IMG/VR virus record: IMGVR_UViG_2802429241_000002
DNA: 16,551 bases
DNA from: a virus
Lineage: Duplodnaviria > Heunggongvirae > Uroviricota > Caudoviricetes
Direction: 5' to 3' (one strand)
Positions within the stretch are counted from its first letter, which is position 1. The number at the start of each line of letters is the position of its first letter. The notes below the pieces were generated by a model. It was given only the letters and a program-made list of their open reading frames with translations, had not been told where the DNA came from and ran no database searches. Made by a program: the position numbers and the translations under genes. Positions 1 to 16,551 of the stretch are shown here, piece by piece.

Positions 1-61
1 CGCTGGCCGACTGCTCCGCACGGGTGCATTCATTCAGTGTTTCCTGCCGGATATCCTGCAT
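1..61 (-). CDS. L: minor tail protein L, N-terminal 20 codons only (gene continues beyond window start)
   Basis: Minus-strand reading from ATG at 61..59 gives MQDIRQETLNECTRAEQSAS, matching the lambda gpL N-terminus as I remember it; ATGA overlap with the stop of the upstream M gene. Confidence 0.75.
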   Translation of the reverse strand, partial: MQDIRQETLNECTRAEQSAS

Positions 62-390
62 CAGTTCACCACCTGTTCAAACTCTGCGCTGAACTCAACA
101 CGCAGCATACTGACCCGCGACGACCATTTTGCGCAGGTCACCTTTATCTGCCGCCACTCATAAGGCGGCGTCCACAGAAAGGCTTTCCAGCCCCCGTGCT
201 CTTCCAGAAACGACTCCAGTACCGTGGCCTCCTCACGGGGGACAGAAAGCGTCACGCTGTACGTTTTCAGGTTGGCATTCAGCCCGGCAGGCGCTCGCTG
301 GGAACAGCCATCACCAAAGCGTACCTTTCTTACAGAAGGGGCCGAAGCCACATCCATACCGGGTTTCACTTTCCAGCGGAAGGTTTTCAT
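61..390 (-). CDS. M: minor tail protein M
   Basis: 109-aa ORF (MKTFRWKVKPGMDVAS...EFEQVVN) is near-identical to lambda gpM from memory; start overlaps the tape-measure stop (ATGA). Confidence 0.95.
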   Translation of the reverse strand: MKTFRWKVKPGMDVASAPSVRKVRFGDGCSQRAPAGLNANLKTYSVTLSVPREEATVLESFLEEHGGWKAFLWTPPYEWRQIKVTCAKWSSRVSMLRVEFSAEFEQVVN

Positions 391-3300
391 CGTCCACCTC
401 CGGAGAACAGACCACCATCACGGGACTGCTGTTGCATAAAGTCCGCTGCTGCTTTTTTCCCGAGGTCATAAACCACCTTCAGGGCAGCCGGACCTATCTG
501 CCCGTTCGTGCCATCGTTATTGATCTCAATGTTGTACTGCGGGGCAAACATCGCCATACCTGAACCACCAATATCCGCCACAACCCCCAGCTTACCATCA
601 GCACCACGACGCAGAGGCAGAATGGCTTCAGGCCCAGCTTCCCCCATCACACCTGCACCTTTTGCAAAAGCAAAAAACGTCGGACGGTTAACCACCGTGC
701 CACTGTAGCGACTCAAATCAGCAGACTGATAAACACCACCATCAGCATTGGGCGTCACACTGGCAGTTGCTGCACTCCCCCAGCCAAACGCCGAACCAAT
801 CCCCTTAACTGCCTGCATCATGGACATCTGGGCCATGATTTTTGCCAGATCAGAAAGGAGCGAGGCGGTAAAAGATTTGAAGTTCAGTTTTCCGGTGGTA
901 CAGAAGGTTGCCAGTGCATTACCTGCACTGTTAAATGCCGCTGTAAGCATCTGCTCAGCAGTGCCTGCCGCATTATCCGCATCTGCCGTGAAATTCTGAA
1001 ACGCCCGCATGGCACCGTTTTTCCAGTTACCCTGAGCAATTTCAAGCTGTTGCCAGTAACGGCGATTCTCATTCAGTTGTCGGTTCAGGCTCTCCGTCAG
1101 CGCCTGCTCGGCCTTTCTGTAGTCATCCGTGTTATATGTCCCTTTCTGCTCACTATCCCGCCTCAACTGCTCCAGCTGTTGCTGGTATTTCTGGCGAAGA
1201 CTCAGTTGTACCTGATATCGCTGCCGCTGCTGATCACCCATACCCACCGTGGCGATATCCAGGTCATGTTGCTGACGCTGAGCGCGCTCTTCTTCAGCCA
1301 GTTGACTGGTCAGCTGAATTGTTTTTTTCTTCAGCTCGTTGAGTGCCGTCTGTTTCTGAAGCTCCTGCTGTTTTACATCCAGCAGCGTCAATGCCTGAAT
1401 CAGTTCATCTTTACGGGCAAGCACACTCTTTTCATCTGCCGTCAGTTTTTTCCCGTCCAGGTCGCTGATGCGCTGCTGCAGAGCCAGAAGCTGTTTATGC
1501 GCTTCTGTCATCCTGTCAGTGGCAATGCCTGCTGACTGTCTTGCAGCAGCAATCTGCCCTTCCACCTGTGCCTGTTGCTGACTGTACTGCAGCAATAACC
1601 GGGTGGCCTCATCATTACGGGTTTCGCGTGTTTTTTTCTTACCGGATGCCAGGGCTTTCTCGTAACGTTCATTTTCACGTTGTATCGCCGCATCCCTGAC
1701 AGCCTGATCGGCGTACTGCATGGCATTAATACGCGCAATTTCACGCTGATGCCGTGCTGCTTCCGTTTCATTCATCCGGTTCAGTGCAGCATTTTCAGCA
1801 TTACGGCGTTTCTGTTGCTCCTGATAATTCCGCTCTGCCTGCTCTTTTGCATCCTGCAAATCCTTCTGGCGTTTTTTCTCCTGAAGATCGTTAAGACGCT
1901 GCTGATCGTATTCAACCTGAGAAGATGATGCCGTCCAGGGGAGTCTTTTCGCCCGCGACACTTTCTCCTGTAAAGCGGCAATCTGTTCATCCAGCGAGTC
2001 TTCACGACCAATATTCATGGCCGCATCCCAGAACTGCTTCCACCAGTCAGACAAAGTTTGCAGCGTGCTACCCAGCGCATTGAGGTTATTATCAATATCC
2101 GCAGTACGACGATCGGTTTCCTCTGCCAGTGCAGACATGGCTATCCGTGCAGCATCACTGGACCGCCCCTGCTCCCCAAGGACGCGTATCTGCTCAAGCT
2201 GAGTGGCAGTAAGAAAATGCAGCTCATTGTCCAGAGCCTTCGCGGCATTTACAGGATCATCCTTCAGCCGCTTAAACTGACTTATGGTATCGCTGACCGA
2301 CTGGCCAACCGATCGCTCCATCTGTGCGGCAGCTCTCGCCACCATACCGATATCGTTTCCACGAAATGCACCACTCCCCACCACCTGAGCCAGCGCACCG
2401 GCTGCAGCATGTTGCGTGATACCATTCCCGGAAATAGCACGACTGAGCGTCCACAGTTGCCCGGCAGTGACTCCGGCATAATGCCCCGTCAGCGACAACT
2501 GGCGGTTAAATTCTTCCCCCTCCTTCTGACCGTCATACCAGGCTTTACCCAGACCATAGACGGCCGCGGCAATACCGCCAATAACCCCGCCCAGCATCAT
2601 GCCTTTCGGTGACATCAGTGTGTCTATCCATCCGGCACGGTTAGCCAGCGTTATCCCGGATCCCCTCAGCGCACCTAAATTGCCGCGGGCCAGTTCACCT
2701 ATCAGAACGCCTATCTCCTGGCGGGCCGCTGCACTTTTCAGACCCAACGAATGCGTGGCTTTTCCTGCCTGCTCCATTTTGCGGATATACACTTCTGCAG
2801 CACTGCTTACCCCCAGTTGGGCAGCCTTAGCACGAAGCAACTCAGAAGAAGAAAGATTCTGGCGGGTTGCCTGCTCTTTAAGCTGACGGATAAACGCCAC
2901 TTTCTGTCGGGTAGACTCTTCCTCAGCCTGTGTAAGAACACGGGTTTTCGCAGTAACCTCAGAAATCAGCGCCAGATAATCCTGCTGACCAATCCCGCCA
3001 CTGTTTCTGGCCTGTCGGATCTGCTGCTGAATACGCTGTAATTCCTGCAGCCCCGCACTGGCCTGGTTCACACTGTCAATCTGACGATAAAACGCAGCAG
3101 CCGCTTTATCCTGAGCCTCCGCCAGAGCCATGGCCTGCGCCTGTTCCTCGCGCATTTTCTGGCTCAGCGCCTCCATGCGCTGGCGGGTTTTCTCCACCTC
3201 GCGGGCCATGCGTTCATGAGCCTGTGCGTTCTTCTCCACCGTCTGCGCATGGACGGATGCGGCTGTTGCAGCCGAAGAAGCCGCCTGCGTTGTCTGCCGG

Positions 3301-3461
3301 GCGGCCTGAGTCTGACGCTCCATAAAACGCTGCATACGGGCAGAAGACCGTTCTGCATCGCTGGCTGCACCATTCAGAAGGTTTTTGATACGGGGGATTT
3401 CATTTTTAAACTCTGCCGCATCAATCCCCAAATCAATGACCAGGTTGGCTATCTGGTCCAT
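387..3461 (-). CDS. H: tail tape measure protein (gpH-like), ~1024 aa
   Basis: Long Ala/Gln-rich coiled-coil ORF; C-terminus ...INNDGTNGQIGPAALKVVYDLGKKAAADFMQQQSRDGGLFSGGGR matches the lambda gpH C-terminus; N-terminus MDQIANLVIDLGIDAAEF resembles gpH MAEPVGDLVVDLSLDAARF. Start placed at ATG 3461 (GGAGG 8 nt upstream) rather than the track's 3491. Confidence 0.9.
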   Translation of the reverse strand: MDQIANLVIDLGIDAAEFKNEIPRIKNLLNGAASDAERSSARMQRFMERQTQAARQTTQAASSAATAASVHAQTVEKNAQAHERMAREVEKTRQRMEALSQKMREEQAQAMALAEAQDKAAAAFYRQIDSVNQASAGLQELQRIQQQIRQARNSGGIGQQDYLALISEVTAKTRVLTQAEEESTRQKVAFIRQLKEQATRQNLSSSELLRAKAAQLGVSSAAEVYIRKMEQAGKATHSLGLKSAAARQEIGVLIGELARGNLGALRGSGITLANRAGWIDTLMSPKGMMLGGVIGGIAAAVYGLGKAWYDGQKEGEEFNRQLSLTGHYAGVTAGQLWTLSRAISGNGITQHAAAGALAQVVGSGAFRGNDIGMVARAAAQMERSVGQSVSDTISQFKRLKDDPVNAAKALDNELHFLTATQLEQIRVLGEQGRSSDAARIAMSALAEETDRRTADIDNNLNALGSTLQTLSDWWKQFWDAAMNIGREDSLDEQIAALQEKVSRAKRLPWTASSSQVEYDQQRLNDLQEKKRQKDLQDAKEQAERNYQEQQKRRNAENAALNRMNETEAARHQREIARINAMQYADQAVRDAAIQRENERYEKALASGKKKTRETRNDEATRLLLQYSQQQAQVEGQIAAARQSAGIATDRMTEAHKQLLALQQRISDLDGKKLTADEKSVLARKDELIQALTLLDVKQQELQKQTALNELKKKTIQLTSQLAEEERAQRQQHDLDIATVGMGDQQRQRYQVQLSLRQKYQQQLEQLRRDSEQKGTYNTDDYRKAEQALTESLNRQLNENRRYWQQLEIAQGNWKNGAMRAFQNFTADADNAAGTAEQMLTAAFNSAGNALATFCTTGKLNFKSFTASLLSDLAKIMAQMSMMQAVKGIGSAFGWGSAATASVTPNADGGVYQSADLSRYSGTVVNRPTFFAFAKGAGVMGEAGPEAILPLRRGADGKLGVVADIGGSGMAMFAPQYNIEINNDGTNGQIGPAALKVVYDLGKKAAADFMQQQSRDGGLFSGGGR

Positions 3462-3762
3462 AACGCACACCTCCGGAAATACCTTCCCCAAGATGCATCA
3501 GTTCTTCGTCCGTTCGCTCCGGTATCCCGTTCTCTTCCGGTAAAAGGCTGAAATCAGCCACCGCAGCATCACTGCTGCCGGACACCATTCTCACGATCAA
3601 TGCCTTCAGCGAGGCAAACTGCGCATCCATCCACACATCACTGAAGCTCTGCATCCGGAAATAATCGCCCCACTCACCAAGCTCAGTGGCCGACATTTCC
3701 GACAGCATCCGCCGCCAGTCTGCCCGCCGGAACTCCCGGGCAAGCCGCATGACAAACTGCAT
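3433..3762 (-). CDS. T: tail assembly chaperone T segment; reading frame entered by -1 frameshift from G (expressed as G-T fusion, not from its own ATG)
   Basis: ORF lies in the -1 frame relative to G, overlaps the G 3' end, and sits immediately upstream of the tape-measure gene, as in lambda G/GT. Confidence 0.7.
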   Translation of the reverse strand: MQFVMRLAREFRRADWRRMLSEMSATELGEWGDYFRMQSFSDVWMDAQFASLKALIVRMVSGSSDAAVADFSLLPEENGIPERTDEELMHLGEGISGGVRYGPDSQPGH

Positions 3763-4157
3763 TTCCCGCGTCAGGACTTTTCCGGCGTCAGCACCTCATG
3801 CTCATCATCCCCGGCATTATCAATGGTCCCCATACCGCTCAGCGACAGAACCATCTCCGCCCCCGCCCCCAGGGCATCATACGACCATGTTGTAATAACG
3901 GATGCGCAAAGCGTCTCTACATCCTTAGACTGATCCGCATTCCACAGTGAGCGGGAAACCAGCCAGGCATTGATATCCATCCCCATCCGCAGAAAAGCAA
4001 TCTGTCGTTCAGCCTCCGGCAGTTCTCCCTCTTCGGCATCAAACTTTGCCGTTCGCTGCTGAACAAACGCCAGATATTCAATTCTCTGCAGCCCGGACAG
4101 CTCACTGAGCACCACGGACTGCTTTTCATAATTAAACGTGCCCTGTTTCAGAAACAT
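3433..4157 (-). CDS. tail assembly chaperone G-T fusion product (predicted -1 programmed ribosomal frameshift near 3777..3783)
   Basis: G frame ends ...HEVLTPEKS*; the -1 frame is open from 4 codons upstream of the G stop and continues 110 codons to 3433. Putative slip site G_GAA_AAG (minus strand) resembles lambda's G_GGA_AAG. Confidence 0.6.
3771..4157 (-). CDS. G: tail assembly chaperone G
   Basis: MFLKQGTFNYEKQSVVLSELSGLQRIEYLA... resembles lambda gpG (MFLKTESFEHNGVTVTLSELSALQRIEHLA...). Start at ATG 4157 (alternative ATG at 4160); GGTGGAG SD just upstream. Confidence 0.85.
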   Translation of the reverse strand: MFLKQGTFNYEKQSVVLSELSGLQRIEYLAFVQQRTAKFDAEEGELPEAERQIAFLRMGMDINAWLVSRSLWNADQSKDVETLCASVITTWSYDALGAGAEMVLSLSGMGTIDNAGDDEHEVLTPEKS

Positions 4158-4173
4158 CATGTTCTCCACCTGC

Positions 4174-4197
4174 AAAAAAGCCCCGGATAACCGGGGC
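4174..4197 (-). terminator. intrinsic terminator-like hairpin between V and G (minus strand: GCCCCGG-UUAU-CCGGGGC followed by U6)
   Basis: Perfect 7-bp GC stem, 4-nt loop and T6 tract read directly from the sequence, 15 nt upstream of the G start. Confidence 0.6.
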
Positions 4198-4217
4198 AAA
4201 TGATGAGTATCGTCCTG

Positions 4218-4961
4218 TTAACCTGCGGCGCTGACAGCCACCGTAGCCACTGCCACAAAATCGCCGTCAGAAGTCATGCCCACAATGCTGACACTGCCCT
4301 GCTTCACGCCTTTCACCGTGGCCACAAGCCCGTTCAGGGTCACCGTGGCAGTCTGTGGATCTGTCGAATGCACACTGATCGCTTTGTCACTGGCTCCGTC
4401 AGGTTTTACTGTAAAGGTCAGCGTGGTGGTTGCTCCCACTTTTACACTGGCAGATGCCGGTGCCACCGTCAGCCCGGTAACGCCCACAGTTTCAGTGCCT
4501 TCCTCTGCCAGATACGGACGCCCCACACCGCTGATTTTCACTGTGCGGGTCATCACGTCTTTTGAGGCAATGGTTTTACCCAGTGAGCTCAGCCAGCCAC
4601 GGAAAACATCAACAGTGCCGTTGGGATATTTGATACGAAACGCGCAGACTTCACCGGAGTCGAACAACTGAACCAGTTTTTTCTGCCCGCTGTCACCCGG
4701 ACGCCAGGCCAGCGTCGCCGAAGTATCACCGACTGATTTCTGCCCCTGGGTTGTCGTTTTCCAGTCTGCATCTTCATCATCGAGATAAGTGTCATCTTCT
4801 GCATCAGCGGTCATTTCGCCAGGTTGCAGATCCTTCACCATCGCAAGACGCAGCCAGTCAGTGTCCGACAAAGGGTTCGCAAATGCGTCGCCGTTGCCGG
4901 TATACATCCAGAACGTCGTTCCCGCACCTTTCGTTTTTGCCAGTGGATTTGGTGTGGTCAT
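4218..4961 (-). CDS. V: major tail protein V (with C-terminal Ig-like domain)
   Basis: MTTPNPLAKTKGAGTTFWMYTGNGDAFANPLSDTDW... closely resembles lambda gpV ([36 protein letters not shown]...). Start at ATG 4961 with AAGGAGGTGG SD; the track's upstream extension to 5036 would overlap U. Confidence 0.93.
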   Translation of the reverse strand: MTTPNPLAKTKGAGTTFWMYTGNGDAFANPLSDTDWLRLAMVKDLQPGEMTADAEDDTYLDDEDADWKTTTQGQKSVGDTSATLAWRPGDSGQKKLVQLFDSGEVCAFRIKYPNGTVDVFRGWLSSLGKTIASKDVMTRTVKISGVGRPYLAEEGTETVGVTGLTVAPASASVKVGATTTLTFTVKPDGASDKAISVHSTDPQTATVTLNGLVATVKGVKQGSVSIVGMTSDGDFVAVATVAVSAAG

Positions 4962-4971
4962 TACCACCTCC

Positions 4972-5373
4972 TTAATTCGTGTACGTGATCTGGTACGTGA
5001 TTTCCGCCATCGCCCAGGTGGCCATCTCATTATCACGTTGATAGTTAAAACCGAGTGGGTTCAGGGTGTCGATGAGTCCGGAAAGTGCCGGTACATCATT
5101 CAGGGCCGGGAAAATGGTGCTCTCCATCCACATATCCAGCTCTGAATCCGGTGCCTGTGCCCGGATGAAGACGGCAATATGCAGAACAGCCTGCCAGTCA
5201 TCTTCATCCGTCATTTTTCCGGTGTACTGAGCATCACTCAGCCACACCGCCACGGCAGGCAGTTCCTGCGCATCAACAAATGCCGGAAGCCCGTCAAAAA
5301 ACGTGGCGCTGTCTCCACACTGTTCCCGAAGGCGTGCCAGTACGACCTGGCGGATTTGTGTATGTCGGTTCAT
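4972..5373 (-). CDS. U: tail terminator protein U
   Basis: ...ATFFDGLPAFVDAQELPAVAVWLSDAQYTGK...ITYQITY resembles lambda gpU. Start chosen at ATG 5373 (MNRHT, aligning with lambda MKHT, ATGA overlap with Z stop); alternative ATG at 5385. Confidence 0.9.
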   Translation of the reverse strand: MNRHTQIRQVVLARLREQCGDSATFFDGLPAFVDAQELPAVAVWLSDAQYTGKMTDEDDWQAVLHIAVFIRAQAPDSELDMWMESTIFPALNDVPALSGLIDTLNPLGFNYQRDNEMATWAMAEITYQITYTN

Positions 5374-5990
5374 CGGGTCAGCCATAACCTCAGTTGTTGT
5401 TTCAGTGCATACCCCAGCTGTTTCGGCATTTCCGCAGCAATGATGCGGTCGCGGGCATCTTCAAATGCCTGTGTCAGCGGTCCGGACAGCGGGATTTTCA
5501 CTACCTCCACAGGAAGACGATTTTTTCTTGGCCTGCCCTGATGGTCATGCCCTGTTGCAAAACGCGCTTCAGGAAGACGCCTCAGAACATGCCAGCGACC
5601 ATTCGCCAGTTGCTGAATAAACGCATCCCGGAAAAGATATTTACCCACCTTCAGCACACTGCCACGGTACTGCAGTTTTCCACCACGCCGGGCCAGTCTG
5701 ACCCTGGCTGTCCCCAGCTTAATGGCGGGCAGATTGCCCCGGTTAACGCGGATCCTGGCCGTCATTTTTCCTGACGGACTGGCTTTAAACACCCGGACAC
5801 GCTGACGTACCAGTTTCAGGGGGATCCCTTTCACCTGGTTATCTCCCGCAACGGTATTCCCGGCAACCTGCCGGGTGGCAACCGAGACCGCTTTCTGTGC
5901 CACACGGTTTATCGCCCATGCGCTGGCCTGTGGCACCATACGGGTATCAAGGCTGTTCAGATTGCGGATGGCATTCTCAAGCCCCTTCAT
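5370..5990 (-). CDS. Z: minor tail / tail completion protein, gpZ-like (206 aa)
   Basis: Position immediately upstream of U, size, and MKGLENAIRNLNSL N-terminus are consistent with the lambda minor tail protein Z family; AGAGGTG SD upstream. The family call is from position and general resemblance, not a verified alignment. Confidence 0.65.
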   Translation of the reverse strand: MKGLENAIRNLNSLDTRMVPQASAWAINRVAQKAVSVATRQVAGNTVAGDNQVKGIPLKLVRQRVRVFKASPSGKMTARIRVNRGNLPAIKLGTARVRLARRGGKLQYRGSVLKVGKYLFRDAFIQQLANGRWHVLRRLPEARFATGHDHQGRPRKNRLPVEVVKIPLSGPLTQAFEDARDRIIAAEMPKQLGYALKQQLRLWLTR

Positions 5991-6001
5991 CCCACACCTC
6001 T

Positions 6002-6277
6002 TTACTCAATAAAGATCATTGGCTTACCGTTAAAGCGTTCATGCCGTGTGACCGTCCATTGTTGTCCGTCATAAACAACGCGATCCCCGCGCCGTGGGCG
6101 GTATCCCGAAGAAAACACCACCAGAGAGACCGCAGGTCCGGACAGAGCATTCAGCTCTACCAGTGTTTCTCCCGGGATCACAGTCATATCGACATCATTA
6201 ATCGAGGCTGTCTTTCCCATCTTTCTGACCGTGATCGCATCCATACGCGCTGCCAGCCGGGAAAAGGGATCAGACAT
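6002..6277 (-). CDS. head-tail joining protein, gpFII-like (91 aa)
   Basis: MSDPFSRLAARMDAITVRKMGKTASI...RRGDRVVYDGQQWTVTRH resembles lambda gpFII (MADFDNLFDAAIARADETIRGYMGTSATI...RRGDTLTIGEENFWVDRV); gene order fits. Confidence 0.65.
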   Translation of the reverse strand: MSDPFSRLAARMDAITVRKMGKTASINDVDMTVIPGETLVELNALSGPAVSLVVFSSGYRPRRGDRVVYDGQQWTVTRHERFNGKPMIFIE

Positions 6278-6593
6278 TGAGTTTTACCGGCACTTCTTCT
6301 GCACTGGTTCCGGCATCTGCCCAGACAACCCCGACCAGCGGATCAGAGCCGCTGTTAGTCAGCTGAACTTTTCCGGACTTCAGATAAACCTTCTTACCCG
6401 TTTTCATATCATCCGTTTTCAGCTTAGGCAGCATAAACACACCTTCGGTCATGCCGTCGCCTGTTTCACCCTGTGGAATATCGGTCAGCGCCACCGCAAA
6501 AACATCACCCACCTGCACCAGATCTCCGCTGCTGATGGCTGCACTGGCAACAATCGCCACCGTTTTTCCTTCTTCTACAAAATTCTTTGCCAT
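6270..6593 (-). CDS. small head-associated protein of unknown function (107 aa; FI position, possibly decoration/packaging-related)
   Basis: ORF with good SD (GGAGACAGTT-ATG) at 6593, located between the capsid gene and the FII-like gene; no function assignable from sequence alone. Confidence 0.7.
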   Translation of the reverse strand: MAKNFVEEGKTVAIVASAAISSGDLVQVGDVFAVALTDIPQGETGDGMTEGVFMLPKLKTDDMKTGKKVYLKSGKVQLTNSGSDPLVGVVWADAGTSAEEVPVKLNV

Positions 6594-6636
6594 AACTGTC
6601 TCCGCACAGCCCCGTTCAGGGGCTGATTTCAGGTAC

Positions 6637-6656
6637 AAAAAAAGCCCTTACGGGCC
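6637..6656 (-). terminator. intrinsic terminator-like hairpin downstream of the major capsid gene (minus strand: GGCCC-GUAA-GGGCU followed by U7)
   Basis: Short GC stem with GNRA-type loop and T7 tract read from the sequence, 25 nt after the capsid stop codon. Confidence 0.5.
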
Positions 6657-6679
6657 ATCAGAGTTGTTGTCTGCGACGT

Positions 6680-8638
6680 TTACGCCGTACATTTCACCAG
6701 ACCGCGGTGATCAACTGGCGCGACACCGGCGTCAATACGCACTTTCGTTGTCACGCCATCCACACTGAAGCCCTCCATCTGATCAACATATGGCGTATCC
6801 ACACCGTTGAGATAAGCCACTTCAATCGTATCGGAGCCTTTTGACGCAGCCAGGTAGAAGGTGGTCTGGCTGTTATCATCAAGACGAGGCTCTGCAATAA
6901 CGGTCGCAAAATCTTTCACCGGGTTAATAATACCGGCGTTAATGTCAGCCCCCTTGACACTTGAGGAGCGAATGACCTGGTTAGCAACAGACTCCATCGC
7001 CGTCGGTACCAGTACGAACGCAGGACGAATATTCAGATGACGCTCCCCCTCTTTCTGAACACGCATCAACTGGCGGGCTTTATCCAGCGATGCCACGTCC
7101 ATTGCAGCGCTCTCCAGTACGTTTGCATGTTTCGCTTTATCGAACAGACTTACATTATCTGTGGAGATTTTCGGGTTAGACGTCAGAATGGCATAAACCA
7201 GATCGGCAATAGTGGATTTCGCCGCACGGCCCAGCTTCATCGGGACATCGGTCAGCATATTCAGATCATCATTGATAATGGCCTGACGGGTGATACTGAA
7301 CAGCTCGCCATAGGTCGCCAGTGCAATAGTGGCCTGTTTATCTCCGGTGGTGACGTATTTATATTCCGCCCCTTCACGCACCTGGCGCAGAGCACTGAAG
7401 CCCCCCATACCCACACGATGGGCAATTTTAAAATCAGACAACTGACCTTTCCGCGTCCACTGTTCGTAAGTTTCAGGAGCATCTTCCCAGCCCTGCAGAA
7501 TGGCTTTGTTCGCAACATCCAACAAAATATTACCGAAGTCAGACGTACTGTGTGTGAACGCCGCACCAACCATCTGCATCGGATTATAACCGGAAACCCC
7601 AATACCCCGTTCAGTCAGTGACATACGGGCATATTCACGCAGGGTCATCCCGTTGTAGACATTATCACGTTCGGTTTTTTCAAATCCGGCACGCGCCATC
7701 AGCGCCTGGCGGATCCCGTCCCCCACAAAATTACCGTTACCGGCATAAATATGAGCCGGGGTATTTTTATTGGATGGCGTGGACTCGCGCCCCATCTCGT
7801 TCAACAGCTTTTCGCGGGCCTGCTCCAGCGAACATTCAGGATCGGCAAGACACTGAGCCTGCAGCGTCTGATAACGCCCGCCAAACATGGCAAACAGATC
7901 ATTAATACCGTTTACACGCGCTTTTTGCTCTGCCAGTACCTGCGCACGGATACTGTTTTCATCCACCACGGGTGCTGCTGCCTGCACTGGCGTCCGGGAG
8001 GCTTCAGGTTCATTATCCTGTACGCGTGGAGCACTGTTGCGTGGCGGAGTAATCATGTTTCGAATGGATTCCGGCATCTTTTTAAATTCCTCTGTACGTT
8101 TTGACTGAATACATGCCATTGCCTTAACGGCTGGCGTCACCTGATCAGCAAATCCATGTGCCAGACATTCGGCACCGGACATCCAGGTCTCATCCGCCAG
8201 CATGGCAGCAATTTCATCGGTGGTTTTCCCGGTTTTCTGTGCATAAGCGGGTAACAGAACCGCCTCAACTTTATCAAGCAGGTCGGCATAGGTGCGCATG
8301 TCCTCCGCATCACCGCCCGTAAAGCCAAATGGTTTATGAATCATCATGAAGGTGTTTTCCGGCATAATGACCGGGTTTCCCACCATCGCAATGACCGACG
8401 CCATTGACGCCGCCACACCGTCGACATAAACGGTAATGGACGCACCATGTGTTTTCAGTGCATTAAAAATGGCGATGCCTTCAAAGACATCGCCACCCGG
8501 TGAATTGATATGGAGATTAATGTGGGTGATATCGCCCAGTGCACTCAGATCACTGATAAACTGCTTCGCTGTAACACCCCAGAAACCAATCTCGTCATAA
8601 ATATAAATATCCGCGTCACTCTGGTGACCAGCCTGCAT
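6680..8638 (-). CDS. prohead protease (ClpP/S14-like) - scaffold - major capsid protein fusion (~652 aa)
   Basis: N-terminal region contains a ClpP-like motif (INSPGGDVFEGIAIFNALK...VDGVAASMASVIAMVGN, Ser in AASM); central coiled-coil segment; large C-terminal domain typical of capsid proteins. Start placed at ATG 8638 because the track's upstream extension overlaps the portal gene by ~250 nt; SD at 8638 is weak. Confidence 0.8.
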   Translation of the reverse strand: MQAGHQSDADIYIYDEIGFWGVTAKQFISDLSALGDITHINLHINSPGGDVFEGIAIFNALKTHGASITVYVDGVAASMASVIAMVGNPVIMPENTFMMIHKPFGFTGGDAEDMRTYADLLDKVEAVLLPAYAQKTGKTTDEIAAMLADETWMSGAECLAHGFADQVTPAVKAMACIQSKRTEEFKKMPESIRNMITPPRNSAPRVQDNEPEASRTPVQAAAPVVDENSIRAQVLAEQKARVNGINDLFAMFGGRYQTLQAQCLADPECSLEQAREKLLNEMGRESTPSNKNTPAHIYAGNGNFVGDGIRQALMARAGFEKTERDNVYNGMTLREYARMSLTERGIGVSGYNPMQMVGAAFTHSTSDFGNILLDVANKAILQGWEDAPETYEQWTRKGQLSDFKIAHRVGMGGFSALRQVREGAEYKYVTTGDKQATIALATYGELFSITRQAIINDDLNMLTDVPMKLGRAAKSTIADLVYAILTSNPKISTDNVSLFDKAKHANVLESAAMDVASLDKARQLMRVQKEGERHLNIRPAFVLVPTAMESVANQVIRSSSVKGADINAGIINPVKDFATVIAEPRLDDNSQTTFYLAASKGSDTIEVAYLNGVDTPYVDQMEGFSVDGVTTKVRIDAGVAPVDHRGLVKCTA

Positions 8639-8651
8639 CCTGAACCAGGAA

Positions 8652-10160
8652 TTATTCTTCGGACTGGTCGTCGGTGTGCTGCGGCTCCTGTCGTTTCGTT
8701 GCGGCACTGCTGCCTCCTTTATCACTGGCCGGATCGGTATCAAATACCAGATCCAGCTTGCGGTTTTCATCAATTTCGGCCTTGCGCCGACGTTTGACAT
8801 CATCCGGATTACGACCACCTGCACGTACCCAGTCTGATTCTGTCGCCGCTCCACCACGAATCTGAATTTTCCAGGCCTCAGCCTCCTTAACAGGGTCAAT
8901 CCACGGCATCACCGGTCCGGAATACACCGCGGTATACAGTGAAGAACGGTCAAGATCGCGGGGTAGCCTGATAACACCGGATGCCACAGCCTGTTTCAGC
9001 CAGGCACGATACATCGGGCGGGTGACGGCACCAATAAACCAGTCCTGCAGGATCAGGTAGCCATCAGTAGACTCAACCAGTTCCTGACGCTGGGCGCTGT
9101 AAGTGCCGTTATAGTTGCGTGCTGTACTGGAAAAACTCAGACGACTGCCCGCCGCCACGGCACGCAACTGACCATTACGAAAAGTTTCAAGGTTAGGATT
9201 GGGGCGATCCGACTTCACCATTCCGATTTCTTCGCCGGGTTTCAGATCGTCGTAAATAATGCCTGGCTGAATGGTAAGCTCGCGTTCATTCTCCTTGCAG
9301 CCATTACCATCCGGTTCATAGCTCTGTCCGTCGCCTTTCCGGATGTACATCCCCAGAGCAGCGGCGATCCTTGCTGCAGTCAGCTCAGAATCTTCATACT
9401 CTTTCAGGGCACTGAGGCGGATCAGTACACCGGACAATAAAGACGTCCCGCGCATCTGGTGCAGACGGCGAACAAATTTAAGATGCAGCATTCGCTCTGC
9501 ATCCACTTCTTTGGTTTCCATCTGCCGTCCGGATACAGGACGGCTTTTATACACCAGATATTTTTCGGGACGCCCCCAGTCATCAACAAACACGCCCTGA
9601 TTCAGCCTGTTGCTCTCATCACTGGTCATGGGAATAAAGTCCGGCTCGAGCGCCTCCAGCCAGAAATGAACACCGGCAGAAGGCGTCAGGCTGTTTATGC
9701 GCCCGGAAACCATCTGGGCAAACACCTCACCATCGCGCAGCCAGGTACGCAGCATCAGACGTTCCAGCATCGGGCGGGTAAACTGCCCGGTGACTTCCGG
9801 ACTGACAGACCATTCACTCCATCGGGTGCGTATCTCCGCTGCCAGGTCACGGGCAATGGCCCCATTGCGTAATACCGGATGTGGCTCGACAATAATCCCG
9901 TTTTTCCCCACCACCCGTTCTTCCAGCTTGTCAAATACACCAATAACCAGATCGTGGTTGTTATCAAGGTAACGGGCCTGCTCACGTAACGACACGGCCC
10001 CGTACTGGCTTAACTGGTCGGCAGTTCGGTTTTCCCGCCGGGCTTTGTGTGTCCGCGTCGTTTTTACGGCCTCATAAGCCTGGATCACCGCACGGGAACG
10101 CAGCCTTGCCGCTTTCCATCCTGGTGAAAAAACGCCAATCACATCATCAAGAATAGCCAT
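8652..10160 (-). CDS. portal protein (~502 aa)
   Basis: Size and position (between gpW-like and prohead protease genes, downstream of terminase). Start at ATG 10160 (MAILDDVIG...) with GAGG SD and ATGA overlap with the W stop. Confidence 0.8.
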   Translation of the reverse strand: MAILDDVIGVFSPGWKAARLRSRAVIQAYEAVKTTRTHKARRENRTADQLSQYGAVSLREQARYLDNNHDLVIGVFDKLEERVVGKNGIIVEPHPVLRNGAIARDLAAEIRTRWSEWSVSPEVTGQFTRPMLERLMLRTWLRDGEVFAQMVSGRINSLTPSAGVHFWLEALEPDFIPMTSDESNRLNQGVFVDDWGRPEKYLVYKSRPVSGRQMETKEVDAERMLHLKFVRRLHQMRGTSLLSGVLIRLSALKEYEDSELTAARIAAALGMYIRKGDGQSYEPDGNGCKENERELTIQPGIIYDDLKPGEEIGMVKSDRPNPNLETFRNGQLRAVAAGSRLSFSSTARNYNGTYSAQRQELVESTDGYLILQDWFIGAVTRPMYRAWLKQAVASGVIRLPRDLDRSSLYTAVYSGPVMPWIDPVKEAEAWKIQIRGGAATESDWVRAGGRNPDDVKRRRKAEIDENRKLDLVFDTDPASDKGGSSAATKRQEPQHTDDQSEE

Positions 10161-10372
10161 CAGAACCTCGCCAGCCGGTACCCGGGATGCCCCCGTCGTC
10201 GTGTAATCAGAGCCGCAAGGCGGCGCTCCCACTCCTGCCGTCCCTGCCGGATCTCAGATAAGTTTTCCATGGTCATCTGCTGACCATTAAAGGTGACGGA
10301 TTTTCCGTCCAGCACCGCCATTTCAGCTTCCGTATAACGCTGAATCATGGCTTCGATATCATTCTGGTTCAT
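10160..10372 (-). CDS. W: head-tail joining / head completion protein, gpW-like (70 aa)
   Basis: MNQNDIEAMIQRYTEAEMAVLDGKSVTFNGQQMTMENLSEI...RRRGHPGY resembles lambda gpW (...RRRGPAGFYV). GGAGG SD 6 nt upstream of ATG 10372; ATGA overlap with terminase stop. Confidence 0.8.
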   Translation of the reverse strand: MNQNDIEAMIQRYTEAEMAVLDGKSVTFNGQQMTMENLSEIRQGRQEWERRLAALITRRRGHPGYRLARF

Positions 10373-12471
10373 AACCATCCTCCGGAAGTCAGCCAGGGGT
10401 TAACATCGTCAGTTACTGTTTTCTTCCGTTTTTGTTTTTTAACAGGCGTGGATACCGGTTCCGGTGAGGGTGACGGTTCGGTACTGTCCGGGACACACTC
10501 CAGCCAGGTTTCCCGGCTCGCCCACTCCGGTGTATCCGGCCAGCGGATCTTTTCGTATCCATGCAGAATGACCAGAGCCTCGGCATACACCATCAGGTCA
10601 AAAGCTTCGTTGGCACCGCGACCCGGCTTACTCCATTTCCCGTCACTGCTCCGCTCTTCATACGTCAGTTCGTCGTAAAACCAGCTCCCCAGCCAGTCAG
10701 GGAAATGCACATAGCCGGGACCTGGAGAGTCACGCCATAACGCGTTATTCACCCGGTCTTTCAGGGCATCCGTCTGAAGAAGCCAGAGCGGCACATCACC
10801 TGCGGCCTGCGCCCGTCGGCCCGTTCGTCCGGTGTTATCAGGGAATGTACGGGTGATCAGTTTTGCGCGCCGGATGCTGTCGCCCTTAAACAGGTAAATA
10901 CGTTTACCAAGGCCATCACGACGGCAACGACGCCAGAATTTATAGGCATTATCAGTGACCCCGTCTTCACCGCCGGAGTCCACCGCCATTGCCATCAGTC
11001 GCATTTGTTGAGAAGGATCGGAGGCCAGCGGCCAGCTTTTATGAAAAACATCCGTCAGCAGGACATCCCAGTCTTCCGGATAGCTGGCCGGATCAATTCG
11101 CTGGCTCTCCCCGTCGCTGTCACCGCGCAATGACTGCGTGATGTTGTAACGATCAATAATCCAGCGTTCGCCACGGCTGCCATAGCCCGTTACCTGAACC
11201 ACAAAACGGCGATGACGTCCCGCCTGCACATCCACTGTCGCCACAAGGAAATTAACGCCATCCGGCACACTGCGGGAAGGAACTGGCTCTGCCCGCTGCT
11301 CAAGCAGTTCACTTTTTCGTTGCTCCATGCTGGCACGGGGAAGATAAGGTAATCCCCAGTCGGTATTGATAACCGTCTTGAGTGTTTCTTCACTTCCGGT
11401 TGTCTCGTATTCCTGTTCTGCAGTAAGCAGTTTGTAAACGAGTTGCGAGAGTGTCTGGTAAGCAGCTGCCGGACCCTCCATCCAGAATGACGCAATACGT
11501 GAGCGTCGGGGATCACCATAACGACTGCCATCCGCATTGATGGATTCACCATCCCGCAACCAGACCCCACGTCCGTTCAGCTCACGTTTTTGTTCAGGCA
11601 TAATCCGTCCTGAACAGGAAGGACACTGAATATAAGCCGCCTCACTTGCCAGCACGGGATCGGCAATATCACGGAAACCAGCAACCACATCGCCGCAGGG
11701 CTGAAAATACTCACCACAGTGTGGACAGGGCCAGTACCAGCGACGGCGATCACCACGGTTATAGAGCGACAGTATCCCCGTGGTTGGTGGAGCCTCATGC
11801 GGTGAAGTCCGTCGCCATTTCACATCCTTCACATCCCTGCCGGGGGAACTCTCCACCAGCGTCATACCACTGGACATAAATGTGGTGGTACGTTTTGAGG
11901 CAAGAGAGAAGGCATCCCCCTCGCCATCAATATCTTCCGGAAAACGGTCATAATCCGTCAGCGCCACGCATTTATAATCTGATGAGGACATGATATTGAC
12001 TGACGGCCAGCCGATTTTCAGGTAGTTGCCAGCAAGGAATGTTCTGTCATAAACGTTGTTGTCATTTTTGTTCGGACTCAGGCGACTGACCACTTCCGGG
12101 CTGACGCGAAACGTCCTGGCAAGTCGTTTTTTGGAGTGTTCGCGGGCTTTTTCCTCCGTCATCTGAATGATCAGCATATCCGCAGGATCGCAAATCACGT
12201 TGTAAATCACCCAGCCGTCAATCAGGCCGATAGTCTTGCCGGTTCGTGCCGGGCCAACAAATATCACTGCGTCGTATTCACGCGAGGCCAGGCAGTTCAT
12301 CGGCTCAATAACATACGGTGCCACCAGCGGATCCCACGGGACTGAGTTCCCGGCCCCCATGGGCACCCGCATATATTGAGCAACGGCATCAGCAACCCGC
12401 ATTCGTCTCGGTGCGCGAAGGATATAACCTGAATCGGTTCGTGCTGCCTTTGCGGTTTCCTGATTCAGCAT
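10369..12471 (-). CDS. A: terminase large subunit (gpA family), 700 aa
   Basis: Walker A-like VGPARTGKT near the N-terminus, zinc-ribbon-like CPHCGEYF...CPSCSGRI, gene order Nu1-A-W as in lambda; GGAGGAG SD. Confidence 0.9.
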   Translation of the reverse strand: MLNQETAKAARTDSGYILRAPRRMRVADAVAQYMRVPMGAGNSVPWDPLVAPYVIEPMNCLASREYDAVIFVGPARTGKTIGLIDGWVIYNVICDPADMLIIQMTEEKAREHSKKRLARTFRVSPEVVSRLSPNKNDNNVYDRTFLAGNYLKIGWPSVNIMSSSDYKCVALTDYDRFPEDIDGEGDAFSLASKRTTTFMSSGMTLVESSPGRDVKDVKWRRTSPHEAPPTTGILSLYNRGDRRRWYWPCPHCGEYFQPCGDVVAGFRDIADPVLASEAAYIQCPSCSGRIMPEQKRELNGRGVWLRDGESINADGSRYGDPRRSRIASFWMEGPAAAYQTLSQLVYKLLTAEQEYETTGSEETLKTVINTDWGLPYLPRASMEQRKSELLEQRAEPVPSRSVPDGVNFLVATVDVQAGRHRRFVVQVTGYGSRGERWIIDRYNITQSLRGDSDGESQRIDPASYPEDWDVLLTDVFHKSWPLASDPSQQMRLMAMAVDSGGEDGVTDNAYKFWRRCRRDGLGKRIYLFKGDSIRRAKLITRTFPDNTGRTGRRAQAAGDVPLWLLQTDALKDRVNNALWRDSPGPGYVHFPDWLGSWFYDELTYEERSSDGKWSKPGRGANEAFDLMVYAEALVILHGYEKIRWPDTPEWASRETWLECVPDSTEPSPSPEPVSTPVKKQKRKKTVTDDVNPWLTSGGWL

Positions 12472-12965
12472 TACTCCTCCTGCTGTAATTCCTCCTCATC
12501 ATCCGCACCTGCTTCGGTCACCCGCAGGGCTATCTGATCACGCAGATCATCAATAATGGACTGAACACGGCTCACAGCGGCAGGCTGCAGACCGCAGTCA
12601 CGTTCCAGAATATCCGGTAATGTCTCCAGCACCTGCACGACCGCTTTTGCCCAGATGGCAAACTCCCGTCTGACATCACTGGCCGGAATGAGTTGCGCCG
12701 TTTCCTGTTCGAACTTAAGACGCTCACGTTCAGACTGATACCAGGCTTTGCGCTCATGCGCGTCCATTTCGCCTTCTGCAACCGGCGGTGGTAATGCCAG
12801 AAATGCCGACACAATATCAACCACCCGATAAAGCTTGAGGTTGCTTTCATGCCCCCCTGCAACGGGTAGATTTTGCAGCCTTGCCGCAGCAGTCTGGCGA
12901 TGTACACCTGACAGTGCTGCCAGTTGACTGATATTCAGCGTCAGATTTTTTAACTCTCGATCCAT
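12471..12965 (-). CDS. Nu1: terminase small subunit (Nu1-like DNA-binding subunit), 164 aa
   Basis: N-terminal HTH-like segment (LNISQLAALSGVHRQTAAARL), acidic C-terminus, immediately upstream of and overlapping the large terminase; GGAG SD. Confidence 0.8.
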   Translation of the reverse strand: MDRELKNLTLNISQLAALSGVHRQTAAARLQNLPVAGGHESNLKLYRVVDIVSAFLALPPPVAEGEMDAHERKAWYQSERERLKFEQETAQLIPASDVRREFAIWAKAVVQVLETLPDILERDCGLQPAAVSRVQSIIDDLRDQIALRVTEAGADDEEELQQEE

Positions 12966-13099
12966 ACCCGCTCCGGAATGTTTTAAACATGCATCTTGCG
13001 AACAACTTTAGATAAATGGTGTTAGTGATGAACAAAAAACTATCAAAATCGACACCGGAAAAATAAAATTTCTTGAATATCAATTCATTACACTTGTGG

Positions 13100-13200
13100 T
13101 GATGACGAATGAAATTTCAAAAACTAGCCTTTTTCCGCGACGCTCCCGCCCCGTGGCAGGCCCCCCCTCCGGGAGGACCCGTCAGCCTGACAGCTCTGAC
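13100..13200 (-). other. candidate cos site (cosQ-cosN-cosB); putative cosN around 13140..13151
   Basis: Minus-strand sequence GACGGGTCCTCCCGGAGGGGGGGCCTGCCACG-GGGCGGGAGCGT-CGCGGAAAAAGG resembles my recollection of the lambda cos junction (GACGGGTCCTTTCCGGTGATCCGACAGGTTACG-GGGCGGCGACCT-CGCGGGTTTTCG); located upstream of Nu1 with an AT-rich cosB-like stretch between. Confidence 0.5.
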
Positions 13201-13604
13201 GAACGTCTGATACAACGCCCTGCATGAATGGCATCGGAATAATCCAGAAAGGCATAGCATCGTGCCCACAAGAATCTGTGTAAGTGTCCTGTTTCTTCCA
13301 TCCCCGCACAGGACTGGCGAGCATGAGGGGCAAACCCGCGAACCATAAACGCGCTAAAAACCCTGTGTGCATCGTTTTTGATTATTCCCGCACACTCGCG
13401 CAGAAGGAGTTCCCCGTCGGGCTACGGTCTCTGTTAATGGGGGAATACGGCGACGATACGGCGCACAGAAATAGATCAGAAATCTATTGCCCACAATCCA
13501 CATAAAGGCAATACATTGCATGAGCACAGGTAATCGCCTATGCTCATGTATTGGCATTCTTTTGCCGCCGGCGAATCTTCAGCGGATTATCCTTGGCCGG
13601 TTTT

Positions 13605-14069
13605 TTATCTGAGGCATTGCTCGCTAATATATAGCTGTGCCCCCTCCAGTTGTTTTTGCATCAATATCAGCCGCTCTCTGAGGGTGAAATAATCCCGTTC
13701 AGCGGTGTCTGCCAGTCGGGGGGAGGCTGCATTATCCACGCCGGAGGCGGTGGTGGCTTCACGCACTGACTGACAGACTGCTTTGATGTGCAACCGACGA
13801 CGACCAGCGGCAACATCATCACGCAGAGCATCATTTTCAGCTTTCGCATCAGCTAACTCCTTCGTGTATTTAGCATCGAGTGCATCAGCAGCACGCTGGC
13901 GCTGCTGCATGTCAGTAATGGTGGCGGTCACCTGCTTCAGCTCACTGACTTTTTTATCACGCTGTTCTTTGTAGGCGATGGCGTTATCACGGTAATGATT
14001 AACAGCCCATGACAGGCAGACGATGATGCAGATAGCCAGAGCATAAATAATCGCGGCAACTCTGCTCAC
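13605..14069 (-). CDS. Rz: i-spanin Rz
   Basis: ...[33 protein letters not shown]...[38 protein letters not shown]... is near-identical to lambda Rz. Probable GTG start at 14069 (MSRVAAII), overlapping the endolysin stop as GTGA; the track's start at 14084 is a TTG codon. Confidence 0.9.
13667..13849 (-). CDS. Rz1: o-spanin Rz1 (lipoprotein), nested in the +1 frame of Rz
   Basis: [60 protein letters not shown] is near-identical to lambda Rz1, with lipobox (VVGC) and proline-rich region. Confidence 0.9.
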
Positions 14070-14599
14070 TGCTCTATCCCCCAACAGGCTAATACGCTTT
14101 CCTGGTCACGACGAATAACCTGACCGTAACAATTATTTGAACGAATGCGGCAATCACGTCCACCGTCCTTTATCCACCAGCGAATCGCCTCGCATGCGCC
14201 TTTACGATCACCGGCATTCAGCCGCTTATAAAACGTCGACGGAAAACACTTACCGGGGCCAATGTTATAGGGACAGAATGACGCGATACCGGCTTTCTGT
14301 GGCTCGGTCAGTGGAACTTTTATATTGCGCTCCACCCATGCCAGCGCCTTATCCCGCTCAATGGCGTTAACCTGGGCGCATTTTTCCTTCGACAGTTTCA
14401 TTCCCGGAATAACAGGTTTACCGTCCACCATCGTTGCTCCCCGACAGATGGTCCATATGCCGGAGCCATCGCGGTATGCAGTGGTGTGATTCCCCTCTTT
14501 TTCATCCAGAAACTGATCGAGAATGTCAGGGGCAGGAGCACTGGCGGCAATCAGAGCCAGAACAGCAGCCGACAGGCTGTATCTGATTTTTACGTTCAT
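14066..14599 (-). CDS. R: endolysin (T4-lysozyme-like fold) with N-terminal SAR/signal-anchor domain
   Basis: Catalytic spacing E-8aa-D-5aa-T ([16 protein letters not shown]); weakly hydrophobic Ala/Ser-rich N-terminus ([18 protein letters not shown]); resembles the phage 21/Stx-phage lysozyme type. No recognisable SD upstream. Confidence 0.9.
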
Positions 14600-14712
14600 G
14601 GATATTTATCAGGATTTATCGGCTTCAAATCCCCGGATATGTTAAATCTTACCTCGCCAGTGATGGGCACTGGCGGGAGGAGGATGTCAATCTGATAAAC
14701 ACAGAGGTGACT

Positions 14713-14973
14713 ATGGATTACACAAATCTACCAAAACAAACTTTTGCTGATTTAATCGCACTCAGGCAAGCAGTCGTAGCTCTAATCAACTTGTTGCCGG
14801 AGAAGGAAAAGGAATTAGTTAAAGCGCTTCTTAACAGAACTGCCGCCGATTTTTCATCATATCCACTGACAGATGACCTTGCGGACCTTCCTGAATTAAT
14901 TGCAGCGTCCGCCATTAAGCTTACTGAAGAGATTTACCCTCCTCAAAAATCTTCACAAAATTCCTGCGAGTAA
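14713..14973 (+). CDS. hypothetical protein (86 aa), plus-strand moron inserted in the lysis cassette
   Basis: ATG 14713 preceded by GAGGTG SD; AT-rich with rare codons (CTA, AGG, AGA); followed by a strong intrinsic terminator on the same strand. No recognisable family. Confidence 0.6.
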   Translation: MDYTNLPKQTFADLIALRQAVVALINLLPEKEKELVKALLNRTAADFSSYPLTDDLADLPELIAASAIKLTEEIYPPQKSSQNSCE

Positions 14974-15472
14974 CTTCAATGCAATAATCGTAAAACGCCG
15001 CAAACTGCTCATCGCGGCGTTTTTTTTCATCTTCAGAAGGAATAAGCACCGACAATTTTTTATTCAGATCAGCGACGCTGCCCTCCTGTTTTTCAATGAG
15101 CGATTCAATGTCATCTTTTTCTGACCGCAATGCCGTCGGTGGCGTCTTCAGAGAACCAGTAATTCTTCCCGGTAGCTTTCCTTTGTAGGTTATCCACACA
15201 TTCTGCGCCTCTAAAATTATGGGGCGCTTTTCCGGCGACTGCTCATCCCCTTCACATAACCCGGCAGCAACATCCAGGAATACCTGTCTGATTCTCATTC
15301 TGGCTGCTGCCTCATAAAACTCCAGTGCAGCACCTTCAACACGATCCATAGTGATATCCAGCTCAAAAATCTCACCGTCAAAGCGTTCTTTGTCCTGTAA
15401 GGCTAAAGTTACCGTAACTTTATGCTCAAAATTACGGACTCCTTTCACAACCAGTTCATAGTCTTGAGTCAT
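14921..15472 (-). CDS. hypothetical acidic protein (183 aa) between holin and endolysin
   Basis: ATG 15472 lies 4 nt after the holin stop with SD (GAGGAGAG) inside the holin 3' end, suggesting translational coupling; no TM segments or recognisable motifs. Confidence 0.65.
   Translation of the reverse strand: MTQDYELVVKGVRNFEHKVTVTLALQDKERFDGEIFELDITMDRVEGAALEFYEAAARMRIRQVFLDVAAGLCEGDEQSPEKRPIILEAQNVWITYKGKLPGRITGSLKTPPTALRSEKDDIESLIEKQEGSVADLNKKLSVLIPSEDEKKRRDEQFAAFYDYCIEVTRRNFVKIFEEGKSLQ
14992..15027 (+). terminator. intrinsic terminator for the plus-strand 86-aa gene (stem CGCCGC/GCGGCG followed by T8)
   Basis: GC-rich hairpin and T8 run read directly; lies inside the coding region of the convergent 183-aa minus-strand ORF. 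Confidence 0.65.
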
Positions 15473-15476
15473 TGGA

Positions 15477-15692
15477 TTACTCTCCTCTCGCAGCCTTACG
15501 CCTGTCTTCTTTAATCTTGAAATAAAGATTTGTCAGATACGTCAGCAGGCCAAAAACCAGGCTACCCAGCACACCGATTGCAGCCCACTGTGACGGAGTT
15601 ACTTTATCGAGTAACTGCAATGCCCAGAAACCAGCATTACCCGCCGATGTGCCATAGGCAACACCTGTTGTTAACTTATCCATTGATTTCAT
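15477..15692 (-). CDS. S: class II pinholin/antiholin (phage 21 S-like), dual-start MKSMDK
   Basis: [71 protein letters not shown] closely matches phage 21 S (two TMDs, C-terminal ...[13 protein letters not shown]) with the two in-frame starts 71/68. Confidence 0.92.
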
Positions 15693-15911
15693 ATCCTCAC
15701 CCCGATGTACACGGATGGTGCAATATGTTTGAAAATATCGGAGTCTACGGGGTAGTTTTTACAGCACACGTTGTTCTCAACGGCGCTAAAAAAACATACA
15801 CATTAAAAATGTGGTTAATTATTTTGAAAGAAAATCATATATTAATTAATAATACGAGAAATGTTTTCATATTTAGTGTACTGTATACGGCCATTTATAC
15901 AGGAAAAGCCT

Positions 15912-16082
15912 ATGTCAGAACGTAAAGACTCAAAATCACGCCGTAATTATCTCGTTAAATGTTCCTGCCCAAACTGCACCCAAGAGTCAGAACACAGTTT
16001 TTCAAGAGTACAAAAAGGTGCCCTTTTGATCTGCCCTCATTGCAACAAAGTATTCCAGACAAATCTTAAAGCTGTAGCCTGA
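15912..16082 (+). CDS. small zinc-ribbon protein (56 aa; CxCxxC ... CxxC), function unknown
   Basis: ATG 15912 with AGGA SD; MSERKDSKSRRNYLVKCSCPNCTQESEHSFSRVQKGALLICPHCNKVFQTNLKAVA; AT-rich upstream region. Possibly related to small prophage-encoded putative zinc-binding proteins of E. coli (from memory, unverified). Confidence 0.55.
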   Translation: MSERKDSKSRRNYLVKCSCPNCTQESEHSFSRVQKGALLICPHCNKVFQTNLKAVA

Positions 16083-16142
16083 TTGATTTTATTCGCAACA
16101 AGTATTTTTTTATATTTTAATAATATATTTAAAGCAGATAAT

Positions 16143-16165
16143 AAAAAACCCGCCTGAGCGGGTTT
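16143..16165. terminator. bidirectional intrinsic terminator (AAAAAACCCGC-CUGA-GCGGGUUU)
   Basis: Stem flanked by an A-run on one side and T-run on the other; the minus-strand reading gives stem + UUUUUUAUUAU (strong); the plus-strand T tract is weaker. Confidence 0.6.
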
Positions 16166-16446
16166 AATATTGTGGTGCTTTTTGTGAGAGTCATCCACTT
16201 ACGCACTTTGTTTTGCTATGCCAGCAGTTAGCTTCTGCTGTAAAACTATTCATGCAGCAAACCTGCACTTCACCACAATGGTTAGCATACTTTTCCTGAT
16301 TAAGTTATTACCAAATATGCTGGCCATTGTTTCATGTATTGGACCTCCTTACTCTTTATTAAAGAGATCCAATATTCACCACTCTGTCTGTATCTCCACT
16401 CAGGCATCAGCCTTCTTCGTTATCGTATACAGACAAACTATGAATT

Positions 16447-16551
16447 TTAATCATTAATGATGACATTTGCTGCTGCAGGACCTTTAGCACCACTCTCTAC
16501 AGAGAAGGTAACCTTTTGACCTTCAAATAAGGTTCGATAATTATCATTCTG
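16447..16551 (-). CDS. cold-shock protein (CspA family), C-terminal 34 codons (gene continues beyond window end)
   Basis: Minus-strand translation ...[34 protein letters not shown] matches the conserved C-terminal half of CspA-family proteins (CspA ...[37 protein letters not shown]). Confidence 0.85.

What the first reader, a model, noticed from the sequence alone, without database searches (positions are those of the whole stretch)
3771..3790. Predicted G-T -1 programmed frameshift with a non-canonical slippery heptamer (G_GAA_AAG)
The T frame is the -1 frame of G and is open from 4 codons before the G stop (G ends ...CUG ACG CCG GAA AAG UCC UGA; the -1 frame reads GCC GGA AAA GUC...). Lambda uses G_GGA_AAG; here position 3 is A, so P-site tRNA re-pairing would need a G:U at the middle position while the A-site Lys AAG to AAA slip is standard. 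The conserved G/GT chaperone mechanism is therefore probably retained on a variant site, perhaps with different efficiency.
Basis: partly seen in the sequence, partly recalled or inferred. Interest (0 to 1): 0.45.

Follow-up and report, generated by a model that had tools for sequence, protein, structure and literature searches.

The report
Lambda-type G-T tail chaperone frameshift site
This is the well-known phage trick in which a few ribosomes slip back one base near the end of tail-chaperone gene G to make a longer G-T fusion protein; the slip sequence here, GGAAAAG, differs by one base from phage lambda's but is the commonest version in this gene family and is already annotated in phage N15.

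Summary
On the minus strand, gene G (4157..3771, Pfam Phage_TAC_2) ends CCG GAA AAG TCC TGA. The T reading frame (Pfam Phage_tail_T) is its -1 frame and overlaps it by 25 nt. G_GAA_AAG (3783..3777) is the only shift-prone motif in that overlap.

Comparative data support a real -1 programmed frameshift:
- The heptamer sits at a fixed distance from T's conserved LAREF motif in 18 divergent lineages, and is far better conserved than its flanks.
- All 15 DNA-checked E-K lineages use GAA and the rarer Lys codon AAG.
- T-frame residues are conserved upstream of the annotated T start codon, and that ATG is not conserved in relatives.
- The predicted 241-aa fusion aligns as one piece across the junction with lambda gpGT.

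It is not new. The N15 RefSeq record marks GGAAAAG as the slippery sequence at the homologous position. phi80, mEp043, mEp237 and Fels-1 carry the same heptamer. About 74% of family representatives end in E-K, against 9% with lambda's G-K. The family pattern is G_GNA_AAR.

Efficiency is unknown. In vitro, G GAA AAG was reported as much less slippery than G GGA AAG. I found no 3' structure, only a weak, non-universal SD-like element upstream. Databases annotate T here as a standalone gene, which is probably an annotation gap.

Verdict: ordinary, low interest.

The parts
3771..4157 (-). Gene G, tail assembly chaperone (128 aa; an alternative ATG lies at 4160). The stop TGA is at 3773..3771.
   Evidence: Pfam PF06894 Phage_TAC_2, E=7e-40. 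Annotated as 'phage tail assembly chaperone G' in near-identical RefSeq loci.
3777..3783 (-). Shift heptamer G_GAA_AAG. In the 0 frame GAA (Glu) is at 3782..3780 and AAG (Lys) at 3779..3777.
   Evidence: It is the only shift-prone motif in the 25-nt overlap. It was invariant in 80+120 IMG/VR contigs and about 70 metagenome contigs of this lineage. The same heptamer sits at the homologous position in N15 (annotated there as the slippery sequence), phi80, mEp043, mEp237, Fels-1 and others.
3771..3795 (-). G/T overlap window. The T (-1) frame opens after the TGA at 3798..3796 and the G frame closes at 3771. The shift must occur inside this window.
   Evidence: Frame translations. In Salmonella relatives the corresponding window is only 19 nt and still contains GGAAAAG.
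3433..3777 (-). T segment, read in the -1 frame after the slip (114 aa plus stop; first codon GTC at 3777..3775). The predicted GT fusion is 241 aa, with junction ...HEVLTPEK|VLTREMQF...
   Evidence: Pfam PF06223 Phage_tail_T, E=5e-15. The GT fusion aligns as a single BLASTP segment with lambda gpGT (34% identity, 6e-43) and with N15 GT (36%, 1e-38).
3792..3798 (-). SD-like UGAGGUG, 8 nt upstream of the heptamer. It is a possible but unproven 5' stimulator.
   Evidence: Duplex with the anti-SD is -6.9 kcal/mol, but 16% of equivalent windows inside G do as well. Most sister contigs have the weaker GAGGCG. It is absent from the N15/phi80-type GGAAAAG sites.
387..3461 (-). Gene H, tape measure protein (context). 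Its ATG at 3461 overlaps the end of T by 29 nt.
   Evidence: Pfam TMP_2, TMP_4 and Tape_meas_lam_C.
4218..4961 (-). Gene V, major tail tube protein (context). It is followed by a terminator-like hairpin at 4197..4180.
   Evidence: Pfam Phage_TTP_12 plus Big_2. Terminator scan.

Best explanation
A low-frequency -1 programmed ribosomal frameshift at G_GAA_AAG (3783..3777, minus strand) makes a 241-aa G-T fusion alongside the abundant 128-aa G. This is the same arrangement as lambda gpG/gpGT.

Proposed steps:
- Ribosomes decode GAA (Glu) and AAG (Lys) in the G frame.
- tRNA-Lys re-pairs from AAG to AAA.
- tRNA-Glu (anticodon xUUC) re-pairs from GAA to GGA, keeping the first-position G:C and third-position A:U pairs, with a G:U pair in the middle.
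- Reading then continues with GTC (Val) in the T frame.

By analogy with lambda, the G part binds the tape measure protein and the T part recruits the tail tube protein. Neither ends up in the virion.

Shown here: gene identities and order, frame relationship, the single candidate motif, its conservation, and the colinearity of the fusion with lambda and N15 GT.

Inferred: that the slip actually occurs, its efficiency, and whether both tRNAs or only tRNA-Lys re-pair.
For: - G and T are Pfam-confirmed, and the gene order is U-V-(terminator)-G-T-H.
- T is in the -1 frame of G, with a 25-nt overlap whose only shifty motif is GGAAAAG.
- In 18 divergent representatives anchored on the heptamer, mean top-base frequency is 0.92 in the heptamer, 0.56 upstream and 0.69 downstream. 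The G frame stops within 8 codons in 18/18 and the T frame stays open in 18/18.
- 89 of 90 full-length G homologues end in PEK[S/P/F] after a hypervariable linker.
- 15 of 15 DNA-checked E-K lineages use GAA and AAG. Elsewhere in the same genes AAG is only 33% of Lys codons and GAA 59% of Glu codons.
- T-frame residues between the heptamer and the annotated ATG are conserved (E7 at 90% or more, F10 invariant), whereas that ATG is not conserved.
- The fusion aligns across the junction with lambda and N15 GT.
- N15's RefSeq record marks GGAAAAG as 'slippery sequence for -1 translational frameshift'.
- Literature: the G/GT mechanism and its 30:1 ratio, and A_AAG / NNA_AAG shiftiness in E. coli (PMC5009743). 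tRNA-Glu GAA-to-GGA re-pairing via G:U is discussed for phage chaperone frameshifts, and a 'twofour' motif class is described (PMC10885494).
Against: - No experiment exists for this site.
- In a reconstituted E. coli system, AUG GAA AAG gave mainly 0-frame product and was called unfavourable or less slippery than G GGA AAG (PMC6924986).
- A_AAG without a stimulator is near background (about 0.15%) in vivo (PMC4066793).
- I found no 3' structure (z = 0.08; 23 relatives). The upstream SD-like element is weak and not conserved.
- None of the annotated public records of this phage group whose annotation I inspected marks a slippage join.
Confidence: 0.85

Rival explanations
1. The frameshift occurs at the same place, but by single-tRNA slippage. 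Only tRNA-Lys slips on A_AAG (a hexanucleotide NNA_AAG site, as in IS1222 G_CGA_AAG or B. subtilis cdd A_CGA_AAG), and P-site tRNA-Glu does not need to re-pair. The protein product is identical to the dual-slip model (…PEK|VLTRE…).
For: - Relatives tolerate any base at heptamer position 3: GGGAAAG, GGAAAAG, GGCAAAA and GGTAAAG at the homologous position. tRNA-Ala and tRNA-Val cannot re-pair well on GGC or GGT.
- The review text on NNA_AAG sites describes this type of slip (PMC5009743).
Against: - Heptamer positions 1 and 2 are G in every GGNAAAR lineage seen. That suggests first-position re-pairing of the P-site tRNA matters.
- E-K is strongly over-represented (35 of 47 representatives), which a free P-site codon would not predict.
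- Known single-slip sites rely on strong 3' stimulators, and none was found here.
Confidence: 0.3
2. T is made as a free 109-aa protein from the ATG at 3762, as PGAP and GenBank records annotate it. This would happen by re-initiation after the G stop 9 nt upstream, with no frameshift.
For: - An ATG lies at 3762..3760, preceded by GGGAA, just after the G stop.
- It is annotated as the T start in RefSeq and mEp460.
Against: - That ATG is not conserved. Aligned codons in relatives encode L, I, R or V.
- T-frame amino acids upstream of it are conserved.
- The SD-like GGGAA is only 2 nt from the ATG.
- In lambda, T is made only as the GT fusion, and its function needs the G part to bind the tape measure (PMC5009743).
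- It would not explain the heptamer and synonymous-codon conservation.
Confidence: 0.07
3. The frame change arises at the RNA level, by transcriptional slippage on the A run. Alternatively the locus is a decayed G-T that makes no fusion.
For: The motif contains a homopolymeric A4 run.
Against: - Four A's are far shorter than the runs known to support RNA polymerase slippage (established knowledge; review PMC5009743).
- The module is intact, and matches to the G-T stretch are present in 1849 of 5426 complete E. coli genomes and in isolated, plaque-forming phages such as Ayreon, mEp460 and Tritos. That argues against decay.
Confidence: 0.02

Closest known systems
Phage lambda gpG/gpGT -1 frameshift at G_GGA_AAG (Levin, Hendrix & Casjens 1993; Xu, Hendrix & Duda 2004, 2013, 2014, as cited in PMC5009743)
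   Same: - Homologous G and T proteins (Pfam PF06894 and PF06223).
- Same U-V-G-T-H gene order.
- T is in the -1 frame.
- The heptamer sits at the homologous position, and the fusion is colinear across the junction (34% identity).
- No evident 3' structure.
   Different: - Position 3 of the heptamer is A, not G. The P-site codon is therefore GAA (Glu) and re-pairs with a middle-position G:U, instead of GGA (Gly) with a wobble-position change.
- The G stop follows 1 codon after the heptamer rather than 5.
- Efficiency is unmeasured.
Phage N15 genes 14/15 (RefSeq NC_001901, misc_feature 10027..10033 'slippery sequence for -1 translational frameshift'); also phi80, mEp043, mEp237, Klebsiella Kp4865-4 and Salmonella Fels-1
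   Same: The heptamer GGAAAAG is identical and lies at the homologous G-T position. N15 GT is 36% identical to the predicted fusion.
   Different: - N15/phi80-type G continues 5 codons past the heptamer and has no SD-like element upstream.
- This lineage stops after 1 codon and has a weak UGAGGUG 8 nt upstream.
Single-tRNA NNA_AAG / A_AAG -1 sites in bacteria (IS1222 G_CGA_AAG; B. subtilis cdd A_CGA_AAG; Licznar et al. 2003 as summarised in PMC5009743; Sharma et al. 2014, PMC4066793)
   Same: - A_AAG decoded by the single E. coli tRNA-Lys is the core shifty element.
- The P-site codon does not follow the XXY rule.
   Different: - Those sites depend on strong 3' stimulators, and none was detected here.
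- Here the P-site tRNA can still form three pairs (one of them G:U) after the slip.
E. coli dnaX A_AAA_AAG
   Same: - A -1 slip with tRNA-Lys on AAG.
- An upstream SD-like element is a known stimulator type.
   Different: - dnaX has a canonical heptamer, a strong 3' stem-loop, and about 50-80% efficiency.
- Its product is shorter than the 0-frame protein rather than longer.

Membership tests
Lambda-type G/GT tail assembly chaperone frameshift (conserved tail-gene frameshift of dsDNA phages) | Two ORFs lie between the major tail protein gene and the tape measure gene. | tested here: met
   V (Phage_TTP_12 + Big_2) at 4961..4218, G at 4157..3771, T frame to 3433, H (TMP_2, Tape_meas_lam_C) at 3461..387.
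Lambda-type G/GT tail assembly chaperone frameshift (conserved tail-gene frameshift of dsDNA phages) | The downstream ORF is in the -1 frame, overlaps the 3' end of the upstream ORF, and lacks a conserved start of its own. | tested here: met
   25-nt overlap. The ATG at 3762 is not conserved in relatives, and T-frame residues upstream of it are conserved.
Lambda-type G/GT tail assembly chaperone frameshift (conserved tail-gene frameshift of dsDNA phages) | Sequence homology of both parts to lambda G and T. | tested here: met
   PF06894 at 7e-40 and PF06223 at 5e-15. The GT fusion against lambda gpGT gives a single segment, 34% identity, 6e-43.
Lambda-type G/GT tail assembly chaperone frameshift (conserved tail-gene frameshift of dsDNA phages) | A conserved slippery sequence lies inside the overlap. 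| tested here: met
   GGAAAAG at 3783..3777. The family-wide pattern G_GNA_AAR sits at a fixed position. Synonymous codon choice is GAA/AAG in 15 of 15 lineages.
Lambda-type G/GT tail assembly chaperone frameshift (conserved tail-gene frameshift of dsDNA phages) | The GT fusion protein is actually produced, at a low fixed ratio to G, and is required for tail assembly. | not testable with these tools
   Needs a reporter, a western blot or mass spectrometry, and genetics. I found no open-access paper reporting it for this phage group.
Canonical X_XXY_YYZ simultaneous-slippage heptamer | Positions 1-3 are identical and positions 4-6 are identical. | tested here: not met
   The heptamer is G G A A A A G, so position 3 is A. 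It fits PRFect's empirically defined 'twofour' class instead.
Single-tRNA A_AAG (NNA_AAG) -1 shift sites | An in-frame A_AAG tetramer. | tested here: met
   GAA AAG in the G frame.
Single-tRNA A_AAG (NNA_AAG) -1 shift sites | Dependence on a 3' stem-loop or pseudoknot stimulator. | tested here: not met
   Downstream fold z = 0.08. No consistent structure in 23 relatives. No Rfam match.

The most novel reading that the evidence does not exclude
G_GAA_AAG, not lambda's textbook G_GGA_AAG, is the prevailing and possibly ancestral G-T shift site of the lambda-G (Phage_TAC_2) family. A ribosome-kinetics study used this same heptamer as its poorly slipping comparison.

Its natural use would then imply one of two things. 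Either these phages run on a much lower GT:G ratio than lambda's 1:30, or local context makes up the difference. Candidate context features are an SD-like element 7-12 nt upstream, seen in this and several GAA/GCA/GTA lineages, and a 0-frame stop 0-1 codons downstream.

The natural series G_GNA_AAR (N = G, A, C, T) would be a ready-made test set for P-site re-pairing rules.
Probability: 0.3. Interest if true: 0.45.

Novelty: new member of a known kind. Interest (0 to 1): 0.22.

Why it matters
This is mostly an annotation issue. Matches to this G-T stretch occur in about a third of complete E. coli genomes (1849 of 5426). In every annotated record of this phage group I inspected (five opened, including a RefSeq/PGAP genome and mEp460), T is listed as a standalone gene, so the real product, a 241-aa GT fusion, is missing from those records.

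For mechanism it gives a modest pointer. The family's usual shift site is one that in-vitro work classes as weakly slippery. Measuring its in-vivo efficiency would show how much P-site mispairing a natural, ratio-critical frameshift tolerates.

Tried and rejected
- **3' stimulator.** The whole junction region folded with z = -1.25. The 87 nt after the heptamer folded with z = 0.08. The +4..+63 segments of 23 relatives gave no consistent or significant structure. Rfam at gathering threshold on the whole window gave no match.
- **5' SD-like stimulator.** It is present here (UGAGGUG, -6.9 kcal/mol, 8 nt upstream) and strong in some Salmonella and metagenomic lineages. However, 16% of equivalent windows in G score as well, most sister contigs carry the weaker GAGGCG, and N15/phi80-type GGAAAAG sites have none. 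I keep it only as a possibility.
- **Other shift sites in the overlap.** None exist. In Salmonella relatives the overlap is only 19 nt and still contains the heptamer.
- **Independent T initiation and transcriptional slippage.** Both were considered and rated unlikely (see rival explanations).
- **Heptamer polymorphism within the lineage.** A scan with fixed flanks and a free heptamer returned 120 of 120 GGAAAAG. This is uninformative about constraint because divergence is low.
- **Literature.** Licznar et al. 2003 (EMBO J) could not be retrieved. Xu et al. 2004 (Mol Cell), not being open access, was not requested. Measured values for GAA_AAG hexamers, and whether this phage group was listed there, are therefore unknown to me.
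- **Genome-contig scan.** It returned only 15 loci because the peptide patterns were narrow.

Full report
**Observation**

The genes in this part of the window run on the minus strand. Reading that strand, an ORF from the ATG at 4157 (alternative ATG at 4160) ends ...CTG ACG CCG GAA AAG TCC TGA, with the stop at 3773..3771. The -1 frame reads GCC GGA AAA GTC CTG ACG CGG GAA ATG... and stays open to 3435..3433. The heptamer G_GAA_AAG occupies 3783..3777.

The only slip is that the T frame opens at 3795, right after a TGA at 3798..3796. The overlap is therefore 25 nt, or 7 codons before the G stop, not 4. No other shift-prone motif lies in that overlap.

In-frame A_AAG occurs at 16 of 4370 codon-pair positions in the window's genes. 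Finding one in a 7-codon overlap by chance has a probability of about 2.5%, and about 0.3% for the full GGAAAAG.

**What the genes are**

- The upstream ORF matches Pfam Phage_TAC_2, lambda tail assembly chaperone G (E = 7e-40).
- The -1 frame ORF matches Phage_tail_T (E = 5e-15).
- The neighbours are U (Phage_tail_U), V (Phage_TTP_12 plus Big_2) and the tape measure protein H (TMP_2, TMP_4, Tape_meas_lam_C). This gives the lambda order U-V-G-T-H.
- A terminator-like hairpin lies between V and G at 4197..4180.

The G-T stretch searched (3400-4230) is 97.8-99.6% identical to phages cdtI, mEp460, Tritos, Ayreon and relatives. Matches occur in 1849 of 5426 complete E. coli genomes.

None of the five annotated records I opened marks a slippage join (Ayreon, a RefSeq/PGAP genome, mEp460, PhiR40_1 and Fels-1). 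T is annotated as a standalone CDS in each, in the RefSeq/PGAP genome and mEp460 from the ATG at 3762.

**Comparative evidence that the heptamer is a functional shift site**

Protein homologues of G have a hypervariable C-terminal linker followed by an almost invariant ...(T/S)PEK(S/P). 89 of 90 full-length hits end in PEK[S/P/F].

I collected DNA from divergent relatives: Salmonella Fels-1 and other Salmonella prophages, Xenorhabdus, Providencia, Symbiopectobacterium, Serratia, Ewingella, metagenomic contigs, lambda, Stx phages, phi80, mEp043, mEp237, N15 and a Klebsiella phage. I anchored these on the motif.

A heptamer of the form G_GNA_AAR lies at a fixed distance from T's conserved LAREF motif in nearly every lineage examined; the exception is the Stx1a phage, which has A_AAA_AAG there:

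| Heptamer | Lineages |
|---|---|
| GGAAAAG | this lineage, Fels-1 and Salmonella prophages, Xenorhabdus, Providencia, one Symbiopectobacterium locus, metagenomic L118-L121, phi80, mEp043, mEp237, N15, Kp4865-4 |
| GGGAAAG | lambda, Stx2a phage, PhiR12_5, PhiR63_2, Serratia, two Symbiopectobacterium loci |
| GGCAAAA followed directly by TAG | Ewingella type |
| GGTAAAG | two metagenomic contigs |
| A_AAA_AAG | one Stx1a phage |

In 18 non-redundant representatives:
- Mean top-base frequency is 0.92 inside the heptamer, 0.56 in the 36 nt upstream and 0.69 downstream.
- The G frame hits a stop within 8 codons in 18/18, and the T frame is open in 18/18.
- All 15 DNA-checked E-K lineages use GAA and AAG. 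Elsewhere in the same genes AAG is only 33% of Lys codons and GAA 59% of Glu codons. This is the expected signature of selection on the nucleotides rather than the amino acids.

In some Salmonella prophages the overlap shrinks to 19 nt and still contains the heptamer. T-frame residues between the heptamer and the annotated ATG are conserved (E7 at 90% or more, F10 invariant). The ATG itself aligns with Leu, Ile, Arg or Val codons in relatives.

Joining G through AAG to the T frame gives a 241-aa protein (...HEVLTPEK|VLTREMQF...). It aligns as one BLASTP segment over its whole length with lambda gpGT (34% identity, E = 6e-43) and with N15 GT (36%, E = 1e-38).

**Is the variant heptamer new?**

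No. The RefSeq record of phage N15 carries a misc_feature at 10027..10033 labelled 'slippery sequence for -1 translational frameshift'. Its sequence is GGAAAAG, at the homologous position in genes 14/15.

In a search of 1.84 billion 50%-identity cluster representatives, 47 full-length G-family proteins were recovered. Of these, 35 have E-K at the shift position, 4 have lambda's G-K, 3 have A-K and 5 have other residues. The sample is centred on this query and is protein-level only. With that caveat, GAA_AAG appears to be the family's majority state and lambda's heptamer the minority.

PRFect's empirically derived 'twofour' motif class covers GGAAAA-type sites. That paper also discusses tRNA-Glu re-pairing from GAA to GGA through a G:U pair in phage chaperone frameshifts (PMC10885494).

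**How it most likely works**

The review by Atkins et al. (PMC5009743) summarises the lambda system. Low-level -1 shifting near the end of G gives gpGT at about 1:30 to gpG. The G part binds the tape measure and the T part binds the tail tube protein, and neither is in the virion. By homology the same applies here; this step is inferred.

At the site, tRNA-Lys moving from AAG to AAA is the classic E. coli shifty step. This follows from base-pairing logic and is not measured.

The family series G_GNA_AAR shows that position 3 is tolerant, while the two leading G's are fixed. That favours a two-tRNA slip with relaxed P-site requirements over a pure single-tRNA slip, but it does not exclude the latter.

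**Efficiency and stimulators**

Published data argue that this site is intrinsically weak:
- In a reconstituted E. coli system, AUG GAA AAG gave mainly 0-frame product at all EF-G concentrations. It was described as unfavourable and 'less slippery' than G GGA AAG (PMC6924986).
- In vivo, A_AAG alone is near background (about 0.15%) and reaches 5.6% only with the IS3 pseudoknot (PMC4066793).

I found no 3' structure. The fold z-score was 0.08, nothing consistent appeared in 23 relatives, and there was no Rfam hit.

An SD-like UGAGGUG lies 8 nt upstream (-6.9 kcal/mol), within the range used for such stimulators. However, 16% of comparable windows within G do as well, most sister contigs have the weaker GAGGCG, and N15/phi80-type sites lack any such element.

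Stronger GGAGG-like elements precede the heptamer in some Salmonella, Ewingella-type and GGTAAAG lineages, and are absent from the GGGAAAG lineages examined. This is suggestive, but it is confounded by the acidic, purine-rich linker and by shared ancestry. Either the GT:G ratio is lower here than in lambda, or context helps. That remains open.

**Rivals**

- Independent initiation of T at the ATG at 3762 is what databases imply. The start is not conserved, upstream T-frame residues are conserved, and it would not explain the nucleotide-level conservation of the heptamer.
- Transcriptional slippage on four A's is implausible.
- Decay is contradicted by the module's presence in plaque-forming phages and its abundance.

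**Verdict**

This is a correct identification of an ordinary, well-understood recoding site in a very common E. coli prophage tail module. The 'non-canonical' heptamer is the usual one for this gene family and is already annotated for N15.

The useful by-products are:
- an annotation correction: T should be a join with G;
- the observation that the family's normal shift site is one classed as weakly slippery in vitro;
- a natural G_GNA_AAR series that could be used to test P-site re-pairing rules.

Noticed in passing
window 4180-4197 (minus strand): A G+C-rich hairpin followed by a T run (GCCCCGGTTATCCGGGGC TTTTTTGCAG) lies between tail tube gene V and G. The same position is annotated as a rho-independent terminator in mEp460, Ayreon and N15. 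It would lower G/T/H transcription relative to V.
   Followed up: partly
window 3433-3762 (minus strand); loci L001-L003, L100, L101: In every annotated public record of this phage group that I opened (RefSeq/PGAP, mEp460, Ayreon, PhiR40_1, Fels-1), T is a standalone CDS with differing start choices and no ribosomal-slippage join. Matches to this G-T stretch occur in 1849 of 5426 complete E. coli genomes, and the sampled RefSeq rows list T as a separate feature, so this may be a widespread annotation gap.
   Followed up: partly
proteins P0044 (212 aa) and P0027 (215 aa): Two database proteins carry both the G and T Pfam domains in one ORF through internal deletions. P0044 joins ...SYDA to GKVLTRE..., apparently between two GA(T/C)GCC repeats. 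They may be defective prophages or assembly artefacts. They would make only a GT-like fusion and no free G.
   Followed up: no
L094, L114-L117, L125, L126 (Ewingella type); L122, L124: Homologous G-T junctions use CTG GCA AAA TAG (G_GCA_AAA with the 0-frame stop immediately after) or AAG GTA AAG (G_GTA_AAG). In both, the P-site tRNA cannot re-pair well. Several have strong GGAGG-like sequences 7-12 nt upstream.
   Followed up: partly
window 15227-15233 (minus strand), inside ORF 14921-15472: A second in-frame G_GAA_AAG occurs mid-gene, again encoding S-P-E-K. The -1 frame there runs only 38 codons to a stop. It is probably incidental.
   Followed up: partly
window 3433-3461 (minus strand): The tape measure gene H starts (ATG at 3461) 29 nt before the T-frame stop, so the T frame and H overlap.
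   Followed up: no
window 6680-8899 (minus strand): The longest ORF listed here (739 aa from a TTG start; the true start is not determined) lies where a head protease / major capsid gene would be expected. Its function was not examined.
   Followed up: no

Follow-up and report, generated by a model that had tools for sequence, protein, structure and literature searches.

A Gifsy-2-type protease-scaffold-capsid fusion gene in a lambdoid prophage of Escherichia, with a candidate internal translation start

In this study, we examine a fused head gene and its surroundings in a window of 16,551 nucleotides from a tailed-phage record of IMG/VR (IMGVR_UViG_2802429241_000002). We hold with high confidence, as one joint reading, that the gene at 6680..8707 on the minus strand is the known Gifsy-2-type "tripartite capsid gene", that the whole window belongs to an Escherichia prophage of the lambdoid Gifsy-2/mEp460/cdtI type, of which it is the late (lysis-head-tail) region, and that the full-length product is most likely translated from a GTG at 8707 and not from an ATG at 8638. 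The main finding is already known: the fused gene was published for Gifsy-2 in 2010, and it has its own NCBIfam model and a PGAP product name. The initial annotation of this DNA thus rediscovered a published and well-annotated gene type, which is present in about 40% of complete E. coli genomes. Here we document the domain content of the gene, its family membership, and the conservation of the fused open reading frame (ORF) and of its start sites. In addition, the start-site comparison raises a question that we regard as evenly balanced, namely that the tripartite gene may be a nested pair, in which a Shine-Dalgarno (SD) sequence at 8092-8088 and an ATG at 8077-8075 would give a 465-aa product devoid of the protease beside the full-length one.

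The minus-strand frame is uninterrupted down to its stop codon at 6680-6682; it encodes 675 aa (73.5 kDa) from GTG 8707 and 652 aa when counted from ATG 8638. In NZ_AP029000, PGAP annotates exactly the 2028-nt CDS from GTG 8707, and its product name is given to this gene in nearly identical E. coli chromosomes. The initial annotation had described a single ORF of about 650 aa in which a linker connects a ClpP-like protease to a capsid domain, and the Pfam search that it proposed finds both enzymatic and structural parts in this one frame: CLP_protease at residues 23-168 (3.9e-36) and Phage_capsid_4 at residues 354-649 (2.4e-54). The C-terminal half therefore does hold a capsid match, and the possibility raised earlier that no capsid fold would be found there falls away. 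The protein also matches NCBIfam NF045540 (ClpP-like prohead protease/major capsid protein fusion protein; scaf_prot_MCP1) with 986 bits for a cutoff of 475, and does so end to end, since residues 9-651 of the form starting at ATG 8638 cover profile positions 2-651 of 652.

The protease domain (8135..8572, minus strand) is of the ClpP-like S14 type and further matches NF045542, "head maturation protease, ClpP-related", with 215 bits. It contains a VAASMAS motif, within which lies the AASM noted earlier (Ser codon 8405-8407), and an MMIHKPF motif (His codon 8336-8338). The Ser of AASM and the His of IHKP are invariant and align with the Ser and His of the ClpP structures 1y7o and 6hwm, while the third position of the triad is an invariant Glu in ADETWM, aligned with the catalytic Asp of ClpP. 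The alignment of homologues delimits a linker or scaffold-like region of roughly 165 residues (7580..8077, minus strand), made of a conserved MPExhKNh start, a variable spacer rich in Pro, Ala and Gln, a conserved segment and an AGNGNxVGD motif. Effantin et al. in 2010 reportedly reached a scaffold role for this middle part by inference. In the paper on Pseudomonas phage MD8, it was assigned by inference as well (PMC8508860). The remainder of the gene (6692..7579, minus strand) encodes the major capsid protein domain of about 32 kDa, of the Phage_capsid_4/Mu gpT family. This part also matches Mu-like_gpT (3.7e-08), and a PDB profile search returns the Mu-GpT-domain capsid proteins 8rkx and 8rkc (1.1e-10) and 9jod (1.8e-7), so that by profile similarity its fold is the HK97 one. 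The fold assignment rests on such sequence profiles because the AlphaFold2 model of the 675-aa protein, built on an alignment of 20 sequences all at least 75% identical, is unusable (pLDDT 36, pTM 0.22).

This architecture suggests a route of assembly by analogy with HK97, lambda and the work on Gifsy-2. The single polypeptide would comprise an N-terminal ClpP-like serine protease, a scaffold-like linker and a C-terminal HK97-fold capsid protein; procapsid assembly from the precursor would take place on the portal, the protease would then cut away the protease and scaffold parts, and the capsid domain of about 32 kDa would form a shell decorated by the cement protein encoded downstream. Judged by the domain limits, the maturation cut would fall roughly between the AGNGN motif and residue ~350 of the 652-aa form. 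For Gifsy-2, the original description, as cited by later papers, reportedly covers the fused tripartite capsid gene, the proteolytic release of a ~32-kDa capsid domain and a decorated T=7 capsid (Effantin et al. 2010, Virology 402:355).

The fusion is found far beyond this prophage. It is carried by 2135 of 5426 complete E. coli genomes, about 40%, and 2001 complete E. coli genomes hold at least 80% of the 2.5-kb region. Relatives are encoded at 193 genome loci across Gammaproteobacteria, 80 of which were kept and nearly all of which match the query almost end to end. DNA identity reaches 96-98% in phages PhiR40_1, phi458, mEp460, Ayreon and cdtI, with about 98% for mEp460 and phi458, and protein identity is 70% with Gifsy-2 and 58% with MD8. 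These data bear on the reading that the long ORF is an artefact, in which two genes, one for a protease and one for a capsid protein, would have been joined through a frameshift or an assembly error. That indels do produce spurious fusions here is shown by chimeric 1159-aa ORFs in the databases, in which the portal is fused as well; we found nothing else in favour of an artefact. Against it, thousands of genomes have the fused frame unbroken, and so do distant taxa with identities as low as 46%; a curated family model covers the fused protein, and the Gifsy-2 literature describes the fused gene. Judged from this conservation, the artefact reading is already refuted, and we give it virtually no credence. 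The 1159-aa portal-protease-capsid ORFs are possible because the fusion frame is open for 64 codons upstream of GTG 8707. We considered a programmed frameshift as their origin and rejected it, since the junction positions differ among them, which points to scattered indels or errors.

The surroundings of the gene are those expected of its type. The genes are ordered TerS-TerL-W-portal-fusion-cement-FII-like-Z-U-V-G-T-H-M, the same as in Gifsy-2, and the fusion gene lies directly 3' of a lambda-family portal gene (8652..10160, minus strand; TIGR01539, 455 bits) and 5' of a trimeric cement/decoration gene, as in Gifsy-2 and mEp460. The latter (6270..6593, minus strand) encodes a head decoration or cement protein of 107 aa (Phage_cement_2/DUF2190), the partner of this capsid type. 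Between the fusion and decoration genes, a terminator-like GC hairpin followed by T7 is found at 6643..6656 (minus strand), and the mEp460 record has a rho-independent terminator annotated at the equivalent place. A lambda/mEp213-type cos sequence (GGGCGGCGNNCT) was looked for with a regular expression and not found.

The initial annotation had placed a non-lambda head module beside M, V, U, G, the H C-terminus and Rz/Rz1, all regarded as close to lambda. Near-lambda identity is in fact restricted to M (97% at the protein level), the tip of H and Rz/Rz1 (86% and 97%); the last ~139 nt of H together with M, at positions 1-525 of the window, are 93% identical to lambda DNA. V (55%), U (53%) and G (33%) are only moderately related to their lambda counterparts, and the values for Z, T and H overall are 44%, 38% and 27%. 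As for the head, none of lambda C, Nu3, D, E, FI and FII was matched by BLASTP or TBLASTN, but the module is not simply non-lambda: a profile search recognises the ATPase and nuclease domains of GpA in the large terminase, and with 25% identity to lambda A and 22% to lambda B, respectively, terminase and portal are, on these profiles, distant members of lambda-type families. The core of the earlier proposal, a three-part gene within a mosaic lambdoid late region, is upheld by the Pfam domains and by the mixed lambda identities. For the MD8 homologue, an HHpred match of the N-terminal part to the protease region of lambda gpC was reported (Evseev et al. 2021, PMC8508860). Our own hhalign comparison of the fusion family with gpC is colinear but weak (probability 2%, E 0.023), it pairs the linker region with the C-terminal part of gpC, and we set it aside as evidence of homology for its statistical weakness. 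In that weak alignment, the start of lambda Nu3 does not align with ATG 8077.

The position at which translation of the full-length form begins differs between public records, ATG in the mEp460 RefSeq record and GTG in PGAP annotation, and our comparison favors the upstream of the two, which lies within the portal gene. This GTG (8705..8707, minus strand) is the most likely initiation codon, and the fusion gene begun there shares 56 nt with the portal 3' end. The GTG is preceded at 5 nt by the Shine-Dalgarno sequence AAAGGAGG (8713..8720, minus strand; dG of the anti-SD duplex -11.6), which is kept at the equivalent place in enterobacterial homologues of 72-74% identity. The ATG at 8636..8638 (minus strand), from which the ORF was initially taken to begin, was said to have a weak SD, and this is so (dG -2.2); it was also said to overlap the portal stop by 17 nt, which is incorrect, as the TAA lies at 8654-8652 and leaves a gap of 13 nt. 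A start at ATG 8638, giving the 652-aa form, does have arguments in its favor. This is the start annotated for mEp460, the NF045540 profile is 652 positions long and is matched at positions 2-651 by the ATG form, and an ATG occupies the equivalent codon in 38 of 78 homologues. In the other 40, however, including Gifsy-2 and MD8, this codon is no start codon (it is Ile in 28), and therefore those homologues must begin upstream. Moreover, conserved SW[FY] residues are encoded 5' of ATG 8638, in the 13 nt that a start at this ATG would leave between the two genes, and the homologues with a short N-terminus open with MKSW..., immediately before this motif. A start with a stronger SD is found upstream of the SW[FY] motif in 75/78 homologues, and 23/78 have no start codon after it. 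We thus consider a gene start at ATG 8638 improbable; this ATG is probably an internal codon, Met24 of the form initiated at GTG 8707. The two starts predict different N-termini, (M)PQRNDRS... from GTG 8707 and MQAGHQ... from ATG 8638, and an N-terminal peptide (M)PQRNDRSRSTPTTSPK would be at odds with the latter.

A second potential start lies within the gene. At the boundary between protease and linker, an ATG (8075..8077, minus strand) encodes Met188 of the 652-aa form and Met211 of the 675-aa form, and the SD-like sequence GAGGA (8088..8092, minus strand) is found 10 nt upstream. Of the 78 homologues, which are 46-99% identical, 77 keep an equivalent ATG even though the two residues before it vary freely, and an AGGA/GGAG core stands 10-11 nt upstream in all 77 that have it; these counts, like the others, are of related sequences and not of independent samples. 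SD dG is at most -5 at the internal ATG in 100% of these 77, compared with 13% of all codon positions. Codon -5 is GAG, CAG or AAG (E, Q or K) and never ends in A in 72/77, while the other five loci retain a shifted GGAG. Across the gene, the mean use of xAG is 0.43, with values of only 0.16-0.23 in Pasteurellaceae and Proteus; the codon -5 column is the only one among 28 E/Q/K columns with 100% wobble G, the next highest having 72%. The gene-wide minimum of synonymous diversity also falls on the codons just upstream of ATG 8077, with an observed/expected ratio of 0.73-0.78 in well-populated windows (mean 1.00, sd 0.06). Finally, a second fusion family, whose N-terminal part has no ClpP Pfam match, shows the pattern again: the internal Met is present in 24/25 members, the SD dG is at most -5 in 92%, and the motif persists although the residues it encodes differ (KE, EE, QE, TEL, PGV) and its codon register is shifted.

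Two readings compete to account for this pattern. If the gene is nested, translation would also initiate at ATG 8077 and would yield a putative scaffold-capsid protein of 465 aa and 50.7 kDa without protease, with (M)PESIRNMI... as its predicted N-terminus, the full-length form being a minor, protease-carrying one. Nested initiation of protease and scaffold is documented in other systems, and we give this reading, which draws on comparative sequence data, an even chance. Against it, 10-11 nt is toward the upper end of the spacings seen in E. coli, and of the two motifs the SD of GTG 8707 is the stronger. Furthermore, another conserved Met inside the protease fold (column 122) is preceded by an SD-like sequence in 83% of loci, where it derives from GGD codons, and therefore an SD and an ATG are not decisive by themselves. 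Coding constraint can indeed produce SD-like strings, as column 122 illustrates, and this is one ground for the other reading, in which only a single polyprotein is made, each capsid subunit comes with its own protease and scaffold, and the conserved AGGA-N10-ATG reflects a constraint at the protein level, a translational pause or another RNA-level signal in place of initiation. We take this to be a serious contender of slightly less than even probability. It leaves unexplained the invariant wobble G despite a changing amino acid, the location of the synonymous-rate minimum exactly at that site, and the survival of the motif with other residues and in a shifted register in the second family.

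No split version, with a protease separate from a scaffold-capsid protein starting at the homologous Met, was found among the IMG/VR relatives. We dismissed a dnaX-like slippery site, for which TTTAAAAAG ahead of ATG 8077 had been a candidate, as this sequence is not conserved in homologues. Plausible internal ATG and SD sites are also seen in mixed-type relatives, in few sequences only. A search of the literature other than Effantin et al. 2010 found nothing specific on an internal start in the tripartite gene.

Gifsy-2 (STM1033 region) shares the architecture: its gene has the ClpP-like protease, a middle part of ~200 aa and the capsid protein, it is flanked by a lambda-type portal upstream and a cement protein downstream, and its annotated start overlaps the portal 3' end, there by 86 nt. 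It differs in the sequence of its N-terminal extension, in lacking an ATG equivalent to 8638, and in its lysis and distal tail genes, as expected for mosaic phages. Phages mEp460, phi458, Ayreon, cdtI, Tritos and PhiR40_1 share the head and tail genes at 95-98% DNA identity; unlike the window, the mEp460-type phages lack the lambda-like patch at 1-525 (start of L, M and tip of H), and their match begins at 406. The product gp5 of MD8 (Evseev et al. 2021, PMC8508860) comes from a three-part gene as well, which shares the internal ATG and SD and whose start, preceded by a GGAG-type SD, lies within the portal end, but it belongs to another host and has a longer Pro/Ala-rich spacer. Protease and scaffold are also encoded in one frame in lambda C/Nu3, Mu I/Z, HSV-1 UL26/UL26.5 and HFTV1 gp17/gp17.5, and if the internal start is real, the present gene would resemble them further in making a minor protease form and an N-terminally truncated in-frame form. 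In those systems, however, the capsid gene is separate whereas here it is fused, and the lambda protease is of the S49 type. In HK97, the scaffold (delta domain) of gp5 is N-terminal to the HK97-fold capsid protein and is removed by the phage protease, which would make gp5 the direct analogue of the putative 465-aa internal product; yet the HK97 protease (gp4) is a separate gene of another family, and chainmail crosslinks take the place of a cement protein.

If the nested reading is true, the ratio of protease to capsid protein would be set by start-site choice, as in lambda C/Nu3 and herpesvirus UL26/UL26.5, which would be a simple answer to how a fused gene avoids packing one protease per subunit. 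The scaffold-capsid part might then be the ancestral translation unit, to which proteases were joined upstream later, as the second fusion family without a ClpP Pfam match would suggest. In that case, the main precursor of the capsid in a very common type of prophage head would be absent from current annotations.

All the long ORFs of the window lie on its minus strand, and the fusion frame stays open from 8899 to a stop at 6680; 652 aa are encoded from the ATG at 8638. In this form, Pfam CLP_protease matches residues 23-168 (3.9e-36) and Phage_capsid_4 matches residues 354-649 (2.4e-54). In alignments with solved ClpP structures, the Ser of the AASM motif and the His of IHKP match the catalytic residues, and an invariant Glu takes the place of the ClpP Asp. 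A profile search with the C-terminal two-thirds, built from 26 diverse homologues, matched solved Mu-GpT-domain capsid proteins (8rkx and 8rkc, 1.1e-10; 9jod, 1.8e-7). Thus, the proposal of the initial annotation that a protease and a capsid domain are joined in one unsplit ORF is upheld. AlphaFold2 returned an unusable model of the fusion protein (pLDDT 36), and hhalign of the fusion family against lambda gpC gave a weak match. Many singleton database ORFs, 1135-1159 aa long, join portal, protease and capsid (P0006, P0008, P0012, P0043 and P0071, homologous to window 6680-10160). Such chimeras are possible because the fusion frame stays open for 64 codons upstream of an in-frame GTG at 8707; their junctions fall at differing positions, and we regard them as independent, scattered indels or errors.

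The fusion ORF is real and was correctly identified, but its gene type was already known, is curated and is very common. The protein scores 986 bits (cutoff 475) on NCBIfam NF045540, named [quoted passage not shown], which PGAP uses in near-identical E. coli chromosomes. The region is found in 2135 of 5426 complete E. coli genomes (2001 of these at a coverage of at least 80%), and the DNA of the head-tail block is 95-98% identical to that of phages PhiR40_1, phi458, mEp460, Ayreon and cdtI. According to the papers citing it, the three-part fused gene of Gifsy-2 (70% protein identity) was described in 2010 (Effantin et al. 2010), and the same three-part gene was described in Pseudomonas phage MD8 (58% protein identity; Evseev et al. 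2021, PMC8508860). In bacterial assemblies sampled at one genome per species, relatives are encoded at 193 loci. We kept 80 of these, and nearly all of them align with the query over almost its full length (46-99% identity); they come from Enterobacterales, Pasteurellaceae, Shewanella, Pseudomonas and others.

On the minus strand, the fusion ORF (6680-8707 or 6680-8638) is preceded by a P21-type holin (15477-15692), a DUF1327 protein of 183 aa (14921-15472), a lysozyme (14066-14599), Rz with embedded Rz1 (13614-14069), a DUF1441-type small terminase (12471-12965), a GpA-type large terminase (10369-12471), a small W-like gene (10160-10372) and a lambda-family portal (8652-10160). It is followed by a Phage_cement_2 decoration protein (6270-6593), a Gifsy-2-type head-tail joining protein (6002-6277) and, below 6002, homologues of Z, U, V, G, T, H and M. 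G and T, the tail chaperone genes at 3771-4157 and 3433-3762, are in a -1 relationship, as expected for a G-T frameshift product, and near the end of G (3771-3800, minus strand) we read CCGGAAAAG, as against the canonical slippery heptamer GGGAAAG of lambda.

The region is mosaic, as usual for lambdoid phages. The tail and spanins had been called near-lambda, which is true of the spanins (Rz1 97% and Rz 86% aa identity) and of a short recombinant patch, window 1-525, which holds the start of L (first 20 aa, 100%), the whole of M (97% aa) and ~139 nt from the 3' end of H, and is 93% identical in nucleotides to lambda 12965-13489. The description does not extend to the rest of the tail, in which V (55%), U (53%), Z (44%), T (38%), G (33%) and H (27% overall, ~27% outside the patch) are far more distant. 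The large terminase and the portal share 25% and 22% aa identity with lambda A and B, and lambda C, Nu3, D, E, FI and FII have no BLAST-level match in the window. Since the edge of the patch is sharp and mEp460-type phages match the window from position 406 onward only, a recombination junction is placed in the 3' end of the tape-measure gene. The lysis cassette (13605-15692) is mosaic too, combining the P21-type holin, the DUF1327 ORF (for whose homologue the annotation of the E. coli chromosome NZ_AP029000 gives only 315 nt), a Phage_lysozyme endolysin without similarity to lambda R, and lambda-like Rz/Rz1; in the comparison genome, the lysis region also contains an additional, partial Rz pseudogene. 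At the holin-proximal end (15000-16551), GC content is 0.38-0.45, down from ~0.52-0.56, an indication that the module upstream of the lysis genes may be of another origin. In the gap that separates Rz from the small terminase gene, window 13349-13466 is 81% identical in nucleotides to lambda 46867-46981 (between bor and lambdap78); the two small ORFs there, 13124-13372 and 13354-13557, have no Pfam match, and a pattern search found no lambda-type cos sequence.

Several details of the initial annotation are wrong, among them a 17-nt overlap of ATG 8638 with the portal stop: this ATG starts 13 nt past the portal TAA (8654-8652). Its SD is indeed weak (dG -2.2), while GTG 8707 is preceded by AAAGGAGG and a 5-nt spacer (dG -11.6). 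Annotated starts differ, PGAP choosing GTG 8707 (2028 nt) and mEp460 RefSeq ATG 8638. Across 78 homologous loci, a motif SW[FY]x[IM][KQR]A is conserved 5' of the 8638-equivalent codon, which is no start codon in 40 of them (Ile in 28), Gifsy-2 and MD8 included. No start codon occurs between this motif and the conserved YDEIG strand in 23 of the 78, a start with a stronger SD lies upstream of the motif in 75, and those homologues whose N-terminus is short start with MKSW. The AAAGGAGG-N5-GTG arrangement is kept in enterobacterial relatives of 72-74% identity, the residues after GTG being variable. From these comparisons, translation very probably starts at GTG 8707, giving 675 aa (73.5 kDa) and a 56-nt overlap with the portal gene.

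A second start may lie within the gene. Met188 of the 652-aa form (ATG 8077-8075, minus strand), at the end of the protease domain, is encoded by ATG in 77 of 78 homologues, although the two positions in front of it are highly variable. An AGGA or GGAG core stands 10-11 nt upstream in all 77 (GAGGA, 8092-8088, in the window), a long spacing that speaks against initiation here. The SD duplex energy is at or below -5 in 100% of the 77, vs 13% of all codon positions. The codon with the first two core bases is Glu, Gln or Lys, always as GAG, CAG or AAG, in 72 of 77 loci. Over the whole gene, G-ending codons average 43% for these residues, and in Pasteurellaceae and Proteus no more than 16-23%; at the other five loci a GGAG is kept in a shifted position, where other amino acids are encoded. 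In 54 sequences below 90% identity, this column alone among 28 E/Q/K-dominated ones has 100% wobble G (next highest, 72%). Sliding synonymous diversity (gene-wide mean 1.00, sd 0.06) is lowest, for the gene as a whole, on the codons immediately before the internal ATG, the ratio there being 0.73-0.78 where windows are well populated and as low as 0.47 where they are sparse. These five comparative lines point to an internal ribosome-binding site at ATG 8077; the compared sequences are phylogenetically related, however, and another conserved Met, within the protease fold, likewise has an SD-like sequence upstream, made by GGD codons. Three codons upstream of the SD, the AAA Lys codon of QSKR (8099-8101, minus strand; alignment column 188, 78 sequences) deviates most strongly in the other direction: where Lys or Gln is encoded, the codon ends in A in 98% of cases, which suggests that an A-rich leader may also be under selection.

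The pattern is replicated in a second fusion family, represented by Ralstonia phage YO178_1, whose linker and capsid part are homologous and whose N-terminal part has no ClpP Pfam match. The Met matching ATG 8077 is conserved in 24 of 25 members, and no other conserved Met column carries an SD signal (here 92% at or below -5), the motif being kept under KE, EE, QE, TEL or PGV residues. In-frame nested starts are the rule for the protease/scaffold genes of lambda, HSV-1 and the archaeal virus HFTV1, in which Ribo-seq demonstrated it. The simplest reading would be a second product of 465 aa (50.7 kDa) with scaffold and capsid and without protease, to which we give about an even chance.

Judging from the families involved, the precursor(s) would assemble together on the portal to form a procapsid, the ClpP-like domain would then degrade the protease and scaffold portions, and the ~32-kDa capsid domain left would expand and be bound by the Phage_cement_2 protein. 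Directly after the fusion gene, 24 nt past its stop and before the decoration gene, comes a terminator-like GC hairpin with a T7 run (6656-6643, minus strand), which in mEp460 is annotated as a rho-independent terminator lying within the late operon; it would likely be read through under Q antitermination. The finding itself is of low interest; the exception is that the gene may contain a nested start, a possibility open to test, by which 8075-8092 may open an unannotated nested scaffold-capsid gene.

What the first reader, a model, noticed from the sequence alone, without database searches (positions are those of the whole stretch)
13100..13200. Lambda-like cos region with a variant cohesive-end sequence
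The segment upstream of Nu1 aligns by eye with the lambda cosQ-cosN-cosB junction, but the 12-nt block corresponding to the lambda cohesive end reads GGGCGGGAGCGT instead of GGGCGGCGACCT, and the adjacent cosQ-like sequence carries a near-palindrome CCTCCGGGAGG. If the terminase nicks here, the cohesive ends would differ from lambda at 4 of 12 positions, which bears on packaging specificity and cosmid compatibility.
Basis: partly seen in the sequence, partly recalled or inferred. Interest (0 to 1): 0.5.

Follow-up and report, generated by a model that had tools for sequence, protein, structure and literature searches.

The report
Ordinary lambdoid prophage cos site
This is the DNA-packaging cut site (cos) of a very common E. 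coli lambda-like prophage; its sticky-end sequence does differ from lambda's at four bases, but the same sequence already marks the ends of published phage genomes, so it is ordinary.

Summary
On the minus strand the window reads GGGTCCT (cosQ, 13180-13174), a 22-nt spacer, then CG|GGGCGGGAGCGT|CG (12-mer 13151-13140). It lies 187 bp upstream of a small and a large terminase gene. The 12-mer differs from lambda's GGGCGGCGACCT at positions 7, 8, 9 and 11. The composite motif is unique in the window (1 match, 0.01 expected).

It is a lambda-type cos site, but not a new one. The records of phages cdtI (2007) and Tritos begin with exactly GGGCGGGAGCGT and end with ...CCTGCCACG. In a sample of 131 IMG/VR sites it is the second commonest 12-mer. 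The 83-nt core occurs in 2075 of 5426 complete E. coli genomes. The window is 96-98% identical to isolated phages over 76-87% of its length (mEp460, Ayreon, phi458, PhiR40_1). Published work from the Feiss laboratory already states that cosN positions 7-12 vary naturally, while cosQ, the left half and the CG flanks are conserved. Gifsy-1 differs from this site only at position 7.

Two corrections. The gene downstream is a DUF1441-family small terminase, only a remote Nu1 homologue. The CCTCCGGGAGG palindrome is absent from all 14 sampled relatives, so it is a chance feature. Packaging specificity probably lies in cosB and the small-terminase N-terminus, not in the cohesive end. Physical DNA ends were not measured here.

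The parts
13174..13180 (-). cosQ heptamer GGGTCCT, the packaging-termination signal in lambda
   Evidence: Exact match to lambda bp 48473-48479. It is invariant in the E. coli phage relatives examined. Fels-1 has AGGTACT at the same position.
13152..13173 (-). 22-nt spacer between cosQ and the first nick, CCCGGAGGGGGGGCCTGCCACG
   Evidence: Lambda has 23 nt and the relatives have 22 nt. The interior varies among relatives, while CCTGCCACG is conserved.
13166..13176 (+).
   Evidence: Found in 0 of 14 IMG/VR sites with the same 12-mer and in 2 of 131 sites overall. Relatives read CCCGGTGG, CCCAGTGG or TCCGGTGG here.
13140..13151 (-). cosN cohesive-end block GGGCGGGAGCGT. Predicted nicks lie on the minus strand between 13152 and 13151, and on the plus strand between 13140 and 13139, giving 12-nt 5' overhangs.
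   Evidence: It has the same CG flanks and the same left half (GGGCGG) as lambda. It differs from lambda at positions 7, 8, 9 and 11, and from Gifsy-1 at position 7 only. The cdtI and Tritos records begin with this 12-mer and end with ...CCTGCCACG. The nick positions are inferred, not measured.
13135..13156 (-). 22-bp cosN region CCACGGGGCGGGAGCGTCGCGG with partial two-fold symmetry
   Evidence: 12 of 22 positions are symmetric, against 10 of 22 in lambda. In the 16-bp core, 8 of 16 are symmetric, against 10 of 16 in lambda.
13109..13135 (-). A-tract / T-tract segment GAAAAAGGCTAGTTTTTGAAATTTCAT, in the position of lambda I2
   Evidence: Its first ~18 bp (to about bp +33) are identical in all three cosB types, which diverge from there on. 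The analogy with I2 (PMC4856287) rests on position and composition only.
13099..13122 (-). R3-like repeat TTTTGAAATTTCATTCGTCATCAC (cos bp 30-53), candidate small-terminase binding site
   Evidence: It is a direct repeat of 13025-13048, 75% identical, with start-to-start spacing of 74 bp. It is conserved in relatives of the window type. Lambda R3 lies at bp 50-65 (PMC9026076). Binding is inferred.
13078..13090 (+). Perfect IHF consensus TATCAATTCATTA (cos bp 62-74), I1-like
   Evidence: WATCAANNNNTTR gives 2 matches in the window against 0.55 expected, and one of them is here. The core is conserved in relatives.
13025..13048 (-). R1-like repeat TTTTGATAGTTTTTTGTTCATCAC (cos bp 104-127)
   Evidence: conserved in relatives.
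12471..12965 (-). Small terminase subunit, 164 aa, DUF1441 / PHROG 141; ATG at cos bp 187
   Evidence: Pfam DUF1441, E 2.7e-41. phrog_141 'terminase small subunit', E 7e-74, and phrog_57 (the family of Nu1), E 8e-10. hhalign against a Nu1 profile gives 80% probability, E 1.4e-5, colinear over the full length.
10369..12471 (-). Large terminase subunit, 700 aa, gpA family (ATPase plus endonuclease)
   Evidence: Pfam GpA_ATPase, E 8.5e-72, and GpA_nuclease, E 1.1e-85. It is 25% identical to lambda gpA (E 4e-19) and 88% identical to the cdtI large terminase.

Best explanation
The segment is the cos site of an E. coli lambdoid prophage of the mEp460/cdtI type. This type has a gpA-family large terminase, a DUF1441-type small terminase and a Gifsy-2-like head with a fused ClpP protease and capsid protein.

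By analogy with lambda, the proposed mechanism is as follows. The N-terminal helix-turn-helix domain of the small terminase binds the repeats of cosB (about 13122-13025). IHF bends the DNA at 13078-13090. This positions two large-terminase nuclease centres on cosN. They nick the two strands 12 bp apart: on the minus strand between 13152 and 13151, and on the plus strand between 13140 and 13139. The result is a virion chromosome with 5' overhangs GGGCGGGAGCGT. Packaging then proceeds through the terminase genes towards the head and tail genes, and cosQ (13180-13174) is needed for cutting at the next cos.

The 12-mer is a common natural allele of cosN. The variation lies in the right half (bp 7-12), which is known to be tolerant of change.

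Shown here: the sequence anatomy, the protein families, the conservation, and the agreement with the termini of phage records. Inferred: the nick positions, protein binding to the repeats and the IHF site, and whether this particular prophage is active.
For: 1. The composite cosQ-spacer-cosN motif is unique in the window: 1 match against 0.01 expected.
2. Location and order match lambda: the lysis genes (holin, lysozyme, Rz) lie upstream, and the small terminase start is 187 bp downstream of bp 1, against 191 bp in lambda.
3. The large terminase carries both gpA domains and is a homologue of lambda gpA.
4. The GenBank records of phage cdtI (AB285204) and phage Tritos (OV696610) begin with GGGCGGGAGCGT and end with ...CCTGCCACG.
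5. Two virion-derived assemblies break exactly at this 12-mer. Ayreon has 153 nt of chimeric filler in place of window 13148..13137. mEp460_4F5 lacks 3 nt at the right nick.
6. The window is 96-98% identical over 76-87% of its length to isolated, plaque-forming or inducible phages (mEp460, Ayreon, phi458, PhiR40_1; PMC5764929).
7. The same extraction method recovers the published cosN of Gifsy-1 (differences at 8, 9, 11; against PMC4669245) and of mEp213 (GGGCGGCGCGCT; against PMC12315714).
8. cosB contains a perfect IHF consensus flanked by 24-nt repeats.
9. cosB and the first 60 residues of the small terminase are exchanged together between relatives, while cosQ, cosN and the rest of the small terminase stay the same.
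Against: No virion DNA ends were measured here. The start positions of the cdtI and Tritos records may have been set by analogy with lambda rather than by experiment, and I could not read Asakura et al. 2007.

No inverted R2-type repeat was identified convincingly, so the lambda-style R3-I1-R2-R1 layout is only partly matched.

The small terminase is in a different Pfam family from Nu1, and a single-sequence structure model was too poor to test its fold (mean pLDDT 66).

A 16.5-kb window cannot show that the prophage is inducible.
Confidence: 0.85

Rival explanations
1. The site is a genuine cos sequence, but it sits in a defective, non-inducible prophage. It is never cut by its own terminase, and at most it is used by a related co-resident or superinfecting phage.
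For: Only 16.5 kb is visible, and the immunity, replication and integration regions cannot be assessed. E. coli genomes carry up to 7 copies of this cos core, many of which must lie in decayed prophages. One IMG/VR contig shows a cdtI-type cos next to a disrupted small-terminase start (L035).
Against: All packaging, head and lysis ORFs in the window are full length and match their families end to end. The region is 96-98% identical to that of viable phages. cosQ, cosN, the IHF site and the repeats carry no disabling differences from the functional relatives.
Confidence: 0.12
2. Terminase cuts here, but with a different stagger or offset from lambda, so the cohesive end is not exactly the 12-mer GGGCGGGAGCGT.
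For: The large terminase is only 25% identical to lambda gpA. The central dyad is broken by G at position 7, leaving 8 of 16 symmetric positions against 10 of 16 in lambda. Other lambda-like phages have cohesive ends of 7-9 nt (PMC9303873). The related O157/Stx group has a different spacer (24 nt) and 12-mer region.
Against: The two base pairs flanking each predicted nick (CG...CG) and the left half GGGCGG are identical to lambda and invariant among relatives. The literature describes exactly these bases as the ones under selection (PMC4669245). The cdtI and Tritos records are cut at precisely these positions.
Confidence: 0.03
3. The resemblance to lambda cos is a chance match in a G+C-rich intergenic stretch.
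For: A 12-mer with 4 mismatches to lambda is expected many times by chance.
Against: The composite motif is expected 0.01 times. The 83-nt core is conserved in 2075 of 5426 complete E. coli genomes. It always lies upstream of a terminase small subunit in the IMG/VR sample wherever enough flank exists.
Confidence: 0

Closest known systems
cos of phages cdtI (AB285204) and Tritos (OV696610), and of phi458, vB_EcoS-569R4 and PhiR40_1
   Same: cosQ and the 12-mer GGGCGGGAGCGT are identical, as are the flanks CCTGCCACG and CGCGGAAAAAGGCTAGTTTTT, and the spacer is 22 nt in all. The large terminase is 88% identical to that of cdtI. phi458 and 569R4 also share the window's cosB.
   Different: cdtI/Tritos and PhiR40_1 carry different cosB sequences and different small-terminase N-termini. 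The window has one private substitution in the spacer (CCCGGAGG instead of CCCGGTGG), which creates the palindrome.
cos of phage mEp460 (JQ182728)
   Same: Same cosQ, spacer, cosB and terminase. The window is 97.8% identical to mEp460 over 76% of its length.
   Different: mEp460 has G at position 12 (GGGCGGGAGCGG).
cos of Salmonella phage Gifsy-1
   Same: cosQ is identical. The 12-mer GGGCGGCAGCGT shares the changes at positions 8, 9 and 11 relative to lambda (PMC4669245). The literature reports a complex cosB with an IHF site (PMC9026076).
   Different: Position 7 is C in Gifsy-1 and G here. Gifsy-1 has a true Nu1-type small terminase, 58% identical to Nu1, lambda/21-type head genes and a 23-nt spacer.
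cos of bacteriophage lambda
   Same: Same cosQ heptamer, CG flanks, left half GGGCGG and 12-bp stagger (inferred). There is an A/T-rich segment after cosN, an IHF site and repeats before the small terminase gene, which starts at a similar distance (187 against 191 bp). The large terminase is of the gpA family.
   Different: 4 of 12 cohesive-end bases differ. The spacer is 1 nt shorter. There is no sequence similarity in cosB. The small terminase is in a different Pfam/PHROG family. The large terminase is only 25% identical. The head module is of the Gifsy-2 type (ClpP-capsid fusion).

Membership tests
[quoted passage not shown] | cosQ heptamer GGGTCCT about 30 bp upstream of the cut site | tested here: met
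   Exact heptamer at 13180-13174, with a 22-nt spacer against 23 nt in lambda.
[quoted passage not shown] | cosN with conserved left half (bp 1-6, GGGCGG) and 5'-CG flanks at both nick positions | tested here: met
   CG|GGGCGGGAGCGT|CG. These are the positions the literature describes as under selection (PMC4669245, PMC9303873).
[quoted passage not shown] | Partial two-fold rotational symmetry of cosN | tested here: met
   8 of 16 core positions and 12 of 22 positions are symmetric. Lambda has 10 of 16 and 10 of 22. The central pair is asymmetric here (G6, G7).
[quoted passage not shown] | Complex cosB between cosN and the small-terminase gene: IHF site plus three R repeats (R3-I1-R2-R1, with R2 inverted) | tested here: inconclusive
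   There is a perfect IHF consensus at 13078-13090, flanked by two 24-nt direct repeats 74 bp apart. No clear inverted R2 was found, and binding was not tested.
[quoted passage not shown] | gpA-family large terminase encoded just downstream | tested here: met
   Pfam GpA_ATPase and GpA_nuclease. BLASTP against lambda gpA gives E 4e-19 and 25% identity.
[quoted passage not shown] | Virion DNA carries 12-nt 5' single-stranded cohesive ends | not testable with these tools
   Only indirect evidence is available: the cdtI and Tritos records are cut at the predicted nicks, and the Ayreon and mEp460_4F5 assemblies are disturbed exactly there.
Nu1 small terminase (Pfam Phage_Nu1; PHROG 57) | Sequence membership of the Nu1 family | tested here: not met
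   The only Pfam hit is DUF1441. BLASTP against Nu1 finds nothing, and against the Gifsy-1 small terminase gives E 0.13. The best PHROG is 141, not 57.
Nu1 small terminase (Pfam Phage_Nu1; PHROG 57) | Remote homology and colinear architecture (N-terminal HTH, central helices, C-terminal large-terminase-binding part) | tested here: met
   Reciprocal weak profile hits: the window's small terminase against phrog_57, E 8e-10, and Nu1 against phrog_141, E 5.6e-8. hhalign gives 80% probability, E 1.4e-5, over residues 9-156 against 2-166. The alignments are shallow (Neff 2.3).
mEp460/cdtI-type lambdoid phages of E. coli | DUF1441 small terminase, 700-aa gpA-type large terminase, lambda-family portal, ClpP-capsid fusion, and an identical cosQ-cosN core | tested here: met

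The most novel reading that the evidence does not exclude
The right-half alleles of cosN, of which this is the second commonest, might not be neutral drift. They could act as end-annealing incompatibility groups that track terminase lineages. In polylysogenic E. coli (up to 7 copies of this cos core per genome), a chromosome started at one prophage's cos and ended at another's would then have mismatched ends and cyclise poorly, which would limit cross-packaging hybrids.

The association seen here fits this idea but does not prove it. GGGCGGGAGCGT was found only with DUF1441-type small terminases, and lambda's 12-mer only with Nu1-type ones.
Probability: 0.1. Interest if true: 0.4.

Novelty: already known. 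Interest (0 to 1): 0.1.

Why it matters
It matters little beyond annotation. It locates cos, and therefore the virion chromosome ends and the direction of packaging, for a prophage type present in more than a third of complete E. coli genomes. RefSeq leaves the site unannotated: no feature lies under any of the listed matches.

In practice, DNA packaged from this cos would have ends that cannot anneal well with lambda ends, because 4 of 12 bases mismatch. Lambda packaging extracts would not be expected to recognise its cosB.

The side observation may be more useful. One cosQ-cosN module is combined with three different modules made of cosB plus the small-terminase N-terminus. This is a tidy natural parallel to the lambda/21 specificity swap, and it points to residues 1-60 of DUF1441 proteins as the DNA-recognition domain.

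Tried and rejected
1. Literature search for the exact 12-mer, its reverse complement and an 11-mer prefix found no phage paper in the held library.
2. Vahanian et al. 2017 (the cosN survey), Asakura et al. 2007 (phage cdtI) and Casjens & Gilcrease 2009 are not held. I therefore could not confirm whether this allele is listed there, or whether the cdtI ends were measured.
3. A local alignment to lambda recovers only the cosN core. There is no similarity in cosB.
4. A sequence search of solved structures with the small terminase gave no meaningful hit.
5. The single-sequence AlphaFold model of the small terminase was too weak for a fold search (mean pLDDT 66, N-terminal domain below 50 in part). 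No fold search was run.
6. The palindrome as a functional element was rejected because it is not conserved.
7. Rfam and tRNA scans of the window found nothing.
8. The one-genome-per-species scan for the 20-mer found E. coli and E. ruysiae, plus a few metagenome bins and a Streptomyces contig that I did not examine. It adds little.
9. The ORFs between Rz and cos (13372..13124, 13557..13354) were considered as genes and set aside because their products are low-complexity and implausible.

Full report
**The observation**

The genes in this part of the window run on the minus strand, so the site has to be read there. Read that way, 13190..13090 is GCTGACGGGTCCTCCCGGAGGGGGGGCCTGCCACG GGGCGGGAGCGT CGCGGAAAAAGGCTAGTTTTTGAAATTTCATTCGTCATCAC... 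I fetched both ends of the lambda record and joined them. Lambda reads TTTACGGGTCCTTTCCGGTGATCCGACAGGTTACG GGGCGGCGACCT CGCGGGTTTTCG....

It differs from lambda at positions 7, 8, 9 and 11. The lambda cosQ heptamer GGGTCCT is present exactly (13180..13174), one base closer to the cut site than in lambda. The two bases flanking each predicted nick (CG and CG) and the left half GGGCGG are identical to lambda.

The 12-mer on its own means nothing statistically. Lambda's 12-mer with up to 3 mismatches occurs 7 times in the window, against 14.6 expected. The composite motif cosQ-N20-CGGGGCGG-N6-CG occurs once, against 0.01 expected. Past about bp +17 there is no sequence similarity to lambda cosB.

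**Context**

Upstream, in the direction of transcription, lie a phage-21-type holin, a DUF1327 protein, a lysozyme and Rz. Downstream lie a 164-aa protein, a 700-aa large terminase with both gpA domains, a head-tail adaptor, a lambda-family portal and a ClpP-protease/capsid fusion. This is the lambdoid late-gene order, with cos between the lysis genes and the terminase genes.

The small-terminase ATG is 187 bp from bp 1 of the 12-mer, against 191 bp in lambda. The large terminase is a true but distant gpA homologue (25% identity, E 4e-19).

The small subunit is not Nu1 in the family sense. Pfam gives DUF1441, and BLASTP finds no similarity to Nu1. It is nevertheless a remote homologue. It hits the PHROG that contains Nu1 at E 8e-10, and Nu1 hits its PHROG at E 5.6e-8. 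A profile-profile comparison built from the loci gathered here aligns the two families end to end at 80% probability.

**How common the site is**

The 83-nt core (cosQ to the first repeat) is found in 2075 of 5426 complete E. coli genomes, with up to 7 copies per genome. It is never under an annotated feature in the rows listed.

The whole window is 97-98% identical to prophages in many E. coli strains. It is 96-98% identical, over 76-87% of its length, to isolated phages PhiR40_1, phi458, vB_EcoS-569R4, mEp460_4F5, Ayreon and mEp460. Ayreon is a plaque-forming, lysogenising, inducible siphovirus (PMC5764929).

**Evidence that the DNA ends lie here**

Two deposited phage genomes, cdtI (AB285204) and Tritos (OV696610), begin with exactly GGGCGGGAGCGT and end with ...CCTGCCACG. 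That is the lambda convention applied to this very site. I could not establish whether those ends were measured or set by analogy, because Asakura et al. 2007 is not held.

Two virion-derived assemblies give independent circumstantial support:
- The Ayreon record is colinear with the window up to 13149. It then has 153 nt of filler, including a 72-nt copy of the small-terminase gene body, and resumes at 13136. That pattern is expected if gap-filling software bridged real molecular ends.
- The mEp460_4F5 record is linearised five bases before the 12-mer and lacks three bases at the right-hand nick.

**Comparison with published cos sites**

The Feiss laboratory defines lambda-like phages by their 12-base 5' extensions. 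It reports that differences at cosN bp 7-12 are common (N15 and phiD326 at positions 9 and 12; Gifsy-1 at 8, 9 and 11). It also reports that cosQ, the left half and the CG flanks are conserved (PMC4669245). A dedicated survey exists (Vahanian et al. 2017, Virology 509:140), cited in PMC9026076, PMC9303873 and PMC12315714, but it is not held here.

I checked my extraction against two published cases, and both agree:
- Gifsy-1 reads GGGCGGCAGCGT.
- mEp213 reads GGGCGGCGCGCT, as stated in PMC12315714.

The window's allele is therefore the Gifsy-1 allele plus C7G.

It gave 131 sites with 24 distinct 12-mers. Lambda's occurred 65 times, this one 14 times (the second commonest) and mEp213's 8 times. 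All alleles keep 9-12 G+C out of 12.

Among sites with enough flanking sequence, this allele always sits upstream of a DUF1441-type small terminase. Lambda's allele sits upstream of Nu1-type genes.

**The palindrome**

CCTCCGGGAGG (13166-13176) overlaps cosQ by three bases. Relatives read CCCGGTGG, CCCAGTGG, CCTGGTGG or TCCGGTGG at this place. None of the 14 sampled sites with the same 12-mer has the palindrome. It results from one private substitution and carries no weight.

**cosB and packaging specificity**

After cosN comes an A5/T5-tract segment in the position of lambda I2. Next is a 24-nt element (13122..13099), then a perfect IHF consensus (13078-13090; 2 matches in the window against 0.55 expected), and then a 75%-identical direct copy of the 24-nt element 74 bp further on (13048..13025). 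These blocks are conserved in relatives of the window type. I could not assign an inverted R2 with confidence, so the lambda R3-I1-R2-R1 scheme is only partly matched.

Sequence from cosQ to about bp +33 is conserved (cosN and its flanks are identical) and is joined to three unrelated cosB sequences: the window/mEp460/phi458 type, the cdtI/Tritos type and the PhiR40_1 type. The small terminase of the PhiR40_1 type is 98-100% identical to the window's in residues 61-164, but only 67% identical in residues 1-60. The unit of exchange is therefore cosB plus the N-terminal helix-turn-helix domain. That is the same unit that defines lambda versus 21 specificity (PMC4669245, PMC9026076).

This places packaging specificity in cosB and the small terminase, not in the cohesive end. 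The 12-mer matters for whether ends from two phages can anneal. Published work shows that a 2-base mismatch is tolerated (PMC4669245). A 4-base mismatch with lambda has not been tested, to my knowledge.

**Verdict**

This is a real, correctly spotted lambda-type cos site with a non-lambda cohesive-end sequence. It is the standard cos of a very widespread group of E. coli lambdoid phages. Its exact sequence is already the terminal sequence of public phage records, and the principle that the right half of cosN varies is published.

I rate it as already known and of low interest (0.1).

The remaining uncertainty is experimental. Nobody in the material I could read has printed this 12-mer or shown the ends biochemically, and the activity of this particular prophage cannot be judged from 16.5 kb.

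Noticed in passing
window ~13119 (cos bp +33) to ~12786 (TerS codon 60); loci L084, L140, L005, L007: There is a sharp mosaic joint. The same cosQ-cosN-A/T tract is joined to three different cosB sequences. The PhiR40-type small terminase is 67% identical to the window's in residues 1-60 but 98-100% identical in residues 61-164. cosB and the N-terminal domain of DUF1441 proteins therefore travel together, as in lambda/21 specificity hybrids.
   Followed up: partly
L139 (Ayreon MF807953, record 44258-44708) against window 13149..13136: The Ayreon GenBank record has 153 nt of chimeric filler, including a 72-nt copy of window 12632..12561 from the small-terminase gene, exactly where the 12-mer should be. 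A spurious 'putative late gene regulator' CDS is annotated over it. This is probably a gap-filling artefact at the physical DNA ends.
   Followed up: yes
L003/L004 (mEp460_4F5, LR595868): The record starts at CCACGGGGCGGGAGCG^CGG. It lacks 3 nt (TCG) at the predicted right-hand nick compared with every relative. This is probably an assembly artefact at the cohesive ends.
   Followed up: partly
L138 (mEp460, JQ182728) and 5 IMG/VR sites: There is a position-12 polymorphism (GGGCGGGAGCGG against ...GCGT) on otherwise the same cos, cosB and terminase. Recombinants or cross-packaging between such phages would give single-base mismatched ends.
   Followed up: no
window 13124-13372 (-) and 13354-13557 (-): An 82-aa ORF runs straight across cosQ and cosN. 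It matches phrog_17397 (unknown function) at E 5e-46, so it is annotated in many phage records. Its product is low-complexity (…SSRRGGLPRGGSVAEKG), and the ORF would be split in virion DNA, so it is probably not a gene. The neighbouring 67-aa ORF has a weak 'Rz-like spanin' hit but an implausible sequence.
   Followed up: partly
L145, L146, L147 (VT1-Sakai, 1720a-02, Stx2_14040): The O157/Stx-phage group has the same cosQ, but a 24-nt spacer and GGGCGGGCGGCG (VT1-Sakai: GGGCGGGCGGGC) at the cosN position. The flank after it differs, so the nick positions are less obvious there.
   Followed up: no
L035, L060, L070 (IMG/VR contigs): Single contigs of 12-13.5 kb carry three cos-pattern matches each. 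In L035 one of them is a cdtI-type cos next to a small-terminase start disrupted by a stop codon. These may be decayed or tandem prophage remnants, or cos-bearing satellites.
   Followed up: no
window 6680-8899 (-): The head module is a ClpP-like protease fused to a major capsid protein (739-aa ORF), the Gifsy-2-type arrangement rather than lambda's C/Nu3/D/E genes.
   Followed up: no

Follow-up and report, generated by a model that had tools for sequence, protein, structure and literature searches.

The DNA analysed here, a stretch of 16,551 nucleotides hereafter called the window (IMG/VR record IMGVR_UViG_2802429241_000002), derives from an E. coli lambdoid prophage in which two genes on opposite strands occupy the interval between holin and endolysin. 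On the minus strand, the S gene (15477..15692) codes for a holin, an S21-type pinholin (EssQ/EssD; PF04971, E 4e-34) that is 100% identical to K-12 EssQ (71/71 residues). It is followed on the same strand by an ORF for a 183-aa protein (14921..15472), whose ATG lies 4 nt past the holin stop codon and whose Shine-Dalgarno (SD) sequence, GGAGAG (15480-15485), lies within the last holin codons, so that the gene is translationally coupled to the holin. A further 321 nt, bearing a gene on the opposite strand, separate this ORF from R, the gene for a SAR-type endolysin (lysozyme, PF00959; 14066..14599, minus strand), and Rz and Rz1 lie downstream. The opposite-strand gene, referred to here as the small gene, is a plus-strand ORF for an 86-aa protein (14713..14973), convergent with the 183-aa gene. 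An initial annotation made from the letters of this DNA had described an overlap of the two 3' ends by about 53 nt (14921..14973, both strands) and a plus-strand terminator (14992..15027) inside the 183-aa coding sequence; upon re-reading the sequence, both of these and all its other coordinates were borne out.

With a pI of 5.0 and no hydrophobic segment, the 183-aa protein is acidic and apparently cytoplasmic, as had been stated initially; the accompanying claim that neither protein resembles anything recognisable was overturned by profile searches. Its residues 1-112 (15137..15472, minus strand) match positions 1-92 of the 93 positions of the PF07041 (DUF1327) profile with 139.2 bits, against a curated cut-off of 25 bits, and the whole protein matches phrog_2091 (1-183 of 183 residues; E 3e-107). 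Residues 1-74 are 84% identical to K-12 YdfR, full-length homologues show 75-99% identity, and the length classes from 171 to 211 aa have their C-terminus in common with the 183-aa protein. The location agrees with membership in DUF1327, the gene being directly 3' of the holin in an enterobacterial lambdoid lysis cassette. Like it, YdfR of the K-12 Qin prophage (b1555) follows an identical S21-type holin, has a start that is likewise coupled to the holin stop and precedes a SAR lysozyme. However, K-12 YdfR has 103 aa and its stop overlaps the start of rrrQ, whereas the 183-aa protein continues beyond the domain with a tail of 71 aa that has a separate origin. A DUF1327 gene lies after an S21-type holin in most complete E. 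coli genomes, and the holin-proximal half of the interval is matched in 4,277 of 5,426 of them. E. coli prophages thus normally have a gene between S and R, contrary to the premise of the initial annotation that the two are direct neighbours. Annotated entries for both proteins of the interval exist in hundreds of E. coli genomes as well as in phages 2H10 and PhiR63_1; a copy 97.5% identical is present in E. coli B REL606, where PGAP flags the 183-aa ORF as a pseudogene "missing C-terminus". The AlphaFold2 (AF2) model of the protein is poor (pLDDT 54 overall), with three beta-strands and a helix in the N-terminal domain (pLDDT 60-83 for aa 1-66) and low confidence for the tail.

The tail (71 residues, aa 113-183; 14921..15136, minus strand) is a charged helical segment with no hydrophobic stretch (peak Kyte-Doolittle hydropathy 0.27 in a 19-residue window) that matches phrog_36381 and phrog_15975. 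Homologues of it exist as stand-alone genes with coupled starts: one of 73 aa after Rz in Salmonella, one of 73 aa in locus L013 and one of 67 aa after S in E. coli (P0154). Within longer proteins it is kept in frame in forms of 171, 176, 180, 183 and 211 aa, the last of which has a 28-codon insertion; a tail-like segment is found inside a 296-aa form, and the 268- and 296-aa forms have the tail without the small gene. It accompanies three unrelated holin types, namely PF04971, PF16931 with PF05449, and PF16080. In the part that is free of any overlap its dN/dS is 0.22-0.25, which indicates purifying selection.

The small gene has an SD sequence, GAGG (14704-14707), 5 nt before its ATG; a GTG at 14707, given as the start in the ORF list, was discarded because it leaves no spacing to that GAGG. 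Its product matches phrog_2572 over its full length (E 1e-53), is annotated by PGAP, is deposited in RefSeq as WP_001557934.1 'hypothetical protein', and is encoded in 315 of 5,426 E. coli genomes. It is acidic and hydrophilic (peak Kyte-Doolittle hydropathy 1.62 in a 19-residue window), and AF2 predicts helices at residues 8-27, 30-48 and 56-74 (pLDDT 72). Homologues that have diverged to 41-57% identity keep the convergent arrangement, and since both ORFs are conserved as ORFs in these lineages the arrangement is beyond chance. At dS >= 1 the dN/dS of the small gene is 0.22-0.41, the lowest among the six frames, which points to purifying selection on its codons. Its alleles differ by in-frame indels, the start motif was located in 81 fetched loci, of which 76 keep the length of 86 aa, and SD and start codon are retained in every lineage. 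Hence the initial description of two genuine convergent overlapping genes holds, and the coding conservation across relatives that it had proposed to check is seen, as purifying dN/dS, for both. The mirror antisense frame on the late strand (14718-14915) is mostly open and has the second-lowest dN/dS; as a gene in its own right it was rejected, having an internal stop in locus L098 and no conserved start. We also rejected the plus ORF as a shadow of a longer ancestral YdfR, as the extra C-terminal domain of the 296-aa form is unrelated and the plus frame itself is under selection, and a homology of the 86-aa protein with an alternative 91-aa gene product found in the same position (hhalign probability 0.1).

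The convergent overlap measures 59 nt in other lineages, with the relative phase unchanged. Beginning 19 nt past the stop codon of the small gene, a hairpin (14992..15027, plus strand, folding on the minus strand too) with a 10-bp stem (AAAACGCCGC/GCGGCGUUUU) and a 12-nt loop is followed by a U run (U8); it was missed by the automatic terminator scan because of the loop limit of 8 nt of the latter. The small gene thus has an intrinsic terminator of its own, with a GC-rich stem, as is looked for in a moron; the minus-strand fold has a weaker U-tract. In the 183-aa gene the hairpin occupies the codons K-K-R-R-D-E-Q-F-A-A-F, and it is found at the same codons in all lineages. Loci L016 and L106 display one compensatory pair (CGC>CAC and GCG>GUG, i.e. 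R>H and A>V), and among Salmonella alleles the hairpin is without substitutions while the neighbouring codons have a dS of about 0.6. The 296-aa YdfR form, in which no convergent gene is present, lacks these codons. The U-tract is strong in the E. coli lineages only, being weaker in the Salmonella and L016 lineages.

Upstream of the small gene lies a conserved element (14604..14643, plus strand) comprising a direct repeat, ATTTATC-N3-ATTTATC (14604-14620), and a candidate promoter with -35 TTTATC (14615-14620), a spacer of 17 nt and -10 TATGTT (14638-14643). The match of the latter to consensus is weak (3/6 and 4/6) and a promoter scan did not report the element, which may nevertheless serve as a promoter. 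The element hardly varies among the E. coli and Salmonella lineages, and it recurs in locus L121, where other cargo follows it. A possible leader hairpin, GCCAGTG-ATGGG-CACTGGC (14656..14674, plus strand), is tentatively assigned to what is presumably the 5' UTR of the small gene; the equivalent place bears a hairpin in other lineages, with weak covariation.

Taken together, tail, small gene, upstream element and overlap hairpin constitute a module of about 0.55 kb that is found in four settings: after Rz in Salmonella prophages with holin_8/holin_3_7 and a GH19 endolysin; after S in EHEC-type prophages, with the tail as a 67-aa gene; fused to YdfR N-domains of other types; and as a deletion remnant in the Salmonella locus L008, which for that reason was not accepted as an independent conserved arrangement. 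Stand-alone tails across module copies have 67-73 aa, and the phase of the convergent overlap is identical in all copies. Behind the same upstream element an unrelated 91-aa gene (phrog_18136), with its own embedded terminator, can fill the slot of the small gene, and a 176-aa YdfR-family form ends within this gene. Homology with the Salmonella module copies ends at the R start codon (14597-14599), which adjoins the module boundary. The GC content of the module is 42.8%, a modest difference from the N-domain (46.4%) and R (51.9%). In K-12 essQ, ydfR and rrrQ are tightly coupled, with ydfR and rrrQ overlapping, and the 296-aa YdfR form is 36 nt from R with no convergent gene; as ydfR and R are thus adjacent in relatives, the module with the small gene is an insert. 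Accordingly, what had initially been taken for two inserted genes is a YdfR N-domain resident at the locus to which a mobile module, comprising tail and small gene, has become fused.

The homology searches that had been recommended for both proteins assign each to a catalogued family; phrog_2091, phrog_2572 and WP_001557934.1 come without attached function, and neither homology nor fold searches gave a function for either protein. For the small protein and the tail nothing meaningful was recovered from NCBIfam, PADLOC, Pfam at permissive E-values or PDB profile searches. Neither protein, nor the tail, matched PADLOC-DB at E <= 0.1, which leaves the suggested role in phage defence unsupported, and neither product, both of them acidic and hydrophilic, matched a toxin-antitoxin family in Pfam, NCBIfam or PADLOC. 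There was no Rfam family within the interval, no match in the PLSDB plasmids, none for the Salmonella-type tail in the phage collection, and no additional lineage in scans of GTDB and metagenomes. Two leads were discarded: the "DUF1823" label in PhiR phage records, a sub-threshold match (best E 0.023), and a 975-aa match (P0139), spurious and due to a repeat protein. Literature searches on the accession, the PHROG identifiers and DUF1327 returned nothing relevant besides one paper on an RNase E interaction (PMC13232886).

In that study the 103-aa K-12 YdfR was demonstrated to bind the catalytic N-terminal half of RNase E (Rne 1-597/598) by BACTH and co-purification; YdfR residues 1-72 suffice for the binding, RNA co-purifies with YdfR, and its over-expression barely changed the transcriptome (PMC13232886). 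By alignment, residues 1-74 of the 183-aa protein correspond to the binding fragment, and this allele may therefore bind RNase E as well. The closest parallels in function come from outside the family. T4 Srd, T7 gp0.7 and phiKZ Dip are phage-encoded modulators of RNase E. They are like K-12 YdfR in that a phage or prophage protein contacts RNase E; they have no sequence or fold similarity to it, and the analogy is functional only.

Going beyond the anatomy, families, selection and module copies described above, we infer how the small gene would be expressed in the lysogen and after induction, and what the tail and the small protein might do. The reading we favour, with somewhat better than even confidence, is that the interval comprises two separate units joined by recombination, a late holin-coupled accessory gene and a moron-like antisense cassette. 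The first would be the mosaic 183-aa gene, a late lysis-operon gene whose translation goes along with that of the pinholin. The N-terminal DUF1327 domain most likely works in the cytoplasm, where it would bind RNA and/or RNase E, the latter by its catalytic half, as does K-12 YdfR, and the tail would represent a separate helical protein that elsewhere is a stand-alone gene of lysis cassettes. The second unit would be an independent cassette lying antisense inside the late operon and made up of the upstream element with its weak sigma-70-like promoter, the SD sequence, the acidic three-helix protein and the hairpin terminator. In the lysogen, the small gene would be transcribed from its own promoter, and the terminator would keep the transcript from extending antisense into ydfR and S. 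Upon induction, Q-modified RNA polymerase from pR' would read through the hairpin and the whole small gene, silencing it by convergent transcription and RNA pairing.

Such a cassette recalls the morons, a concept that reportedly goes back to Juhala and Hendrix. The classical late-region morons of lambda are lom and bor, the latter lying past Rz and converging on the late operon. As with these, the small gene has its own start signals and terminator and a lower GC content, and it is exchangeable cargo, antisense to the late operon and separating two genes that related phages have side by side. In contrast to the classical cases, its location is within the lysis cassette and not beyond, its last 17 codons and its terminator fall within codons of the late gene that converges on it, it always travels with the tail gene, and its predicted product is a cytoplasmic helical protein and not a lipoprotein or outer-membrane protein. 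Among the three roles offered initially (lysis timing, a moron, an antisense-regulated pair), the moron fits the context evidence best. The regularity with which tail and small gene occur together hints at a connection in function, which a plain moron model leaves unexplained.

A rather unlikely alternative makes the tail and the small protein a cognate pair, i.e. a two-gene switch and not a late gene beside an unrelated moron: the small protein made in the lysogen might neutralise, by binding, either the tail or the YdfR-tail protein, or the two mRNAs might cross-regulate each other via the 53-59-nt 3' overlap and the shared hairpin. All diverged lineages and three genomic positions do have tail and small gene together, with an unchanged overlap phase, the hairpin is conserved beyond the coding requirement, and both products are small, helical and cytoplasmic. 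However, physical overlap alone enforces co-inheritance, the 268- and 296-aa forms have the tail without its partner, in loci L100-L102 an intact tail stands beside an N-terminally destroyed small gene, and the slot accepts the unrelated 91-aa cargo. In its most far-reaching version, to which we give a slim chance, the module would be a self-contained mobile two-gene switch in which the three-helix protein or its mRNA restrains, in the lysogen, a late helical effector that works with the RNase E-binding YdfR domain; if true, this would link the prophage state to the control of host RNA decay at lysis.

Equally doubtful is an antiholin-like regulator of lysis timing, whereby the 183-aa protein or its tail would act on the pinholin or endolysin. 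Cytoplasmic antiholins such as T4 RIII exist, and the translational coupling to the holin and the constant location in lysis cassettes would suit this role. Yet holins of three unrelated families accompany the tail, which may follow either S or Rz, and the initial proposal of such a role is thereby left unsupported; moreover, there is no membrane segment and no similarity to any known lysis regulator, and the single experimental result for the family is the binding of RNase E and RNA.

Very improbably, the 183-aa ORF might be a decayed or accidentally extended ydfR, the last 71 residues being meaningless read-through into inserted DNA. The PGAP flag in REL606, the low-confidence AF2 model of the tail and the instances of YdfR-family ORFs that run into the following DNA, such as the 176-aa form in the 91-aa gene, would agree with this; the stand-alone tail genes with coupled starts and low dN/dS, the retention of the frame across five length forms and the tail-like segment within the 296-aa form speak against it. 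Least credible of all, and close to dismissed, is an untranslated plus ORF whose conserved feature would be an antisense RNA or the mirror-frame ORF (14718-14915), which is mostly open with the second-lowest dN/dS, for at deep divergence dN/dS is lowest in the plus frame, which keeps its SD and start codon in all lineages and has its indels in frame, and the mirror frame has the stop in L098 and no conserved start.

We thus return to a late holin-coupled gene joined to a moron-like cassette. As both genes are real, conserved and already catalogued without function, the locus is a fairly ordinary one; its general importance is limited, lying partly in correcting the idea of a strange insertion, and its one modestly new detail is that tail, small gene, upstream element and hairpin form a single module. 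The analysis defines a compact mobile unit with a cargo-swapping slot that is common to E. coli and Salmonella prophages, and shows that the "pseudogene" flag that PGAP places on long YdfR forms is probably wrong. It also ties the locus to the sole experimental lead for the DUF1327 family, the binding of RNase E and RNA, which offers a concrete hypothesis for the role of a cytoplasmic protein that is co-translated with the holin.

The window is the late region of an apparently complete lambdoid E. coli prophage, its minus strand running from the lysis genes on through terminase (DUF1441 and GpA), portal, a ClpP-capsid fusion and the tape measure. An S21-type pinholin gene, S (15477-15692, minus strand; PF04971), whose product is identical to K-12 EssQ at 71 of 71 residues, is followed by a 183-aa ORF (14921-15472, minus strand) that starts at an ATG 4 nt past the holin stop and has its Shine-Dalgarno sequence, GGAGAG, within the last holin codons. 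The next 321 nt contain no minus-strand gene, after which come the SAR-type lysozyme gene R (14066-14599, minus strand) and then Rz and Rz1. An 86-aa ORF (14713-14973, plus strand, ATG at 14713; the small gene) has GAGG 5 nt upstream of its ATG, and its 3' end overlaps that of the 183-aa ORF by 53 nt. A hairpin (14992-15027) beginning 19 nt past the plus-strand stop, with a 10-bp GC-rich stem and then a U run, occupies codons K-K-R-R-D-E-Q-F-A-A-F of the 183-aa gene; a terminator scan passed it over solely because of its 12-nt loop. Genes, overlap and hairpin all lie where the initial annotation had placed them. A GTG at 14707, taken as the small-gene start in an ORF listing, is an unlikely start as it abuts the Shine-Dalgarno sequence.

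Other features of the window include an 82-aa minus-strand ORF without a Pfam match (13124-13372), between Rz and the DUF1441 terminase subunit, and a gene for a 73-aa YnfU-family zinc-ribbon protein (PF23499; 15861-16082, plus strand), upstream of the holin and on the opposite strand. A promoter-like site (15824-15853) lies on the same strand as the latter gene, which may be another moron-like small gene; a terminator-like hairpin at 16146-16165 scored on the minus strand and was hence not assigned to it. At 16380-16551 (minus strand), Rfam RF01766, the cspA thermoregulator, matches in part (38 bits, under the gathering score and cut by the window end); this would fit a cspB-like cold-shock gene, as in Qin.

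Pfam DUF1327, the YdfR family, covers residues 1-112 of the 183-aa protein with a score of 139 bits (cut-off 25), phrog_2091 spans the entire protein, and K-12 YdfR, from the Qin prophage, shares 84% identity with residues 1-74. These matches overturn the earlier view that the protein resembles nothing known, and make it a YdfR/DUF1327 member with a variant domain architecture. Nor does R directly follow S as a rule, as had been supposed: an intervening gene is the norm rather than an anomaly in E. coli prophages, since K-12 has the order essQ-ydfR-rrrQ, in which the stop of ydfR overlaps the start of rrrQ, and a megablast search with the interval matched 4,277 of 5,426 complete E. coli genomes, mostly via the holin-proximal half encoding the N-terminal domain. 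The full window-type arrangement was recovered by megablast in only 271 of the 5,426; E. coli B REL606 and phages 2H10 and PhiR63_1 also have it, at 97-98% identity. The sole experimental information on the family comes from a recent study (PMC13232886), in which K-12 YdfR bound the N-terminal catalytic half of RNase E by two-hybrid and co-purification, residues 1-72 sufficed for this binding, the purified protein pulled down RNA, and over-expression changed few transcripts.

The YdfR family is a mosaic. Homologues of 103-116 aa constitute a short form, those of 171-211 aa carry the same C-terminal tail as the window protein (its last 71 residues, 113-183), and in those of 268-296 aa a tail-like segment runs on into a further domain; the 296-aa form has R 36 nt downstream and lacks an opposite-strand gene. 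A 207-aa homologue (P0099) has a DUF1327 domain with an internal tandem duplication of ~100 residues.

Comparison of loci shows that the tail and the small gene are one mobile module common to E. coli and Salmonella prophages. Each locus with a diverged small-gene homologue has the same convergent, overlapping partner. In Salmonella prophages with unrelated holins (PF16931 and PF05449), a GH19 endolysin and a DUF2514 Rz, a 73-aa gene begins at the Rz stop and converges, with a 59-nt overlap, on a 93-aa gene ahead of terminase; its product is homologous to window protein residues 113-183 (...EQKRRDENEAALY...VLVRNLQELK..Q). EHEC-type E. coli prophages carry the tail as a free-standing 67-aa gene right after S, convergent on the 86-aa gene. 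A third E. coli lineage joins the first ~70 residues of YdfR to another middle segment and a diverged tail, with a small-gene partner 41% identical to that of the window and a 59-nt overlap. As these overlaps differ from that of the window by 6 nt, every lineage keeps the two frames in one relative phase. Outside any overlap the tail shows purifying selection (dN/dS 0.22-0.25 at dS 0.54-0.64 among Salmonella alleles), and it stays in frame in a 211-aa E. coli form despite a 28-codon insertion. Homology between the E. coli and Salmonella loci begins at the tail and ends at a nearly invariant element, ATATTTATCAGG(A/C)TTTATC, ~95-125 nt upstream of the small-gene start and adjoining the R start codon in the window, which delimits a module of ~0.55 kb with a GC content of 43%, lower than the 46-52% of its flanks. 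In light of this module, the PGAP label of the REL606 copy (L001 4538-4873) as an incomplete pseudogene "missing C-terminus", despite its intact 183-aa ORF, is probably wrong and an artefact of the variant C-terminus. Our literature search found no paper describing the module. Two Salmonella loci (L104 500-1225 and L105 497-1222) encode a pertussis-toxin-S1/Scabin-like ADP-ribosyltransferase just upstream of the module-bearing lysis cassette.

The 86-aa protein (RefSeq WP_001557934.1, hypothetical protein) had likewise been held to resemble nothing known; a full-length match places it in an existing family, phrog_2572, though one to which no function is assigned. The gene is present in 315 of 5,426 complete E. 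coli genomes. While a word-indexed search recovered near-identical E. coli proteins only, an exhaustive HMMER search recovered diverged relatives of 93 aa (57% identity) and 89 aa (41%). Several observations are evidence that the ORF is translated and a real gene: outside the overlap, dN/dS at deep divergence is lowest in its frame among the six (0.22-0.32 at dS ~1-1.6), the Shine-Dalgarno sequence and start codon are retained in all lineages, allelic length differences are in-frame indels, and the ORF is intact in 76 of the 81 fetched loci whose start motif could be located. An AF2 model predicts three helices (pLDDT 72). Downstream of the 183-aa stop and before R lies a 65-aa antisense ORF (14718-14915, minus strand). 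Its frame stays largely open in every lineage, a mirror effect expected of the small-gene frame; with an internal stop in one Salmonella allele (L098) and no conserved start, we judged it a shadow ORF.

The hairpin lies at the same codons in all lineages. In one lineage (L016/L106) its stem has changed from CGCCGC/GCGGCG to CGCCACC/GGUGGCG, replacing R by H and A by V with pairing kept. Among Salmonella alleles the eleven hairpin codons have zero substitutions, with dS ~0.6 in neighbouring codons, and the 296-aa YdfR form, without the small gene, lacks exactly these codons. With one compensatory event and few lineages, this suggests, but does not prove, selection on the RNA structure itself, most simply as the small-gene terminator; its U-tract is strong (U8) solely in window-type lineages. 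On the other side of the small gene, a direct repeat, ATTTATC-AGG-ATTTATC, with a GGnTAT motif (14604-14643) is almost invariant in E. coli and Salmonella copies, and varies less than the coding parts. It includes a weak candidate promoter, with a possible -35 TTTATC (14615-14620), a 17-nt spacer and a -10 TATGTT (14638-14643), and could be a small-gene promoter/operator or a late-strand signal just upstream of R. The presumed leader contains an inverted repeat, GCCAGTG-ATGGG-CACTGGC (14656-14674); other lineages also have a hairpin there, of different sequence, and support from covariation is weak.

Loci with the 176-aa YdfR form share the upstream element and leader of the small gene; behind them stands an unrelated 91-aa gene (phrog_18136; hhalign probability of homology to the 86-aa family, 0.1), which likewise converges on and overlaps the YdfR-family ORF and has its own terminator, a hairpin and U7, inside it. 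The insertion in the 211-aa form is what remains, antisense and in frame, of this 91-aa gene's 3' end with its terminator, so the locus of phage PhiR5_1 (L003 3320-3955) has swapped cargo by recombination; proteins P0048 and P0100 are further examples of this form. Exchangeable cargo behind a shared control region, a dedicated terminator and lower GC are the signature of morons such as lambdoid bor and lom. The proposal that the interval carries a moron fits to this extent, and by analogy with bor and lom the small-gene cassette behaves like a classical late-region moron. Unlike those, it has its terminator and last 17 codons embedded in the coding region of a late gene that converges on it, and both travel together between E. 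coli and Salmonella prophages.

The interval thus contains two real genes, one fusing a YdfR N-terminal domain to a mobile tail and the other in a convergent cassette of Shine-Dalgarno sequence, ORF and hairpin, and a conserved upstream element with a possible -35 and -10. The 183-aa protein would be produced from the late transcript along with the holin and, by analogy with K-12 YdfR, may act in the cytoplasm via RNase E and/or RNA. In the lysogen the small gene would be transcribed from its own weak promoter up to the hairpin; after induction, antiterminated polymerase from pR' would pass the hairpin, cross the small gene and reach R, and convergent transcription together with RNA pairing would silence the small gene. 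The main rival to this scheme makes the tail and the small protein a cognate pair and would so account for their always travelling together. Against it, the physical overlap is by itself enough to make the two genes be inherited together, the 268/296-aa forms have the tail but no small gene, the tail lies beside a broken small gene in three loci (L100-L102), and the slot takes other cargo. A holin-specific form of the lysis-timing role initially suggested is unlikely: the tail accompanies three unrelated holin families and takes two positions within the cassette. Taken together, the finding in the S-R interval is real yet largely ordinary, and its modest interest rests on the lead towards RNase E and on the conservation of the convergent module.

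Follow-up and report, generated by a model that had tools for sequence, protein, structure and literature searches.

A small, basic, cysteine-rich protein is encoded just upstream of the holin gene S, on the opposite strand, in a 16,551-nt viral DNA stretch (IMGVR_UViG_2802429241_000002; the whole of this stretch is referred to here as the window). The question raised by this locus is whether the protein regulates the late and lysis genes beside which it is found or serves some other function. A regulatory role had been considered conceivable in an earlier note, made from the DNA alone, which pointed to the late-gene activators of the P2 Ogr family as an example of small phage zinc-ribbon proteins and placed the gene next to the entry point of the late operon.

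The open reading frame (ORF) was present exactly as described in that note. It extends on the + strand from an ATG at 15912 to the end of a stop codon at 16082 (15912 to 16082; 56 aa plus stop), and the product, MSERKDSKSRRNYLVKCSCPNCTQESEHSFSRVQKGALLICPHCNKVFQTNLKAVA, has a basic N-terminus, ten Lys/Arg residues versus four Asp/Glu residues, and a CxCxxC...CxxC array of cysteines consisting of C17-x-C19-P-N-C22 and C41-P-H-C44, i.e., two CPxC knuckles. The product matched the PF23499 'YnfU' profile with an E value of 2.5e-31 (107.7 bits versus a cutoff of 27; positions 1 to 49 of the 49 in the profile) and the NCBIfam NF038384 'YnfU family zinc-binding protein' model with an E value of 7.9e-23 (79.8 bits versus a cutoff of 36). 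Both curated cutoffs were passed over the full length, and the protein exhibited the SEHSF motif, a spacing of about 18 residues between its CPxC knuckles and a length within the 50- to 60-aa range of the family. A 551-bp query around the ORF was present in 1,653 of 5,426 complete E. coli genomes at 95 to 99% identity, with a median of one copy per genome that was almost always chromosomal, and the RefSeq label under these matches was 'ynfU: putative zinc-binding protein YnfU'. The ORF list, the family profiles, the RefSeq position, the alignment and the dN/dS analysis described below all agree on this coding sequence, and the 56-codon ORF is ynfU, a genuine translated gene that is already known. 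A longer, 73-aa frame starting from an ATG at 15861 was rejected, as it contains the conserved −10-like block described below and has an N-terminal extension that is not conserved; furthermore, RefSeq annotates the 56-aa form and the same length is given in the literature. In several E. coli genomes the 551-bp region was split by IS1 or IS200C insertions, marking this AT-rich interval as a recurrent target for insertion sequences.

Conservation was assessed with 80 species-level loci taken from GTDB representative genomes. The ORF was intact in all 80, and the median pairwise dN/dS was 0.10 (44-codon core, 715 pairs with unsaturated synonymous change); ynfU is under strong purifying selection and goes far beyond a chance ORF. 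Residues that were invariant or nearly so in the family alignment were C19, P20, C22, S26-E-H-S-F30, R32, Q34-K-G36, L39, C41, P42, C44 and F48, with the invariant SEHSF motif located between the two knuckles and only a short, variable tail at the C-terminus. More distant homologues had kept CPxC...(S/A)EHS...RV.K...LICPxC..LF and lost C17, so that zinc is predicted to be held by the four cysteines C19, C22, C41 and C44. Very few sequences belong to the family: searching 1.84 billion cluster representatives exhaustively with an HMM produced 41 hits at an E value of ≤1e-3, all of which belonged to the same small family or were CxxC repeats, and no characterised family was linked to ynfU by this search.

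Published data demonstrate that the protein is made. Weaver et al. (bioRxiv 10.1101/511675) detected YnfU in uninduced K-12 by Ribo-RET, a form of ribosome profiling with stalled initiation, and confirmed it by western blotting of a chromosomal SPA-tagged version, the level of which exceeded that of all their other new small proteins; these authors also noted the pair of zinc knuckles and a 'moderate match' to the PhnA/YjdM ribbon. YnfU was independently detected by PIRT-seq (PMC12350097). A preprint (10.64898/2026.08.03.742565) grouped ynfU with the suf genes as up-regulated in lag-phase-like conditions. For genes found near ynfU in related loci, strong cold induction has been reported for YnfR, which adjoins cspI (PMC6001520), and the morons listed for the Tritos prophage of strain LF82 include CspB, CspI and YnfN (PMC9928086). 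Our literature search retrieved no functional study of YnfU, the mentions in work on silver nanoparticles and hypomagnetic fields being incidental, no paper with data on its abundance at low temperature or on its cold induction, and no report measuring its zinc binding.

The flanking DNA was examined for signals of expression. A well-placed Shine-Dalgarno (SD) sequence, as claimed in the earlier note, is present as AGGAA at 15901 to 15905 (+), extending as AGGAA(A) to 15906, at 5 to 6 nt before the ATG, and CAGGA was the most conserved block upstream of ynfU across genera. Three blocks were common to the upstream regions of 81 distinct loci, namely, rAGC(T/A)AT, then after 16 to 17 bp GTG-TAnnGT (usually TATGGT), and finally CCaTTa..AATCAGGA followed by the ATG. 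When aligned with the family-wide TAnnGT, TACTGT at 15879 to 15884 (+) emerged as a candidate −10 hexamer, and the TA and GT of this block were invariant or nearly so in alignments of 81 and 34 sequences. A candidate −35-region block, GAGAAAT at 15856 to 15862 (+), aligned with rAGC(T/A)AT at 16 to 17 bp upstream of the −10-like hexamer; this block is a poor match to TTGACA but is conserved. Judged from these blocks, transcription of ynfU would start near 15891 with a leader of about 20 nt. A consensus scan also detected a sigma-70-like alternative with 10 of 12 matches, consisting of TTGAAA, an 18-nt spacer and AATAAT at 15824 to 15853 (+); this site exhibited no conservation outside Escherichia, and the number of sites found by the scan was that expected from shuffled sequences.

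A perfect 7-bp inverted repeat, CTGTATA-N8-TATACAG, spans 15881 to 15902, overlapping the candidate −10 and +1 positions and ending at the SD sequence. The repeat is specific to the Escherichia lineage and could be an operator. It was rejected as a LexA box because inspection by eye indicated the wrong spacing, CTGT-N14-ACAG, the LexA consensus being CTGT-N8-ACAG. An RNA thermometer or leader hairpin at this repeat was also considered, and the idea was dropped because RNAalifold detected no consensus RNA structure in 34 upstream regions of ynfU. An Rfam scan of the whole window produced no hits and, with a conserved leader of only ∼20 to 30 nt and the RNAalifold result, no long structured 5′ UTR or cold box of the CspA type was found in the ynfU leader.

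On the other side of the gene, a terminator hairpin, AAACCCGC CTGA GCGGGTTT, is located at 16146 to 16165 and begins 64 nt after the ynfU stop codon. Its folding energy was −15.4 kcal/mol on the + strand (z score of −3.7) and −15.5 kcal/mol on the − strand, and no shuffled sequence was as good. The consensus terminator scan called this hairpin on the − strand only, where the T-run is better. A hairpin of the CCCGCCTG(A/C)GCGGG type is, however, also found 3′ of ynfU in Klebsiella in the absence of an opposing cspB and, in Klebsiella grimontii, the homologous hairpin has a good + strand T-run and is followed by a co-directional gene. Because the + strand hairpin is kept in this species, we read 16146 to 16165 as a bidirectional terminator that also serves the convergent cspB gene, and in this form the downstream terminator proposed earlier was upheld; the hairpin would end ynfU transcripts on the + strand and cspB transcripts that are not antiterminated on the − strand. 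Conservation of the terminator is partial, as a strict search for perfect hairpins 3′ of ynfU was positive in only 27 of 80 loci. A second terminator-like hairpin on the − strand is present at 16252 to 16268, within the 364-bp non-coding gap (16083 to 16446) that separates the convergent ynfU and cspB stop codons and in which Rfam finds nothing. With promoter-like blocks, an SD sequence and a hairpin terminator, ynfU is an independent transcription unit, of which the promoter itself is a candidate.

The setting of this unit in the window is that of a lambdoid late region. Holin gene S (class II, essQ/essD type; 15477 to 15692, −), identified from the ORF list and annotation, opens the lysis cassette and is divergent from ynfU, the two start codons being 219 bp apart; S provides only the context of ynfU and is no functional partner of it. 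It is followed by a DUF1327/YdfR-like gene, the lysozyme gene and Rz. The 3′ part of cspB, encoding a cold-shock protein of the CspA family, occupies 16447 to 16551 (−), is convergent with ynfU and is cut by the end of the window; it was recognized by reading of the sequence, by the annotation of the matching loci and by tblastn. The interval was correctly described beforehand as AT rich, the GC content being 0.32 to 0.34 between 15700 and 16200 versus 0.44 to 0.54 in the lysis genes. The YdfR-like gene (14921 to 15472, −), between S and lysozyme, has a 183-aa product in the window and in phage 2H10 and a 103-aa product in an E. coli locus (L001); as only the N-terminal ∼110 residues of the 183-aa protein match the Pfam domain, it has an uncharacterised C-terminal extension.

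In matching E. coli genomes, the gene order was ydfT(Q)-cspF-cspB-ynfU-essQ/essD-ydfR-rrrQ-rzpQ-cspI-ymcF-ynfR-ynfN-gnsB-terminase, and these loci are lambdoid prophages of the Qin type. The late genes are on the − strand and Q (ydfT), in the related loci, is ∼1.7 kb upstream of ynfU, in a part that lies beyond this window. There, Q is followed by a tR′-like terminator, cspF, cspB, ynfU and S, with cspF and ynfU running antisense to late transcription and cspB running in the sense direction. The location of ynfU beside the entry point of the late operon was, therefore, not borne out, Q and the tR′-like terminator lying further upstream beyond cspB and cspF, and this gene order indicates that ynfU is cargo in the Q-to-S interval. 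The same interval is occupied by stx in Stx phages.

Comparison with other phages located one edge of this cargo. Lambdoid phages PhiR40_1, PhiR55_1 and PhiR47_1 share S, R and Rz with the window and are without ynfU, and homology to them stops at ∼15704 to 15718, just upstream of the S start; we take this position, where the homology ends, to be the mosaic junction of a cspB-ynfU cargo module. A ynfU copy that is identical or 98% identical is present in 2H10, Tritos, HannyBb, PhiR63_1 and PhiR42_1, all of which are plaque-forming or induced phages. Phage records that list the gene call it a 'hypothetical protein' and the remaining records leave it unannotated; an identical, unannotated ORF is present, for example, in phage 2H10 (L083, NC_049950, equivalent of 4164 to 4331) and in Tritos (OV696610). 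The cspI-ymcF-ynfR-ynfN-gnsB block, which the closest relatives have between Rz and the small terminase gene, is absent here (window 13100 to 13600 compared with L002 16568 to 17628 and L083 402 to 1462), accounting for a length difference of ∼1.8 kb. In its place are two − strand ORFs, 13354 to 13557 (67 aa) and 13124 to 13372 (82 aa), for which no Pfam match was found.

A much broader pattern was detected when the surroundings of ynfU were compared across the 80 species loci. A cspB-, cspF- or cspI-type gene was located <500 bp from ynfU in 57 of these loci, and the figure rose to 61 of 80 when ymcF, ynfN and gnsB were included; a class II holin gene was found <1 kb from ynfU in only 8. The chance of a csp gene lying within 500 bp of a random gene, estimated rather than computed for a ∼5-Mb genome with a handful of csp genes, is well under 1%. 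More than 20 architectures were observed, such as ynfU convergent with cspB, ynfU with cspF following in tandem, or ynfU divergent from ynfN, ymcF-ynfN or cspI-ymcF-ynfN. A distant homologue with ∼40% identity (P0063) was likewise divergent from a CSD gene and, after it, a YmcF-like gene. Other distant homologues were solitary chromosomal genes, apart from one that a prophage carries between its Rz region and Nu1. In 17 of the 80 loci and in several distant homologues, no csp or other cold-cluster gene was present within 1.2 kb.

Outside Escherichia, the flanks were ordinary chromosomal genes save for a few prophages of Citrobacter, Superficieibacter and Yokenella. In Klebsiella and Raoultella, ynfU was flanked by 3-hydroxybutyrate dehydrogenase and by AlsR/BudR-acetolactate decarboxylase genes, in Kosakonia by fliE-fliF and in Atlantibacter by an aminobutyraldehyde dehydrogenase gene. 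Citrobacter meridianamericanus (L010, 3400 to 5600) has a ∼2.5-kb phage-free islet between purB and phoPQ, made up of a complete set of the cold-shock genes, namely, gnsB-ynfN-ymcF-cspI, ynfU, a cspB fragment and cspF, and a similar cold-shock islet adjoins thrS-infC-rplT in Kluyvera intermedia (L057). The linkage to csp genes and the phage-free chromosomal islets together place ynfU in a small mobile gene set associated with cold shock, and the differing insertion sites suggest that the islet is itself mobile or a recurrent prophage remnant. The set lies on both sides of the lysis cassette in the Qin/2H10-type phages and is contiguous and free of phage genes elsewhere. The data fit islets left behind by prophage decay as well as islets from which the phages acquired their cargo. 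Linkage of ynfU to csp can also partly reflect inheritance as a block rather than a shared function. Four contigs of the Enterobacteriaceae ynfU/csp type were filed in public records under Veillonella parvula (a metagenome-assembled genome [MAG]; L004), a Vagococcus sp. (L026), Kocuria sabuli (L040) and a Bacillota MAG (L042), and these are probably binning or assembly contaminants.

Searches for remote similarity were performed with the protein sequence and with a structural model. The AlphaFold2 model, built from a 26-sequence alignment, had a pLDDT of 62, i.e., low confidence, and has the topology of a zinc ribbon (strand, knuckle, strand, short helix, strand, knuckle, strand). No significant match was obtained when this model was compared with the PDB by Foldseek (best E value, 0.24), the best matches being archaeal ribosome-bound small zinc fingers and the zinc modules of thioredoxin-2 or Sirt2. 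A profile search of the PDB ranked yeast Tim15 (2e2z; E value of 0.012), ribosomal L44e (0.029) and the PhnA-like PA0128 (2akl; 0.48), none of which was significant. Scores for two Pfam families fell short of the cutoffs, namely, 22.4 bits versus a gathering score of 30.8 for the PhnA/YjdM N-terminal zinc ribbon (PF08274) and 13.4 bits versus 27 for the DNL-type zinc finger (PF05180), whose (H)LIADNL motif after the second CxxC is absent. No PHROGs family was matched at <1e-3, and PADLOC gave no hit. The Foldseek, PDB and Pfam matches are generic zinc-ribbon similarity and no more and, as the model is of low confidence and has no significant neighbour in fold or sequence, any binding partner named for YnfU is a guess.

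We lean, without great assurance, towards ynfU being a lysogen-expressed moron within a mobile cold-shock islet, with a product that binds RNA, the ribosome or a protein partner in a pathway of low temperature or growth transition. Several findings are those expected of a moron, namely, promoter-like blocks (the promoter being a candidate) together with a hairpin, phages that have the same S gene and no ynfU, a break in homology at ∼15704, and expression in uninduced K-12. The high level of YnfU in uninduced K-12, in which the Qin prophage is defective, points to moron behaviour rather than to a late-gene switch. Likewise, an autonomous unit that lies between Q and S in a lambdoid prophage of the Qin/2H10 type and runs against the late transcript would be a lysogen-expressed moron, arranged like bor of lambda. 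Its protein is predicted to hold one zinc ion through C19, C22, C41 and C44 and to expose an invariant SEHSFSRVQKG surface between the knuckles. The members of the islet (cspB, cspF, cspI, ymcF, ynfN, gnsB and ynfU) would be mobile as a set, and YnfU would serve the physiology of the host rather than phage development, most probably by acting in the pathway served by the neighbouring Csp paralogues via RNA, the ribosome or a protein partner. More tentatively, and in our judgment rather doubtfully, YnfU may work with the Csp paralogues on RNA or ribosomes in cold or growth transitions, making the islet a lysogenic-conversion cargo that confers a cold-fitness trait on its hosts.

Four other explanations were weighed against the moron reading. 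The suggestion of the earlier note, that YnfU regulates the late or lysis operon, could take the form of an Ogr-like activator or of a repressor or antisense-transcription brake on S. It draws on the position of the gene on the opposite strand with its start 219 bp from that of S, on a product that is small, basic and predicted to bind zinc, as Ogr is, on the opposition of ynfU transcription to late read-through transcription, and on the one distant homologue found in a prophage near lysis and terminase genes. Homology, however, led to the YnfU family and not to Ogr/Delta. PF04606, which in a control detected authentic P2 Ogr at 1.1e-21, was absent from the Pfam matches of YnfU (the best 25 of the 31 with an E value of ≤10), hhalign of the YnfU family alignment against P2 Ogr gave a probability of 1.4%, and the spacing of the cysteines differs. 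The weak association with holin genes (8 of 80 loci, versus 57 of 80 for csp), the occurrence of most family members in phage-free chromosomal contexts, the abundance of the protein in uninduced K-12 with its defective prophage, the ∼1.7-kb distance to Q and the presumptive pR′/tR′, and the existence of related phages with the same S gene entirely without ynfU also run against regulation. A late-gene regulatory role has, therefore, little in its favour, and we regard it as most improbable. What stands of the earlier interpretation is structural, i.e., a small, basic protein with two CPxC knuckles encoded by a gene with an SD sequence and a terminator that is divergent from S; its regulatory part does not.

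The sequence matches to zinc fingers raise the separate prospect of a DNL-type co-chaperone (Zim17/Tim15/Hep1-like) that binds and stabilises an Hsp70 such as DnaK or HscA/HscC. Tim15 was the best PDB match by sequence, with a common pattern of C..C...S.H..S....KG..LI.CPHC, and zf-DNL was among the weak Pfam matches (E value of 0.076), but both scores are below significance and the curated cutoff, the HLIADNL segment is missing after the second knuckle, no DNL fingers were recovered by Foldseek, and the generic ribbons L44e and PhnA score similarly, which leaves this reading very unlikely. A function in metal homeostasis, as a buffer or chaperone for zinc or iron, would fit the four conserved cysteines, the annotation as a 'putative zinc-binding protein' and the grouping with suf genes in the preprint mentioned above. 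That grouping is not a functional test; one structural zinc site in a ribbon of 56 aa typically serves as a scaffold and not as a buffer, the invariance of the non-ligand surface (SEHSF..RVQKG) speaks for a specific partner, and no genomic linkage to metal-uptake or Zur/Fur-regulated genes was observed in the loci compared, so that we give this function scant credence. Equally hard to credit is a prophage factor for defence, anti-defence or superinfection exclusion: morons adjoining lysis cassettes often have such a role and ynfU is expressed in the lysogen, whereas PADLOC and PHROG searches returned no hit and no significant match, respectively, and the family is widespread in phage-free chromosomal islets with csp genes.

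The gene itself is not new, having a RefSeq annotation, Pfam and NCBIfam families of its own and a protein product detected in K-12. What is new here is the comparative linkage to prophage-type csp genes across the Enterobacteriaceae, often together with ymcF and ynfN, which is a modest lead. The cluster occurs both as phage cargo flanking a lysis cassette and as phage-free islets at differing chromosomal sites. This linkage favours the idea of a cold-adaptation module carried by these temperate phages and provides an abundant, uncharacterised small protein with a cold-related lead.

Comparison with known systems places ynfU as follows. The predicted two-knuckle beta-hairpin topology and some of the local pattern would be shared with Tim15/Zim17, L44e/eL42, PhnA/YjdM and archaeal ribosome-bound fingers of the HVO_2753 type, but all of these matches fall below significance and below curated cutoffs, and family motifs such as DNL are absent. 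P2 Ogr and P4 Delta (PF04606) are, like YnfU, small phage-borne zinc proteins of the Cys4 type; they differ in spacing (CxxC-N22-CxxxxC in Ogr versus CxxC-N18-CxxC in YnfU), have no detectable homology to it and belong to P2/P4-like elements, whereas YnfU is encoded by a lambdoid prophage with a Q antiterminator and by a family found mostly outside phages. Proteins of the YmcF/YnfQ type (PF23641) resemble YnfU in being ∼60-aa CxxC...CxxC proteins of the same cold-shock islet, often encoded divergently adjacent to ynfU, but form an unrelated family (hhalign of the two family profiles, 2%), and cold induction has been reported for the YmcF/YnfQ cluster. With the bor/lom-type morons of lambda, ynfU shares an autonomous promoter-ORF-terminator arrangement, the promoter of ynfU being a candidate, within the late region and adjoining the lysis cassette, an orientation against late transcription, AT richness and expression from the uninduced prophage. 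The sequences are unrelated and, in contrast to the Bor lipoprotein, YnfU is of cytoplasmic type with no signal peptide or transmembrane segment. The closest counterpart is YnfU of the Qin prophage of K-12, from which there is no difference of substance beyond the lack, in this prophage, of the cspI-gnsB block that follows Rz in the closest relatives. It is the same gene, the protein of the window being 96 to 100% identical to the copies of E. coli, Shigella and Escherichia phages, with the same position between essQ/S and cspB, the same length and the same two CPxC knuckles.
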